Of a stretch of DNA of 64,000 nucleotides, positions 1 through 64,000 are shown piece by piece. The stretch spans positions 1 through 64,000 of the IMG/VR virus record IMGVR_UViG_3300022074_000015; one strand, given 5' to 3'. Below the pieces are notes generated by a model. That model made no database searches. It was given only the letters and a program-made list of their open reading frames with translations, and had not been told where the DNA came from. The DNA comes from a virus. Each line of letters begins with the position of its first letter. Positions within the stretch are counted from its first letter, which is position 1. A program made the translations under genes and the position numbers.

Positions 1-52
1 GGTAATGTATATTGATCTTACAAAAGAAAGACTAGAAGATCTTTATAATAAT

Positions 53-75
53 GACCTCGACTAGAGGTTTTTTTT
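53..75 (+). terminator. Rho-independent terminator
   Basis: GACCTC-GACTA-GAGGTT stem followed by a T run, overlapping the stop of an upstream partial ORF. Confidence 0.6.
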
Positions 76-130
76 ATATGATTTAAAATAAATAGTAAGG
101 TAGTCACGGGCACCAACCCCCAGGTTTCCC

Positions 131-334
131 ATGTATCGGGAACCGCATTTACAGAGAAAGTCGGATGAATGTGCTGACCTTTGGTTGTGGTGGAAAGAAT
201 TGTGGGATAGAGATCCGAACAGTAAAGAGGCGCAAGACGCAAGACAAAAATGGGGTCAATGTGTAGCAGAATTTGGTAAAATGGTTAGTGAGGAAGTCCG
301 CACAAATACTAGATATCATGGTATAATGAAGTAA
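131..334 (+). CDS. Hypothetical protein (67 aa)
   Basis: ATG ORF collinear with the cluster; TAAATA at 89-94 upstream. Confidence 0.65.
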   Translation: MYREPHLQRKSDECADLWLWWKELWDRDPNSKEAQDARQKWGQCVAEFGKMVSEEVRTNTRYHGIMK

Positions 335-359
335 TATATACTGAAGTTGAGTAAACTAA

Positions 360-683
360 ATGAAGTTCTTTTTCGCACTTCTTGCTACACTTTTTCTTGC
401 TGCACCTGCTTGGGCTGTAGATGTTAAAATGGGTTCTGGTGGAAATCTAGTATTTGAACCGAATGAGATTACAATCTCTGCAGGGGACACGGTTCACTTT
501 ATTAATGAAGCACTACCTCCCCACAATATTATTGTAGAAGGTCGTGCAGATCTCTCTAGAGAAGCACTATTGTTTGCTCCTGGAGAATCACAAGACGTTG
601 TATTTGCTGATGCAGGAGACTATAATTTCTTCTGTGGTCCTCATCAGGGCGCAGGTATGACTGGTACAGTACACGTTAACTAA
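360..683 (+). CDS. petE: Plastocyanin
   Basis: Signal peptide (..APAWA), PHNI His and CGPHQGAGM type-1 copper ligands. Confidence 0.96.
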   Translation: MKFFFALLATLFLAAPAWAVDVKMGSGGNLVFEPNEITISAGDTVHFINEALPPHNIIVEGRADLSREALLFAPGESQDVVFADAGDYNFFCGPHQGAGMTGTVHVN

Positions 684-692
684 ATTTTGATT

Positions 693-983
693 ATGCCATT
701 TTCAATTACTCTAAAGACAACTGATGGTGATCAGACCATCTCTTGTGAAGACGATCAATACGTTTTAGATGCTGCTGAAGAAGCAGGAGTAGATCTTCCA
801 TATTCTTGTCGTGCTGGAGCATGTTCATCCTGTGCTGGGAAAATTATTGAAGGTACATTGGATCAAAGCGAACAATCATTCCTTGATGATGATCAATTAG
901 AAGCAGGATTAGCTTTACTTTGTGTTGCTTATCCAACATCTGATTGTGTTATTGAAACTGAAAAGGAAGAAGAACTATACTGA
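693..983 (+). CDS. petF: Plant-type [2Fe-2S] ferredoxin
   Basis: [13 protein letters not shown]...[10 protein letters not shown] motif; ATG at 693 preferred over the upstream TTG. Confidence 0.97.
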
Positions 984-1003
984 TGAAATATACGCATAAT
1001 TAT

Positions 1004-1648
1004 ATGAAAATCTTTTTGGACACCGCAGACACTGAGGTAATTAATGATGCTTATCGAAGTGGATTGGTAGATGGTGTTACTACCAATCCTACACTCATCA
1101 TGAAGAGTGGTCGTAATCCTGAAGAGGTCTATCAGGAAATCAAAGATATTGGCATCACTGATATCAGCATGGAAGTAGTTGGTGATGAGGGTGAAATGTA
1201 TTGTGAAGGCAAGCGCCTTTATGAGAAGTTTGGGGATGTTTGTACAGTCAAGGTTCCTTGCACCCGTGAAGGACTTGCTGTATGTAAGTCTCTTTCTGAT
1301 CAGAACATCAAGGTCAACGTAACTCTTATCTTCAGTGCTGCTCAGGCAGTGCTTGCTGCTAAGGCAGGTGCTACTTATGTTTCACCTTTCGTTGGTCGTC
1401 TTGATGACCAGTCTATTGCTGGTCTTGAGGTTGTGCGCTCTATCTCTGAACTCTATCGTATCCATGGAGTGAGAACTCAGGTTCTTGCTGCTTCTATCCG
1501 AAGTGTTCAACGTGCTGTTCGCTCTTGGTATAATGGTGCTGAGATCTGCACTATGCCACCAAAAGTATTTGATCAAATGTATGATCATATTTTGACTGAT
1601 AAAGGACTTGAAATTTTTGATAAAGATTGGGCAGCAGTAGTTAGATAA
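1004..1648 (+). CDS. talC: Transaldolase (TalC/FSA type)
   Basis: MKIFLDTAD, GVTTNPTL, VKVP Schiff-base Lys, YVSPFVGRLDD; alternative start at 983. Confidence 0.96.
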   Translation: MKIFLDTADTEVINDAYRSGLVDGVTTNPTLIMKSGRNPEEVYQEIKDIGITDISMEVVGDEGEMYCEGKRLYEKFGDVCTVKVPCTREGLAVCKSLSDQNIKVNVTLIFSAAQAVLAAKAGATYVSPFVGRLDDQSIAGLEVVRSISELYRIHGVRTQVLAASIRSVQRAVRSWYNGAEICTMPPKVFDQMYDHILTDKGLEIFDKDWAAVVR

Positions 1649-1651
1649 CCC

Positions 1652-1680
1652 TTTACATACCCCCACTTTGGGGGTATAAT
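1652..1680 (+). promoter_or_regulatory. Sigma70-type early promoter
   Basis: TTTACA-N17-TATAAT, with a 9-bp inverted repeat spanning the spacer. Confidence 0.75.
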
Positions 1681-1702
1681 GGTATTAACTTGATTTAATT
1701 CA

Positions 1703-2053
1703 ATGCTTGGAAATCTTGAACCTGAAGAATCTGTAATGAGCGATGATGTTATTGCCTCTCGTAAGGCAGCAGCAGTCATGAAAACTGTTTCAGGCAAATT
1801 ATCTGATGTTATTGCTGCTTTAGGATGGGATTGTTATGATGATGTCACCGTAGAAATTAGTGGCACTCAGGTTTCTGGTATTCATCAACCTGAAAATTAC
1901 AATAAAAAATGGGCAGCACCTTATGGTACTCGCAAGTACAATAAAGATGCCTTCATCGTTATCAAGAATCGGGATCGTAATCCTACCGTTTCCTCTCAAC
2001 CTTTTACCGAGAGTGAATTCAAACTTGCTCATCCTTATGAGGATAAAAAATGA
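1703..2053 (+). CDS. Cyanophage hypothetical protein
   Basis: 116 aa ORF downstream of the promoter; ATGA overlap with next gene. Confidence 0.75.
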   Translation: MLGNLEPEESVMSDDVIASRKAAAVMKTVSGKLSDVIAALGWDCYDDVTVEISGTQVSGIHQPENYNKKWAAPYGTRKYNKDAFIVIKNRDRNPTVSSQPFTESEFKLAHPYEDKK

Positions 2054-2337
2054 ACGGATACTATTCTGTATTCAATCCAGATGGTAACAAAATTGCAGAC
2101 TGTGGTGCTGAGAGAGATGCCCTCTTCCTCATACACAGTAGAAATAGAAGTTGGGATGGACACTACTATACTTTCAACCCATTACCCGGTGATATTATTG
2201 ATGTCAATCAACCCAGAAAATTTGAACCATATGTACCAGTAGTATCAATCGCTGATGACATCGTTGTAAATGTGGATGAATATCAAAGTCAACCAGTTTT
2301 AGAGCAAAGCGATGCCGAAGTTTTCATACCCGACTGA
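2050..2337 (+). CDS. Hypothetical protein
   Basis: 95 aa ORF, GAGG RBS, translationally coupled. Confidence 0.7.
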   Translation: MNGYYSVFNPDGNKIADCGAERDALFLIHSRNRSWDGHYYTFNPLPGDIIDVNQPRKFEPYVPVVSIADDIVVNVDEYQSQPVLEQSDAEVFIPD

Positions 2338-2515
2338 TCCTCCGGACTCAAAATGTCCCTATTGCGGTCAAACTCAAAGGGCATGTTCTCATGTTGATAG
2401 ACTAACAAGAGCATGGGCAAGAGGTGCTTGTCGATACAAATATACATCAAAAACAAAAGAAGTTATACAAGATTTACAATCTTCCTTTAAAGAGTGGTCT
2501 GAGAATAATAAATAA
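2312..2515 (+). CDS. Small Cys-rich hypothetical protein (possible zinc finger)
   Basis: CPYC...CSH...AC pattern. Confidence 0.6.
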   Translation: MPKFSYPTDPPDSKCPYCGQTQRACSHVDRLTRAWARGACRYKYTSKTKEVIQDLQSSFKEWSENNK

Positions 2516-2535
2516 TTTTCAGGACGCAATCTTTT

Positions 2536-2907
2536 ATGCCTCTCTACAATTCCCCGCAAGCCTATGTCTTTAACCTCCAAACTACAAGTTCCGCCGAAGC
2601 AAAAAGGTTATGGAGGCAAAAGATAAAGGAAAGTTGGGATTATAGATGTGCCTATTGTGGGGATGATAATAACCTTACGATAGATCACATCCAACCACGT
2701 TCAAAGGGAGGCACAGACTTCACGAAGAATTGTCTGTGTGCTTGTCACAAATGTAATCAGGACAAAGGTCATACTCCTTGGGAAGATTGGTATCTTTCTC
2801 AGGAGTTTTTTAGTATTCAGCGTTATGAAAAAATCAAGGATTGGATGAAACCTGAAAAATCTTCTAACCTTTACACTTACCGCCAAAGACGGAATAATGC
2901 GAGTTGA
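2536..2907 (+). CDS. HNH endonuclease
   Basis: CAYC...TIDHIQPRSKGG...NCLCACHKCNQDKG. Confidence 0.9.
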   Translation: MPLYNSPQAYVFNLQTTSSAEAKRLWRQKIKESWDYRCAYCGDDNNLTIDHIQPRSKGGTDFTKNCLCACHKCNQDKGHTPWEDWYLSQEFFSIQRYEKIKDWMKPEKSSNLYTYRQRRNNAS

Positions 2908-2918
2908 ATAAATAAATG

Positions 2919-2942
2919 ATAGCAGTATATACTGCTATTTTT
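2919..2942 (+). terminator. Perfect 20-bp palindrome plus T run at the early/late boundary
   Basis: ATAGCAGTAT-ATACTGCTAT followed by TTTT. Confidence 0.55.
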
Positions 2943-2964
2943 GGTAAATACCGAATGTGTATAC

Positions 2965-4818
2965 ATGGCGACACCTTTTAGGTTAAAAAGATCTGCTGTG
3001 TCTGGTAAACGACCAGAACTGACAGATTTACAGCTAGGGGAACTGGCGATAAATTTTAATGACGGTCATTTGTATGCTGAGAGAGACACTCAAGGTGTCG
3101 GCATAGGAACAACCGTGGCACTCTTAACTCCATGGAAAGAGAATTATGGAGGAGGATCGATTGAATATACGGGAGTAGTTACAGCAAACTCATACCATGG
3201 TAATCAAGTGATTGGAACTCCTGCTGGTGGATTTAAGGATGGAGCCTTTGAGATATTCACTACAGATCACACGAAAGATTCAATTAACGAACTTAACTTT
3301 ATATTGGGTAAGTTAGTTCCTGCGGCACCTGATACTGTAAATAGTTTAACACTATCATTAACAGGAACTGCTGGTAATGGTAGACTGTGCCAAGGATTTT
3401 CTCCAACTAATAATACTGGTGGAGCACTAACACCTTCAGCAGGAACACAGTATACAAGAAATACTGATAGCACGATTACATCAAATTACATTGATGATAT
3501 TGGTCCTGGAGATAATGGAACAGTAGAGGGATTTGTAAATGGTGTTAGTGTTGGTAGTATAACTCTTGATACTAATATCAATAATGGCACTAACGGTGCG
3601 CTTCAAGTTGCTGATAATAAGGACGCATCAGAGTCAAACAGAAATACTGGTATAACATCACAATTTTATCAGGTTTATGATGTAAGATTAATCAATGCGG
3701 CTTCTCCTGATGGATTTAATAAAGGACAAATTACTCATGGTGCTGCAGCATCTAACAATGCTTTTTGGTATGAGGATCCAAGCACAGTTGGATCACCAGT
3801 AATTTCCTTTGGCGCGGTAACACCACCAAGCAGTCCTACTCTTAACTATTCATCTGGTGTTCCTCATTATACTCAGGCGTCTAATAATAATTTCCAATAT
3901 ACTGTAACAGTCACCAATGCCTCTGGTGACATGTATACTCAGAATAAGTTATTGAATTCTGATGGACAAACTAGTGGTTTTCAGAATCCAGGTCATAAAA
4001 ACTACGATGCCTTTGTTGGTGGAACTTTACCTCCAGCAAGAAACTTTGGTGTCGGTACCGGTGCTGATGTAAACATTTCTCAGATACCAAGAGATTTACA
4101 TCTTACACTTACCTCAAGTCATTTCACAAGATTCGATGCTTTAACTCCATATGGTTCTCATAATAATCAGAGACTGAGTTATAGTACAGACATCAATATC
4201 ATGGGCACAACTGCCCGCACAAATGCTATTGATGAAGATAATATTCTTGTTTCTTCACTTGGAACTGGATCTGGTAACGCTACTAGGGTAAACGCTGGAT
4301 CTTCGGGTGATAATCCAACTCCAGTTTTCACTGCTTGGAATGCTAGTTCTTCTGTTGCTTCTTATGAAGCAGTTGTTAGGGGGGCAAGATTGAGACATGA
4401 CCAGACTGATTACTCTTCTGGATATCTTCCTATTGGACCTGATTATTCTTCAGGTAGATCTGGAACACAATACTTCCAGATTGAATTAATTAGATCCAAT
4501 GTGTCTGAATTTAGAATTACCTATAGTGGAAATGCTGCTGGATGTTTCATTTGTATGCCTGATAATTCAGCATGGACATCATCACTCTCTGGCACTAACG
4601 GTTGGGCGGATATGTTCCAAGCATATAGAGGAGCAGGTATTCCAACATCAGCAGAACCGGGGGCATCTTCTGGTGGGTTGATGACTAGTAATGGTGGCAC
4701 AACTACTTGTGTGTTTGGAACCGAATCATCGTCTAATGACAGTAATAATAGAATCCTGATTAGATGGAAATTGACTTCCGGTCAGTCAATTACGTCCATG
4801 TCATTCTCCGCTACATAA
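2965..4818 (+). CDS. Virion structural / tail-fibre-associated protein
   Basis: N-terminal FRLKRS...LQLGELAINFNDGHLY fibre-attachment-like motif; G/S/T/N rich; ATG at 2965. Confidence 0.7.
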   Translation: MATPFRLKRSAVSGKRPELTDLQLGELAINFNDGHLYAERDTQGVGIGTTVALLTPWKENYGGGSIEYTGVVTANSYHGNQVIGTPAGGFKDGAFEIFTTDHTKDSINELNFILGKLVPAAPDTVNSLTLSLTGTAGNGRLCQGFSPTNNTGGALTPSAGTQYTRNTDSTITSNYIDDIGPGDNGTVEGFVNGVSVGSITLDTNINNGTNGALQVADNKDASESNRNTGITSQFYQVYDVRLINAASPDGFNKGQITHGAAASNNAFWYEDPSTVGSPVISFGAVTPPSSPTLNYSSGVPHYTQASNNNFQYTVTVTNASGDMYTQNKLLNSDGQTSGFQNPGHKNYDAFVGGTLPPARNFGVGTGADVNISQIPRDLHLTLTSSHFTRFDALTPYGSHNNQRLSYSTDINIMGTTARTNAIDEDNILVSSLGTGSGNATRVNAGSSGDNPTPVFTAWNASSSVASYEAVVRGARLRHDQTDYSSGYLPIGPDYSSGRSGTQYFQIELIRSNVSEFRITYSGNAAGCFICMPDNSAWTSSLSGTNGWADMFQAYRGAGIPTSAEPGASSGGLMTSNGGTTTCVFGTESSSNDSNNRILIRWKLTSGQSITSMSFSAT

Positions 4819-4838
4819 GATATCAGAGGTAAAAAATA

Positions 4839-7724
4839 GTGGCAGCATCACAAGAACAAAAGGTAGATTATCTATTAAAGAAACTTGGCTACAGTGCCTC
4901 AAAAACTGGTATTGCTGAGGATGAGAATAGTCTTGTAGGAACTAAAAAGGCACCCTTTGCCGAACCAATTCCTTCACCCCTGGTTGTTTCTTCTATAAAT
5001 GTTTGGACTTTTTCAGACAAAATTCCAACAGATCCTAGCACAGCAGATCCTTATTATGTAAGATCTTATCTTGCTGTTGATTCCGGTCTTCAACTTACTC
5101 CAGATAATACTGTTGCTGACAATAGAACTTTTCTTTGTCGCTCAGTACAAGGCGATAACACAAGTCCTATGCTTGGGGACTGGATTGATACCGCTTTTGG
5201 TCCAGATTATATTGTTGAGGTATATAGAGGAGACCCTAATTCTGGTGGCGTAAAATTATCTGCTGCTGGTTCAGGATCTAATGACACCTGGTTCTTTGAT
5301 TATTCTTCGGGTGTTCTTAATTTTAATGGAACTGTAGTTCCTGCTGGAGTTACAGCAAGTAATATCTATCTCGTTGGTTACCGATATATTGGTCCAAAGG
5401 GTATAGGTGATAGTCAAATAAGCAATGTTTTTTATGTCACGAAAGACGGAAGAGACGAAAACTCAGGTCTCAGAATCGCAGATTCAAAAGCAACAATCAA
5501 ATCAGCAGTCTCAATCGCGTCAACACTCCCAGGATCAATTGTTAAAGTTTCTGCTGGAACTTATGTAGAAAATAATCCAATTAAGATTGGACCTCAGGTT
5601 AGTATTGTTGGAGACAGTCTTAGAGAGGTTACTGTAATTCCTCAGAATGCAAACCAAGATTTATTTCATGTAGCACCTGGAGATCTTATCAGTGATATGT
5701 CGTTCACAGGAACGATGGATCTTGGTAAAGCAGTAACAGCATTTGATCCTGATGTAATCAGATACTCAGGTCAGTCTCCTTATCTCTTGAACTGCACTAA
5801 CTTCATTACTAATAGTATTGGAATGAAGATTGATGGTGATCATGTTATTGGACCTTTTAAGAGTTTTGTTTGTGATTCTTTCACACAATATAATCAAAAT
5901 GGTATAGGTTGTTCCATTACAAATAAAGGGTACGCACAGATTGTTTCTATGTTCACTATTAATAGTGATATGGGAATTTTCTGTGGCACTGGTGGACAGT
6001 GTGATGTTACGAACTCTAACTCATCATTTGGTAATTTTGGATTAGTTGCTGACGGTACTAGTCCTCTCAGTTTTACAGGAACTATAAACGCAGCATCCGC
6101 AGTAAATGCTGACACATTTGAAATAGAACTTGATGCACCAAATCTCACTGTAAATGATGCAGTGTATGATAATATATCTGGACTTACAACAATCACTACC
6201 AACATCGATCATAACTTTAAAGTTGGTATGGATGTTACATTAGAAAGATTGGTATTCAGTTGTGATTCTTACGGCAACTATCCTCATACTTTCTCTAGTG
6301 CAGTTACTAATGGCGTATCAATAACTGGTGGTTCACAAATCACCCCAACTGATGCCACGTATAATCCTCTATCAGGTGAGATGGTTGTAACCAGAGCATC
6401 TCATGGATTGACTGCTTCAACCACTAAAACAGCATCTGGTGCGTCATACGATCCTAATACTGGACTTCTAACAGTTACTAGTAATGGACATGGAATAGCA
6501 AATGGTACATACATCAAGTTTGAATTAAATTCATTTACATTTACATGTGGTCAGGATGGAAATGCTACTAATCATCCTTACCCTAGAGAATCTGATCCAG
6601 TATTTAATAAGTGGATTCAGGTAAGTAATTCTCAGACAAATACCTTTGATGTAAATGTAGGCACTTCAGAAAATACTTCGGTTCACAATTTTGTCTCTGC
6701 TACTAATAATGGAATTCAAGTAGCATCTAGTAGTGTTGGATTTGCAACTGGTGCTATATGCTTCACTTGTGCTCAAGATAATTATCAATCTGTAAAGTGT
6801 TATCCAAGAACAACTGATCCTGCACATAACTCGGTGATTGGTATTGAATCTGTTACTCAGGACACTTTCACAGTTAATATTGGTGTATCAACCACTGGTA
6901 AATTTCCAGATAATAATGGTAGAGTATTTACTGTCAAGTCTGTTCCTTCTTCAAAAGTATTTACAGTTCATGTAGGACCAAATAGATTCGAGCACACTTA
7001 TGTTAGTGGTGGAAAATCTAGACTCAATCTTATTAGACCTTATGATGGGCAGGTTGTATATTTTGATGAGTTATACAATACAGTTGGAAAGATAACAATT
7101 ACTAATGCTGGTAGCGGATATAACTCTACACCAACAATTACAATTGGTACTCCTTCAGAAACATGGGGTATTACTGCTACCGCTGTCCCTACAGTTACGA
7201 ATGGATTTGTAACTGATGTTGAACTCTTATCAAGTGGTCGTGGATATGAAACTACACCAACTATTACATTTTCCACTCCTGATGTCGGAATAAATACAGC
7301 AACAGCTACAATAGAATTACTACCAACATATTACGCAATTAAAGAGTCTACTCCAATTTCTGCTGGTATTTGTACGGTTACTTTTAATAATAATCTACCA
7401 TATTCAGTAGGAATTGGAACTACAGTCCCTTTCTTCAAACAAAGCAGAGTGCTTGCCTCTTCACATTCATTTGAATATATTGGTTCTGGAGTTGATCCAA
7501 TAACATCATTACCATCCCGTGGTGGCGTTGCTATACAAGAGAATGAAGTTGATAATCGTAATGGTGGATTAGTAATCTATACCAGCACAGACCAAGGAGG
7601 TAACTTCAGAATCGGTGAGGGTGTTGTGATTGACCAAATTACTGGAACTATCTCCGGTAATTTCTATTCCAAGAGTTTATTTGCAAACGTCACACCATTA
7701 ATTCTAGCATTAGGAGGAGAATAA
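4839..7724 (+). CDS. Large virion structural protein (baseplate/tail-fibre associated)
   Basis: 961 aa; FYVTKDGRDENSG...KATIK motif, repeated ~95 aa FTC..D....HxYPR modules, GSGY...PTITI repeats, C-terminal PLILALGG. Confidence 0.7.
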   Translation: MAASQEQKVDYLLKKLGYSASKTGIAEDENSLVGTKKAPFAEPIPSPLVVSSINVWTFSDKIPTDPSTADPYYVRSYLAVDSGLQLTPDNTVADNRTFLCRSVQGDNTSPMLGDWIDTAFGPDYIVEVYRGDPNSGGVKLSAAGSGSNDTWFFDYSSGVLNFNGTVVPAGVTASNIYLVGYRYIGPKGIGDSQISNVFYVTKDGRDENSGLRIADSKATIKSAVSIASTLPGSIVKVSAGTYVENNPIKIGPQVSIVGDSLREVTVIPQNANQDLFHVAPGDLISDMSFTGTMDLGKAVTAFDPDVIRYSGQSPYLLNCTNFITNSIGMKIDGDHVIGPFKSFVCDSFTQYNQNGIGCSITNKGYAQIVSMFTINSDMGIFCGTGGQCDVTNSNSSFGNFGLVADGTSPLSFTGTINAASAVNADTFEIELDAPNLTVNDAVYDNISGLTTITTNIDHNFKVGMDVTLERLVFSCDSYGNYPHTFSSAVTNGVSITGGSQITPTDATYNPLSGEMVVTRASHGLTASTTKTASGASYDPNTGLLTVTSNGHGIANGTYIKFELNSFTFTCGQDGNATNHPYPRESDPVFNKWIQVSNSQTNTFDVNVGTSENTSVHNFVSATNNGIQVASSSVGFATGAICFTCAQDNYQSVKCYPRTTDPAHNSVIGIESVTQDTFTVNIGVSTTGKFPDNNGRVFTVKSVPSSKVFTVHVGPNRFEHTYVSGGKSRLNLIRPYDGQVVYFDELYNTVGKITITNAGSGYNSTPTITIGTPSETWGITATAVPTVTNGFVTDVELLSSGRGYETTPTITFSTPDVGINTATATIELLPTYYAIKESTPISAGICTVTFNNNLPYSVGIGTTVPFFKQSRVLASSHSFEYIGSGVDPITSLPSRGGVAIQENEVDNRNGGLVIYTSTDQGGNFRIGEGVVIDQITGTISGNFYSKSLFANVTPLILALGGE

Positions 7725-7728
7725 GAAA

Positions 7729-8058
7729 GTGGCTTTACCGTTAAATGTATTTAAAACCGTTAATGAAATCGCTTCAACTAGCGCGACTGAAATCTATACT
7801 GCTCCTGTAGGATACACTGGTGTTGTTTTGATGGCGCAAGCAGCGAACGTTGATTCTACAACATATACTATTACTTTTGCCCACAAGAGAGGTGCTACGG
7901 TAACTGAGTTGTTAAAATCTACACCTATACCAGGTAATGATTCTTTGTCATTGGTAACTGGTAGACTTGTTCTTGAGTCTGGTGATAAGATTGTATTATC
8001 ATCAAATGATTCAAGTAATATAAAAGTTACTATCAGCATCTTAGAAACATTAAACTAA
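7729..8058 (+). CDS. Small beta-rich virion adaptor protein
   Basis: 109 aa paralogue of 18319..18645 (LVLESGDKI vs VVLETGDTL). Confidence 0.7.
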   Translation: MALPLNVFKTVNEIASTSATEIYTAPVGYTGVVLMAQAANVDSTTYTITFAHKRGATVTELLKSTPIPGNDSLSLVTGRLVLESGDKIVLSSNDSSNIKVTISILETLN

Positions 8059-8072
8059 TATAACTTATAGAA

Positions 8073-11000
8073 ATGTCCAAGTTCCTTAGCGGCAGACAAT
8101 CCAATCTTAAACTGGGTGTAGATGGTTACACTAATAGTAAAACAGTTCTTGAAACAACTGGTAGAGTTGCTATTGGAGCTACGGACGCTCAATCATATTC
8201 TTTATTTGTTGTAGGTGATACAAGCGTACAAAATATTCGTATTACCAGTGGTATTAGCACTGATGGTGTTGATTATGGTGAGACTTTTCAGTTACTAAGA
8301 GCTACTGGTTCTGGAACTTGGGAATGGGCAACTGTTTCTGGATTATTCACTGCGAACAACATTCTTAATGGATTCACTGTAAGAGAAGAAGGAACTGTTG
8401 TTGGTACTGCTGCAAGTATAATTCAACTTGATTTCCGTGGTGGCAACATCATTGCTGCTGCTGATCCACAACCAAGTGCAGGTATTGCCACAATTACAAT
8501 GTCGGACTCTCCGACATTTGATAATCTTTTAGTAACTGGGATATCATCTGTTGGAACTGGCATTACAATGTATGCCTCTTCAGGCATCATAAGTGCTACT
8601 AAGTTCTTTGGAGATGGTAGTGATTTAGATAATACTGGTGCTACTCTAAATCCTGCTTCCGGTACGCAGAGACTTGTTTTAACAAGTTTAACTAGCGGTA
8701 CAATGATCGATGCCGCAACTGATTCGGAACTTACTTATGATTCTTCGACTGATACATTAATTGTATCAAATATTGATGTCGACGATCTGGCAGAATTTGA
8801 TGATGTAAATGTCGGTTTTGCTCTAACTGTTGCTGGTGCTGTAGATTTTAATGGTAATCTTGATGTTGATGGAATAACTGAATTAGATGATGTTAATGTA
8901 GATGGCACTTTAACAGTTAATGGTGTAGCAGATTTAAATGGTAATCTTGATGTCGATGGTCAAACAGATTTAGATCACCTTTCAGTTACTGGTGTATCTA
9001 CTTTTACTAATACTGTTGCTGTTAATGCTCTCCTCAATGCCAATTCTAATGTTGACATTTCTGGAAATCTTGATGTTGACGGAACAACTGAACTTGACGG
9101 ATTAAATGTTGACGGTAATACTACACTTGATACTGCTACAGTAGGTCAATTAACTGTTAGTGGATTAACAGATCTCAACGGCAATCTTGATGTCGATGGT
9201 CAAACAGATTTAGATCACCTTTCAGTTACTGGTGTATCTACTTTTTCCAATAACATTGATGCTAATGGTGATTTAGATGTTGATGGTCACACTGAACTTG
9301 ATAATTTAAATGTATCAGGTGTATCTACGTTCGCTAGTGCTGTAAATTTAAATGGTGGATTAGATGTTAGTGGTCATACTGAACTTGACTCTGTAAACGT
9401 ATCTGGTGTAGTTACCGCAACTGAATTCCATACTGGTGCTGAAGCATCTGCTATAAGAATTGATTCTTCTACCATTTCTGGACCTTCAGTTATAAACATT
9501 GACCCAGCTGGTATTGGAAACAATACTGGTAAAGTTGTTATCAAAGGTGATTTCCAGGTAACTGGAACTGAAACAATTGTTGATTCGACAACAGTAACTA
9601 TTAATGATAAAAATATTGTTGTTGCTGACGGATCTGCTGATGATACTCAAGCAGACGGTGGTGGTATTACAATTGAATCTGGAGATGGTAATAAGACTTT
9701 CCAGTTTGAAGCAACCGGTGATAATTTAGGTTCATCAGAGCATCTAAATCTTGCTTCTGGTAAGAGATATAAGATTAATAATATCGGTGTTCTTTCTGCT
9801 AATGGACTTGGTAGTGGTGTTGTTAATTCTTCGCTGACTTCTGTTGGAACTCTTAATCAACTTAATGTTTCCGGAATTTCTACTTTCGGAAACTTTGTAG
9901 ATATAAATGGTGGTTTAGATGTTGATGGTCATACTGATCTTGATAACTTAAGTGTTGCTGGAGTTTCTACCTTTGCGAGTCTTGTTGATATTGATGGTGG
10001 TGGTAGAGCGAATACTTTCATTGTAGAAGATTTAACAGACAACAGGATTGTTTTAGCAGGATCTGGTGGTGAACTTGAAGATGATGCTAACTTAACATTT
10101 AATGGATCTCAACTTGCTGTTGGATCAGCAATCACTGCCTACGTCGCTTCCGGTATTGTAAGTGCTACTGCTTTCTATGGTGATGGTAGTAACTTAGATA
10201 ATACTGGTGCCACACTAAACGCTGCTACTGGCACTCAAAGACTCGTTGTCACTAGTCTCACTAGTGGAACCATGGTTGATGCTGCCACTGATGCAGATCT
10301 ATCTTTTAACTCTACTGACAATACTTTAAACACATATAATATAAAAGTTTCTGGTGGTATTAGTACAGATGGTGCTGATTTTGGTCAGGATGGTCAATTA
10401 CTTAGAGCTATTTCTGGTGGGAAGTGGACTTGGGCATTTGTTCCTGGAATCTTCTCAGTTAATAATATCCTGAACGGTTTCAATGTTTTAGAAGAAGGAA
10501 CTACCGTTGGAACTGCTGGTAGTATTCAAACTCTTGATTTCCGTGGTGGTAACATCATTGCTGCTGCTGATTCACAACCAAATGGTATCGCAACAATAAC
10601 AGTTTCTGATACTCCTACATTTGATAGTTTAACTGTAACTGGTCAGACTGACTTACAATCATTAAATGTTACTGGTGTATCTACATTTGGTTCAAGTTCA
10701 GTTACTATTGATGGTAATTCTGATTTAATTAATGTAGGAACTGCTCTTACCTTAGGTCATTCTCAGGGTTTACAATATCACTCTCAAAATTTACATAGAG
10801 ATGGATTTGATGTAAATCAGATTAACGCTTCCGGGATCGTAACTGCTCTTGAATTCCATGGTGATGGTTCAAAACTGACTGGAATTGCTGTAACTGATCA
10901 TGTTAGAACTGATTCGTTAGAAGTAGTTGGTGTTACCACATTTTTAGATAATATTCATGTTGGTAGTGCTATTACAATGTATGCCGCAACAGGCATCATC

Positions 11001-13646
11001 AGTGCAACTCAATTATTTGGTGATGGTTCACAACTAACTGGAATTAATGCAGGTGCTATTCTTGGCACTTCATCTGGTACTCAAAGATTAGTAATGACTA
11101 GTCTCACTAGTGGTGCTATGCTTAATGCTGCCACTGATAGTGATCTTGCTTATGATTCTGTCAGTGATAGATTGATTGTTCCAAATATTGATGTTTCTGG
11201 TATCGCTACTTTAGGTGGTCCATTAAGCACTGGTTCCACAACAGGTGTAGAAGGTCAATATCTTAAATCAACAGGCATTGGTGTTACTTGGGCATCATTC
11301 CCAAGAGTAAGAAATGTTGGTATCAATACCGCCGTAGCAGGTCAGACATCATTTAATTTTACATACAATCCAGAGTTTCTGGATGTATTCGTTAATGGTG
11401 TAAAATTAACTCCTTCTGAATATACTGCTTCTAATGGAAGTCAAATCATTCTTCAAACTCCTGCATTTACTGGTGAGATTGTAGAATTCCATACTTACAA
11501 TGCTACTAGTGTTGGTGGAGGAGGAGGCGGAGGTGGTGGTGGTATCACAGAGGTCGTTAGTGATACTTCACCACAACTTGGAGGAGAATTAGACCTTAAT
11601 GGTTTTGGTATAAATGGTACTGGAATTATTACTGCTACTAGTTTTACTGGTAATGGTTCTAATTTAACTAATTTAAACGCATCTAATCTTACTTCCGGCA
11701 CTATTCCAGATGCAAGATTCCCTGCTACATTACCTGCTGTTAGTGGTGCTAATTTAACTAATGTTCTTCATGATATAGTAGATGATACTTCACCACAACT
11801 TGGTGGTGGTTTAGATCTTAACGGTAATAGTATTACTGGAACTGGTAATATCCAGATAAGTGGTTCTATTACAGCAACATCTTTGTCTGGCACTGGTGCT
11901 AATGTAACTGGAATTCTTACTACAAATATTGTTAATTATGGTGATGGATTTATCTCTCTTCCAGATCTTTCTGTCACAACCGCAGGATCACCATTACAAC
12001 TTGGTGCTCTTGCTTACAATAATACAAATGGTGTATTTACATTCACACCACCTGATATTGAGGGACAATCACGTCAAGCATTCTCTGTAGGAACTGCCAA
12101 TACCCCATTACAAATTGGTGCTATTTCTTATAATAGTGGCACAGGCGTATTTACATATACACCACCTGACTTAAGTTCATACGTACAAACCAACAGCAAT
12201 CCTACATTTACTAACGTTACTGCAACTAATGTTTCTGCTTCAAGTTCTATTACTGCCAATAAGTTCTATGGTGATGGTTCACAGTTAACTGGACTTGTTG
12301 CGGCTGGTGTTGGTATAGAAGTTAAAGATAGTGGTTCAGTTGTAGGAACTGCAGGAACTATTGATTTTGGAACTAATTTAAGTGTTTCTGCTCTATCTGC
12401 TGGTATAGTTACTGTAACTTCTAATGTATCTACGTATGCTGATAGTGATGTTGATACGCATCTTAATCAATCAACCGCTGCCACAAATGAATTACTAAGT
12501 TGGAATGGTGCTGATTATGATTGGGTATCTGACATCAATGTTGGAAACATAAACGCTAGTGGTAATGTAAATGTTGCTGGTGTTCTAACATATGAAGACG
12601 TAACAAATGTTGATTCTATCGGAATTATAACTGCTAGATCTGGTATTGATGCAACTGGAACAGTTACTGCCACTACCTTTAGTGGAAGTGGTAGTTCTTT
12701 AACATCATTAAACGCCTCTCAACTTTCATCTGGAACTATACCTGATGCTAGATTCCCTGCTACACTTCCCGCTGTTAGTGGTGCTAATTTAACTAATCTA
12801 GATGCTTCGGATCTTGCTTCTGGAACTATACCTGATGCTAGATTCCCTGCCACACTTCCAGCAGTATCTGGTATTAATTTAACTAATCTAAATGCTTCTA
12901 ATCTTAATGTTGGAACTATACCTGATGCTAGATTCCCATCAGTATTACCTGCTGTCAGTGGTGCTAATTTAACTAACTTACCGAGTAGTGGTACACCTAC
13001 TTGGACTCTTGGTGCCAATGGTGCCAGTGATTATACTTTCACTGGACCTGGTGTTACTGCTGGATCGCAGGACCCAACCATCTATCTGGTAAGAGGGCAG
13101 AGTTATAAGTTTGAAAATAGAAGTGGAGGTCATCCATTCCGCATTCAGTATCAGTTCCAAAATACTGGGGGAACTGCTTATAACGATGGTATCACTAACA
13201 ATGGCGCTAATCATAATACTGATTTGCTATGGGATGTAAGATTTGATGCTCCCGATGTTCTTTATTATCAGTGTACTTCTCACCAGAATATGTCTGGTAA
13301 GATTATTATCTTAGGAGACACAAAGATAAATGGATCATGGAGTGCATCTGCTGGTTCCGCACAAGTTATAGATACAATTACAGGTGTCTCAAATAATGCT
13401 ATCAAGACAGCAGAATACACAATACACATTGAGAATGGTAGCAACATGCAGTCACAAAAAATTCTTGTCATGCAGAATGGTTCAACAGCACATCATCAAG
13501 AGTATGCTGTAATGTACACCAGCACAAATCCATTAGTGGAACTTTCTGCTGATATTAATAGTGGTAATCTCAGACTATTGGCAACACCTGCAAGTGGTAT
13601 TAGTGGAACCACTACCTACACGTTCACTCGCCAGACTATTCGATGA
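8073..13646 (+). CDS. Long tail fibre protein (1857 aa)
   Basis: LDVDG..ELD beta repeats, internal duplications, 30-aa PDARFPATLP repeats, cupredoxin-like C-terminal domain. Confidence 0.8.
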   Translation: MSKFLSGRQSNLKLGVDGYTNSKTVLETTGRVAIGATDAQSYSLFVVGDTSVQNIRITSGISTDGVDYGETFQLLRATGSGTWEWATVSGLFTANNILNGFTVREEGTVVGTAASIIQLDFRGGNIIAAADPQPSAGIATITMSDSPTFDNLLVTGISSVGTGITMYASSGIISATKFFGDGSDLDNTGATLNPASGTQRLVLTSLTSGTMIDAATDSELTYDSSTDTLIVSNIDVDDLAEFDDVNVGFALTVAGAVDFNGNLDVDGITELDDVNVDGTLTVNGVADLNGNLDVDGQTDLDHLSVTGVSTFTNTVAVNALLNANSNVDISGNLDVDGTTELDGLNVDGNTTLDTATVGQLTVSGLTDLNGNLDVDGQTDLDHLSVTGVSTFSNNIDANGDLDVDGHTELDNLNVSGVSTFASAVNLNGGLDVSGHTELDSVNVSGVVTATEFHTGAEASAIRIDSSTISGPSVINIDPAGIGNNTGKVVIKGDFQVTGTETIVDSTTVTINDKNIVVADGSADDTQADGGGITIESGDGNKTFQFEATGDNLGSSEHLNLASGKRYKINNIGVLSANGLGSGVVNSSLTSVGTLNQLNVSGISTFGNFVDINGGLDVDGHTDLDNLSVAGVSTFASLVDIDGGGRANTFIVEDLTDNRIVLAGSGGELEDDANLTFNGSQLAVGSAITAYVASGIVSATAFYGDGSNLDNTGATLNAATGTQRLVVTSLTSGTMVDAATDADLSFNSTDNTLNTYNIKVSGGISTDGADFGQDGQLLRAISGGKWTWAFVPGIFSVNNILNGFNVLEEGTTVGTAGSIQTLDFRGGNIIAAADSQPNGIATITVSDTPTFDSLTVTGQTDLQSLNVTGVSTFGSSSVTIDGNSDLINVGTALTLGHSQGLQYHSQNLHRDGFDVNQINASGIVTALEFHGDGSKLTGIAVTDHVRTDSLEVVGVTTFLDNIHVGSAITMYAATGIISATQLFGDGSQLTGINAGAILGTSSGTQRLVMTSLTSGAMLNAATDSDLAYDSVSDRLIVPNIDVSGIATLGGPLSTGSTTGVEGQYLKSTGIGVTWASFPRVRNVGINTAVAGQTSFNFTYNPEFLDVFVNGVKLTPSEYTASNGSQIILQTPAFTGEIVEFHTYNATSVGGGGGGGGGGITEVVSDTSPQLGGELDLNGFGINGTGIITATSFTGNGSNLTNLNASNLTSGTIPDARFPATLPAVSGANLTNVLHDIVDDTSPQLGGGLDLNGNSITGTGNIQISGSITATSLSGTGANVTGILTTNIVNYGDGFISLPDLSVTTAGSPLQLGALAYNNTNGVFTFTPPDIEGQSRQAFSVGTANTPLQIGAISYNSGTGVFTYTPPDLSSYVQTNSNPTFTNVTATNVSASSSITANKFYGDGSQLTGLVAAGVGIEVKDSGSVVGTAGTIDFGTNLSVSALSAGIVTVTSNVSTYADSDVDTHLNQSTAATNELLSWNGADYDWVSDINVGNINASGNVNVAGVLTYEDVTNVDSIGIITARSGIDATGTVTATTFSGSGSSLTSLNASQLSSGTIPDARFPATLPAVSGANLTNLDASDLASGTIPDARFPATLPAVSGINLTNLNASNLNVGTIPDARFPSVLPAVSGANLTNLPSSGTPTWTLGANGASDYTFTGPGVTAGSQDPTIYLVRGQSYKFENRSGGHPFRIQYQFQNTGGTAYNDGITNNGANHNTDLLWDVRFDAPDVLYYQCTSHQNMSGKIIILGDTKINGSWSASAGSAQVIDTITGVSNNAIKTAEYTIHIENGSNMQSQKILVMQNGSTAHHQEYAVMYTSTNPLVELSADINSGNLRLLATPASGISGTTTYTFTRQTIR
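12700..12980 (+). repeat. Three copies of a 90-bp (30-aa) tandem repeat
   Basis: Units start at 12711, 12801 and 12891. Confidence 0.9.
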
Positions 13647-15733
13647 GTTCTCAAACATTTGAAGAGTACAAAGATACTCTTGAAAAGGAACCTACGGATC
13701 CTGATGTTAAAAAAGAATATATTGTGGGATGCTATACATCTGATGACTGGACTCATATCCATCAGATTTTGATGGAAGATGGAACTCTTGAAGATAATAT
13801 TCCACCACAAAGTGTAGATTGTGTTGATGATTATAAACACAGTCCAATCAGAGGTAGATACTTATTAAATGATACTGAGGTAGAGCAACTTCGTAATCAT
13901 GAAAAAGTAGAATATGTAAATATTAATACTGATAAGTATCCTGGAACGTATGCTGTTGATCCTGTTTTACTGGAGGATATAGAAAGGCAGGACAGATATA
14001 GTTCTAACGTTCAGTATTATAAGGATCATTCAAGTAATGGTAGTGGATTTAATTCAACTGATATTACTCGTAAGAATAGAAGCACATATCAACAATTGAG
14101 ATTGCAGCAAAAAACTAGAGGTTTTTCTAATGATGCTTCAACATTAAATCAAAAAGGTCAGCAATGGGGAACTGGTAAAGACGTTGATGTAATCGTATGC
14201 GATCAAGATGCTTGGTTCGGTCACATTGAATTTCAAAATAATCTTGGTGGACCACAAAATTATGTTGGCGGAAACGTATTACCAGGTAATGGATCTTGTG
14301 ATGTTTTAGATATGATATTGGATGGACCATATTATCTTGATCCTGATTTTTTTGATGCTGATGCTTCTAGAAGAACTACAAGGTGGGATGGAACAACTGT
14401 TCCTACAGAATCTGCTGCTAGAAACTGGTGGTATTATGATAGTACAACCTATCGTTCTGCTAAGTTTGTAAGTCCTTCTAATGGTGGCAATGCTACTGGA
14501 GTTAATAATTTTGGAACACTGTTCATAACTTCTAGTTACACAAGAGCGACATGTAATGGAAGTAATACTTCATATCAAACTGGAAGTGGATATCATGGGA
14601 CTCCATGTGCTTCGCAGGCATATGGAAGACAATATGGTTGGGCTTATAATTCTAACAAATGGTATTTGAATTTATACGGAACTGGTAATCCTGGAACAGA
14701 AAGGTGTTTTGATTGTATAAAAGTTTTTCATCAAGTTAAACCAGTAAATACTAATCATGGTAATCAAAATCCAACTATAACCAGTAACAGTTTTGGATAT
14801 CGTTCCATGTCACCTTCATCAAGTGGATATTATTGGTATAGACCTGCCACCACTGATGGAACTACAAATGGAACTTCTTATAGTAGTAAACCAAACTTTC
14901 TCAATTATTTCTATCAATCTACGATAAGAACTGAGCTTAGACCAACTTCTATGCTAACTGCTGGTGTGGAAATGATTGATGCTGGTGTAATTATGTGCTG
15001 CTCTGCTGGTAATACGAATCAGAAACTTGTCAGTGCCACACATCCAGACTATAACAATTACATTAACTCTTCAGATAGTGTAGCACTTGATTCTACCTCT
15101 GTAAGTGCTTATGGATATACTTGGTATAGGACAGTTAATAGGCAAGGATTTCCAGCACAGGTAGGGCAACAAGGAACTGGTAATAGTAGAATTTACAGAA
15201 CTATATGTGTTGGTGCTTTAGATTCTGCACATTTAAGTAGTAACACAGGTATGGAGGTCAAAGCAGACTATAGTAATATGGGAGATTTGATTGATTGCTA
15301 TGCTCCTGCTATTGATACTTTAGCGGCTTGTGATGATAATACAAGCACTCGATATAATCGAAACGATGCTTATTATAGAATAGGTAATACAGACTCTATT
15401 GAATCTGAGGATTGTATATTCGGTGGAACAAGTTCAGCAACACCAGTAACTTGTGGAATCATTGCTACAAAGTTGGAACATAATCGTACTTGGACCTGGC
15501 AAGATGTAAAAAATTGGTTGAGAGATGATGTTGGAACTCAATCTACATCAGATTTTTATCATGGAGGTGAAGCGACATCTGCTACTGATAGTTTGTGGAC
15601 TAATCGTGATGTGGTTCATGATGATGAAGTGATTGTAGTTTGGGATGCTGTAAGCGGAACTGAACCCACTAGCGATCTAAAGTTCTCTGGTAGTGGTTTA
15701 TCAATTACTGGTGTTAATCTTAAAATAGTCTAA
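13643..15733 (+). CDS. Subtilisin-like (S8) serine protease
   Basis: DVDVIVCD (Asp), HGTPCASQAYG (His), SAGN (oxyanion Asn) and FGGTSSATP (Ser) in subtilisin order. Confidence 0.85.
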   Translation: MSSQTFEEYKDTLEKEPTDPDVKKEYIVGCYTSDDWTHIHQILMEDGTLEDNIPPQSVDCVDDYKHSPIRGRYLLNDTEVEQLRNHEKVEYVNINTDKYPGTYAVDPVLLEDIERQDRYSSNVQYYKDHSSNGSGFNSTDITRKNRSTYQQLRLQQKTRGFSNDASTLNQKGQQWGTGKDVDVIVCDQDAWFGHIEFQNNLGGPQNYVGGNVLPGNGSCDVLDMILDGPYYLDPDFFDADASRRTTRWDGTTVPTESAARNWWYYDSTTYRSAKFVSPSNGGNATGVNNFGTLFITSSYTRATCNGSNTSYQTGSGYHGTPCASQAYGRQYGWAYNSNKWYLNLYGTGNPGTERCFDCIKVFHQVKPVNTNHGNQNPTITSNSFGYRSMSPSSSGYYWYRPATTDGTTNGTSYSSKPNFLNYFYQSTIRTELRPTSMLTAGVEMIDAGVIMCCSAGNTNQKLVSATHPDYNNYINSSDSVALDSTSVSAYGYTWYRTVNRQGFPAQVGQQGTGNSRIYRTICVGALDSAHLSSNTGMEVKADYSNMGDLIDCYAPAIDTLAACDDNTSTRYNRNDAYYRIGNTDSIESEDCIFGGTSSATPVTCGIIATKLEHNRTWTWQDVKNWLRDDVGTQSTSDFYHGGEATSATDSLWTNRDVVHDDEVIVVWDAVSGTEPTSDLKFSGSGLSITGVNLKIV

Positions 15734-15758
15734 CCTAAATATCTAAAAACTCTGAGAG

Positions 15759-16232
15759 ATGGCAGAAAAGAAGTTTGGTGTAAGAGAGATTAATGTTATC
15801 GATCTAACGGGTACTCCCACGATTGAGAGCACAGGCACTTTAAATATTAACGCTGGAAGTGGTTCTGATGTAAACATCAATACAGATCTTAATGTCACTG
15901 GAGTTGTCAGTGATACTGCTGGTAGCCTTAGAAATCTTCCTCAAGTATCTAAGAGTTCTGCTTACACTTTAATTGCTTCTGATACTGGTAAGCATGTTAG
16001 TATATCATCGGGTGGAGTTACTATTGCCTCTGGTGTTTTTAGTATTGGTGATGTTGTAACCATCTATAATAATAGTTCAAGTAGTCAAACAATTACTCAA
16101 GGAACTTCAGTTACTTTAAGGCAGGCAGGAACTTCTAATACAGGAAATCGAAGTCTTTCTTTATATGGAGTGGCAACTCTTATGTGTGTTGCTTCTAATA
16201 CGTTTGTTATTTCTGGTGTAGGATTATCATAA
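15759..16232 (+). CDS. Short fibre/adaptor, type B C-terminal domain
   Basis: YTLIASDTGK...GNRSLSLYGVAT; C-terminal paralogue of 32568..33143. Confidence 0.7.
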   Translation: MAEKKFGVREINVIDLTGTPTIESTGTLNINAGSGSDVNINTDLNVTGVVSDTAGSLRNLPQVSKSSAYTLIASDTGKHVSISSGGVTIASGVFSIGDVVTIYNNSSSSQTITQGTSVTLRQAGTSNTGNRSLSLYGVATLMCVASNTFVISGVGLS

Positions 16233-16233
16233 T

Positions 16234-17433
16234 ATGTCAATAGTATCTCAATCAGTTTTTTTAGGTTTCACTCAAGGACTTCCAACATATTCCCTAGGAA
16301 CATCCTCTACTTCCGTAAATGAAGGTTCTACAGTAACATTTACGACCACTACTGCTAATGTATCTAATGGAACAACATTATATTGGTCTGTAAGTGGTGG
16401 TGTATCTTCAAGCGACTTTACTGTCAATTCTACAACTGGTTCTTTTACTATTGGTAGTAACGGACAAGGATCAGTTAGCTTGACATTAAGTTCTGATTCT
16501 TCTACAGAGGGAACCGAATCTTTTACCTTCTATGTAAGGACTGGTAGCACTAGTGGAACAATAGTTGCAACCTCACCTCTAATTACAGTTAACGATACCT
16601 CAATTAATCCTCAACCATTTAGTGCTAGTTACGTTATTATTGGTGGGGGCGGAGGAGGAGGAAAATTTAATGGTGGAGGTGGCGCAGGTGCTTATCGCAC
16701 TGCATCATCCACTCTGCAAACAGGAACTAATTATCCTATAACAGTTGGTGCTGGTGCTGCTAGATATGCGGGTCAGGGACAAAATGGTAACTCTTCTACT
16801 GCGTTTGGAATAACTGCTCCTGGTGGAGGTGGAGGAGGAACCAGAGGATATAATAATTCACCAGGATATGCTTCTGGTGCTGGTAGTCCAAGTCCTGGTG
16901 GTTCTGGTGGTGGTGCTAGTGCATATGATACTCCGCCTGGTGCCCCTGGTGGTGGTTCTGGTAGTTACGGAAGTCCTGGTGGTCCAGCATTTAATGGAAC
17001 TGGATGGGGTGGTTCTGGTGGAGGTGGAGTTGGTAGTTCAGGATCTTCTCACCCAAATGGTAGCACTGGTGGACCTGGAGGGAGTGGAACTAATATACCA
17101 TCACCTTTAGGTAGCGGACAGGTTTGTGGTGGTGGAGGGGGAGGAAATTATAATCAGGGACCTGCCGGTAGCGGATCTTATGGTGGTAAACCTGGTTCTA
17201 ATGGTGGAGCAGGTAGTCCTGCACCAACCTATCATGATGGTACTGGTAATACTGGTGGTGGAGGAGGAGGATGTAATGAATCGGGACCAGGTAGTGCTGG
17301 TGGAAGTGGAGTAGTTTTAGTAAGCAAGCCATCAAGTTTTACTGTATCTAATCCTGGTGGTGGTCTTACTTTAAGTACATACCCAACTTATGTTAGAATT
17401 ACTGGTGGATCTGGAAATCTTATGTTTATATAA
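16234..17433 (+). CDS. Glycine-rich adhesin-like protein with N-terminal Ig/Calx-beta-like domain
   Basis: SVNEGSTVTF...STEGTESF domain, then many GGGG motifs ending GGSGVVLV. Confidence 0.7.
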   Translation: MSIVSQSVFLGFTQGLPTYSLGTSSTSVNEGSTVTFTTTTANVSNGTTLYWSVSGGVSSSDFTVNSTTGSFTIGSNGQGSVSLTLSSDSSTEGTESFTFYVRTGSTSGTIVATSPLITVNDTSINPQPFSASYVIIGGGGGGGKFNGGGGAGAYRTASSTLQTGTNYPITVGAGAARYAGQGQNGNSSTAFGITAPGGGGGGTRGYNNSPGYASGAGSPSPGGSGGGASAYDTPPGAPGGGSGSYGSPGGPAFNGTGWGGSGGGGVGSSGSSHPNGSTGGPGGSGTNIPSPLGSGQVCGGGGGGNYNQGPAGSGSYGGKPGSNGGAGSPAPTYHDGTGNTGGGGGGCNESGPGSAGGSGVVLVSKPSSFTVSNPGGGLTLSTYPTYVRITGGSGNLMFI

Positions 17434-17435
17434 AA

Positions 17436-17840
17436 ATGGCACATTACGCACTGTTGGATGATAATAACGTAGTAGTTCAGGTTTTTCCTGGAGTTGATGA
17501 ATATACTGATGGTGTTGATTGGGAACACCACTATGGCTCTATGCACCAAATGACTTGTAAAAGAACCTCCTATAATACTTGTGGTAATTATCATCGTGCA
17601 GGAGGAACTCCATATAGAAAGAACTTTGCATCTGTCGGTTTTGTTTATGATGAGGAGAAAGACGCTTTTATACCTCCAAAACCTTTAGAATCATATGTTC
17701 TAGATGAGGATAAGTGTGAATGGTATCCTCCTATAACTCAACCACAATTGACAGAAGGTCAAACTGGGATGTATGTTTGGAATGAGGAAGCATATCAAAA
17801 TGACAATACCCAAGGTTGGGAATATTTTGACTATTCATAA
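17436..17840 (+). CDS. MAH[FY]A-family tail-associated protein
   Basis: Paralogue of 44778..45200 (RTSYN...RKNFA...YDEEKDAFIPPKP). Confidence 0.75.
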   Translation: MAHYALLDDNNVVVQVFPGVDEYTDGVDWEHHYGSMHQMTCKRTSYNTCGNYHRAGGTPYRKNFASVGFVYDEEKDAFIPPKPLESYVLDEDKCEWYPPITQPQLTEGQTGMYVWNEEAYQNDNTQGWEYFDYS

Positions 17841-17857
17841 ATAACTAAAAACCTATA

Positions 17858-18277
17858 ATGGCTAACAACAGGGAGTTATCACAACTTGGTTTTATAGTTA
17901 ATGTCGATGACTCCAATCAGAGTCTTGGCATTGGTTCTAGTGTTGGTATTGGAACAACTTCCCCAGATTATAAACTGGATGTTCGTGGTGATATAAACTT
18001 CAGTCAGGAACTCTACAAAGACGGAGTACTTTTTAATCCACAGTCTGGTGTTGGTGTAGGTTTAGGAACTGTTACACCAAACAGTGGAATAATAACTGGA
18101 AGAATTGGTGTAGGATTCACTGATATTAACTTTATTGGTAGTGGAATAACTGTTACTGGTTACGGAACGACAGTCGTTGTTGACCTTAGTTCTATTGCTG
18201 CTGCTTCTGCCCAATCTGCTCAACAGGGAGGTACAGCTGGAGATGATGTTATCCGACTTGCTATTGCTTTTGGATAA
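17858..18277 (+). CDS. Short fibre/connector protein
   Basis: VGIGTTSPDYKLDVRG repeat; C-terminal IRLAIAFG helix. Confidence 0.7.
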   Translation: MANNRELSQLGFIVNVDDSNQSLGIGSSVGIGTTSPDYKLDVRGDINFSQELYKDGVLFNPQSGVGVGLGTVTPNSGIITGRIGVGFTDINFIGSGITVTGYGTTVVVDLSSIAAASAQSAQQGGTAGDDVIRLAIAFG

Positions 18278-18318
18278 ATACTTTGAGGTCTTGAATTGTA
18301 GATGTACTAGGTTAACAG

Positions 18319-18645
18319 ATGGCAAATACCTTTAAACTCAAAACAAAGTCTAGTGTTGGTACAACACCGCAAAATGTTTATGTAGTTCCTAGTGCTACTA
18401 CTACAACTATTATTGGAATTTCTCTTGCCAACATATCTGGAACAGGTATAAATGTAAGTATTGGGGTTGATAGACCAGTTGGGGATAATGTAAAATTACT
18501 AAAAGACGCACCAGTTCCTCAAGGTGCTACCTTGGAATTCATGCAGGGTAATAAAGTTGTTCTGGAAACAGGAGATACTTTAACATGTGAGAGTGATGTA
18601 AACAATAGCATAGACGTTTCAGTCACCCTTATGGAGATGACCTGA
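18319..18645 (+). CDS. Small beta-rich virion adaptor protein (MANTFK type)
   Basis: Paralogue of 7729..8058. Confidence 0.7.
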   Translation: MANTFKLKTKSSVGTTPQNVYVVPSATTTTIIGISLANISGTGINVSIGVDRPVGDNVKLLKDAPVPQGATLEFMQGNKVVLETGDTLTCESDVNNSIDVSVTLMEMT

Positions 18646-18646
18646 T

Positions 18647-21600
18647 ATGGCATTAGATAGACTCACACAGGTACGTGGTGGTGGTATTGAATCACCACTT
18701 GAATTAGTTGGTGATCTAAGTGGAAATAATGCTAATTTTGTTGGTGTTATCACAGCATCAACTTTCAGTGGTACAATTATTGGTGATGTTGTTGGAACAG
18801 CTTCAACTGCTGGTTTTGCTAGAACATCTTTCTTTCTAGCAGGAACTCCCGATATAGTTGTTGGCACTATTAATGCGACTGATATAACCGCAACATCTTT
18901 CTCTGGTAATGGTCTCAATCTAACTTCTTTAGACGCATCCAATCTTGCTTCTGGTATTGTTCCGGATAATAGATTCCCTACAACACTTCCAGCAGTATCT
19001 GGTGCTAATCTAACTAATCTTAATGCTTCAAATCTTTCGTCTGGAATTTTACCTGATGCTATATTTCCATCGGTATTACCAGCAATATCTGGCGCTAATC
19101 TAATTTATCTTGATGCCTCTGATCTCTCTTCTGGAACTATACCTGATGCTAGATTTCCAGCAACACTTCCAGCAGTATCTGGTGCAAATTTAACTAATCT
19201 TGATGCTTCTGATCTCTCTTCTGGCACAATTCCTGATGCTAGATTTCCAGCAACACTTCCAGCAGTATCTGGTGCAAATTTAACTAATCTTGATGCTTCT
19301 GATCTTGCTTCTGGTACACTTCCGGATGCTAGATTTCCAGCAACACTTCCAGCAGTATCTGGTGCTAATCTAACTAACCTAGATGCAGGTAACCTGACTG
19401 GTTCAATTAGTAATGATAGATTGCCGAATCCTGTTGTAAAAGATCTTACTGGTAATGTAACTGGTAATCTAACTGGTGATGTAAGTGGTAATGTTACTGG
19501 TAATGTTACTGGTAATGTATCTGGAACTGCTGGTGGATTGAGTGGCACCCCTGATATAACTGTTGGTGCTATTACTGGTTCCTCAGCATCTTTCAGTGGT
19601 AATGTCAATGTTGGTGGAGTCCTTACTTATGAAGACGTTACTAATGTTGATGCAATCGGTCTTGTAACAGCAAGATCTGGAGTTAACATTACTGGAGGTG
19701 ATTTAGCAGTATCTAACAATGCTGTAATATCTGGTATTCTTACTGTTGGTTCTAGTTCTATCACCATAAATGGTGATGGTAATGAGGTCAAGGTTGGCAC
19801 AGGTCTTACATTATCACATACTAATGGTGTATTTGTTGGTCAAGTAAATCTTCACAGCACTGGATTAGAACTAGGAACAGGAAATCTTCAGTCACATAAT
19901 GTCAATTCTAGTGGTATAATTACAGCGACTAGTTTTGTTAAGTCTAGTGGAACATCCTCTCAGTTCTTAAAAGCAGATGGAAGCGTAGATAGCAATAATT
20001 ATCTCACATCATACTCTGAAACAGATCCTATCGTTGGTGCTGTTAATGGTATTGTAAAATCAAATGGTTCTGGCACAATTAGTGCTGCTACAGCAGGAAC
20101 TGATTATTTAACTCCTTCTGGTGATGGGACAGATTTAACATTTAATTATCAACAAGCACCACACGGTAGCACTGTAAACATAAGTGTTACCGTAGCCAGT
20201 AAAACCTCTGCTCATAGATATCAGAGTCAGGGAAGTAGTCTTGGATATGTCCTTGAAGGAATACAATCTCCATTTTTAACTTTAACTCCTGGAAGAACTT
20301 ACAGATTTAATTTAAGTTCGAGTAATCAATCAAGTCATCCATTTAGATTTTATCTTGAAGCAGATAGAACTACACAATACTCTACAAATGTAACTACTGC
20401 TTCAACATATACTGAGATTACAGTAACAGATACAACACCAACTGTTTTACACTATCAGTGTTCTCTACATGGGTATATGGGAAATGCCATATACTGTAAT
20501 TCAAACGCGGTTTATACACCAGAGACGATTACTGGTTTAGATGGTGCTAATATAACTGGAACAGTCACTGCCACTACCTTTAGTGGAAGTGGCAGTTCTT
20601 TAACATCATTAAATGCTTCTCAACTTTCGTCGGGAACTATTCCAGACGCCAGATTCCCCAATACGCTACCTGCTATTAGTGGTGCTAATTTAACTAATCT
20701 GGATGCTTCTGATCTTGCTTCTGGAACTATACCTGATGCTAGATTCCCATCAGTATTGCCTGCTATTGATGGATCTCAACTAACAGGAATTGCTGCGCAG
20801 GGAGCTGCTGGATACTGGGAGAAGACAAGTGCTGGTATCAATACTATCACTAATGTTGGTATTGGCATTACGATGCCAGCAACTGATACCTTATTACATC
20901 TCAATAAGAGTGATAGCGCACAAGCAACCATACGATTTACTAATTCTTCAACTGGAACCACTCAAGGTGACGGTGCGATTATTGGTGTAAATGCATCTGA
21001 AGAATTAAAAATCAGTCACCTTGAGCAGAAAGATATAATTCTCGCCACCGATAATACGACGAGAATGAAGGTTAAGAGTGATGGTAAGATTGGTATTGGA
21101 ACCAATTTTGATCCAACATTTACACTTGATGTTCAAGGTGATATAAATTTCACCGGCACTCTACTTCAAAACGGCAGTGTATTTCAATCTGGAGGAGGAG
21201 GCGGAGGTGGAAGTCCTCTAACCGTTAAAGAACTTTCATCACAGGGTGGATCGACTAATGTAACTGTCTCTAATGTAACGGAACTTCAATTCAATAATGG
21301 AAGTGGTTTCAACGTAACTGATGAGGGAAGTGGTGTAGCATTTGTTGATCTTGGCAGTACATTTAATCCATGGTATGTGAGTGGTTCTGAACCTCTAGCA
21401 GCAAGTGGTGAAGAACCTGTTGAAATTATCGCTGGACCTGGTATTGCTATTACCACAACACCGGTTGCTTCAGTTGGTATTGGAACAACATTCTCTAAAG
21501 CATTAACGATTTCTCAGGATGGTAATGCCATAAACGGAATTGGAACAGCAATTCCATTCACTAATGCTGACTTCTATTATTCTGGAACATTATTAATTGA

Positions 21601-21982
21601 TTCAACCACCACAGTTGATGTTCCAGTTGGTAGTTCTCATATAGCGTATGTAAGACATACAGATATTGAGGTAGCAGATGGAGCAGATTTAATCATTGCT
21701 GATGGTGATGAACTTATTCCTGATATTTTAGATATCGCAAGTCCTGCTATCATTGAACCACTTCATAATCCAAGCACTTTAACTGTTGAGAAAAAAATTA
21801 ATGTTCAAAATAGTGGAACTTTAGTTTCATCTACTATAGATACAATTAACTTTAATACAGATCTAAACGTAAGTGTTGCTGGTAACACGGCAACAGTTAA
21901 TTCTACTGCCTCTGGTGGAGGTGGCGGCGGTGGTGGCGGTGTATCTGAAGCACTAGCTATCGCATACGCAATAGCATTATAA
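18647..21982 (+). CDS. Tail fibre protein (1111 aa)
   Basis: 30-aa repeats, GNVT repeats, cupredoxin-like domain, C-terminal ALAIAYAIAL. Confidence 0.8.
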   Translation: MALDRLTQVRGGGIESPLELVGDLSGNNANFVGVITASTFSGTIIGDVVGTASTAGFARTSFFLAGTPDIVVGTINATDITATSFSGNGLNLTSLDASNLASGIVPDNRFPTTLPAVSGANLTNLNASNLSSGILPDAIFPSVLPAISGANLIYLDASDLSSGTIPDARFPATLPAVSGANLTNLDASDLSSGTIPDARFPATLPAVSGANLTNLDASDLASGTLPDARFPATLPAVSGANLTNLDAGNLTGSISNDRLPNPVVKDLTGNVTGNLTGDVSGNVTGNVTGNVSGTAGGLSGTPDITVGAITGSSASFSGNVNVGGVLTYEDVTNVDAIGLVTARSGVNITGGDLAVSNNAVISGILTVGSSSITINGDGNEVKVGTGLTLSHTNGVFVGQVNLHSTGLELGTGNLQSHNVNSSGIITATSFVKSSGTSSQFLKADGSVDSNNYLTSYSETDPIVGAVNGIVKSNGSGTISAATAGTDYLTPSGDGTDLTFNYQQAPHGSTVNISVTVASKTSAHRYQSQGSSLGYVLEGIQSPFLTLTPGRTYRFNLSSSNQSSHPFRFYLEADRTTQYSTNVTTASTYTEITVTDTTPTVLHYQCSLHGYMGNAIYCNSNAVYTPETITGLDGANITGTVTATTFSGSGSSLTSLNASQLSSGTIPDARFPNTLPAISGANLTNLDASDLASGTIPDARFPSVLPAIDGSQLTGIAAQGAAGYWEKTSAGINTITNVGIGITMPATDTLLHLNKSDSAQATIRFTNSSTGTTQGDGAIIGVNASEELKISHLEQKDIILATDNTTRMKVKSDGKIGIGTNFDPTFTLDVQGDINFTGTLLQNGSVFQSGGGGGGGSPLTVKELSSQGGSTNVTVSNVTELQFNNGSGFNVTDEGSGVAFVDLGSTFNPWYVSGSEPLAASGEEPVEIIAGPGIAITTTPVASVGIGTTFSKALTISQDGNAINGIGTAIPFTNADFYYSGTLLIDSTTTVDVPVGSSHIAYVRHTDIEVADGADLIIADGDELIPDILDIASPAIIEPLHNPSTLTVEKKINVQNSGTLVSSTIDTINFNTDLNVSVAGNTATVNSTASGGGGGGGGGVSEALAIAYAIAL
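18920..19390 (+). repeat. Five copies of a 90-bp (30-aa) tandem repeat
   Basis: DASDLSSGTIPDARFPATLPAVSGANLTNL units at 90-bp period (e.g. 19202, 19292). Confidence 0.92.
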
Positions 21983-22024
21983 GAACTAAATAACTTAAGA
22001 TAAAATTATTGGTAGTCACGCAAG

Positions 22025-25000
22025 ATGGCAAAGAAGTTAGTATATAACTACACGTTTACTCCTGGTGCTTCTAACGCTGGTAAGATTGTAATTAAAGGTA
22101 ATTACCCAGCTAAGACCTGGCAATTAGTAACTGATGTTGGAACGGGTGGTTTATATCCTCACATCTTTGTTCGTGATGAATATGCGGCAACCACAGGTGC
22201 CCTGGAGATAATTAGTGGTGGCACTGGTAATTTAACGATTGCTGTTACTGGCACTTCGTTGAATGAGAACACTGGTGTGATGACTATCACAACCACTACC
22301 GCTCATGGATTAAGCACTGGTGCGACGGTCAAGTTCCGTCCGATGTCAGTCACATTTACTTGTGCTAAGGATAATTATTCTACAGACCACACTTATCCTA
22401 GAACAACTGACCCAATTTATGATACAGCAGTGCCTATCACTGTCGTTGATGGTGATACTTTTACTGTTGCTACTGGTCGTTCTATTGGTGGTGCGATTTC
22501 ATCTAACAATGAAATCATCTATAACTTTGCCGATAATGCTAAGGGTGGTTCAACATATTATGATCCGTCTGTAGATGAAACAACATTAACACTTAAATAC
22601 GATACTTCTCACTTAGATCCTTTAGATCAACTTCAAATCTTCATTGACATCCAAGAAGATAAGATTAATTTTTCAGAAACCTTTACTGATCCTGTAAGTA
22701 AGTTAAGAGTTTCAAACCCACAAAACCTTATTGATACTGACTTTGAATATGGTCTACAACCAACTAAGTGGGAAACGGTAGAACTAGTTAACAATATTCC
22801 GTCTTTCTTTGCTGACGCAAGTAATTATTCTATTTCCGATGTAACGTCAGTTACCTCAACTGCTAATAGTGAAAACATCACTGTATCAACACTAGAGGAT
22901 CATGGTCTGACTGTAGGATCTCCAATTGATGTTCAGGGTCTTACTTCAAGAACTGCTGAAGGAAAGTATCTTGTTACAGCAATTATAAGTAACACGCAGT
23001 TTGTTTATAAAGCAAAAGCAGTTCAGGAATCCTCAAAAACAATCAACGGAACTTATACGGTTATAACTCCTGGTGAATTCTATTCTGGTTCAGATATTAA
23101 CATAAAACCAGAAACTGGTATTGAAACTGATGGTGTAACGCCATCTGCTCTAAAAATTAATACTGACTACCATCATGGATTTGAGCGTGGTTCGAGTTTG
23201 TATCTTACAAATACAGTTGGTTCAAGAAGATTAACTATTGAAGACACAACAACAGATACTGCTCCTGATGGAAGACCTTATGTTGATTATGTAGACACTC
23301 TATCAACAACTTTGACAGTTGATTCCTCTTTGACTGAAACTAGACAAATGACAGGAACTTATGCGCATAAGTTTGTGTCTAGTGATGTTAACATTGCCAA
23401 TAATACAATTTTTTGGAATAATCATAAGCTTCAAGCAGGTGATGTTCTCCTTTATTCTGCTCCCTCTTCAGGAACTGCTATTGGTGGTCTCAATAATTTT
23501 GATATCTATTATGTAAAGTCAACACCAACCACAAACACCGTCACTTTATGTGAAGTTAGCGGCGGCAACTATACTGGTAATGCTACCATTAACTTCAATA
23601 GTGCTGGTGATACAACTTACGGCAGGCATGAATTAGTTCTAGGATACGAACTATATTATGCTAATAAGCAATATAGAAGTTATTATATTAATTATCGGAC
23701 CAGAGCTTATGGTTATGGATCTGGTTCTGGTCGTGACATGAATACACGCTCTACAGATTCTAGCGGAAATAGTGGTTATTGGGGTCTTGGTGGTGAGAAA
23801 CCAGAAAGATTCTTATTCGCATCTAAGAGTGGATATATTAGTTCTACTTACGTAAATGCATCATATTATGGAACAAGTAGAAATGGTAACTTCCAATTTG
23901 GAAGTCCCAATCTCGGATATAATTTCTTAGAAGACTTTGAACGATTTAACTCTACAAGTTCTTATGAGAGATATTGTACTGGAAATGGCAGCTCTTACAA
24001 TAGTAATTTTAGTTTCCAACAAAGATATTTCCAAGGATATTTTACTGGTAGCACATACTACTGGGGATCTTATGCAACTTCGTTCTCTCTTGGAACTACT
24101 TTCTATTTCCCACTAAAAACAGATCCTGAAGCAGATAGTCTATACATACCCAATCATGGAGTACAAACTGGTTCATCGGGAACATTGACAACCACGTCTG
24201 GTTCTAATATTGTTCGTAGAACTGATACAAGTAAAGCATATAATGTAACTCCAACAACTACTAGCTTTACTGGAGGAACAACAACACTCACCAGAGTTTC
24301 AACTAACAGAATTAGATTGAATGATGCCTCAAGACTTCATACAGTTGCTGGTGAATATCAAATTGCCGCTAACGTTACCAATCCAACTAAGAATAGTTTC
24401 TACTTTGATTCTCATGAATTATTTAATAATCAAGAAGTAACTATTAGTAGTAGCACGGGTTCTGTCCCTACATCGAGTAGTGGTCCTGTTGCTTTATCTG
24501 ATAGTCTTTTACAACCAATTTATGATGCTGTCAAGACTGCCATGGATAGTATTAAAACTGTCATGGGATCTGATTCTGGAAGAATATTATTTAATGGAAG
24601 TTCTCATTATTATCCAATTAGAAGTAGCAGTAATTACTTTGATAATGCTTATCAGTATTTTATCTGGTACATGCAATATATGAGAGTTAATGGACCTGCT
24701 AGTGTTAGAAGCTCATACTTTGGAAGCACTAATTTTGCTACAGGAACCCCATGGGATCCATTTGCTTCAACTTCACTCGCTGGAAAGGGTTATTATCATA
24801 TATGTACACCGTATATAAGTAATTCATATACTCCATATCATATTAATATGTGGCAGATTCCTAATCCACAGGATGAAGGTGCTACCACAACTCAGATGTA
24901 TGTTGATAGTAGATTTGCTTACCACTATGCTAGAAATGGTCAACCAGGATATGAGAATAATAATTATAGTAACTGGATAAACCTCTCTGATGGTTGGCAA

Positions 25001-28000
25001 TATACTTATGAAACAAACTATTTTTCCCCTACTAGTTCTTATCATGGATATCTGCACATGTATATCATCCTGAGCAATACAGGATGGGATGGGCATCAAG
25101 CTTCATGGTCAACTAATCTTTATTATCCAAGCAGTCGTTACTTATATGCTTATACTACTGGATATGGCGGAACAAGATATGCCATTGAAGTTATACTTCC
25201 TATTAAAGGTTCGGCAAGTAGCAGTGGGTATGGTGTTAATGGATCGGTTATAAACAATGCTACTGTGGCATCTACCATAGTAAATCAAATCAAGAATGAC
25301 TTAACAAATCCAGCTCTGGCTCCTAATTCAATCGTCCGTGTTAATCCAATTAACAATAATAGATTTTCTATTAAGACTCCTGGTGAAGTTGAATATGATT
25401 TAACTAGCTCTGGAACGGCACCAATCGCATTCCAAACTGGTGAAATTACTGGTGGTTTAGATGGGTACTTTACAATTGATGCTAAAGATGCCACTTCATT
25501 AACTCATTTTTCCTCTTCTGAGATTCCCAAGAGAACTCTAGATCTCACTGATACAAACATAGTTGATATTGGTGGTATCGTCTACATTAATAAAGGAAAC
25601 TTCAAAATGAAGAATCAGCAGAAGTTTGAATACACTGCTTCTTCTGGTACAATCCCTGGACTAACATCTGGTCAAACATACTATACTGTTTCTAACGGTC
25701 CAGATCACTTTAGAGTTGCGGCATCTGCTGCAGATGCTGAATCTGGATCTGTCATTTCAATTGGAACGACCACATCTGGTAGCTTTACTTTTACTGTTCC
25801 ATCTATCTCTGGTATTTCTTCTGCGACTGGAACTATTGGCATCACATCAGATTCAAAAACTATTACCGGAACTAATACACTCTTTAAGAGATTCTTTAGA
25901 ACAGGTGACAATTTTAGAATAAAAGATGAGCAAACACCTCCAGCATATAGAGATTTTGAAATTGCTTCGGTTATTGATGACACTGAACTAACAATTACCG
26001 AGACACCTGGTATTGAAGTTATTGATGGAAATTACTACGTAGAGACGAAAATTAACACAAGACCTGACGGTACATTTATTCATAGACCATTTGATGGTGG
26101 TGTAGAGATTACTGCTGGTACTTCACCTAACAGTTCTATTGTTAGACAGACTCGTAAGTATTTCCGTTATCAGTCTGGTAAAGGTATTCAGTGTTCTGTT
26201 GCTATTAACTTTAATCCATCACGTATTATCAATAACATTGTTGGAACTGGTAATACTGAATTAAGTGTTAAAACTTTTATTGTTAATGTTAATAACAATG
26301 AGTTAACTTCATATAATATTTCAGGTAATGATAGAGATGGTAGAATCCTTGGAGAAAACAGTGATATTTCAATCACTAAAGGTGATACTCTTAATTTGAT
26401 TGTTAATGCTCCATCTCATCCTCTTTGGATTAAAACAGATCAATCTGTAGGAATGGGAAATAGCGTTACTACAGGCATAACAAATAATGGAGCTGATCTT
26501 TCTACCATAGTATGGGATACAAGCAGTGTTACACCTGGAACATATTATTATAATTGTCAGAATCATGAGACAATGAGAGGATCTATTCTTGTTGAGACTG
26601 CGGGTATTACAACTTCCATTGCTAAAGCAACCACTTCATATCCTCATGGTTTAACGAGAAGGAATAGTGTTACTATTAGAGGTTCTAGTGATGCTGCTTA
26701 TAATGGCACACATCAAGTTCGAGCATCTGATGATTTCACTTTTGAATATTTCGTAGATGGAGAGAATGATTCTGTCCCTAATGGTGTTATAGAATATAAT
26801 ATTGATGCTTGGAGTAATAGTGCTGTTCGCACAGGTCTATTTGACTATCAGAATGGAATGTTCTTTGAGTTTGATGGAACTACTTTATATGCTGTTAGAA
26901 GATCCTCGGTGCAGCAGTTAAGTGGTACTGTTTCTGTTCAACCTAATAGTAATATTGTTACTGGTGCGGATACTAATTTATCGGGTCAATTATCAATAGG
27001 TGATTTTGTAGTAATCAGAGGATCTAGTTATAGAGTAACAAATGTTCCAGACAAGACTACGATTCACATTCAACCTGCTTATAAAGGTGTAGCATCTTCT
27101 GGTGTTATTGTCACTAAGACTATTGATGTAAGAGTTCCACAAAATAATTGGAACATCGATAAGGCGGACGGATCGGGACCTTCTGGATTTGTCTTGGATA
27201 TAACTAAGATTCAGATGGCATATATTGACTACTCTTGGTATGGTGCTGGTAAGATTCGCTTCGGATTTAAGGATGCTAAAGGTCATGTCAAGTACATGCA
27301 TGAGTTCCTTCATAATAATGTTCTTGAAGAAGCATACATGAGATCTGGTAATATGCCAGGTCGATATGAAATTGAAAATACATCTGACGTTCTTCCATCG
27401 TTTGTGCCATCATTGTTCCACTGGGGAACTTCTGTTATCATGGACGGTAAGTTTGATGATGACAAAGCATATCTGTTCAGTGCTTCATCAAATTCACTTT
27501 CGTTTACAAACGGTGACTCCAACTCAGTAAACGCAAGCAGTGGTTCTTCATTGATAAGAAATTATGATTATGGTTTGAGACAATATAAGTGGTATACTAG
27601 AATTCCATTCGCAAGTGCTAACGCTAATAAGTTCTCTTCAGGAACTCCACTTTATACTGATGATGGTGGATTGAATGGTGAACTGGTTGATTATCTGAGT
27701 TATTCTGGTAATACAGTTTATGTTCATATCTTTGTTGGAACCTCCAGATATTATTATCAAACACCAGCTTCCTATCCAACAGTTTCTAGTGCGGAAGAGG
27801 TATTCATTGGTGCTCCATCATCTGGTGGAGATTTGGTAAATCTTCAGGAAGAAGTCCCTCTTATCTCTATCCGTCTAGCACCTTCCGTTGATAATAACCT
27901 AACAGGTTCTCTTGGACAAAGAGAAATCATTAACCGAATGCAGTTACAGTTGAAGCAGTTGGGTATTACTTTATCTCATGACTGTACGGTTGATCTGATT

Positions 28001-28351
28001 CTTAATGGTGCTATCAGTAATAGAAATTTTGTTAACGCAACTACACCATCTCTTTCAGAACTCGTTACACACGTTACTGGGGATAAAGTTATTGGAGGCA
28101 CAAAGATCTTTTCCTTAAGAGCATCTGGTGGTTCTGAGAACGCGGCAGGTAAGAGATTATCTGCTACTAATGACTTTGACATCTCACAGATCACTGACTT
28201 AGGTAATTCAATTCTTGGTGGTGATGGAACATTCCCCAATGGTCCTGACTTATTAACGATTGCGATTCGCCCTATTGACACTGCTGAAATTAACGCTACT
28301 TCTCCTCTGGCAGTCTCTGCCAGGGTTACTTGGACCGAATCTCAGGCATAA
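22025..28351 (+). CDS. Very large virion structural protein (2108 aa)
   Basis: DPVSKLRVSNPQNLIDTDFEYG motif, Tyr-rich central domains, cupredoxin-like insert; late promoter upstream. Confidence 0.75.
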   Translation: MAKKLVYNYTFTPGASNAGKIVIKGNYPAKTWQLVTDVGTGGLYPHIFVRDEYAATTGALEIISGGTGNLTIAVTGTSLNENTGVMTITTTTAHGLSTGATVKFRPMSVTFTCAKDNYSTDHTYPRTTDPIYDTAVPITVVDGDTFTVATGRSIGGAISSNNEIIYNFADNAKGGSTYYDPSVDETTLTLKYDTSHLDPLDQLQIFIDIQEDKINFSETFTDPVSKLRVSNPQNLIDTDFEYGLQPTKWETVELVNNIPSFFADASNYSISDVTSVTSTANSENITVSTLEDHGLTVGSPIDVQGLTSRTAEGKYLVTAIISNTQFVYKAKAVQESSKTINGTYTVITPGEFYSGSDINIKPETGIETDGVTPSALKINTDYHHGFERGSSLYLTNTVGSRRLTIEDTTTDTAPDGRPYVDYVDTLSTTLTVDSSLTETRQMTGTYAHKFVSSDVNIANNTIFWNNHKLQAGDVLLYSAPSSGTAIGGLNNFDIYYVKSTPTTNTVTLCEVSGGNYTGNATINFNSAGDTTYGRHELVLGYELYYANKQYRSYYINYRTRAYGYGSGSGRDMNTRSTDSSGNSGYWGLGGEKPERFLFASKSGYISSTYVNASYYGTSRNGNFQFGSPNLGYNFLEDFERFNSTSSYERYCTGNGSSYNSNFSFQQRYFQGYFTGSTYYWGSYATSFSLGTTFYFPLKTDPEADSLYIPNHGVQTGSSGTLTTTSGSNIVRRTDTSKAYNVTPTTTSFTGGTTTLTRVSTNRIRLNDASRLHTVAGEYQIAANVTNPTKNSFYFDSHELFNNQEVTISSSTGSVPTSSSGPVALSDSLLQPIYDAVKTAMDSIKTVMGSDSGRILFNGSSHYYPIRSSSNYFDNAYQYFIWYMQYMRVNGPASVRSSYFGSTNFATGTPWDPFASTSLAGKGYYHICTPYISNSYTPYHINMWQIPNPQDEGATTTQMYVDSRFAYHYARNGQPGYENNNYSNWINLSDGWQYTYETNYFSPTSSYHGYLHMYIILSNTGWDGHQASWSTNLYYPSSRYLYAYTTGYGGTRYAIEVILPIKGSASSSGYGVNGSVINNATVASTIVNQIKNDLTNPALAPNSIVRVNPINNNRFSIKTPGEVEYDLTSSGTAPIAFQTGEITGGLDGYFTIDAKDATSLTHFSSSEIPKRTLDLTDTNIVDIGGIVYINKGNFKMKNQQKFEYTASSGTIPGLTSGQTYYTVSNGPDHFRVAASAADAESGSVISIGTTTSGSFTFTVPSISGISSATGTIGITSDSKTITGTNTLFKRFFRTGDNFRIKDEQTPPAYRDFEIASVIDDTELTITETPGIEVIDGNYYVETKINTRPDGTFIHRPFDGGVEITAGTSPNSSIVRQTRKYFRYQSGKGIQCSVAINFNPSRIINNIVGTGNTELSVKTFIVNVNNNELTSYNISGNDRDGRILGENSDISITKGDTLNLIVNAPSHPLWIKTDQSVGMGNSVTTGITNNGADLSTIVWDTSSVTPGTYYYNCQNHETMRGSILVETAGITTSIAKATTSYPHGLTRRNSVTIRGSSDAAYNGTHQVRASDDFTFEYFVDGENDSVPNGVIEYNIDAWSNSAVRTGLFDYQNGMFFEFDGTTLYAVRRSSVQQLSGTVSVQPNSNIVTGADTNLSGQLSIGDFVVIRGSSYRVTNVPDKTTIHIQPAYKGVASSGVIVTKTIDVRVPQNNWNIDKADGSGPSGFVLDITKIQMAYIDYSWYGAGKIRFGFKDAKGHVKYMHEFLHNNVLEEAYMRSGNMPGRYEIENTSDVLPSFVPSLFHWGTSVIMDGKFDDDKAYLFSASSNSLSFTNGDSNSVNASSGSSLIRNYDYGLRQYKWYTRIPFASANANKFSSGTPLYTDDGGLNGELVDYLSYSGNTVYVHIFVGTSRYYYQTPASYPTVSSAEEVFIGAPSSGGDLVNLQEEVPLISIRLAPSVDNNLTGSLGQREIINRMQLQLKQLGITLSHDCTVDLILNGAISNRNFVNATTPSLSELVTHVTGDKVIGGTKIFSLRASGGSENAAGKRLSATNDFDISQITDLGNSILGGDGTFPNGPDLLTIAIRPIDTAEINATSPLAVSARVTWTESQA

Positions 28352-28374
28352 ATAAGTAAAAACGTGATAAAATA

Positions 28375-29124
28375 ATGTCAAAAGTAAGGGCAGACAATTT
28401 TACCGACAGATCTGGAGGTGGAGCACCAAATTTTCCTTTTGGACTGCAAACTGTTGGCATTTTAACAGCCACTGGGTTTAGTGGAAACTTAATTGGTGAT
28501 GCTGGGGGACTAACTGGCACTCCAAACATTTTTGTTGGATCAATTAATGCCACTGATGGAACCTTCAGTAATAATGTTTCAATTGGCGGCACTTTAACTT
28601 ATGAAGATGTAACTAATATAGATTCTGTTGGTATTGTAACCGCAAGACATGGAGCAGTATTGGGTGTAACTGCGGATCCTACTAAAAGAAATAAGTTAAG
28701 AGAAACTTATTTTGATAGTAGTGGTTCCCATGGATCGTTTTTGAAGCAGTCAACTTACTTAACTACAAGTGCTGCCTCTGGTAATGTAATTCTTAATTTA
28801 GAAGATGGAAATGTTTTTTATTATGGTTCAACCAGTAATGCTAACAGTGCATTCTCTATTAACTTTAGATATGATGGCACTACCGCACTATCAACTCAAA
28901 CAAACACTGGTGATGTAGTTACTGTCACCATATTCTGGTGCTCAACTGGAACGTCATCTTACATTAATGCTGTAGATATTGATGGTGTAACGCAAACTGT
29001 GAATTGGGTTGGTGGTTCTGCTCCGTCCGATGGTTCAGGTAGTAATAAATTTGATATTTACACTTTCACAATTTTTGATACGGGAAGTGGTTATTCTGTC
29101 TTTGGCAATCAAACAAAATGTTGA
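28375..29124 (+). CDS. Short fibre/adaptor, type A C-terminal domain
   Basis: MSKVRA..FP N-terminus, LTYEDVTN block, WVGGSAPSDG...DIYTFTI C-terminus; paralogue of 30769. Confidence 0.7.
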   Translation: MSKVRADNFTDRSGGGAPNFPFGLQTVGILTATGFSGNLIGDAGGLTGTPNIFVGSINATDGTFSNNVSIGGTLTYEDVTNIDSVGIVTARHGAVLGVTADPTKRNKLRETYFDSSGSHGSFLKQSTYLTTSAASGNVILNLEDGNVFYYGSTSNANSAFSINFRYDGTTALSTQTNTGDVVTVTIFWCSTGTSSYINAVDIDGVTQTVNWVGGSAPSDGSGSNKFDIYTFTIFDTGSGYSVFGNQTKC

Positions 29125-29127
29125 TTT

Positions 29128-30291
29128 ATGATATATCCTAATTACGTAAAGCAAAGTCCTGTTCTTGGTTTAACAAGTGGTGCTGGTAGTGGTGGAGGTC
29201 TAAGTTATTTTACACATTCTGGTGGTGGTGGTGATTCTCTTTATGACTTTAGTTCTTTCTCATTTACAACATCTGGTTTAACTGGAAGAACTGGACCTAA
29301 CTTGAGCCAATTAAGAACTGCATATGATACTTCAACTTATAGTTGGTTAACTGATACTTCGTTTTTTGATGTAGATAGTAGTGCTCAAGGAGTGCAAATG
29401 TGGACTGTGCCTGTAGATGGTACTTATAGAATTCAAGTTGCCGGTGCTTCTGGTGGATATAGTTATGATACCACAAAACAGAATAGGGTTGGAAAAGGAG
29501 CTATTGTAAGAGGTGATTTTTTACTCACTCAAGGGACAATTTTAAGAATAGTTGTTGGTCAAAAAGGTCGTCCAGTCTCAACATCAAATCCCGATGGACC
29601 TCTCACTGGAGAGTCATATAACTCTGGTGGTGGAGGTGGTTCTTTTGTATTTTTCACACTTTCAGATACTGAACCCTTAATAGTTGCTGGTGGAGGTGGA
29701 GGTGGATCATATGATGGATCAGATAGTTATGCTCCTCATGCTTCAATAGACCTAACAGGAAATCCAGGCACTGGTGTAAATAATGATGGTTTTAGCTTGT
29801 ATAGTGGTCTACTTAGTGGTCAGAATTTAGGATATGGTGGCATCAATAACATCTCAAATAACCATAAAGCAGGTGGTGGTGCTGGATGGAAAGGAAATGG
29901 TTTAGGAGGTCATACTAATTGTACCGTGCAATCTCCTTATCATGTTCAAGGAGGATGGTCTAAATCAAAATCTACAGATTCCAGTGGTTCGACAACTAAT
30001 GGTGGAGCATTTGTAGGAGGATGGGGAGGAAATAATCAAGCAGGTGGTGGTTCTCAGCAAGGTGGATTTGGTGGTGGGGGTGGAGGAACTGGTAGATGTG
30101 GTAGTTGTCAGGCAGGTGGAGGAGGTGGATATACTGGCGGTGGAATGGCGTCCAGTAGTAATAGTTCACCTACCAAGGAGGCGTTAGCTGGTGGTGGAAA
30201 TTATATTATTTCTTCAGCATCTAATAGAACACATATCGGACTTTCATCCGCAGGTGCTGATGGTTACGTCAATATAACTAAGTTATCCTAA
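29128..30291 (+). CDS. Glycine-rich (polyglycine-II type) adhesin-like protein
   Basis: GVQMWTVP..YRIQVAGASGG, GGFGGGGG..CGSC..GGGGGYTGG; body highly similar to 33140..34252. Confidence 0.75.
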   Translation: MIYPNYVKQSPVLGLTSGAGSGGGLSYFTHSGGGGDSLYDFSSFSFTTSGLTGRTGPNLSQLRTAYDTSTYSWLTDTSFFDVDSSAQGVQMWTVPVDGTYRIQVAGASGGYSYDTTKQNRVGKGAIVRGDFLLTQGTILRIVVGQKGRPVSTSNPDGPLTGESYNSGGGGGSFVFFTLSDTEPLIVAGGGGGGSYDGSDSYAPHASIDLTGNPGTGVNNDGFSLYSGLLSGQNLGYGGINNISNNHKAGGGAGWKGNGLGGHTNCTVQSPYHVQGGWSKSKSTDSSGSTTNGGAFVGGWGGNNQAGGGSQQGGFGGGGGGTGRCGSCQAGGGGGYTGGGMASSSNSSPTKEALAGGGNYIISSASNRTHIGLSSAGADGYVNITKLS

Positions 30292-30322
30292 TCCCCTGAT
30301 AAATAATTAAAAAAGTAATACA

Positions 30323-30733
30323 ATGTCTAAGGTTAGGGCAGAACAATTTACTAATAAAGCAGGTAACAATGGTCCAAACTTTCCGTTTGGTCTAAGTGGT
30401 ATTGGTATTCATTCTGCTGGAACCACAGTTCATACTGGTATTATTACAGCATTAAATTTTGTTGGTGCCGGTAACACTTTTTCTGTAACTGGTAGTAGAG
30501 TAGATATTAGTATTGCTGGTGGAGGAGGGGGTTTAGGTGAAAGTGCTGTTTCTGGAACTGATGACTTAATTGTATCTGTAAGCAACCAGGCAGAAATAAC
30601 TTCAAATGTAGTTTTAGAATCAACTGAAGATGACACCTTTATGACAAAAAGAAGAGCATTAGTTATTTCTTCAGGTGGTAGTATTGATGTTGGTAGTGGT
30701 GAAGTTATGATTATCAACCCATTTGATATCTAA
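30323..30733 (+). CDS. Short fibre connector protein
   Basis: N-terminus shared with 28375; C-terminal ISSGGSIDVGSGEVMII. Confidence 0.65.
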   Translation: MSKVRAEQFTNKAGNNGPNFPFGLSGIGIHSAGTTVHTGIITALNFVGAGNTFSVTGSRVDISIAGGGGGLGESAVSGTDDLIVSVSNQAEITSNVVLESTEDDTFMTKRRALVISSGGSIDVGSGEVMIINPFDI

Positions 30734-30768
30734 ACATATAAATACAAATAAATTGATCCAAGTAAGTA

Positions 30769-31344
30769 ATGTCCATACTTAGAGTAGATAGTATTCGTGA
30801 TAGAGCAGGAACTGGTGCTCCAGATTTTCCTAATGGTCTTACAGTCACTGGTAATGTTGATATTGGTGGTGTTCTTACTTATGAAGATGTAACTAATATA
30901 GATTCTGTCGGTATTGTTACTGCAAGGGGTGGATTAGTCACCCAAAAAATGTTGAAAGAAGAAGTTAATGTAACTGCTGGTAAGTTAAGTGATAATACAA
31001 ACATCTATCTTGAGAATGGATGCGTTCATATTTTCACATCGGCGGAATCAACAACATCTACTCCAGCCATTAAATATAATGGATCTACAGATCTTAAAGA
31101 TAAGATGTCTGTGGGTGAATCAGTGGTAGTAACTCTTATCACTACAGCAAATGCATCAGCGTATTCGGCAAATATTACTATTGATGGTGATGCAGTAACA
31201 GAGAATTGGATAGGTGGTAGTGCTCCAAGTGATGGAGGAGGTTCTGGTGTAGATATTCATTCATTTACAATCATTAAAGTTGCATCATCTGGTACAACTG
31301 ATCAACAATTAACCGTCATTGCAAATCACAGCAAGACTTCTTGA
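30769..31344 (+). CDS. Short fibre/adaptor, type A C-terminal domain
   Basis: WIGGSAPSDG...DIHSFTI; paralogue of 28375. Confidence 0.7.
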   Translation: MSILRVDSIRDRAGTGAPDFPNGLTVTGNVDIGGVLTYEDVTNIDSVGIVTARGGLVTQKMLKEEVNVTAGKLSDNTNIYLENGCVHIFTSAESTTSTPAIKYNGSTDLKDKMSVGESVVVTLITTANASAYSANITIDGDAVTENWIGGSAPSDGGGSGVDIHSFTIIKVASSGTTDQQLTVIANHSKTS

Positions 31345-31356
31345 GGAAGAGTACAG

Positions 31357-41582: not shown

Positions 41583-43118
41583 ATGTCAGAAATAAGAGTT
41601 AACAGTATTATTGGTGCTGATGGTGTAGGTTCGGTTGATCTTCCAAAAGGGAGTAGTGGTATTGGTACAGATTTAAAGTTTGCTCCACTTATCATAGACT
41701 ATAATCCTGAGGGTGGGTCTGATGGTATTGCTAATACACAAGATGTTGAATTTACATTTGATCAACCTATTCAATTTTCTGCTACAGCAGGAAACATACA
41801 AATATGGCAGAATCAAATTGGATCTCCGGGAATTTTATTAGAAACAATAGCTGTTGGTGGTAGTAATAATCCCAGCAACGCAACGATTAGTGGTAATGTA
41901 TTGACAATCAATCCTACGTCTATTCTACCAAACAGTAGTAAAATATTTGTTAAAATAGACACTGTTGGTGTTGCTAGCACTTTAGGATCTGAATTTGTAG
42001 GTGAAGATAGATATGGATTCACTACAGCATCTGGTGCCTTCCAAATGACTGGTGGAAATGAATTTACCACTGGTGGATACAAATATCATATTTTTGATGC
42101 CACAGGACCTCTTGTTGTATCTTCTCCTGGTGCTTCTGCCGTAAATGCTGCTATTATGGTAGTTGCTGGTGGTGGCGGTGGTGGATCTTATCCTGGGGGT
42201 GAACGATCTGGTGGTGGCGGTGGTGGCGGTGGTGTTATTCATTACGATGATATATCAAGATTTTCATCTGGATCATATACTGTAACGATTGGTGGTGGTG
42301 GTAATGGTCATAAACCATCAAGCACTGTTGTGGGTCAACGTGGAAATGATACTTATATCACAGACATTTCTACATCTTCCGATCTATACAGAGCGTTTGG
42401 TGGTGGAGGGGGATATTACGAAAACGCACCATGGCCTCAGACTTCACCCCTTAATCCGTGGAATCCTGGAATTAGACCATCTGATGGAGGATCTGGTGGT
42501 GGACGTAATTCCTATGCTCCTACTCCGAATGCACAAACTCAAGGATTAAATTTTGGTGGTTTTGGCACTAAGGGTCAGGGAAGTAGGGGTATGGGTAAAG
42601 GAAGTTCTCCATACAACAATAAGTATTACATGACCAGTGGAGGAGGTGGAGGAGCGAATGGTGAAGGTTTACCAGGATCCGAATATACTTCTCCACCAGC
42701 ACCACAAAATATTGGAATGAGGGGTGGTGCCGGTGGACAAGGAAGGGCAGTCCCCGAATTCCAAGGTCCAGTAATGGCACCACATATTCCTACTGTTTCA
42801 GTACCTACTTTTGCTCCTCGTGTGGGTCCACAAGGTTATTATGGTGGAGGAGGTGGAGGAGGTGCAGGTTATTTTCCCACTTATTCCGGTTACCGCTTTC
42901 ACGGCGGTGCTCCTGGACAAGGTGGTGGTGGACATGGCGGATTCTATGATCCAACTCAACCAAGTCCACATTCTTTTAATGCTCCAAGCCCTAATTATGC
43001 TGAGCATGGAGTATATGGTACCGGTGGCGGTGGTGGAGGTAATCGGGGTCCCTACACTTCCTATTATGCTGGCAACGGTGCATCTGGTATTGTTATGATT
43101 AGATACTCATACCCTTAA
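41583..43118 (+). CDS. Ig-like + glycine-rich adhesin paralogue 3
   Basis: Same architecture as 38320. Confidence 0.75.
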   Translation: MSEIRVNSIIGADGVGSVDLPKGSSGIGTDLKFAPLIIDYNPEGGSDGIANTQDVEFTFDQPIQFSATAGNIQIWQNQIGSPGILLETIAVGGSNNPSNATISGNVLTINPTSILPNSSKIFVKIDTVGVASTLGSEFVGEDRYGFTTASGAFQMTGGNEFTTGGYKYHIFDATGPLVVSSPGASAVNAAIMVVAGGGGGGSYPGGERSGGGGGGGGVIHYDDISRFSSGSYTVTIGGGGNGHKPSSTVVGQRGNDTYITDISTSSDLYRAFGGGGGYYENAPWPQTSPLNPWNPGIRPSDGGSGGGRNSYAPTPNAQTQGLNFGGFGTKGQGSRGMGKGSSPYNNKYYMTSGGGGGANGEGLPGSEYTSPPAPQNIGMRGGAGGQGRAVPEFQGPVMAPHIPTVSVPTFAPRVGPQGYYGGGGGGGAGYFPTYSGYRFHGGAPGQGGGGHGGFYDPTQPSPHSFNAPSPNYAEHGVYGTGGGGGGNRGPYTSYYAGNGASGIVMIRYSYP

Positions 43119-43150
43119 ATACTAAATAGTCAAACGATAGGTTCAGATAA

Positions 43151-44746
43151 ATGTCATCTACTTTAAGAGTAAATACAATCACTAATAGCACCGGTGACGG
43201 AGCTGTTGATTTTCCTAGGGGAATAACTGGTGATGGATCTAATTTGAACTTTGATCCAAAGATTATCGGTCATACCCCTACTTTCTTTGGCACTGATGTA
43301 CCAATTGAAACAAATATCACAATTACTTTCAATCAGAATGTTAAATTTTGGGGATCTGGGACTATTGAAATAAGAGAGGGATCATCTTCAGGAACTGTTG
43401 CTTTCTCTTTTTCTATTACTAATAATACTGGCGGATCTGGACTGCAGATTGTAAATGAAAAATTAATAATCACACCATCATCAAACTTATCGTATAATAA
43501 AACATATTTCGTAGTAATCCCATCAAACGGTATTGCTGGTCAAACTAGTGAAATCTATTTTGCTGGAGATAATACATATTCGTTCCAGACTTTAACAGCT
43601 GCATTTTTAATGTCTGGTGGATCACAGGAATTTATTGTATATAATTCTTCATCGCCTACAAATTATTACAAATATCATATATTTACAGGAACATCGTCAT
43701 TTACTTTAGCAAATCCATCGTCTAGTGCTACAGGATTTGCATTGATGATGGTAGCAGGAGGCGGCGGTGGTGGTGGATATCCTAGTAGCTATCGTGGTGG
43801 TGGTGGAGGTGGAGCAGGAGGTCTAATAACAAGAACTGGACCTTCGTTAGGATTATCTGCCGGAACTTATAATATGACTATTGGTGCTGGTGGATATGGA
43901 TATTATACTCCAAATCCAAATCCATCATATAGCAATCAACAATACTCCCAGCAAGGATTTGATACTCACATAACACCACCAACGTCACCAACCTCATATA
44001 ACTTAAGAGCATATGGTGGTGGAGCAGGAGGTACCTATAGTGGATATTATACTAATACCGGTAATCTTGTTCCTGAGCCTTCTGGTGCTGGAACTGGTGG
44101 TCCTGGTGGATCTGGTGGTGGATCATATTCGCACTATAATATTTCTGCTACTCAACCGAACGTTCACCCCGGTGGTTCTGGTGTCAGTGGACAGGGACAT
44201 CCTGGAGGTGGTAATACATACTATCAGCCACCTGGAAATGGTTCTGTAGGTGGCGGCGGTGGCGGCGCGGGAGGTGCCGGAGGAAGAGCAAATTCTAATG
44301 GTAGTTCCACTCCAAACTCTAATTATTGGTATGCTGGTCATGGTGGACCTGGACTTTCTGTACCTAGTTTCCCATTCATTGATGTATTTTCTGGTGGAAT
44401 AATTCCAGCACCCGATTTCCCTATGGAATCTCAGGAAAGAACTAACGGAACCTTTGCCGGTGGTGGAGGAGGTGGTGCTGGTCCTAGCAGTGGAAGTAGT
44501 GGAACCTATCGTGGATTGGGCGGCAGTGGCGGTGGCGGAACAGGTGGTGGAACTCAAAATCCTTCAGAACCAGATTATCCATCTCCTCCCGGAAATCCTC
44601 AAAGCAGTTCTTACGGTGATAATGGTGCCAAATGCAGTGGTGGCGGTGGAGGTGGCGCACGAGAGTCTGCTACTTCATACTATGCAGGAAATGGTGGTTC
44701 GGGTCTTGCTATGATTAGATATGCATACCCAGCAGCATTGCTGTAA
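43151..44746 (+). CDS. Ig-like + glycine-rich adhesin paralogue 4
   Basis: Same architecture as 38320. Confidence 0.75.
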   Translation: MSSTLRVNTITNSTGDGAVDFPRGITGDGSNLNFDPKIIGHTPTFFGTDVPIETNITITFNQNVKFWGSGTIEIREGSSSGTVAFSFSITNNTGGSGLQIVNEKLIITPSSNLSYNKTYFVVIPSNGIAGQTSEIYFAGDNTYSFQTLTAAFLMSGGSQEFIVYNSSSPTNYYKYHIFTGTSSFTLANPSSSATGFALMMVAGGGGGGGYPSSYRGGGGGGAGGLITRTGPSLGLSAGTYNMTIGAGGYGYYTPNPNPSYSNQQYSQQGFDTHITPPTSPTSYNLRAYGGGAGGTYSGYYTNTGNLVPEPSGAGTGGPGGSGGGSYSHYNISATQPNVHPGGSGVSGQGHPGGGNTYYQPPGNGSVGGGGGGAGGAGGRANSNGSSTPNSNYWYAGHGGPGLSVPSFPFIDVFSGGIIPAPDFPMESQERTNGTFAGGGGGGAGPSSGSSGTYRGLGGSGGGGTGGGTQNPSEPDYPSPPGNPQSSSYGDNGAKCSGGGGGGARESATSYYAGNGGSGLAMIRYAYPAALL

Positions 44747-44777
44747 TAAATAACAAAGAAAGAGGTATTAAATTAAA

Positions 44778-45200
44778 ATGGCTCATTTTGCTGAATTAGA
44801 TTCAAATAACGTTGTGACGAGAGTTATTGTCGTCGCAGACGCTGACACTACTGATGAAAACGGTACTGAAACTGAAGCAGTTGGTGTCGCTTACCTAAAA
44901 GGACTTTTTGGTGAAAATACCAAATGGGCAAAAACATCATACAATGCTAACATCAGACTCAGATATGCTGGTCCTGGATCCATATTTGATGCTGAAAAGG
45001 ATTGTTTTCTTGCTCCAAAACCATTTGATTCTTGGACTTTGAATAGTGCCACGCCTTACGAATGGGAAGCACCTGTAACGATGCCAACTACGACTGGGGA
45101 AATGGATGAGCATGGTATAGTTTGGGAGTGGAATGAATCTTCTTATAAGGCAGATTCTACTAAAGGATGGGTGTTAAGTAGTCCAATTCCAACAGAATAA
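44778..45200 (+). CDS. MAH[FY]A-family tail-associated protein
   Basis: Paralogue of 17436..17840; GAGGT RBS. Confidence 0.75.
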   Translation: MAHFAELDSNNVVTRVIVVADADTTDENGTETEAVGVAYLKGLFGENTKWAKTSYNANIRLRYAGPGSIFDAEKDCFLAPKPFDSWTLNSATPYEWEAPVTMPTTTGEMDEHGIVWEWNESSYKADSTKGWVLSSPIPTE

Positions 45201-45203
45201 TAT

Positions 45204-45232
45204 TTGACATTACATCATAATTGAACTATAAT
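45204..45232 (+). promoter_or_regulatory. Consensus sigma70 promoter
   Basis: TTGACA-N17-TATAAT. Confidence 0.88.
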
Positions 45233-45259
45233 TTAAATTGAACAATAGGAGTGTGAAAA

Positions 45260-45880
45260 TTGGCATTTCAAAGTGTTTGGTACTTCAGTGATATTCCTGA
45301 AGACGTTGTCACTATTTTAGAAAAAGATCTTGTAGATAAGTTTGACCATGAAATGGGTGATTCTCGTCTTATGGGTGATGCTCTGAATAAAGATAAGCGC
45401 AACTCAAAAAATGCATGGGTTCCATCCTCTCATTGGTTGGGAGGATTCATGTGGCATTATATTGAACGTGCAAATCGTGAAAACTTTTTGTATAATCTTC
45501 ATTGTATTGATGGAGAATCCATGCAGTACACACAGTATGGACCCGGACAATTTTATGGTTGGCACAATGACTCAGGTCTTGCCTGTCATTACAAACCAGC
45601 AAGTGTTGGCAACAGAATGGAAGGTAGAGCACAAGACTTTGTTAACGAGAATACCGAACTAGTTCGTAAACTTTCATTTGTTCTTCAACTTTCTGATCCT
45701 GATGATTATGAAGGTGGAAATCTTCAATTACTTGATGAGGCAGGTAAGTCATACTTTGCCCCCAGAAAACGTGGTTGTGTAATTCTTTTTGATTCTCGTA
45801 CTCAACATCGTGTTCTTCCTGTTAAGTCTGGTCTCCGTAAGTCTATCGTTGGGTGGACTGTTGGTCCTCGTTGGAAGTGA
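45260..45880 (+). CDS. 2OG-Fe(II) oxygenase (prolyl-hydroxylase/PKHD-like)
   Basis: WHND...RKLS...YEGG...HRV...R.SIVGW; AGGAG RBS with TTG start. Confidence 0.9.
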   Translation: MAFQSVWYFSDIPEDVVTILEKDLVDKFDHEMGDSRLMGDALNKDKRNSKNAWVPSSHWLGGFMWHYIERANRENFLYNLHCIDGESMQYTQYGPGQFYGWHNDSGLACHYKPASVGNRMEGRAQDFVNENTELVRKLSFVLQLSDPDDYEGGNLQLLDEAGKSYFAPRKRGCVILFDSRTQHRVLPVKSGLRKSIVGWTVGPRWK

Positions 45881-45888
45881 GGTAAATC

Positions 45889-46614
45889 ATGGCAGAAGGA
45901 ATGAATCATGAGCAAATTCAGCATCAAGAAAGAATTAATAGTGGAACCTCCTGGACAAATAATGAACAATTTGACAAGGATGGATATATTGTTGTAAAAG
46001 ATTTGTGGGATCCTAAAGAATTATTTGTTCCTGTTCCAGAAATTAGAGGACAAATAAATTATTGGGGTAAAAGAGAAGATCAATACAATCATACACCTCT
46101 AGAAGGACAAGTAGAAGGTTCTTTGGCTTGTTATACACGCCCACAATATAAAAGTATTCACTCGGGTATAAGACTTAAGTTAGAGAAGATCATTGGCAGG
46201 AAGTTATCTAATACTTACTACTATGATCGTTTTTATTTTGCTGGTCAAGGATTGGCACTTCATGCCGACAGACCTGCTTGTGAAATATCTGTTAGTGTTC
46301 ACATCAGCACTAATTTTGAGGAGTGTTGGCCACTTTGGATTAAAACTCCAGATACTTATACCGATAAGCACAAAAATATAGTTAAAGAATCTGGTGAATC
46401 GCGTTCTGTATGTTTAAACGCTGGTGATGGTATGATCTATAAAGGTTGTGAACGACCACATTGGAGAGATCCACTTCCATCTAGGCATACTGGAAATTAT
46501 TTCATCCGAAAACTTGGACAAAAAGACGATACTTTTTATCATCAAGTATTCTTTCATTATGTTCTTACTGATGGAGAACGTGCTCAATGTGCTAATGATA
46601 TGGCGAGGGAATGA
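45889..46614 (+). CDS. 2OG-Fe(II) oxygenase-like protein
   Basis: LHADRPACEIS...GDGMIYKG...HWR...FFHY. Confidence 0.75.
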   Translation: MAEGMNHEQIQHQERINSGTSWTNNEQFDKDGYIVVKDLWDPKELFVPVPEIRGQINYWGKREDQYNHTPLEGQVEGSLACYTRPQYKSIHSGIRLKLEKIIGRKLSNTYYYDRFYFAGQGLALHADRPACEISVSVHISTNFEECWPLWIKTPDTYTDKHKNIVKESGESRSVCLNAGDGMIYKGCERPHWRDPLPSRHTGNYFIRKLGQKDDTFYHQVFFHYVLTDGERAQCANDMARE

Positions 46615-47246
46615 TGAAAACATTAGAACAAATTTTTGATAATGTGGAGTTGATTGGACAAACTCCAAATATGATCATGAAGGTTCAATTGCCAGACTTC
46701 ATCTTTGATGAAGTTAAATCTTGGATTGAACCATGTAGGTCAATTAAAGACAATGAATATGCTGAGTTACTTAATCATCGTAACGTAGGTACCGGTCACA
46801 ATTCATATCAAACTGGAATTGCCAAGAAGTATATCGACAACACTTATTTTCTTGGTTATGTTATTAACATTGCTGAACTGTATTTGAAAACGATCAACCA
46901 TCAAGGTGTAAATCCGGATGGTAGTTTCTATCGAAAAGTAGTAATGCGTGATAGTTCAGGTCATTATGATGGTTATGATATTTGGATGAATTTCACTTAT
47001 AAAGGGGATGATAATCCAATACACAATCATGCTGGTAGTCTTTCATCTATCATTTACGTTAAAGATGAAGATAGTCAACCAACAATTTTTCCATCACTGA
47101 ATTATATTCATCAACCAAAAGAGGGAGAAATGTTGTTGTTCCCGAATCATCTTGAACACATGGTTGAAGAAAAACAAACAGAATCTGAAAGGATTTCTAT
47201 TTCATATAATTTAAATATACTTCAATCACAGGAACAAAGGTATTGA
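46611..47246 (+). CDS. 2OG-Fe(II) oxygenase-like protein (TIGR02466-like)
   Basis: WMN...NPIHNH..LSSIIY...FP..LEHMV...RISISYN. Confidence 0.8.
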   Translation: MMKTLEQIFDNVELIGQTPNMIMKVQLPDFIFDEVKSWIEPCRSIKDNEYAELLNHRNVGTGHNSYQTGIAKKYIDNTYFLGYVINIAELYLKTINHQGVNPDGSFYRKVVMRDSSGHYDGYDIWMNFTYKGDDNPIHNHAGSLSSIIYVKDEDSQPTIFPSLNYIHQPKEGEMLLFPNHLEHMVEEKQTESERISISYNLNILQSQEQRY

Positions 47247-47250
47247 TATT

Positions 47251-47278
47251 ACCGAGCAGTAAAATGCTCGGTTTTTTT
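47251..47278 (+). terminator. Rho-independent terminator
   Basis: ACCGAGCA-GTAAAA-TGCTCGGT plus T run. Confidence 0.85.
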
Positions 47279-47302
47279 ATAAATATCTAAAAAGCACATA
47301 TA

Positions 47303-47851
47303 ATGTCCCAGACAAGAGCACAATTATTATCTCCTGTTGGTATTTTTACTGGTACAGGTATCAGTATAAATGGCATTATTACTGCTACTAGCTTCGTAGG
47401 AGATGGTTCTGGTCTTATAAATGTCGCTGGTGGTGGAGGCGGAGCAGGATCTCTTATTGTAAAAGATAGTGGAACCTTAGTCGGAACTATCGGAACGATA
47501 GATTTTGGTGCTGGTATGAATGTTACTGATGCTATTGCTGGCATCGTAACCGTAACTGCTGCAGATTCAAATACCACTTATACTCAAGATTCAGTTGCCT
47601 CTGGTGATAATGTAAATCTAAGATTGAGTGGTAACGATTCATCTACGGATGATATTTTAGTAACAGCAGGTAATAATATAACTATTACATCTGTAACCTC
47701 TAATGGTTTTACCATCAACAGCACATCTGTGGAAGCAACTAAAGTTTTAACAATTGGTGTTAGGACAGGTGCTGCTGTTTCATTTGCACTACCTTCCAGC
47801 ACATTTAATGTTATTGGAAGAAGTGGGAATAACATTCCTATCACAGTATAA
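47303..47851 (+). CDS. Short fibre/connector protein
   Basis: GIITATSFVGDGSGL motif; C-terminal LTIGVRTGA similar to 34327. Confidence 0.7.
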   Translation: MSQTRAQLLSPVGIFTGTGISINGIITATSFVGDGSGLINVAGGGGGAGSLIVKDSGTLVGTIGTIDFGAGMNVTDAIAGIVTVTAADSNTTYTQDSVASGDNVNLRLSGNDSSTDDILVTAGNNITITSVTSNGFTINSTSVEATKVLTIGVRTGAAVSFALPSSTFNVIGRSGNNIPITV

Positions 47852-47880
47852 TACTAAATAGATAAAAATAGTTCTTTAAA

Positions 47881-48948
47881 ATGGCTGATAGGTTTCCACT
47901 AATTGCCAATACTAGTGCTAACCAGATACAAGAGATTGGGTCTGGAGATAACTTAGACTTAACGGGAAATAATATAACAGGTGTTTCAAACGTTGATGCT
48001 ACCAACATCAGCCTTACTGAAAACATTAATGTTACTGGAGTATCAACTTTTGCTGGGCAAACTTTTATTCCTAATGTTACTGGAGTATCTACGTTTGCTT
48101 CTGATGTAGATTTAAGTGCTGATCTTGCTGTTGGTGGAGCAACTAATCTTACTCATCTTTCGGTGAGTGGTATTTCAACATTAGCATCACTTACATTTGC
48201 TTCTGTCGGTAATGATACTGAACTTACTGAAGATGGTGGATCTATTGTTATAAATTCTGCCGAACTTCATCACAGTGGATCAAAAAAACTTGAGACTACT
48301 AACTCTGGAGTTATCGTAACTGGTGGTGTAACGGCAAGTTTATTTACTGGTAATGGTTCTGGATTGACAGATGTTGTTGGTCAAGGATCTGGTGTTCAGG
48401 TTAAAGATAATGGTAGCACTGTAGGTGTTGCCGCAACAATTAATTTCGGTGGTAATTTATATGTTAGTGGTTTATCTAATGGTTCTGTAACAGTATCATC
48501 TGGTGGTATTGATTCTGGATATTTTGAACTCAATAGTGTAGGTATTCACACTCTATCTCGTGTTGGTGTCGGAACTGATAATCCAACTGTTCCTTTAGAA
48601 GTTCTTGGAAATATTAAATCAAGTGCTACAATAGCAGCACAAGATTTTAACACGACGTCAGATTTAAATCTGAAAGAAAACGTAGAAGATATTGTTGGAG
48701 CACTTGATAAATTAAGTAGGATTAGGGGTGTAAGTTTTGATTGGGTTGGACGTGAAGAATCGTCTTTGGGAGTGATCGCACAGGAAGTTGAATCTGAATT
48801 CCCAGAAATAGTTTCAAGCACGGAACCAAAACAAGTAAATTATAATGGATTAATTGGTGTTTTAGTTGAGGCAGTCAAGGAGTTGAAGTTGGAAAATGAA
48901 TTATTGAGAGCACAAATTCACGATATTATGAACACAATAAATAGCTAA
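47881..48948 (+). CDS. Tail fibre with C-terminal S74 chaperone
   Basis: N-terminus shared with 36319; TSDLNLKEN...GVIAQEVE...VNYNGLIGVLVEAVK. Confidence 0.85.
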   Translation: MADRFPLIANTSANQIQEIGSGDNLDLTGNNITGVSNVDATNISLTENINVTGVSTFAGQTFIPNVTGVSTFASDVDLSADLAVGGATNLTHLSVSGISTLASLTFASVGNDTELTEDGGSIVINSAELHHSGSKKLETTNSGVIVTGGVTASLFTGNGSGLTDVVGQGSGVQVKDNGSTVGVAATINFGGNLYVSGLSNGSVTVSSGGIDSGYFELNSVGIHTLSRVGVGTDNPTVPLEVLGNIKSSATIAAQDFNTTSDLNLKENVEDIVGALDKLSRIRGVSFDWVGREESSLGVIAQEVESEFPEIVSSTEPKQVNYNGLIGVLVEAVKELKLENELLRAQIHDIMNTINS

Positions 48949-48956
48949 AAATTCCA

Positions 48957-50348
48957 ATGTATATCGGAAGACCCCAAAAGACTGGACCCTATATTACACT
49001 GGATGATATTTCAAGCCAGTTCAATGGTGTAGATGTAACATTTAATCTTACCACTGGCGGTAGTCCTTTCTTTGCTGATAATCCATATACAGTATTCTTA
49101 TCACTAAATGGTGTCATTCAAGAACCAGTTAGTGCTTTTACAATTGTTGGTGATCAGGTTACATTTGCTAATCCACCATTATCGAATGCTAATTTCTTTG
49201 CCACTGTTCTTGGATCAACATTTAATAGAGAAATAAGAAACGCAACAAGTCTTGCTACTGGTGTTAACGTAACTGCTGGTGATATTTCTTGTAATGCTCT
49301 TTCGTCTTCCGGAACTGTATCTGCTACTTCTTTCGTAGGTGATGGATCTCAACTTAGTGGTATTGATGCCACTTCACTTATAGATCAAAACGGCACAGTA
49401 AGAGCACAAGCAAATTCTGCTGGTCTTGTCGTTACTGGTATTCTTACTGCCACTCAGTTTGATGGTGTAGATGTTACTGCTCTACGTGATAGTGCCGGTG
49501 GTAATATTATAGTTCAGGCAAATCCTGGCGGTGTTGTTATTAATGGTATTGCTACAGCAACTACCTTTGTTGGTAACCTGACAGGTAGTGTAACAGGTAA
49601 CACCTCTGGAACTGCTGGTGGACTTACGGGTACTCCAAACATCACCGTTGGTTCTGTAACAGCTGCTTCTGGATCCTTTAGTGGTGATGTCAATATTGGC
49701 GGGGTCCTCACTTACGAAGATGTCACTAATATTGATTCTGTTGGACTTATTACCGCCAGAAGTGGTATTCATGTTGGAACTGGTGTTACATATACCGAAG
49801 ACCTTGTTGTTGATGGTGATGCCAGAATCACTGGGATTTTAACAATTGGCACTGGTACGGTTACCATTGATGGTAATAATAACTCTGTTAATATTGGTGC
49901 TGGCGTAACATTACATACTATTACGTCATCAGTTAATCAATTAGAAGTTACTGGTGTTTCTACCTTTGTAGGAGTTACTACTTTTGTAAATAGTATATAC
50001 ATTGGTGATACATTAAATGTACCAAATGTTATCATATCCGGTAATACTTTTGGTGAAGATGTAGATACCAGAAACATAAATGCTTCTGGTATTATTACTG
50101 CCACAAATGGATTTAATCTTGGAATTAGTTCTACTGGAACTAGTATAACTAATAGTGGTGCAGTAACTACATTAAACTTTGTCGGTGCTGGTAACAGTAT
50201 TTCATATGATTCCGGAACAAAAACAGTTGATATTAGTATTTCAAGTGGTTCTGATTCTGGTATTGTAATTGTTGACGGTGGAGATTTTAATTCATCCAGT
50301 TCTATTGCTGGTGCTGGTTCAGAAATAAACGGAGGAGAATTTACCTAA
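48957..50348 (+). CDS. Tail fibre-like protein
   Basis: LDDISSQFNG, LNGVIQEP, LTYEDVTN; C-terminal DGGDF/NGGEF. Confidence 0.7.
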   Translation: MYIGRPQKTGPYITLDDISSQFNGVDVTFNLTTGGSPFFADNPYTVFLSLNGVIQEPVSAFTIVGDQVTFANPPLSNANFFATVLGSTFNREIRNATSLATGVNVTAGDISCNALSSSGTVSATSFVGDGSQLSGIDATSLIDQNGTVRAQANSAGLVVTGILTATQFDGVDVTALRDSAGGNIIVQANPGGVVINGIATATTFVGNLTGSVTGNTSGTAGGLTGTPNITVGSVTAASGSFSGDVNIGGVLTYEDVTNIDSVGLITARSGIHVGTGVTYTEDLVVDGDARITGILTIGTGTVTIDGNNNSVNIGAGVTLHTITSSVNQLEVTGVSTFVGVTTFVNSIYIGDTLNVPNVIISGNTFGEDVDTRNINASGIITATNGFNLGISSTGTSITNSGAVTTLNFVGAGNSISYDSGTKTVDISISSGSDSGIVIVDGGDFNSSSSIAGAGSEINGGEFT

Positions 50349-52897
50349 TGGGCGTTCCATCTACTCGTACACCTGTAAGAATTGCTAGGGGTACATACGC
50401 AAACTTAAACACAGTTGATGCACTTGCTGCTCTGCAAGAAGGCGAGATATGCTTTGCAACTGACCAGGATCGACTTTATGTCAAAGAGGGATCTGGACTT
50501 ACTAGCATCTCTGCATCTTCTACAGCTTCACCAACACCTTCTAACATCACTGCATCCCCTGCTTTTGTTAGTGGTACTGGTACTCAAGCTGATCCATTTG
50601 TGGTTACTAGCACTGCTGTCCCTTTTAGTGGTGGTACTACTGAAAGTGCTCAAGAAATTACACTGACTGGCACTGCTGGTGACTTTGTTATCTTTACTGA
50701 CAACAGTGTTTCTGCATCTGGCAATCGTTTTTCTGGACAGGTTGTCGGTAACGTAGATAGCGGTGGTACTTTTAAGTTCAAACTTAAGTACGAAGATACA
50801 CCAGGCACTACTGTTAATAATACTACTTACAACGGGTTAGTACAAATTGGTACTGCTCACTTCTCATTTACTGTTGTTCAGTCAAATCTGACCGCACTAT
50901 CTCAATCATCTGCTTCTTCTATTGCTGGAACTGGTGGTGTTGGCAACGTTTTGACTTGCACTCCAGGCACTGCAACTGGTGGCACTGGTACAATTACTTA
51001 TGCTACTAGATGGCAAAGATCTTTTACTGGTATTGATGGATTCTTTGATATTAACGGTGCTACTGGTAACACATATACTCAAACAAACAGTGACGCAGGT
51101 TATTACGTCCGTGCTGTTACAACTGCAACAGATGCGTCGCCTTCTGGTCAAGGTGGTCCTTTGACTTTAGAGCTTCCTAGTGGTGTGTCTGCTCAGGTCC
51201 CTACTGGCGCTGCTCCTGTTATTAATAACCTTGTTCTCTCTGAAGATGATACAACTGGTGCCCGTTTTACCAGTAAAGTCTTTTCGGCTGACTTTACTAT
51301 GGGTAACGACGGCACACCTACAAGCCAAAAGTCTGTTAAAGGGACAGTTACTGCTAACTTTGAAAACTTCCCATCAACTGACTCCGTAAGTAGTACATCT
51401 AATAATATACAATATGACCTTTTAGCAAGTAGCAGACAGTACGGAGGTGCTCATACACTATCGTCAACATGGTATTCACCACTAGGTATTCTATTACAAG
51501 ACCTTGGCACATCCCTGAAGGTTGCTTTTTTCCATGCTACCGGTAGTGGTTCTAGTAATAATATTTTTGAAAAGGAGGTGAATCTTCTAAACGCTAATCT
51601 TACACAAGTTGACCAAGTTAATTGGTCTTATTCTGGTGAAGCACGATGGCCTGGAACTTTTACTGCAGGCGTAGACCCTGATGGCCGTCAATATATTAAT
51701 TGGCCTCATCATAACAACAACAATTACGGCACAACATTCTATTGGGGTGATTCAAATAACCCTAGATACAACCAAAGAGCCTTTGAGTTTACTACTTCAA
51801 ATGGCACCCATTTTTATATGCCTACAGGTGGTAATTCAAATCGTTTGTACCGTCGTAAGTCAAGCGAGTCTTCGTATTCTTACAAATATACGTTTACAAG
51901 TTCTGGTGACAAATATTACACCGTTGCCTGTGAGTTTAATGGAGATTTGTTCCTAATTTGGTATGATAGTAGTTACAACTACGTTCGTTGGGACACAATA
52001 TCTACAACCAGTTCAAGCTTTTCTGGGCAAATTAATGGGAGTAATTATTCGCCAGGTAGCCTCTTTTCAACGCCACAGCACGTATTTGTACATAAAAACA
52101 CCCTTTTTATAGCAGCGGATAGTCAGCTCTTTAAACTCAACAACAATACATGGACTCAACTTACAAGCTCTAACTTCTCTGGAAACAGTGTTTATGGTAC
52201 ATTTAGCGATGATACTTATATTTACGCCCAATCTAAATCTGGTAATTCTACACAATGGTGGAGAAGTAACAATTTAGGAGTTACTTGGGTAGCAGATTTT
52301 TCCGGTAATTATTACGGTCCTAGTGCGTACTCTAAACAGGGCGGCCAGGAAGGATTAGGTGGTGTTCGTCTAAGAGCTTTTGGATGGGATTTTTACCAGA
52401 GTCACTATAATTCTAATTGGGGTTATGCGTTCCATTATAGACAATTTAACCAAGTTGTTGTCACATTTGCCAGCAATAGCCAGTTATCGAGTATAAATAT
52501 TGGTGACTTCATGCGTGTAAGTGGTGAAACTGATCGTAGAGAATACGCTTATGTTGCTGGTGTGAATGCTTCTTCTAACCAGCTAACTTTAAATATGAAC
52601 ACGAATCCAACAGCTGGGCAGACAATGGAAACCCTTGCTTCGACTGGATCTTCTAGTGCTACTAAGTATTTGGTTATCAACTCTACAGGAAATGTCACAG
52701 GATATCAAGGTTCTGATCCAGGTTTTGTTGAAATCAGCCCCGGCACAGCAATTGACCTTACTTTCCCAGCTACATTCCCATCAGGAAATGCTCCTGACGA
52801 CGAATTTGCTGCAGGCACTGTAATGCAAGTAACGGGTAAGGCTACTAATGCTTCTGCGTCAGATACCTTCAATAGCAACCAAGTAACACCTTCCTAA
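50348..52897 (+). CDS. Tail fibre / receptor-binding protein (849 aa)
   Basis: VRIARGT...LQEGEICFATD N-terminus, Ig-like domains, aromatic-rich central domain; followed by a fibre chaperone. Confidence 0.7.
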   Translation: MGVPSTRTPVRIARGTYANLNTVDALAALQEGEICFATDQDRLYVKEGSGLTSISASSTASPTPSNITASPAFVSGTGTQADPFVVTSTAVPFSGGTTESAQEITLTGTAGDFVIFTDNSVSASGNRFSGQVVGNVDSGGTFKFKLKYEDTPGTTVNNTTYNGLVQIGTAHFSFTVVQSNLTALSQSSASSIAGTGGVGNVLTCTPGTATGGTGTITYATRWQRSFTGIDGFFDINGATGNTYTQTNSDAGYYVRAVTTATDASPSGQGGPLTLELPSGVSAQVPTGAAPVINNLVLSEDDTTGARFTSKVFSADFTMGNDGTPTSQKSVKGTVTANFENFPSTDSVSSTSNNIQYDLLASSRQYGGAHTLSSTWYSPLGILLQDLGTSLKVAFFHATGSGSSNNIFEKEVNLLNANLTQVDQVNWSYSGEARWPGTFTAGVDPDGRQYINWPHHNNNNYGTTFYWGDSNNPRYNQRAFEFTTSNGTHFYMPTGGNSNRLYRRKSSESSYSYKYTFTSSGDKYYTVACEFNGDLFLIWYDSSYNYVRWDTISTTSSSFSGQINGSNYSPGSLFSTPQHVFVHKNTLFIAADSQLFKLNNNTWTQLTSSNFSGNSVYGTFSDDTYIYAQSKSGNSTQWWRSNNLGVTWVADFSGNYYGPSAYSKQGGQEGLGGVRLRAFGWDFYQSHYNSNWGYAFHYRQFNQVVVTFASNSQLSSINIGDFMRVSGETDRREYAYVAGVNASSNQLTLNMNTNPTAGQTMETLASTGSSSATKYLVINSTGNVTGYQGSDPGFVEISPGTAIDLTFPATFPSGNAPDDEFAAGTVMQVTGKATNASASDTFNSNQVTPS

Positions 52898-52898
52898 T

Positions 52899-53198
52899 AT
52901 GGCATTTACTAACTACGAAGATTTTCTTGCTGCCAAGAAAAAAATGGATACTTACGAGATCCGTGTTGCTGATAATAGCTTGACAGTTGATCAGGCTTAT
53001 GACAAACTTATAGCAATAGATGTTCGTAAAGAGAGAGACGCAAAACTTGCCGCATCTGATTGGACACAAATGGCAGATAGTCCTTTAGCAGCAGACAAAA
53101 AAACTGAATGGGCGGCGTACAGAACAAGTCTTCGAGATCTTCCCTCTGCTACTGGATTCCCGCACACACATTCCTGGCCTACAGAACCAAGCACTTAA
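52899..53198 (+). CDS. Phage tail assembly chaperone
   Basis: VRKERDAKLAASDWTQ..D.P...WAAYR..LRDLP...FP....WP. Confidence 0.85.
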   Translation: MAFTNYEDFLAAKKKMDTYEIRVADNSLTVDQAYDKLIAIDVRKERDAKLAASDWTQMADSPLAADKKTEWAAYRTSLRDLPSATGFPHTHSWPTEPST

Positions 53199-53239
53199 TA
53201 GATATCTGTGCTATAATATCTGAGTGCGACTAATTCAAT

Positions 53240-53476
53240 ATGAAATTTTTAGTATATTCAAAAGATGGTTGTCCATATTGCTATAAGGTGACCCAGGTGT
53301 TACAATTAACCGGTGAAAAGTATGTCGAGTATAAACTTGGCAGAGATTTTGCTAAGGAAGAATTTTATGAACTGTTTGGAGAAGGTTCAACATTTCCACA
53401 GATTCTTTGTGATGATAAAAAATTAGGAGGATGCGTTGACACCATTCAGTTTCTCAGAGAAAAAAAAGTTATCTGA
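53240..53476 (+). CDS. grx: Glutaredoxin
   Basis: CPYC active site, TFPQI, LGG; -10 box TATAAT upstream (TGTGCTATAAT). Confidence 0.92.
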   Translation: MKFLVYSKDGCPYCYKVTQVLQLTGEKYVEYKLGRDFAKEEFYELFGEGSTFPQILCDDKKLGGCVDTIQFLREKKVI

Positions 53477-53657
53477 TCGGGGCATAAATAAAATCAGTAA
53501 CCGTGAAGTAAATCGCGGAGTTGATCTTATACTTAATGGAGGAAAGAAGAAGCAATCTAAACCATTCCACATAATCTTTGAAAAGATGGTTTGCTTCTTT
53601 AAAAGGGAAGTAACTATCTACTTTGAGTTTTCCTTAGAGACTAGGAAAAAAAGTTAG
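53436..53657 (+). CDS. Small hypothetical protein (start uncertain)
   Basis: Fills the gap between grx and the next gene in the sense direction. Confidence 0.4.
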   Translation: MTPFSFSEKKKLSDRGINKISNREVNRGVDLILNGGKKKQSKPFHIIFEKMVCFFKREVTIYFEFSLETRKKS

Positions 53658-53675
53658 TTCCCAGAGGTAAGAACA

Positions 53676-53906
53676 ATGTTAGCAGTAAGTTTAGTCTTCG
53701 GTTCATTTTTGACGATTCTGTTTCTTGTAGTGGGATTGATAGGAGGTTGGACTGCTAGAGAGTATATGATGAACTATCGGGAAGTACCCAGACCTCACCC
53801 CGAGATGTTTGATAATCAGGGTAACCTGATTCCTGATGAGGTTATTGCATTTAATTTTGAAAACTATTATGACGACAGCGAAGAAAGCGACGACAACGAG
53901 AGCTAA
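53676..53906 (+). CDS. Small membrane protein (DUF2973-like)
   Basis: N-terminal TM helix, HPEMFDNQGNL motif, GAGGT RBS. Confidence 0.7.
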   Translation: MLAVSLVFGSFLTILFLVVGLIGGWTAREYMMNYREVPRPHPEMFDNQGNLIPDEVIAFNFENYYDDSEESDDNES

Positions 53907-54483
53907 AAAACCTACCACTACCCGTAAGAAAGCAGTACCTGCTTCACCTATTCCAGATCTACCCAGAAATCCATTTATTTACGAGGTTCTGGATGTAATT
54001 TCAAAGCAACGTAGTAAGGTGAAAAAGATTGAGGCACTCAAAAAGTATGAAGCACCAGTTCTGAAAGCACTATTCATCTGGAATTTTGATGAAAGTATAA
54101 TTTCGGCACTTCCTGAGGGTGATGTTCCATATGCGGCACTTGATAAAGAAAGTGGATTTGGTGGAACTCTATCAGAAAAGATCGCTGATGCAGTCAATAA
54201 AATGGAAGAATTAGATACTCGATCTCTTGGTGCTAATGATCAGGGGAAGACCACCATTCGTGCTGAGTATAAGAAATTTTATAACTTTATCAAAGGTGGT
54301 AATGATTCTCTAAGCATGTTGCGTAGAGAGACCATGTTTATTAATGTTCTTTCTGGACTTCATCCTCTTGAAGCAGAAATTCTTTGCCTCTGTAAGGATA
54401 AGAAGTTAGATACAAAATACAGTCTCACAAAAGAGATTGTTGCTGAAGCATACACTGACATCAACTGGGGAGGACGTTCCTAA
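53869..54483 (+). CDS. Conserved T4-like hypothetical protein
   Basis: LPEGDVPY...RRETMFI..LHPLEAE motifs. Confidence 0.8.
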   Translation: MTTAKKATTTRAKKPTTTRKKAVPASPIPDLPRNPFIYEVLDVISKQRSKVKKIEALKKYEAPVLKALFIWNFDESIISALPEGDVPYAALDKESGFGGTLSEKIADAVNKMEELDTRSLGANDQGKTTIRAEYKKFYNFIKGGNDSLSMLRRETMFINVLSGLHPLEAEILCLCKDKKLDTKYSLTKEIVAEAYTDINWGGRS

Positions 54484-54487
54484 GATT

Positions 54488-54742
54488 ATGAAAATTATCC
54501 ATGAAAATTGTGATCAAGAATTGGCAAACGATAAGACACTGCCAAACAATGCATTTATAATTGAATATAAAGTTGATGACGTATCCTACTATGACATTGT
54601 TGTAGCAGCAAAGCAGTCAGAAATATTCGACCACTATTATGATAAGTATAAGAGTGGTTTCATTACCATGAAGCAAGCAGAAGGTAGAATTAGTCCTAAA
54701 CTTTGGGGCAACGAGCCTCCAAAAAGCAAAAAGAAAAAATGA
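54488..54742 (+). CDS. Cyanophage hypothetical protein
   Basis: 84 aa ORF starting MKIIHENCD. Confidence 0.7.
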   Translation: MKIIHENCDQELANDKTLPNNAFIIEYKVDDVSYYDIVVAAKQSEIFDHYYDKYKSGFITMKQAEGRISPKLWGNEPPKSKKKK

Positions 54743-55278
54743 TTGATGTAATATCCATCAAAGATTTCTACCATCCTGATAAAGACCAGAAAGAATCAGT
54801 AATTAGTGTCTTAGAACAGAATCGTAAATATGCTAATTATGATTTAGGATTTAATTTTCCTATTATAGATACCAAAGATTTATTTTTTGCCAACTTATAT
54901 GATCAATTTTTTCTAAAATGTCAGTCTATTTTTGGTAATTTTAAATTATCACTTAGAAATAGTAGAACATGTTATTGTTACCTTGATCGAAAAAAGTATT
55001 ATTTACCATCAGTATACCATAATCATATTTCAACCTCTACGATTAACGGAGTTTACTACTTAGATGTAGGTGAGGGTGATGGTATTTCTTTCATAGATGA
55101 TGAATATGATAAAGAAGAAGTTTATAATGTATCCACAGGTGAATTATTAATCTTTGCGAATCATTTGGTTCATAAACCAAATAGACCAACTCACGACGGA
55201 ATTAGATACTCATTGAACATGGAAATAAAGACTGATGAGTCTGCGGAAGAAATTTTTAGTAGGGATAGGTCTATATAA
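54739..55278 (+). CDS. 2OG-Fe(II) oxygenase-like protein
   Basis: YHNH...NGVYY...IF..LVHKP...RYSLN. Confidence 0.7.
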   Translation: MIDVISIKDFYHPDKDQKESVISVLEQNRKYANYDLGFNFPIIDTKDLFFANLYDQFFLKCQSIFGNFKLSLRNSRTCYCYLDRKKYYLPSVYHNHISTSTINGVYYLDVGEGDGISFIDDEYDKEEVYNVSTGELLIFANHLVHKPNRPTHDGIRYSLNMEIKTDESAEEIFSRDRSI

Positions 55279-55366
55279 CCATCTCAAATCAAAATTGAGA
55301 AGTAATTTCCAAAATCGGCGGAAAAAAAATCGCCAAAATTTTTTGATTTCTAAGATTTTATAAAAT

Positions 55367-55382
55367 TGTAACACAAGTTACA
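55367..55382 (+). promoter_or_regulatory. NtcA-binding site
   Basis: TGTAAC-ACAA-GTTACA, a perfect GTA-N8-TAC palindrome ending 7 nt upstream of the -35 box. Confidence 0.8.
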
Positions 55383-55389
55383 TAACTAC

Positions 55390-55418
55390 TTGACTACATA
55401 GAGTATAGGAGTTATACT
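55390..55418 (+). promoter_or_regulatory. Sigma70-type promoter
   Basis: TTGACT-N17-TATACT; predicted start ~55424-55426, just before the riboswitch. Confidence 0.8.
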
Positions 55419-55437
55419 ACTCTAGTACGTTCATCCC

Positions 55438-55638
55438 ATGCTCAGCATACTGCTGGCATTAACCCTTGCCCATCATAATGATGCGTCACCTTACGGGTGG
55501 CACATAAGTTGTGAAAGGTTTCTACAGAGAAGAATTGAAATCCTTATGGATGACAATTTTGATCGAAGAACTAAGTATAACTTAATAAGTTATCTTAGAT
55601 CGAAGTTAGAAGGTCAATGCAATCAGACGCTGACATAG
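55438..55638 (+). CDS. 66-aa protein nested in aptamer 1 P2
   Basis: ATG directly after CGTTCATCCC; TAG within the 3' strand of P2; hydrophobic N-terminus, two Cys. Confidence 0.65.
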   Translation: MLSILLALTLAHHNDASPYGWHISCERFLQRRIEILMDDNFDRRTKYNLISYLRSKLEGQCNQTLT

Positions 55639-55673
55639 GACGCAAGTAAGTCGCGGAACGGAGCGTTCATCCC

Positions 55674-55835
55674 ATGTTTGAATTTTTACTTTACTCTGGT
55701 ATTCACTGCACCGATGCTAAGGATATGATCCGACGTATTAATGCGAATAAAAGTGTAGATGTTATTATCAGAACTGAGGTGATTGAGACCATAAAGGGAT
55801 CAACACCTGAGTGTAAATGGGACGCAAACGACTGA
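55674..55835 (+). CDS. 53-aa protein nested in aptamer 2 (MFEFLLYSGIHC...PECKWDAND)
   Basis: Manual translation (not in the ORF track); GGAG 10 nt upstream; ATG directly after the second CGTTCATCCC. Confidence 0.65.
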   Translation: MFEFLLYSGIHCTDAKDMIRRINANKSVDVIIRTEVIETIKGSTPECKWDAND

Positions 55836-55904
55836 AGGAACGGGAAACTCGGATCACCCGAAAGGGTTAAAGGAGAAAAATCACCCAACTTCAGGAGTAA
55901 ACAA

Positions 55905-56072
55905 ATGAACACACTCACTCTCATCAAAAAGCAAATCGATAAGCAGTCTGCCCTGCGCGATGCACAACTTACTCACACTGCATATCGTGGTGTTAAGTAT
56001 AATGCTAATCGTGTAGAGTCCAAAGAGACTCACGGCACCTTCTGCTATCGTGGTCGTACTTACACCAAATGA
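55905..56072 (+). CDS. DUF4278-like YRG peptide (55 aa)
   Basis: MNTLTLIKKQ...TAYRGVKY...FCYRGRTY; AGGAG RBS; immediately downstream of the riboswitch. Confidence 0.8.
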   Translation: MNTLTLIKKQIDKQSALRDAQLTHTAYRGVKYNANRVESKETHGTFCYRGRTYTK

Positions 56073-56079
56073 GGCAATC

Positions 56080-56175
56080 ATGGAAGCACTACAAATCACA
56101 AGTGTAATCACATTGGCATGTATTGCTGGAATGTCTTTAATCTATGGTGAAATCCTTCTACTACAAAAAGGTTGA
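56080..56175 (+). CDS. 31-aa single-helix membrane peptide
   Basis: MEALQITSVITLACIAGMSLIYGEILLLQKG; GAGG RBS. Confidence 0.55.
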   Translation: MEALQITSVITLACIAGMSLIYGEILLLQKG

Positions 56176-56185
56176 GGGATATTAA

Positions 56186-56350
56186 ATGCTGAAGATCAAA
56201 CTTTATTATGATCTTCCAGAATACGATCCAGAGATTCACGAGCCTGATAGGGTCTTTAGACTACTAACATATCGTGGAGTGACATATGCTAAATGGGTTT
56301 TTCTTAAATCCAGAGGCATTCAAAATTGGAAAGTTTTCAAGAGAGGTTAA
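56186..56350 (+). CDS. Second YRG-motif peptide (54 aa)
   Basis: ...LLTYRGVTYAKW...; GAGG RBS; stop lies in the terminator. Confidence 0.65.
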   Translation: MLKIKLYYDLPEYDPEIHEPDRVFRLLTYRGVTYAKWVFLKSRGIQNWKVFKRG

Positions 56351-56368
56351 GAAACCTCTCTTTTTTTT
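56341..56368 (+). terminator. Rho-independent terminator
   Basis: GAGAGGTT-AAGA-AACCTCTC-T8. Confidence 0.88.
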
Positions 56369-56506
56369 GTCTTTATGTAACAACTATACAAATGTTAGTG
56401 AATTAACACAAACAGTGTTAAATATTACAGAATTAAGGAATTCGCTTATGTTTTGAAATTTCTGCCATATTATATTTACATTATTTCAAAAATGCGTGGA
56501 GGTTTG

Positions 56507-56683
56507 ATGCACAATCTTATTTCTCGCAATCAATTAGCAGAATGGATTCATTTTGAGAACACGATAGACCGATGTAATGACGAATTAGATCTGGTAAACG
56601 ACTATTTTGACTGCTTAATTGAATGCGATGAAGACCAGTCTACATGTAAGCGAATCTGCAGAATTCTTTTAGATGAGGGTTGA
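56507..56683 (+). CDS. Cys-rich 58-aa protein
   Basis: GGAGG RBS; MHNLISRNQLAEW...YFDCLIECDEDQSTCKRIC. Confidence 0.75.
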   Translation: MHNLISRNQLAEWIHFENTIDRCNDELDLVNDYFDCLIECDEDQSTCKRICRILLDEG

Positions 56684-56698
56684 TCACCCTCTTTTTTT
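56675..56698 (+). terminator. Rho-independent terminator
   Basis: GAGGGT-TGATC-ACCCTC-T7. Confidence 0.8.
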
Positions 56699-56731
56699 AT
56701 GTGCTATAATATCTTCAGTGTATACACTATT

Positions 56732-56914
56732 ATGGACAAAGAACGATTAAAACTCATCGTCCGTAACTTAGAACTTTTGGTTGATGGGTTGAAAGCAGAG
56801 GTGTATTCGGATCCAAGTGCTTATATAGATAAGCGCGATAATTTCGACGATCCTCCACATCATTACAGCGATTACGACGAGGTGTTTAACGATGACGATG
56901 GGTATCCCGACTGA
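56732..56914 (+). CDS. Cyanophage hypothetical protein
   Basis: MDKERLKLIVRNLELL...acidic tail; -10 box TATAAT upstream (TGTGCTATAAT). Confidence 0.7.
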   Translation: MDKERLKLIVRNLELLVDGLKAEVYSDPSAYIDKRDNFDDPPHHYSDYDEVFNDDDGYPD

Positions 56915-57068
56915 CAGGGCTAGAAAATATATGAAATTGCTTCGCAGATTAGTGAAGCAAGAACATCTCTACACAGAAGAAAAACTTATAGAGATGAAGA
57001 AACAATTGCGAGTTCTAGAAAAAGAACTTGCTATACTGGAGAAAAAAGTATCTAAGGGATTTAAATGA
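56892..57068 (+). CDS. Small basic coiled-coil hypothetical protein (58 aa)
   Basis: Manual translation ...RARKYMKLLRRLVKQEHLY...SKGFK; ATGA overlap with thyX. Confidence 0.65.
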   Translation: MTMGIPTDRARKYMKLLRRLVKQEHLYTEEKLIEMKKQLRVLEKELAILEKKVSKGFK

Positions 57069-57700
57069 GCGTAAAATTTATCAGTGTGACTCCTGATGCG
57101 GAGAAGATGATGGCATATGTTGCCCGCGTCTCAAACCCCAATAATCAAGAAAATCCTAACTACGCCAAATTGTTGGGTTACTGTATTAAGCACAACCACT
57201 GGTCTGTGTTTGAACAGGCATTTATGACTCTGGAACTTGAAACTACCAGAGGATTAGCGGCTCAAGTGCTTCGTCACCGTAGTTTCACATATCAAGAATT
57301 TTCGCAACGCTACGCTGATAGTTCAATGCTTGCGGACACTATTCCTATTCCTGAACTTCGTCGTCAGGATACCAAGAATCGTCAGAATTCTATTGATGAT
57401 ATTGATCCTTTTGTCAAGCAAGAGTTTGAAATCAAAATTCGTCGTCACTTTGATGAAGCAATGACACTGTATCAATCTATGCTTGATATGGGGATCGCAA
57501 AGGAATGTTCACGTTTTGTGCTTCCCCTTGCCACGCCTACTAGAATCTACATGTCCGGTTCATGCCGTTCATGGATTCATTATATCAATCTGCGTACCGC
57601 TAACGGTACTCAGAAAGAGCATATGGATCTCGCAGAAGGTTGTAAGAAAGTCTTTATTGAGCAATTTCCAACCTGTGCTGAGGCACTAGAATGGAAGTAA
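57065..57700 (+). CDS. thyX: Flavin-dependent thymidylate synthase
   Basis: HWSVFE and RHRSFTYQEFSQRY ThyX motif. Confidence 0.97.
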   Translation: MSVKFISVTPDAEKMMAYVARVSNPNNQENPNYAKLLGYCIKHNHWSVFEQAFMTLELETTRGLAAQVLRHRSFTYQEFSQRYADSSMLADTIPIPELRRQDTKNRQNSIDDIDPFVKQEFEIKIRRHFDEAMTLYQSMLDMGIAKECSRFVLPLATPTRIYMSGSCRSWIHYINLRTANGTQKEHMDLAEGCKKVFIEQFPTCAEALEWK

Positions 57701-58221
57701 AGATTATTGATGATGCCCTTCCTATTCAAACCTTTGAACTCGTTAAGAGAAATTTATTCTTTAATCCAAAACTAAATCTTTATGTTCAAGGTGAAGTTTC
57801 GGGTCATGGTATTGATGATAAAAACAGTTTAGATAATTGGTGTTTATATCATTCTTTTTATAATGAAGGAAAACCCAATAATGATGAATTTTATGATTTA
57901 CTGAATATTTTTGGTAAGTTTTTGACATTCAAATTAAATGGTAAAACTTATTCGCATAAAGCAATTTTGAGAATAAAATTAAATCATTTTCCTAGAACAC
58001 AAACTCTATACAAACATCCTTATCATTCGGATACACCATTTGATCATCATTCTGGCATTTATTGTCTTAATACTTGTGATGGTTACACTGAGTTTGAAGA
58101 TGGCACTAAAATTAATAGTATTGGGAATAGATTTTATACATTTAACGGAAGTGTTAAACACAGATCAACCACCACAACAAATGCCAAGGGTAGAGTCAAT
58201 TTGAACTTCAATTGGTTATAA
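57691..58221 (+). CDS. 2OG-Fe(II) oxygenase-like protein
   Basis: RIKLN...YHSD...YCLNTCDGYT...NR...F.G...H...RVNLNFN. Confidence 0.7.
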   Translation: MEVKIIDDALPIQTFELVKRNLFFNPKLNLYVQGEVSGHGIDDKNSLDNWCLYHSFYNEGKPNNDEFYDLLNIFGKFLTFKLNGKTYSHKAILRIKLNHFPRTQTLYKHPYHSDTPFDHHSGIYCLNTCDGYTEFEDGTKINSIGNRFYTFNGSVKHRSTTTTNAKGRVNLNFNWL

Positions 58222-58247
58222 TAAATAAAACACTTGAATTTAGTATC

Positions 58248-58490
58248 ATGCCCATATATCCTGTTAAACACAAAGAAACCGGGGAAGAAAAGGAATTAAA
58301 CTTGACAATTTCTGATTATGAGAAATGGAGGAAAGAAAATCCCGATTGGGATAAGGATTGGTCAAAGGGAGTAGCATCTGCTCAGGAAGTTGGAGATTGG
58401 CAAAATAAACTTGTTTCCAGAAATCCTGGATGGAATGATGTCCTTGGTAAAGCAGCAAAAGCACCTGGTTCTAGAGTAAAGAAAATTTAG
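58248..58490 (+). CDS. Small conserved protein (FmdB-like N-terminus)
   Basis: MPIYPVKHKETGE...GWNDVL; TAAATA at 58222. Confidence 0.7.
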   Translation: MPIYPVKHKETGEEKELNLTISDYEKWRKENPDWDKDWSKGVASAQEVGDWQNKLVSRNPGWNDVLGKAAKAPGSRVKKI

Positions 58491-58491
58491 T

Positions 58492-59250
58492 ATGGCAAGA
58501 AGAAAAAGAGCATCTGCAGAGCAACCTATTGGGGTTGGACTCACTACAAAACAGATGAAAAGAAAAAAACCACTCAGCCAGGAATACTTGGTTGGTATTG
58601 ATCCACTATCTGATAATCAGAAGCAACTGTTTGATTCTTATCAAGAAGGAAAACATATCGTTGCCTATGGATGCGCAGGAACAGGTAAAACCTTTATAAC
58701 CCTCTACAACGCGCTTCGTGACGTTTTAAGTGAAAATACTCCTTACGAAAGAATCTATCTTGTACGCTCTCTTGTAGCAACCAGAGAGATAGGATTTTTG
58801 CCAGGTTCCCATGAAGACAAGGCAGACATTTACCAAATTCCATATAAGAATATGGTGAAGTATATGTTCCAGATGCCTAGTGATGCAGACTTTGAGATGC
58901 TATATGGAAACCTGAAGTCTCAAGAGTCCATTAAATTCTGGTCTACTTCATTCTTACGTGGAACTACTCTTGATAACGCTATTGTTATTGTGGATGAGTT
59001 CCAGAATCTGAACTTCCATGAACTTGATAGTATCATCACTCGTGTTGGTGAGAATACTAAGATCTGCTTCTGTGGTGATGCACGTCAATCTGATCTACAA
59101 AAAGATAAGGAAAAGAATGGTATTGTTGATTTTCTAAGTATATTGCGTAAAATGGAATCTTTTGATATAATTGAGTTTGGTGTTGATGACATTGTTCGTT
59201 CAGGACTTGTTAAAGAATACATCATCGCAAAAATGGAATCGGGTTTTTAA
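58492..59250 (+). CDS. phoH: PhoH-family ATPase
   Basis: GCAGTGKT P-loop, IGFLPG, LRGTTL, IVDEFQN, ITRVG, GD..QSD. Confidence 0.95.
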   Translation: MARRKRASAEQPIGVGLTTKQMKRKKPLSQEYLVGIDPLSDNQKQLFDSYQEGKHIVAYGCAGTGKTFITLYNALRDVLSENTPYERIYLVRSLVATREIGFLPGSHEDKADIYQIPYKNMVKYMFQMPSDADFEMLYGNLKSQESIKFWSTSFLRGTTLDNAIVIVDEFQNLNFHELDSIITRVGENTKICFCGDARQSDLQKDKEKNGIVDFLSILRKMESFDIIEFGVDDIVRSGLVKEYIIAKMESGF

Positions 59251-59927
59251 TGTTTAATCATGTTGATGTTAATCTTCCCAGTCTGGAACGTGAAACTATT
59301 GATGGTGTAAGATACTATAAAGTTCCAGATGATGAAGAACTCCTAAGACTGGTCTCCATTACATCGGTGACCAGTCATTTTAATAAGGAGATATTTGTTA
59401 ATTGGAGAAAAAAAGTTGGTAATGAAGAAGCAGATCGTATCACTAAACGCGCTACTAGCCGTGGAACTGATATGCATACTCTTGTAGAATATCATCTTAA
59501 AAATGAAGGTCTTCCAAAGGTTCAACCAATATCTGACTTTCTATTCAAGATTTCCAAAGAAAAGCTAAAACTTATAAATAATATTTACGCCCTTGAAGGG
59601 TCTCTGTATAGTAAACAACTGGGTGTAGCAGGGACTGTAGATTGTATTGCTGAATATGACGGCGAGTTAGCTATAATCGACTTTAAAACATCAGCAAAAC
59701 CAAAACCACGAGAGTGGATCGACCACTATTTTGTCCAATGTATGGCATATGGTTGTATGCTATATGAATTGACTGGTATTTCAGTCAAAAAACTTGTAAT
59801 CATTATGGCTTGTGAAAATGGAGAATGTGTCGTCTATGAAGAGCGTGACAAATCAAAGTACATCAAACTACTCACCGAGTACATTAGAAAGTTTGTTAGA
59901 GATAAATTGGAACTCTATGGAACCTAA
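59250..59927 (+). CDS. PD-(D/E)XK exonuclease
   Basis: SITSV, RGTDMH, AGTVDCI, IIDFKTS, Q..AY; usual position after phoH. Confidence 0.88.
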   Translation: MFNHVDVNLPSLERETIDGVRYYKVPDDEELLRLVSITSVTSHFNKEIFVNWRKKVGNEEADRITKRATSRGTDMHTLVEYHLKNEGLPKVQPISDFLFKISKEKLKLINNIYALEGSLYSKQLGVAGTVDCIAEYDGELAIIDFKTSAKPKPREWIDHYFVQCMAYGCMLYELTGISVKKLVIIMACENGECVVYEERDKSKYIKLLTEYIRKFVRDKLELYGT

Positions 59928-60177
59928 TAAAGAACTAGAAAAGGCAATTGAGAGTAAATTTTTGACTCCATCAAAATTTGCTATAGAAATTGAGAAGATT
60001 GTTTCTAACGAGAGACTTAATTACATTGATGCTATCGTTCACTATTGCGAAATCAATGAACTTGAGGTAGACTCTATTACTAAGTTGGTCTCCAAACCTC
60101 TTAAAGAAAAACTGAAGTGGGATGCTACCCGTCTCAACTTCATGAAGCGTACCTCAAGAGCAAAACTTCCTCTATGA
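59917..60177 (+). CDS. gp33: Late-promoter transcription co-activator gp33
   Basis: FAIEIEKIV...YIDAIVHYCE...LKEKLK..A..LNF. Confidence 0.88.
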   Translation: MEPNKELEKAIESKFLTPSKFAIEIEKIVSNERLNYIDAIVHYCEINELEVDSITKLVSKPLKEKLKWDATRLNFMKRTSRAKLPL

Positions 60178-60770
60178 TCGTGACACCCTTTGAAACTTAT
60201 CAACATTATTTGTCACTAAAAAATCATTTCACTAATCCCAAATACGACTTCTTTAAATACGGAGCAAAGACCCGTGCTAGTTTGACCTCTTTTAACAAGA
60301 GGAAAGACAAGTATTGGTTTGAAAAGACTTCTCGTAAGTATTCCGATGAAGAGGTCGTTGATTTTTTGGTGTCTAATTTTTCTGCTGCCGAAAATCCACA
60401 AAGTTTATGGATAGGAGAAATCATCAACTCTGGTGAAAGAACTTACGCGGAGTGGATGAAACGTAGGCAGAGTTCAACATATCTTTTTAAAGAACAAAGT
60501 AATGATCTACTTTCAGAGAATGAATTACAAGATTTACTTGAGTGTTCTAGGGGGCATCCTAAAATTTTGAAAGCATATCTAGGTGGTAAAATTTCACTAG
60601 AAAACTTTGTGATTTGGGATAAGATCTTCAATTTTTCCAAAGACTTTGATAAAAAGTTGAGTGATCCCGTATGGGAAACCGTAAGTCTGAAATTAAAAAA
60701 ATATGGACCCTTCATAAATATTGATGTGTTCAAATACAAAAAAATTCTAAGGGAATTAGTGCATGAGTGA
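60174..60770 (+). CDS. gp59: Helicase loader gp59
   Basis: YLSLKNHF...YDFFKY...F.KRKDKYWFEK; synteny with gp33 and gp32. Confidence 0.88.
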   Translation: MIVTPFETYQHYLSLKNHFTNPKYDFFKYGAKTRASLTSFNKRKDKYWFEKTSRKYSDEEVVDFLVSNFSAAENPQSLWIGEIINSGERTYAEWMKRRQSSTYLFKEQSNDLLSENELQDLLECSRGHPKILKAYLGGKISLENFVIWDKIFNFSKDFDKKLSDPVWETVSLKLKKYGPFINIDVFKYKKILRELVHE

Positions 60771-61095
60771 CTTTTTTGATTCTGATATCATTCAGGAAGA
60801 ACTGAATGAGATTAATAAACTCCAAGAGAAAATCTACGGTTCTCTCTTTGGATTTGGCATGATGGACAAGGAAGAGAAACTTGAGCACATTGAAATTCTT
60901 CAGGACTTGCTAGAAAAGCAGAAAGTGATGTATACTAGACTATCTCTTTCAGATGATCCTAAAGCGATTGAGATGAAAGAGAATTTGAGAAAATCAGTAG
61001 CAATGATGGGATTCCCACCTGAGACTGATATGACTATGCTTTTTAGAAGTATGAACGCAACTATTGAGGCACTCAAAAAATACGTTGACGCCTGA
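60763..61095 (+). CDS. DUF1825-like protein
   Basis: FFDSDIIQEE...YTRLSLSDDP.A motif. Confidence 0.75.
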   Translation: MSDFFDSDIIQEELNEINKLQEKIYGSLFGFGMMDKEEKLEHIEILQDLLEKQKVMYTRLSLSDDPKAIEMKENLRKSVAMMGFPPETDMTMLFRSMNATIEALKKYVDA

Positions 61096-61113
61096 TAGTT
61101 TTCTTGCTATACT
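61085..61113 (+). promoter_or_regulatory. Sigma70-type promoter of gp32
   Basis: TTGACG-N17-TATACT. Confidence 0.75.
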
Positions 61114-61154
61114 ATCTAAGTAAATCCAAACATCCAATTTATCCGAGGTATCTA

Positions 61155-62084
61155 ATGTCTTTCGCAGACCTTAAAAAGCAATCCAAACTTGGTTCCCTGA
61201 CCCAAAAACTGGTCAAGGAAGTCGAAAAAATGAATAACAATGGCGGTGGTTCTTCTGATGACCGTCTCTGGAAACTAGAGTGTGATAAGAGCGGCAATGG
61301 TTATGCCGTTATCCGTTTCCTGCCCGCACCCGATGGTGAAGATCTGCCTTTCGTGAAACTGTACTCTCACGCCTTCCAAGGTCCTGGTGGTTGGTACATT
61401 GAAAACTCTCTGACCACTTTGGGTCAGAAAGATCCTGTATCTGAGTGTAACTCTCTGCTGTGGAACAATGGCACTGATGCAGGTAAAGATGCTGCTCGTA
61501 AGCAGAAGCGTAAACTGACTTATATCAGCAACATCTATGTTGTGAAAGACCCTGCTAACCCTCAGAATGAAGGCAGAGTCATGCTGTATAAGTATGGCAA
61601 GAAAATCTTCGACAAACTCACCGCTGCTATGCAACCTGAGTTTGAGGATGAAGAGGCAATTGATCCGTTCGACTTCTGGCAAGGTGCCAACTTTAAACTG
61701 AAAGCAAAGAACGTTGCAGGTTATCGTAACTACGATTCTTCTGAGTTCGCCGCTCAAGGCGCACTCTTGGACGACGATGACGCAATGGAAGCAATTTGGA
61801 AGAAGCAATTCTCTCTTCAAGAGTTTGTTGCTGCCGATCAGTTCAAAGATTATGATACTCTGAAGAAGCGTCTTGATTATGTTCTTGGTAACAAGGGCAC
61901 TCCTCGCTTCCAAGATGAAGAGTCAGTGAATGAAGAAGAAGAGTTCCGACGTGAAAACCGTGGTGCTACTCCTACGGTAACTTCCACTCCTGGTGACTTC
62001 AACGCAGAGGATATCGTGACCTCCAGTTCTTCATCTGATGATGATGACGCACTTTCATACTTCGCCAAACTTGCTGAAGATTGA
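61155..62084 (+). CDS. gp32: Single-stranded DNA-binding protein gp32
   Basis: GNGYAVIRFLP, WYIENS, YGKKIFDK, NYDSSEF, acidic C-terminus; GAGGT RBS before ATG 61155. Confidence 0.96.
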   Translation: MSFADLKKQSKLGSLTQKLVKEVEKMNNNGGGSSDDRLWKLECDKSGNGYAVIRFLPAPDGEDLPFVKLYSHAFQGPGGWYIENSLTTLGQKDPVSECNSLLWNNGTDAGKDAARKQKRKLTYISNIYVVKDPANPQNEGRVMLYKYGKKIFDKLTAAMQPEFEDEEAIDPFDFWQGANFKLKAKNVAGYRNYDSSEFAAQGALLDDDDAMEAIWKKQFSLQEFVAADQFKDYDTLKKRLDYVLGNKGTPRFQDEESVNEEEEFRRENRGATPTVTSTPGDFNAEDIVTSSSSSDDDDALSYFAKLAED

Positions 62085-62147
62085 TAGTGAAATATAATCA
62101 AATATGCCTTACACTTTTAGTGATTGCGGCATACTTTAATTTGTTAT

Positions 62148-62858
62148 TTAAGTGATGAGTCTTGTGTTCTCTGTAGTCATTAGTTTCTTATTGATTGTCA
62201 GAGAACTCTCATCATAGTTCATCAAGGTTCTCATATCATTTAAAAACTGCTGAAGGTAAGAAGGTTTCATCAGATCGATGTTCCTTTTACCTTCATTTTT
62301 TATGGTTTCATACTCAAAGTTTGATATACCTACAACAGGACTAATATTATTGCTGACTGAGGTGTATTTTATATTATCTGTTTGTGGTCTTACACCAACG
62401 TAGTATGTTGAATTTAAAGTAGCATCATACGGTGGCGGAATGCTAAAGTCTGCTTGAACCTTTTGTCCAGCAGGCACAATAAGTCTTCCTCTACGGTCTC
62501 TTACTTCAAACGTTTCATAATGATGAACAGAATTTAATTCAGTTCCGTACTTATCTTCAGAGTAGCGATATAAATCATAATTACTCAGTGGCCATTCATC
62601 TTTGATATTTGTTATTCCTGATGATAGAACAACTATCCAATCACGATCGGGTGATCCATAAAGTTTATCTGCTATCACATCTGGTCTCTCACCATCTTGA
62701 ATTGTGTACTTTGAGAAAAAGGCAACACTGTCCAATACATCATCTTTCAATTTTACTCTACGAAAGAGATTCTTGATTCTTATATACTCCTGTGATGAAG
62801 TCTTATGTAATAAGTTTGACTGATATAGAATATCAGGTAGTTCTCTAAAATATGACAT
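62148..62858 (-). CDS. gp53: Baseplate wedge protein gp53
   Basis: MSYF..LP, GERPDVIA..LYG...WIV, EWPL, VHHYET, NFEYE..NE.KR.I. Confidence 0.88.
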   Translation of the reverse strand: MSYFRELPDILYQSNLLHKTSSQEYIRIKNLFRRVKLKDDVLDSVAFFSKYTIQDGERPDVIADKLYGSPDRDWIVVLSSGITNIKDEWPLSNYDLYRYSEDKYGTELNSVHHYETFEVRDRRGRLIVPAGQKVQADFSIPPPYDATLNSTYYVGVRPQTDNIKYTSVSNNISPVVGISNFEYETIKNEGKRNIDLMKPSYLQQFLNDMRTLMNYDESSLTINKKLMTTENTRLIT

Positions 62859-63919
62859 CAGAAACCTACTCCATCTGGATGGTCTGCGTAATCTTCCATA
62901 TAAATTGGATTGATTTCTTTTAGTATTAAAGACATTCTTATGTGAACAGGAGTTCCATCCTGATAGGTAGCATAAGTTCCGGATGCGGTGTAGTCGATGC
63001 TTACATTTTCAAGAACACCAAGTTTGAAATTATGAAGAAATGGATGTTTGTTTTCCCCACCAGAAACGTATTCAAATTGGAATACATCTGGTGAATTGAT
63101 GAAGACACCATTACCTTTTTTGGCAACAGTTGCCATTTTAATAGTTCTGATTATTCTCCTAACCATGTCTCCTTCTTTAGGATCTCTAGGAGTAAAATCA
63201 AAAACAAATGGAAAAGATCTTAATGTTACGCTGTTGAAGAGCAACTCCAGATTAGATTGAAGAATTTGACCAGAGGAACGAGTAATAAGTGATTGTGGAT
63301 TTACGTTAGCACCAAGTTGATTGATAGCGGTAGCACTTAAAATTGACTTAATAGCATTCATTGTGCCAGAACCAACTCGATCTGCTGATCTAAAGATAGA
63401 ACTTGCTATTTCTGTAGTATTCTTCAATGCTTTCGCTGGATCTTTAATAGCAGCATCTGCTAATGCTAATCCTGCCGCTTGTAATGGATTTAAAGTGTCT
63501 TCCGAATATCCTACAGTTAATGAATCTGAGATCTGTTGTGGTATTGGAAGCCAAATATATTTGGAATCTTTTTTCAGTGAATTAGCTTCTGGATCTGATA
63601 GTTTTTTATGAAATCGTTCATCTTTCTCCAGCACAGGATCTATACTTGTAACCCCGATTTTATTTCCTTTTGAATCTGTTTGAAATTTTACTATACCTTT
63701 ATCGCCGGTCAAATTTAATGGATTTTCTATTTGCTTGAAAATTCTTATAAGCAGCATATCTTGATGGTCAACCTCAACATCTAAGGGATATTGAAGGACA
63801 TCAGCAGGTTTTACCTGTGTTGGATCTGGCGATACATTCAAACCATCCTTGAGGACTGATACATAATCTCTACCCAGGTCTAAAGTGTCACCAAGATCTG
63901 TATTATAATTGATAGCCAT
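62858..63919 (-). CDS. gp48: Baseplate tail-tube cap gp48
   Basis: LQYP, IWLPIP, LELLF..LRSF.F.F.FTPR..EG, DGTP....L..KE; synteny with gp53. Confidence 0.85.
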   Translation of the reverse strand: MAINYNTDLGDTLDLGRDYVSVLKDGLNVSPDPTQVKPADVLQYPLDVEVDHQDMLLIRIFKQIENPLNLTGDKGIVKFQTDSKGNKIGVTSIDPVLEKDERFHKKLSDPEANSLKKDSKYIWLPIPQQISDSLTVGYSEDTLNPLQAAGLALADAAIKDPAKALKNTTEIASSIFRSADRVGSGTMNAIKSILSATAINQLGANVNPQSLITRSSGQILQSNLELLFNSVTLRSFPFVFDFTPRDPKEGDMVRRIIRTIKMATVAKKGNGVFINSPDVFQFEYVSGGENKHPFLHNFKLGVLENVSIDYTASGTYATYQDGTPVHIRMSLILKEINPIYMEDYADHPDGVGF

Positions 63920-64000
63920 CTATAGATAGATTTTTAATTATTTAGACGCTTATTCATAAGTGATAACCTAAGTATATCTCTTACCTCAGATTTGTATATT

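Follow-up and report, generated by a model that had tools for sequence, protein, structure and literature searches.

Can a metabolite-sensing RNA hold whole protein genes inside its own hairpins? Riboswitch aptamers are generally viewed as compact non-coding domains. A locus in a 64,000-nucleotide stretch of a marine T4-like cyanophage (the window; positions 1 to 64,000 of IMG/VR record IMGVR_UViG_3300022074_000015) raises this question. As the earlier note on this DNA had pointed out, CGTTCATCCC occurs as two exact copies in the window (55428 and 55664), each followed directly by an ATG, and the ORFs so opened (66 and 53 codons) both terminate at a conserved ACGCAA...GGAACG block. The repeat by itself is not significant, since 4 sites with no more than one mismatch were found in the window versus 2.1 expected. 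Comparison with ~330 related phage loci indicates, however, that the element is a sensor built from two cores that share one helix, and that each of two hairpins closes around a real small protein gene.

Layout of the locus

The features discussed below are as follows (window coordinates, strand, description and basis).

55368–55381, +, putative NtcA-type box GTA-N8-TAC upstream of the promoter, read from the sequence
55390–55418, +, sigma-70-type promoter TTGACT-17-TATACT (10/12 consensus match)
55428–55432, +, P1 5' strand CGUUC of the outer core (5' block A), with A55433 as joiner; invariant in related loci having the block and aligned as P1 by Rfam in empty-loop relatives
55434–55446, +, P2A 5' strand UCCcAUGcUCAGC, holding the ORF1 start codon (55438–40); MFE fold and covariation
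55438–55638, +, ORF1, 66 aa, syn9 gp196 family, phrog_6471, in the P2A loop; profile match and dN/dS
55629–55640, +, P2A 3' strand GCUGA-CAU-a-GGA, holding the ORF1 stop UAG (55636–38); MFE fold and covariation
55641–55648, +, J23 of the outer core, CGCAAGUA; fits the Rfam consensus aCGGAAGUA
55649–55653, +, P3 5' strand AGUCG; pairs with 55829–33
55655–55668, +, GGAACG (55655–60), linker GAG (55661–63) and CGUUC (55664–68), with a possible local hairpin GAACG/CGUUC; MFE fold
55670–55675, +, P2B 5' strand UCCCAU, overlapping the ORF2 start codon (55674–76); covariation
55674–55835, +, ORF2, 53 aa, syn9 gp197 family, phrog_504, in the P2B loop, its last five codons and stop being the sensor core; profile match and dN/dS
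55817–55822, +, P2B 3' strand AUGGGA; MFE fold and covariation
55823–55828, +, J23 of the inner core, CGCAAA; conserved block, with ACGAAA and ACGGAA variants in relatives
55829–55833, +, P3 3' strand CGACU; pairs with 55649–53
55834–55842, +, J31 GAAG and P1 3' strand GAACG of the outer core, fitting the Rfam consensus GAAGGAACG; CUGAAG (55832–37) doubles as the anti-Shine–Dalgarno (anti-SD) strand
55856–55867, +, GAAA-tetraloop hairpin ACCC-GAAA-GGGU of the expression platform; forms in MFE and constrained folds
55889–55897, +, CUUCAG, partner of CUGAAG, overlapping the ORF3 Shine–Dalgarno sequence AGGAG (55893–97); covariation
55905–56072, +, ORF3, 55 aa, DUF4278-like, syn9 gp198, phrog_545; profile matches
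56339–56372, +, intrinsic-terminator-like hairpin at the end of the small operon (10-bp stem, then a T run)

The element would make up the leader and the first portion of a small early operon that runs from the promoter at 55390–55418 to the terminator at ~56339–56372. The promoter −10 element is conserved in the alignment of related loci, and an NtcA-type box was found upstream of 142 of 210 non-redundant related loci, mostly at a near-fixed distance. Metatranscriptome cover begins at 55425, with none at 55057–55398, a weak hint that the transcript starts at ~55425. Two studies contribute RNA contigs that cover the element from that position on, one contig bridging 55451–55918; stretches lacking RNA cover carry no evidential weight in themselves. 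Splicing out of ORF2 was considered and rejected, as the RNA contigs without ORF2 derive from co-occurring empty-loop relatives.

Loop-less relatives place the element in the glutamine riboswitch family

The Rfam Glutamine model (RF01739; gathering score 35 bits) found no match at the gathering score on the whole window, none at E≤10 on 55380–55920 and none in the whole 86-kb record, in line with the earlier note, which had suggested that standard covariance searches could miss the element. Rfam likewise returned no glutamine match at the locus in syn9, Syn2, S-SCSM2R and S-CAM1 (orthologous loci and whole genomes). We attribute the missing match in the window to the ~190-nt and ~140-nt P2 inserts and the ~175-nt P3 span. 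For the loop-removal test, we used natural loop-less relatives, and the predicted match to the model once the loops are short was indeed obtained: four relatives with both loops empty scored above the threshold, namely L115 (46.4 bits, E=4.4e-7), whose core blocks are identical to those of the window, L205 (46.2), L132 (40.2) and L162 (39.4). RF01739 aligns the both-empty relatives as one outer aptamer with 37–43 nt inserted in P3, enclosing a second core.

Among 231 non-redundant loci, 39 have both P2 loops empty, 103 have only B filled, 49 have both filled and 6 have only A filled; S-PM2 belongs to the first class, while in S-ShM2 only the second loop is filled. The P2 hairpin right after CGUUCA covaries freely when empty and across the ORFs when filled. 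Taken together, the ~330 related loci and the Rfam match of an empty-loop relative establish that the conserved blocks are, as had been proposed, halves of glutamine-riboswitch cores. By analogy with this family, the element would bind glutamine.

The Downstream-peptide model (RF01704; threshold 33 bits) gave no match in the window or the whole record. On relatives it scored 23–30 bits, except for L132 at 35.7 bits, with many non-standard pairs in the second hairpin.

Long-range P2 helices close around conserved genes

The earlier note had described the ends of ORF1 as pairing with each other, and the helix between TCCcATGcTCAGC (55434–46) and GCTGA-CAT-a-GGA (55629–40) forms in the unconstrained MFE fold. 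P2A covaries in relatives (UCUUAUG/CAUAAGA, UCUCAUG/CAUGAGA and UCCGAUG/CAUCGGA), to the point that the type of ORF1 stop codon (UAG, UAA or UGA) covaries with the bases immediately 5' of the AUG. The duplex energy of P2A strands was −7.6 with their own partners versus −4.2 with swapped partners, a difference reached by 0 of 2,000 permutations. The pairing described for ORF2, TCCCAT (55670–75) with ATGGGA (55817–22), is equally borne out. At the foot of P2B, pairing is 100% at four base pairs, two of which have changed on both strands (C-G to U-A); the duplex energies are −8.6 for own and −6.6 for swapped partners (0 of 2,000 permutations). The last codons of ORF2, GAC GCA AAC GAC TGA (DAND and stop), are the conserved core itself. 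Compensatory changes among orthologues, on which the proposal of the earlier note depended, are therefore present across ORF1 and across ORF2.

Both enclosed ORFs code for protein and are under purifying selection. ORF1 is intact in 51 of 58 filled A loops, with a dN/dS of 0.14 and an excess of third-position changes, and ORF2 in 155 of 157 filled B loops (dN/dS 0.25); neither is riddled with frameshifts or stops. Each matches a family of unknown function over its full length: phrog_6471 for ORF1 (E=7.2e-35) and phrog_504 for ORF2 (E=5.6e-22). The ORF1 protein has a hydrophobic N-terminus and a two-cysteine helical hairpin; its AlphaFold model (pLDDT 80.7) found no match at E≤0.001 in a Foldseek search of the PDB. 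The two families are related (hhalign 95%, E=3.5e-8, cysteine aligned to cysteine), and ORF2 is a paralogue of ORF1 within one two-cysteine family. Covariation and dN/dS together uphold the claim that each of the two P2 helices encloses a conserved protein gene whose start codon it contains.

These genes might be mere passengers. On that account a working glutamine riboswitch controls only ORF3, the P2 loops tolerate any insert, pairing is kept for the sake of folding and the nested genes are under no meaningful glutamine regulation. When empty, the P2 hairpins vary enormously in both length and sequence, so the loop is permissive; the genes are dispensable for the sensor, given that every one of the four fill states occurs; and P2A and P2B form in the ligand-free MFE fold. 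Against this, the start codon lies inside the helix, 3 to 5 nt past CGUUCA, in ~50 of 58 filled A loops and 152 of 157 filled B loops, and the stop lies in the helix or the core, with that of ORF2 at the in-core position in 141 of the 157 (most of the proteins listed end in DAND). The gene family is also found only inside the sensor in five phage genomes, and both RNA halves are present at 67 of 70 ORF1 loci selected by protein. Finally, the linker becomes GGAG when the B loop is filled: GAG is associated with a filled loop (30/6 versus 14/38, Fisher p=2.8e-7), and GGAG (55660–63) is likely the Shine–Dalgarno sequence of ORF2. This fit of starts, stops, linker and gene confinement points to co-adaptation rather than chance lodging, and we consider the passenger account rather unlikely.

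Two cores share a single P3

The earlier note had pictured two independent tandem aptamers, each with its own CGCA...GGAACG 3' block. This part of the proposal was not supported by the comparison, as the two 3' blocks are complementary halves of one P3. We selected loci on variants of the P3 5' strand and then read the unselected partner; a tally of the P3 strands covered 193 loci. AGUCA was accompanied by UGACU in all but three of ~70 loci, AAUCG by CGAUU in 15 loci and, within a further group of up to 12, in 7 of the 7 listed, AGACU by AGUCU in 5, AGUCU by AGACU in 3 and AUUCG by CGAAU in 3. Across 90 distinct sequences, 99.6% of cells are paired, compared with 23–45% when the partners are slid, and three of the five pairs show compensatory change on both sides. 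These data indicate that a single P3 (AGUCG/CGACU), formed across ORF2, is shared by both cores.

Separate units, in which each CGUUC pairs with the GAACG that ends its own ORF, have precedents. Tandem glnA RNAs are on record (PMC2864571), and in S-PM2-type relatives both units are complete and have a small P3 hairpin, AG-CCGA-CU, of their own. Each half taken alone reaches sub-threshold Rfam scores of 24–33 bits. In the window type, however, block A is without the P3 3' strand and GAAG, block B is without GUA and the P3 5' strand, and the two missing halves pair with each other. Moreover, long-type blocks co-occur in A and B, and the whole exceeds the Rfam cut-off as one aptamer while neither half alone does. 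With the 3' blocks pairing as one compensating P3 and Rfam aligning one outer aptamer, independent units are not supported and seem very improbable.

In the shared-P3 reading, the outer core would have the full type-I (glnA) layout: P1 (55428–32/55838–42), P2A, J23 ACGCAAGUA (55640–48), P3 (55649–53/55829–33) and J31 GAAG (55834–37). J23 (Rfam consensus ACGNAAGUA), J31 and the intervening P3 are all found there. In solved glutamine riboswitches, the J23 strand sits in the P1 groove (PMC6698751). The inner core, enclosed by P3, would comprise the hairpin GAACG-GAG-CGUUC, P2B and J23 ACGCAAA, that is, the helices of the canonical aptamer in the same cyclic order, opened at P3. The local hairpin, which would be the P1 of the inner core under this nested arrangement, forms in the MFE fold, and all five of its pairs are invariant. 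The P1 strands CGUUC and GAACG are each present twice and are invariant in related loci, which leaves their pairing without covariation support. Since they are identical in both cores, covariation cannot separate nested from in-series pairing, and no P1 variant that would do so occurred among the related loci compared; the assignment of each CGUUC to its GAACG is thus presumptive. The joiners of the inner core are shortened (CG for GAAG, and ACGCAAA for ACGCAAGUA), and this core may not bind glutamine.

A local circularly permuted aptamer made of 3' block A and 5' block B alone, with the outer halves orphaned, was rejected as the whole story because changes in the 3' strand of P2A track 5' block A and not 5' block B. 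In S-CAM1, for instance, P2A is UCUUAUG/CAUAAGA while block B stays UCCCAUG.

The MFE fold (z = −5.8) contains P2A, the local hairpin, P2B and the anti-SD helix. Forcing the outer P1 and P3 costs ~10.5 kcal/mol above the MFE in a nearest-neighbour model that ignores tertiary contacts and Mg2+. This gap exceeds what weak glutamine binding alone would supply; we consider it uninformative because tertiary energy lies outside the model.

The absence of a covariance-model match in the window would also suit a relic, a former riboswitch broken by gene insertions whose flanking blocks are decaying and functionless. Yet five phages have invariant blocks although their intervening ORFs retain only ~70% identity in DNA and much less in protein, the layout is common to hundreds of phages, and compensatory changes in P2 and P3 across 150–200 nt contradict decay. 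We give this explanation next to no credence.

A probable anti-SD switch precedes a DUF4278-like gene

The sensor is followed by the gene that the earlier note had named as DUF4278. ORF3 matches phrog_545 (E=1.5e-31), and its match to PF14105 (residues 26–54, E=9.1e-5) is a near miss at 23.2 bits against a gathering score of 25.3, with the YRG motif visible; we therefore call it DUF4278-like. Between core and gene, the stem of the tetraloop hairpin covaries (ACCC/GGGU, CAGC/GCUG and CUCC/GGAG). CUGAAG and CUUCAG pair in the MFE fold. Among related loci, CUAAAG occurs with CUUUAG in 83 of the 83 in which the CUUNAGGAG partner was found, and CUGAAG with CUUCAG in 38 and with CUUUAG in 23; A is never opposite C. 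This pattern identifies CUGAAG/CUUCAG as the anti-SD arrangement of an ON switch, as judged from comparative data. Freeing the ribosome site in this way is a documented mode of glutamine riboswitches (PMC6212724, PMC6698751).

A model for opposite control of nested and downstream genes

The analysis demonstrates core homology, long-range P2 helices, a shared P3, anti-SD pairing and the coding capacity of the nested ORFs. The explanation that accounts for them best, and which we judge on balance probable, is a double glutamine sensor with a shared P3 and nested genes, exerting opposite control on ORF1 and ORF2 versus ORF3. The direction of each effect is extrapolated, that of the switch from the Synechocystis gifB/IF17 leader (PMC6212724).

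With the start codon in the 5' strand of P2 and the stop in the 3' strand (ORF1) or the core (ORF2), the two states would be as follows. When glutamine is scarce, CUGAAG (55832–37) would pair with CUUCAG (55889–94) and mask the ORF3 Shine–Dalgarno sequence, while ribosomes would have access to ORF1 and ORF2, chiefly as the RNA is being transcribed, and by their passage would prevent the long-range helices from closing. With ample glutamine, ligand binding would stabilize P1, P3 and the junctions, withdrawing CUGAAG and turning ORF3 on, and both nested start codons would be locked in P2, turning ORF1 and ORF2 off. As the genes are closed in by the sensor hairpins, nitrogen sensing and translation of the nested genes should compete on one mRNA. 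P2A and P2B also form in the ligand-free MFE fold, so occlusion of the nested start codons may not depend on glutamine. The strongest form of the model is one RNA acting as a reciprocal switch (glutamine: downstream gene on, inner genes off), with ribosome feedback keeping the sensor unfolded and with the inner core as a naturally occurring circular permutant of the aptamer, joined to the canonical one by a common helix. We advance this form tentatively, as having somewhat less than an even chance of being correct.

Ribosome traffic could instead be the main input. In such a translation-gated operon, closure of the ends would allow few co-transcriptional rounds of translation, ORF2 termination would melt the anti-SD helix and couple ORF3 to ORF2, and the glutamine core would only modulate. 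The ORF2 stop (55833–35) falls within the anti-SD strand, at the position kept in most filled B loops. Ribosomes that finish ORF2 at this UGA within CUGAAG should melt the anti-SD helix and could activate ORF3 even when no ligand is bound, which also weighs against the glutamine-driven model. The leader ahead of the ORF1 AUG is ~13 nt long and has no Shine–Dalgarno sequence, and the P2 helices' presence in the MFE without ligand also fits. However, loop-less relatives keep the core and the anti-SD pairing, and thus the platform works without ORF2, while the strict invariance of the ligand-pocket nucleotides argues for selection on ligand sensing. We consider gating by translation improbable as the principal control and retain the double glutamine sensor.

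Significance

A full-text literature search found no published description of genes nested in glutamine-riboswitch P2 loops. Here, whole protein genes appear to lie inside an aptamer, with helices spanning 140–415 nt maintained by selection in hundreds of ocean phages, which places the gp196 and gp197 families in a context. Because annotation with covariance models misses such elements, riboswitch counts in phage genomes are too low. If the coupling is true, it would offer a new route to opposite regulation of neighbouring genes from one sensor, tie metabolite sensing to translation and let cyanophages read host nitrogen status directly at the RNA level, beside the NtcA-type box at the promoter. 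Because relatives with empty, half-filled and filled loops occur naturally, the question can be tested directly.

Comparison with known systems

The closest counterpart is the glutamine-I riboswitch (glnA motif, RF01739), exemplified by the Synechocystis gifB/IF17 leader (Klahn et al. 2018, PMC6212724). The element shares with it the P1 strands CGUUC and GAACG, the P2 hairpin, J23 ACGNAAGUA, P3, GAAGGAACG, the three-way-junction layout, the position upstream of a DUF4278-like gene and, by our model, ON control, with the ribosome site set free as the sensor folds. It differs in that both P2 loops hold genes of 49–75 codons with start codons in the helix, and in that P3 joins distant strands and encloses a second core, leaving the window invisible to the model. 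The glutamine-II riboswitch (Downstream-peptide, RF01704; structure PMC6698751) has in common the ligand-pocket CGUUC, the ACGC linking strand and GGAACGG, and occurs ahead of DUF4278-like peptides in marine picocyanobacteria; in relatives, RF01704 gives 23–36 bits for the first half of our element. The present element, however, lacks both a second hairpin around GGAACG and an H-type pseudoknot.

Tandem riboswitches, such as tandem glnA RNAs (PMC2864571) and the S-PM2 type, also place two sensor cores serially on one leader. S-PM2 has the ordinary tandem form at the same locus, whereas the cores in the window are inseparable, each having lost one strand of its own P3 and sharing a single one.

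Self-splicing introns carry protein ORFs in peripheral loops, for example the phage T4 td intron with I-TevI and the domain IV ORFs of group II introns. There too, an ORF sits in the loop of a functional structured RNA and translation competes with folding. In the present case the host RNA is a predicted metabolite sensor and not a ribozyme, the ORF ends themselves form the closing helix, and the nested proteins are not endonucleases or maturases. In RNA phages, as in the MS2 coat–replicase interaction, long-range pairing masks a start site and is opened by ribosomes translating one strand. The proposed hiding and ribosome-driven opening of the nested start sites would resemble this; in MS2-type masking there is no small-molecule ligand and the helix is not part of an aptamer, whereas here the masking helices would belong to the sensor itself.

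Small genes inside a two-core glutamine riboswitch

The window derives from a T4-like cyanomyovirus (GC ~0.38), with Synechococcus phages as its nearest GenBank relatives and a cassette that is common to 416 records. The window holds exactly two copies of CGTTCATCCC, at 55428 and 55664, with an ATG directly after each. Coordinates and sequence of both copies bear out, as written, the repeat, the two ORFs and the complementary ORF ends described in the earlier note.

Features of the locus
55317-34: terminator-like hairpin
55390-55418: promoter TTGACT-17-TATACT, before the element
55438-55638: ORF1, 66 aa
55674-55835: ORF2, 53 aa
56339-62: terminator-like hairpin

The ORF1 stop codon, TAG, lies within GCTGA-CAT-a-GGA (55629-40), the complement of TCCcATGcTCAGC (55434-46). 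ORF2 is flanked by TCCCAT (55670-75) and its complement ATGGGA (55817-22), and its final codons, GAC GCA AAC GAC TGA, are a conserved block. Aligning the window with syn9, Syn2, S-SCSM2R and S-CAM1 revealed that GACGCAAGTAAGTCGCGGAACGGAGCGTTCATCC is invariant and that GGGACGCAAACGACTGAAGGAACGGG is also conserved, the S-CAM1 copy being displaced out of register by an insertion, while the ORFs between the invariant blocks share ~70% identity. The gene upstream (54703-55278) shows weak, sub-threshold similarity to 2OG-Fe(II) oxygenases (PF13759, E=0.0018).

An Rfam search at the locus returned no match at the gathering threshold; relaxing the limit to E≤10 brought up no glutamine family either, in line with the earlier note's caution that covariance searches may miss the element. 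Scanning IMG/VR with the junction sequence and variants of block A (the conserved half around ORF1) yielded ~245 related loci (L-numbers), and fill states were tallied over 231 non-redundant loci.

Fill states of the two P2 loops (loci of 231 non-redundant)
Both loops empty: 39
Only B filled: 103
Both filled: 49
Only A filled: 6

In L115, both loops are short, and the core blocks and expression platform are practically identical to those of the window. This locus matched Rfam Glutamine (RF01739) at 46.4 bits (cut-off 35), and three further both-empty loci scored 39-46 bits. Such relatives are the natural equivalent of the loop removal proposed in the earlier note. Empty P2 hairpins vary freely in sequence, with compensatory changes. 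S-PM2 carries a regular tandem whose P2 hairpins are short, and in S-ShM2 the first P2 is short and a gp197-like ORF fills the second. Together, these comparisons identify the conserved blocks as riboswitch halves and the ORFs as inserts in P2.

P2 helices covary across the ORFs

In filled A loops, bases 5' of the AUG covary with bases around the stop codon of P2A, the helix closing over ORF1: UCCUAUG/CAUAGGA (stop UAG), UCUUAUG/CAUAAGA (UAA), UCUCAUG/CAUGAGA (UGA) and UCCGAUG/CAUCGGA. P2B, which closes over ORF2, alternates between UCCC/GGGA and UCCU/AGGA, UCUAUG/CAUAGA or UCCUCAU/AUGAGGA; its basal four pairs are 100% paired across 90 distinct sequences, two of them changing on both sides. 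Duplexes of a locus's own flanks were more stable than swapped ones for both P2A (-7.6 versus -4.2 kcal/mol) and P2B (-8.6 versus -6.6 kcal/mol), and 0/2000 permutations reached the observed value in either case. The compensatory changes sought among orthologues are thus present in both stems, indicating that the long-range helices are real. Folded without constraints, 55425-55912 adopts both P2 helices together with a local GAACG-GAG-CGUUC hairpin and the anti-Shine-Dalgarno (anti-SD) helix (z=-5.8 versus shuffles).

One P3 joins both cores

Block A reads ACGCAAGUA-AGUCG-C-GGAACG and block B, the half around ORF2, ACGCAAA-CGACU-GAAGGAACG; AGUCG is complementary to CGACU. Loci were picked solely by their A-strand variants, and the B strand was read afterwards. 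AGUCA was partnered by UGACU (~70 loci, three exceptions), AAUCG by CGAUU (15 loci, and all 7 read from another linker group with at most 12 members), AGACU by AGUCU (5 loci), AGUCU by AGACU (3 loci) and AUUCG by CGAAU (3 loci). By formal count, P3 is 99.6% paired with 3/5 pairs changed on both sides, compared with 23-45% for slid partners. S-PM2-type blocks have small P3 hairpins of their own, one per block, and co-occur in A and B. This covariation indicates that one P3 is common to both cores.

Rfam aligns both-empty relatives as a single outer aptamer made up of 5' block A, P2A, ACGCAAGUA, P3 (37-43 nt inserted) and GAAGGAACG. On a nested reading, the P3 insert would be a second junction (P3, joiner CG, hairpin GAACG-GAG-CGUUC, A, P2B, ACGCAAA) that keeps the cyclic order of the canonical aptamer but is opened at P3. 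Alternatively, each CGUUC could pair in series with the GAACG downstream of its own ORF, making P3 a pseudoknot. This arrangement draws on identical strands, and as P1 strands never vary among related loci, covariation does not separate it from nested pairing. In glutamine riboswitch structures, the ligand is bound in the CGUUC/GAACG helix with the ACGC strand after P2 (PMC6698751); in the present loci, neither set of these nucleotides varies. Separately, L065, L134, L138, L156, L169, L178 and L202 differ at one position of the inner-core joiner (ACGAAA, ACGGAA, as well as ACGCAC and ACGCAU), and the outer-core joiner stays ACGCAAGUA in those seven loci.

The nested genes form one family under selection

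ORF1 is intact in 51/58 filled A loops (dN/dS 0.14) and ORF2 in 155/157 filled B loops (dN/dS 0.25), with third-position changes dominating in both. Frameshifts and stops, which the earlier note would take as refuting its reading if frequent, are therefore infrequent, and the pattern indicates that both ORFs are under selection. In the other 7/58 A loops, the frame opened by the P2 AUG gives no intact ORF1 ending at a stop in P2 or the core; L042 has a longer P2 and a later ATG, for example, and L121 a read-through.

ORF1 (phrog_6471) and ORF2 (phrog_504) belong to families of unknown function. Their profiles match each other (95% probability, E=3.5e-8) with cysteine aligned to cysteine, and thus represent one small-protein family, whose members begin with a short hydrophobic stretch and share two invariant cysteines. 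ORF1 is predicted to fold as a helical hairpin (pLDDT 80.7), for which the PDB gave no significant match. In five phage genomes, the family was found solely inside the sensor, and 67/70 ORF1 loci chosen by protein had both RNA halves, contig ends cutting the other three. With loop B filled, the 3-nt linker reads GAG, which puts a GGAG 10 nt ahead of the ORF2 AUG; in empty B loops, other linkers are commoner (counts 30/6 against 14/38, p=2.8e-7). In an ORF1 subfamily (L021, L065, L076, L124, L158 and others), an ...IGRK* end is read from GGA CGC AAG UAA, the sensor joiner J23 supplying the last codons and stop, mirroring the DAND* end of ORF2.

Transcription and distribution

Metatranscriptomes from four runs in two studies gave no cover at 55057-55398, with cover beginning at 55425, 7 nt downstream of the -10 element. 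Because contigs cannot prove a start, this hints only weakly at a transcript start near 55425. One contig bridges 55451-55918. Others join across ORF2 (55673/55818 and 55684/55817), one with 2 extra letters; RNA processing was considered for these, and empty-loop relatives from the same water samples fit better. An NtcA-type box, GTA-N8-TAC, lies at 55368-55381, ~50 nt upstream of the inferred start. Such a box precedes 142/210 non-redundant related loci, in most at a near-fixed distance, which suggests that nitrogen may exert control at transcription too.

The block GCAAGTAAGTCRCGGAACGG was found in 6/185,579 species genomes (L338-L343), at least two on contigs of phage-genome size, and this block type is practically confined to phage DNA. 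Carriers in cellular records include a 193,981-bp contig (Synechococcus MAG) and a 188-kb node (Nonlabens assembly); given their phage-genome size, both may be phage DNA that was binned or assembled along with cells.

Glutamine riboswitches as a class, their tandem forms and their occurrence in cyanophages were already known (PMC2864571, PMC9964418). Older Rfam glnA matches in cyanophages, among them those that led to S-PM2 and S-ShM2, are listed in Table S7 of PMC9964418, where a 235-nt match in S-ShM2 covers the whole layout and was passed over without remark. Searchable full-text literature yielded no description of genes inside aptamer P2 loops, or of a P3 common to two cores.

Sensor folding competes with masking of ORF3

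CUGAAG (55832-37), comprising the last two P3 bases and J31, pairs with CUUCAG (55889-94), which overlaps the Shine-Dalgarno sequence AGGAG (55893-97) of ORF3, a DUF4278-like gene (23.2 bits, slightly below cut-off; phrog_545). CUAAAG was partnered by CUUUAG in 83/83 loci where a partner was found, and CUGAAG by CUUCAG (38 loci) or CUUUAG (23 loci); A never stood opposite C across the loci tallied. Because CUGAAG serves both pairings, sensor folding and SD masking are mutually exclusive.

Between sensor and ORF3 SD lies a GAAA-tetraloop hairpin (55856-55867) whose stem covaries among phages (ACCC/GGGU, CAGC/GCUG, CUCC/GGAG) and which is missing from other lineages, such as S-ShM2. In the model fold, 5' GUUCAU (55429-55434) pairs with the ORF3 start AUGAAC (55905-55910), a pairing that would be feasible only where ORF3 begins MN... 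and may be due to chance. A 41-codon hydrophobic ORF (56050-56175) overlaps the ORF3 end, followed by a second YRGVxY-type small gene (56186-56350, phrog_6192) and the terminator at 56339-62.

On our best reading, glutamine would fold the sensor, freeing the ORF3 ribosome site and holding the nested start codons in P2; without glutamine, the anti-SD helix would form and ribosomes on ORF1 and ORF2 would keep the sensor open. Because the model fold already contains both P2 helices in the absence of ligand, translation of the nested genes may be confined to the co-transcriptional phase at all ligand levels. Ribosomes that finish ORF2 stop within CUGAAG and could thereby unmask ORF3. The folded sensor lies at a nearest-neighbour cost of 10.5 kcal/mol above the MFE, and the inner core, being shortened, may fail to bind ligand. 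ON-switch logic has been reported for cyanobacterial glutamine riboswitches, and the opposition of folding and SD masking here fits that logic (PMC6212724, PMC6698751).

Follow-up and report, generated by a model that had tools for sequence, protein, structure and literature searches.

A predicted nested double glutamine aptamer with one shared helix at the 5' end of a small cyanophage operon

The window, that is, the whole stretch of 64,000 nt that was analysed (positions 1 to 64,000 of the IMG/VR record IMGVR_UViG_3300022074_000015), includes a locus of T4-like cyanomyovirus type. A blastn search with this region retrieved 368 records of phages from Synechococcus and Prochlorococcus, with identities of 72-76% for the best. 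The locus contains three small genes and several signals for transcription and translation:

55317-34: terminator
55390-55418, plus strand: sigma-70-like promoter TTGACT-17-TATACT, the best match in the region (10/12), with a predicted start near 55425
55438-55638, plus strand: ORF1, 66 aa, full-length match to phrog_6471 (E = 7e-35), located in the P2 loop of the outer unit described below; its stop codon UAG overlaps GGACGC
55674-55835, plus strand: ORF2, 53 aa, full-length match to phrog_504 (E = 6e-22), located in the P2' loop of the inner core
55889-55897, plus strand: CUUCAG (55889-94) overlapping the Shine-Dalgarno sequence AGGAG (55893-97) of ORF3, the proposed expression platform
55905-56072, plus strand: ORF3, 55 aa, with YRG motifs, phrog_545 (E = 1.5e-31), DUF4278-like
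56339-56362, plus strand: intrinsic terminator closing the small operon

Upstream of ORF3 lies a region of 416 nt (55428-55843, plus strand), in which AGUCG/CGACU is the sole P3 helix. Three stretches characterize it:

55428-37, plus strand: CGUUCA-UCCC
55638-55673, plus strand, between ORF1 and ORF2: GGACGCAAGUA-AGUCG-C-GGAACG-GAG-CGUUCA-UCCC
after ORF2 and up to 55843, plus strand: AAGGAACG-G

We propose, with a probability of about 0.78, that this region forms a single RNA domain at the 5' end of the operon, namely a nested double glutamine aptamer. The comparative data described below lend strong support to the nested, circularly permuted reading, while glutamine sensing is suggested by sequence likeness to known aptamers. 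The phage record (86 kb, about 41% complete) contains one copy of the nested RNA and no second one.

Relatives were gathered from IMG/VR with a pattern that described the middle element alone (GGACGNAAGUA..GGAACG..CGUUCA), which yielded at least 120 loci. One layout fits 115 of 121 sequences (window included, among the matches listed). Its 5' half consists of CGUUCA, P2, CG(C/G)AAGUA, the P3 5' strand (P3a), C-GGAACG and a loop of 3-6 nt, its 3' half of CGUUCA, P2', CGCA(A/C)A, the P3 3' strand (P3b) and (G/A)AAG-GAACG, and a Shine-Dalgarno sequence with a small gene follows about 25-70 nt downstream. Each of P2 and P2' takes the form of a short hairpin or of an insert of 150-230 nt with an ORF, and the combinations were distributed as follows among the matches listed:

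P2 hairpin and P2' ORF: 45 loci
P2 hairpin and P2' hairpin (compact form): 30 loci
P2 ORF and P2' ORF, the type of the window: 23 loci
P2 ORF and P2' hairpin: 12 loci
P2 intermediate and P2' ORF: 5 loci

In a scan that included bacterial and archaeal genomes the nested form was seen on cyanophage-like contigs only.

The outer unit has the architecture of a glutamine-I (glnA-type) aptamer, i.e., a three-way junction of P1, P2, the E-loop and P3. Its parts, together with the two strands of the shared P3, are:

55428-55432, plus strand: outer P1 5' strand CGUUC, pairing with 55838-55842 (minimum free energy (MFE) fold of 55426-55846, RNAalifold on relatives, Rfam alignment of the compact relative L013)
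55434-55446, plus strand: outer P2 5' strand UCC-C-AUG-C-UCAGC, with the ORF1 start codon (55438-40) inside, pairing with 55629-55640 in the MFE fold
55629-55640, plus strand: outer P2 3' strand GCUGA-CAU-A-GGA (MFE fold, covariation in relatives)
55641-55648, plus strand: outer junction CGC and E-loop 5' strand AAGUA; the linchpin base C55643 pairs with G55843
55649-55653, plus strand: shared P3 5' strand AGUCG, covarying with 55829-33 across loci
55829-55833, plus strand: shared P3 3' strand CGACU, covarying with 55649-53 across loci
55834-55837, plus strand: E-loop 3' strand GAAG (Rfam consensus alignment)
55838-55843, plus strand: outer P1 3' strand GAACG and linchpin G55843 (MFE fold, linchpin covariation)

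P1, P2, the E-loop, P3 and the linchpin of the Rfam family RF01739 were found in it. P1 is CGUUC/GAACG and invariant in the 115 loci among the matches listed. P2 starts with UCC/GGA (55434-36 with 55638-40) and is extended by AUG/CAU and UCAGC/GCUGA; its fourth pair is U-A, A-U, C-G or G-C in the relatives. The E-loop is formed by 55644-48 and 55834-37, with an AAAG variant in relatives, P3 by 55649-53 and 55829-33 with covariation, and the linchpin by C55643:G55843. An assignment of AGUA/GAA as the E-loop of glutamine-I riboswitches had already been made in a preliminary description of this DNA, and it agrees with the RF01739 consensus (GGAAGUAgGc...gCcGAAGGAACG) when this is aligned to L013. 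In L013 the RF01739 model aligns a single aptamer at 43.6 bits (threshold 35) with an insert of 38 nt in P3 (AAGUA-AGU[38 nt]ACU-GAAGGAACG), and these 38 nt are the second core. The search of the window with Rfam revealed no glutamine family, RF01704 included, at the gathering score or at E <= 10; the remaining weak matches are chance. The lack of an RF01739 match in the window itself counts against the proposal; its cause is that the model cannot span the inserts of 200 nt and 175 nt. We regard the outer unit as a predicted aptamer for L-glutamine.

The inner core is situated at the far end of the shared P3, and its P1 is closed by a loop of 3 nt (55656-68):

55655-55660, plus strand: G-GAACG, the 3'-type strand of inner P1, pairing with 55664-68 and invariant in all loci among the matches listed
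55661-55663, plus strand: inner P1 loop GAG, whose G55661 forms the inner linchpin with C55825
55664-55668, plus strand: inner P1 5'-type strand CGUUC (RNAalifold, MFE fold)
55670-55675, plus strand: inner P2' 5' strand UCCCAU, containing the AU of the ORF2 start codon and pairing with 55817-22 (MFE fold)
55817-55822, plus strand: inner P2' 3' strand AUGGGA (covariation, MFE fold)
55823-55828, plus strand: inner junction CGCAAA without E-loop; G55824 is the equivalent of the triple and ligand-contact base and C55825 is the linchpin base

The strands follow each other in the order P3a, P1 3' strand, loop, P1 5' strand, P2', junction and P3b, which is a circular permutation of the standard order. 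Its junction reads CGCAAA-P3 and P3-CG-GAACG, with neither AGUA nor GAAG, and the missing glutamine-I E-loop makes it a variant and not a standard glutamine-I member. In the solved glutamine-II structure (6QN3), glutamine and a metal contact C1, G18, C39, G40, A37 and A38, and the ligand is stacked between G18 and C19 (PMC6698751). The inner equivalents of C1, G2, G18, C19, A37, A38, C39, G40 and G41 (C55664, G55665, G55824, C55825, A55657, A55658, C55659, G55660 and G55661) all occur and do not vary across the 115 loci among the matches listed, and G55655, just 5' of GAACG, is also present and invariant in relatives. Both cores keep the glutamine-contact nucleotides of solved structures, and each has its own long-range C:G linchpin. 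Nevertheless, the affinity of the inner core, which lacks the E-loop, may differ or be nil.

This raises the alternative that the outer aptamer alone senses glutamine and that the inner element is a decayed copy retained as a structural spacer or as a hairpin presenting the ribosome-binding site of ORF2. The absent E-loop fits that idea, as does the inner P1 loop, which doubles as the GGAG Shine-Dalgarno sequence wherever ORF2 is present. However, the inner core is intact in the 30 compact loci without ORF2 (among the matches listed), none of its glutamine- or metal-contacting nucleotides varies, its linchpin covaries (G:C in L035, G.U in L093), and glutamine-II aptamers bind without this E-loop. 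We therefore consider a purely structural role unlikely.

The preliminary description had left two topologies side by side, an outer glutamine-I fold that encloses a permuted second site and two kissing aptamers. The former was borne out by three lines of evidence, namely RNAalifold, the MFE fold and the linchpins, while the latter led to linchpin clashes. RNAalifold, applied without a prior structure to 27 compact loci, paired the first CGUUC with the last GAACG as P1 and predicted a P2 hairpin, the middle GAACG-loop-CGUUC hairpin and P2'. The MFE fold of 55426-55846 (421 nt) has a z-score of -5.07 and was equalled by none of 100 shuffles; it comprises the long-range P1, UCC.AUG.UCAGC paired with GCUGA.CAU.GGA around ORF1, AGUC/GACU, the middle hairpin, and UCCCAU/AUGGGA around ORF2. 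In glutamine-II the linchpin is a long-range pair of the C of the ACGC strand with the G after GAACG (C19:G41; PMC6698751). For the nested RNA, the outer junction base and the base after the last GAACG are C:G in 101 and G:C in 14 of the 115 loci among the matches listed, without exception, although the 14 loci belong mostly to one clade and amount to a small number of independent events. These 14 loci retain G after the middle GAACG, so that a side-by-side model would bring G against G and C against C. For the inner core, the junction base and the first base of the middle loop are C:G in 112 loci, G:C in L035 and G.U in L093 among the matches listed, the inner swap thus coming from two loci; the sole A.G case is L115, which is also without the start codon. 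As far as sequences can tell, the covariation of the linchpins settles the nested topology. P1 and P1' never vary in the relatives and have no covariation of their own, and the inner-P1 variants CGCUCA and CGUCCA were both absent from the IMG/VR scans, therefore covariation of P1' cannot be obtained. A two-piece glutamine-II RNA assembles on glutamine, which makes the long-range closure of P1 plausible.

Two alternatives make use of the likeness of the P1 strands. In one of them the RNA would toggle between the nested and a side-by-side fold as part of switching, with interchangeable P1 strands. The identical strand sequences would allow this, and due to the order of transcription the first CGUUC could conceivably meet the middle GAACG before the hairpin partner of the latter has been made. 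However, the side-by-side state has no covariation support, the middle hairpin forms locally and fast, and the alternative state that the sequences support is a helix between P3b and the Shine-Dalgarno flank; we judge toggling to be very unlikely. In the other, two side-by-side aptamers lacking P3, with P1 formed by the first CGUUC and the middle GAACG in one and by the middle CGUUC and the last GAACG in the other, would kiss via AGUCG/CGACU. On paper such pairings are possible because all four P1 strands have the same sequence, the side-by-side halves of L100 and L027 only just attain the Rfam threshold (35.1 and 35.4 bits), and genuine side-by-side glutamine-I doublets were found in SAR86 chromosomes in the scan of bacterial and archaeal genomes. 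Yet each SAR86 unit has its own P3 hairpin, E-loop and linchpin, with 6-9 nt between the units, unlike the phage RNA. Moreover, by linchpin covariation the upstream junction belongs with the last GAACG and the downstream junction with the middle one, RNAalifold and the MFE fold are both nested, and the linker of only 3-6 nt has the size of a hairpin loop. Connectivity also argues against it, because CGUUC-A-UCC links P1 and P2 by a single nucleotide, and a P3 formed in trans would probably separate P1 from P2 by a whole stack of about nine layers, one helix at either end. The kissing arrangement is thus hardly credible, and the nested fold is used in the following.

The strings on which the preliminary description was based, AGTA-AGTCG (55645-53), CGACT-GAA (55829-36) and GAACG-GAG-CGTTC (55656-68), are present as quoted. 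It had also observed that neither unit has a P3 hairpin of its own, and indeed none exists between AAGUA and the next GGAACG or between CGCAAA and GAAGGAACG. Its proposal that AGTCG and CGACT pair would have fallen if the complementarity were not conserved in orthologues; it is kept in more than 100 related cyanophage loci, with compensatory changes. A single complement of 5 bp in one sequence is not significant alone, and the significance comes from the comparative data. Among the 115 loci of the matches listed, P3a is always found between AAGUA and C-GGAACG, and P3b between CGCAAA and [G/A]AAG-GAACG. The paired variants include AGUCG/CGACU, AGUCA/UGACU and GGUCG/CGACU, the longer AGCCGAC(U/G/A)/(A/C/U)GCCGACU and GGACGG/CCGCCC, AGACGACG/CGCCGCCU, and AGCCAACU/AGUU(U)GCU, with AGUUGACU and AGUUUGCU as 3' strands.

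P3 was evaluated at three levels, with only the two outer pairs counted on the alignment of 27 compact loci, the full helix on the 8-bp class, and all loci by script; MAFFT had set the 5-bp and 8-bp classes out of register. In the alignment of 15 compact loci of the 8-bp class, the innermost pair is G-C in 8, U-A in 5 and A-U in 2, and the outermost pair is A-U in 13 and G-C in 1. C.A mismatches occupy two positions of this class throughout, with a swap to A.C at one of them. None of 500 shuffles reached the covariation score of the class, and the pairing was lost when the partners were slid by 1-3 columns. The whole structure in the 27 compact loci is 99.8% paired, its score was likewise reached by none of 500 shuffles, and across the two alignments 99.8% and 92.3% of the cells are paired. 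In the window the P3 loop is 175 nt long and contains the inner core. Hence the comparison confirms a predicted pairing of AGUCG with CGACU far beyond chance. That the match is chance or a by-product of the coding constraint on the C-terminus of ORF2 (..AND*) has a negligible probability: CGACU does lie inside ORF2 (AAC GAC UGA), but pairing and covariation are retained in the compact loci without ORF2, and the C-terminal peptides DAND, DAKAD and DAHD track the RNA variants and not vice versa.

The two genes in the P2 loops are interwoven with the RNA structure. The start codons are within the P2 stems, and the ORF2 stop codon is within the P3/E-loop strand: its last codons are UGG GAC GCA AAC GAC UGA, and from GAC onward they represent the inner junction, the P3 3' strand and the E-loop. 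Among the matches listed, 70 of 73 ORFs in P2' have their stop codon precisely at the U(G/A)A across P3b and the E-loop, and the RNA dictates their C-termini DAND, DAKAD and DAHD. For ORFs in P2 the end is UAG-GA-CGC or a UAA within AAGUAAG (..GRK). Pairwise differences at the three codon positions amount to 0.37/0.18/0.50 in the ORF2 family and to 0.24/0.18/0.44 in the ORF1 family. From their PHROG families, the shared stop position and the codon-position bias, ORF1 and ORF2 appear to be real small genes. The stems that enclose such ORFs covary over 150-200 nt (UCCC/GGGA, CCCC/GGGG, UCUAUG/CAUAGA, UCCUUA/UAAGGA, UCCUCA/UGAGGA), and the value observed for inner P2' was reached in none of 2000 permutations. 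Cognate P2 helices are longer than those of permuted or chimeric partners. A local chimeric P2, formed by the outer GGA and the inner UCC, was rejected because it has 3.0-3.7 contiguous pairs compared to 5.0-5.8 in the cognate long-range stems.

GGAG (55660-63), 10 nt before the AUG, is the likely Shine-Dalgarno sequence of ORF2, and G55661 is both a base of this GGAG and the inner linchpin base. Within the AGUCGC class, which includes the window, all 45 loci that carry ORF2 have GAG(C/U) as the inner loop, and all 6 loci that lack ORF2 have GAU or GGUA (among the matches listed). In the loci the inner P1 loop varies from 3 to 6 nt, and the stems are invariant. In the preliminary description GAACG-GAG-CGTTC had been viewed as a competing hairpin over the ribosome-binding site of ORF2. 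The association of loop and ORF2 upholds the link to this site, whereas the supposed competitor is P1 of the inner core according to RNAalifold and the MFE fold. Folded alone (55636-80), the linker hairpin is not more stable than shuffles (z = 0.62).

In two runs from a single study, metatranscriptome contigs identical to the window have 55425 as their first position. They hint weakly at an mRNA start 3 nt upstream of outer P1, with the restriction that RNA contigs can give neither expression levels nor true starts or true ends. The region 55300-55416 was covered by none of four RNA runs, and uncovered parts are not evidence. Contig joints that skip ORF2 stem from related phages with other contents of P2' and do not reflect splicing.

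The gene controlled by the switch is most likely ORF3. Compared with Pfam DUF4278 it has an E-value of 9e-5 and 23.2 bits, just under the cut-off of 25.3, and DUF4278 proteins are of the type that is controlled by glutamine riboswitches in cyanobacteria (PMC6212724). CUGAAG (55832-37), which consists of the end of P3b (C55832, U55833) and the E-loop strand, is complementary to CUUCAG (55889-94), and this helix is present in the MFE fold of the 3' part of the window and in 4 of 5 compact relatives. The base opposing the E-loop is U in 30 of 30 loci with AAAG, and C or U in loci with GAAG (among the matches listed). At least six contiguous pairs are possible in 40 of 55 unique combinations, versus 4.7 with shuffled letters, but the helix is just 6 bp long, is missing from 15 of the 55, and permuting the flanks among loci barely lowered the count (36 versus 40).

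From this arrangement we infer a putative two-site ON switch with one platform, and both sensors probably act on this single genetic switch. At low glutamine P3b would be held at the ribosome-binding site of ORF3 via CUGAAG/CUUCAG. Glutamine bound to either core would stabilize P3, P1 and P1' and would thereby free the ribosome-binding site, which would make it an ON switch like that of gifB. Coupled or cooperative binding via the shared helix is plausible: both cores would pull on the same helix, and the response should thus be coupled and steeper than that of a single site. At high glutamine the start regions of ORF1 and ORF2 might be locked in P2, P2' and the inner P1 loop, which would result in less translation, and ribosomes on ORF1 and ORF2 would unfold the sensor domain. 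The full scheme, a two-site sensor with one platform and opposite outputs, in which cooperative binding frees an IF17-like ribosome-binding site and buries the nested starts while their translation unfolds the sensor, is a tentative proposal that we regard as doubtful as a whole. If it is true, the RNA would be a natural design for a steep response to two ligands in about 85 nt, and the operon, which includes a relative of a glutamine synthetase inhibitor, would be tied to the nitrogen state of the host.

Comparison with known systems underscores both the relationship and the differences. The glutamine-I riboswitch of Synechocystis gifB is an ON switch of translation for a DUF4278 protein (PMC6212724). 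The phage RNA has in common with glutamine-I (RF01739; gifB/IF17 leader) P1 CGUUC/GAACG, P2 closing with CC/GG, the junction ACG(C/G)AAGUA, the E-loop, P3 and the linchpin, and also a downstream gene of the DUF4278 type; the likely logic, in which glutamine turns translation on, is shared as well. In contrast, its P3 loop is a second complete core, genes with 66 and 53 codons occupy its P2 loops, the copy in the window escapes the Rfam model, and the proposed anti-Shine-Dalgarno partner is the E-loop/P3 strand itself. The inner core resembles glutamine-II (Downstream-peptide motif, RF01704, 6QN3; PMC6698751) in the CGUUC/GAACG helix, the ACGC strand, the C:G linchpin, the absence of an E-loop and the first loop base, which is the equivalent of G41 beside the start region. 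However, glutamine-II is not permuted, its equivalent of P1 is a pseudoknot, and it stands alone, whereas a hairpin loop closes the inner core, which uses the P3 of the outer aptamer; the window contained neither a match to RF01704 nor, around GGAACG, a 3' hairpin P2 with a pseudoknotted P1 equivalent in its loop.

Tandem arrangements have been described before. The glutamine doublets catalogued by Sherlock et al. (2022), 157 in number, were filed as pseudo-cooperative with separate expression platforms (PMC9481103). Like the side-by-side doublets of SAR86, the phage RNA has two glutamine cores in one leader, but it has one P3 and one E-loop for both and apparently one platform. Tandem glutamine riboswitches have been catalogued as independent neighbours, whereas here they are nested and share a helix that also supplies one strand of the likely expression platform. 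The tandem glycine riboswitch also has two coupled sites for one ligand and one platform, so that a steeper response is expected; however, its aptamers are located side by side and are connected by tertiary contacts, while in the phage RNA a helix of one core topologically encloses the other. Conserved RNA cores with a circular permutation are also known among natural ribozymes (twister and hammerhead types), and group I introns likewise tolerate protein genes in the peripheral loops of a structured RNA. These are not ligand sensors, though, and in the phage RNA start and stop codons lie within functional helices. The inner core would be a natural case of a circularly permuted aptamer, and the compact forms of 85 nt would be small constructs for cooperativity tests and structure determination.

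The glutamine riboswitch class is known, and the nested layout of two cores on one shared helix would be a hitherto undescribed form of it. The word "nested" is absent from the tandem-riboswitch review of 2022 (PMC9481103), and in the literature search, outside of which were Ames & Breaker (2011) and Ren et al. (2015), no glutamine riboswitch was called nested, permuted or interlocked. In the papers searched, such RNAs are listed just as "tandem", and cyanophage papers list only Rfam glnA matches. The genes in the loops explain why standard scans miss many of the phage copies. In the glnA alignment of 2010 the insert columns of P2 and P3 are very wide, hence its authors evidently met such copies.

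RNA contigs from two metatranscriptome runs of one study begin at 55425 and match the window with zero mismatches, and upstream of this position contig cover is absent in four RNA runs. Although contig ends cannot prove a true transcript start, the position fits the promoter at 55390-55418. In metatranscriptome contigs, 55672 is also joined to 55820 with 9 different letters in between, and comparable joints lie close by. The joints look like related phages that carry a compact P2' hairpin instead of ORF2, i.e., presence/absence variation rather than splicing.

A given small-protein family can be encoded in the outer P2 loop of one phage and in the inner P2' loop of another (loci L015, L009, L098, L116; L007, L100). 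Therefore, the nested ORFs act as cassettes that shift from one loop to the other, perhaps through recombination, for which the aptamer repeats would provide the sites. Recombination possibly also produced the array of three units in locus L100 (6502-6870), in which P3a of the first unit (AGCCGACUC) is without any P3b partner.

In the loci with the 8-bp P3, both strands of this helix carry the identical sequence, AGCCGACU, and thus form a two-fold symmetric helix that links the two cores. Two C.A mismatches are constant in this form (columns 34/92 and 37/89 of its alignment, A2), and one of them is swapped to A.C in L035, L056, and L093. This pattern would fit a requirement for an A+.C wobble.

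In the AGUCGC class, to which the window belongs, ORF3 opens with the codons AUG and AAC, and GUUCAU of the outer P1 is the exact complement of this AUGAAC, at the following positions:

Window, plus strand, 55429-55434 with 55905-55910: outer P1 strand and start of ORF3
Locus L013, 8339-8344 with 8449-8454: the same pairing

The ligand-free folds that RNAfold predicts for L013, L031, and L060 contain this pairing. ORF3 of the other class begins with AUGGCA, and the complementarity may therefore be due to chance.

An additional module at 55843-55886 separates the aptamer from the ribosome-binding site of ORF3. Its order is G(G)AAAC.CGGAUC, a hairpin, and (U/A)(A/G)AAGG, and this type was found in 11 of the 115 loci with the nested layout, among the matches listed. 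The hairpin is capped by GNRA-like loops, and its stem covaries (ACCC/GGGU, CAUC/GAUG, CUCG/CGAG, CUGC/GCAG, CAGC/GCUG).

Further downstream, ORF5 (phrog_6192, 56186-56350) contains LTYRG, the motif of Downstream-peptide/DUF4278-type proteins, and therefore the operon encodes at least two YRG peptides. Small genes also lie downstream of chromosomal side-by-side glutamine-I doublets in SAR86 and other Gammaproteobacteria (loci L121-L155), the aptamers of which are separated by a linker of 6-9 nt and each have their own P3 hairpin and G19:C/U linchpin.
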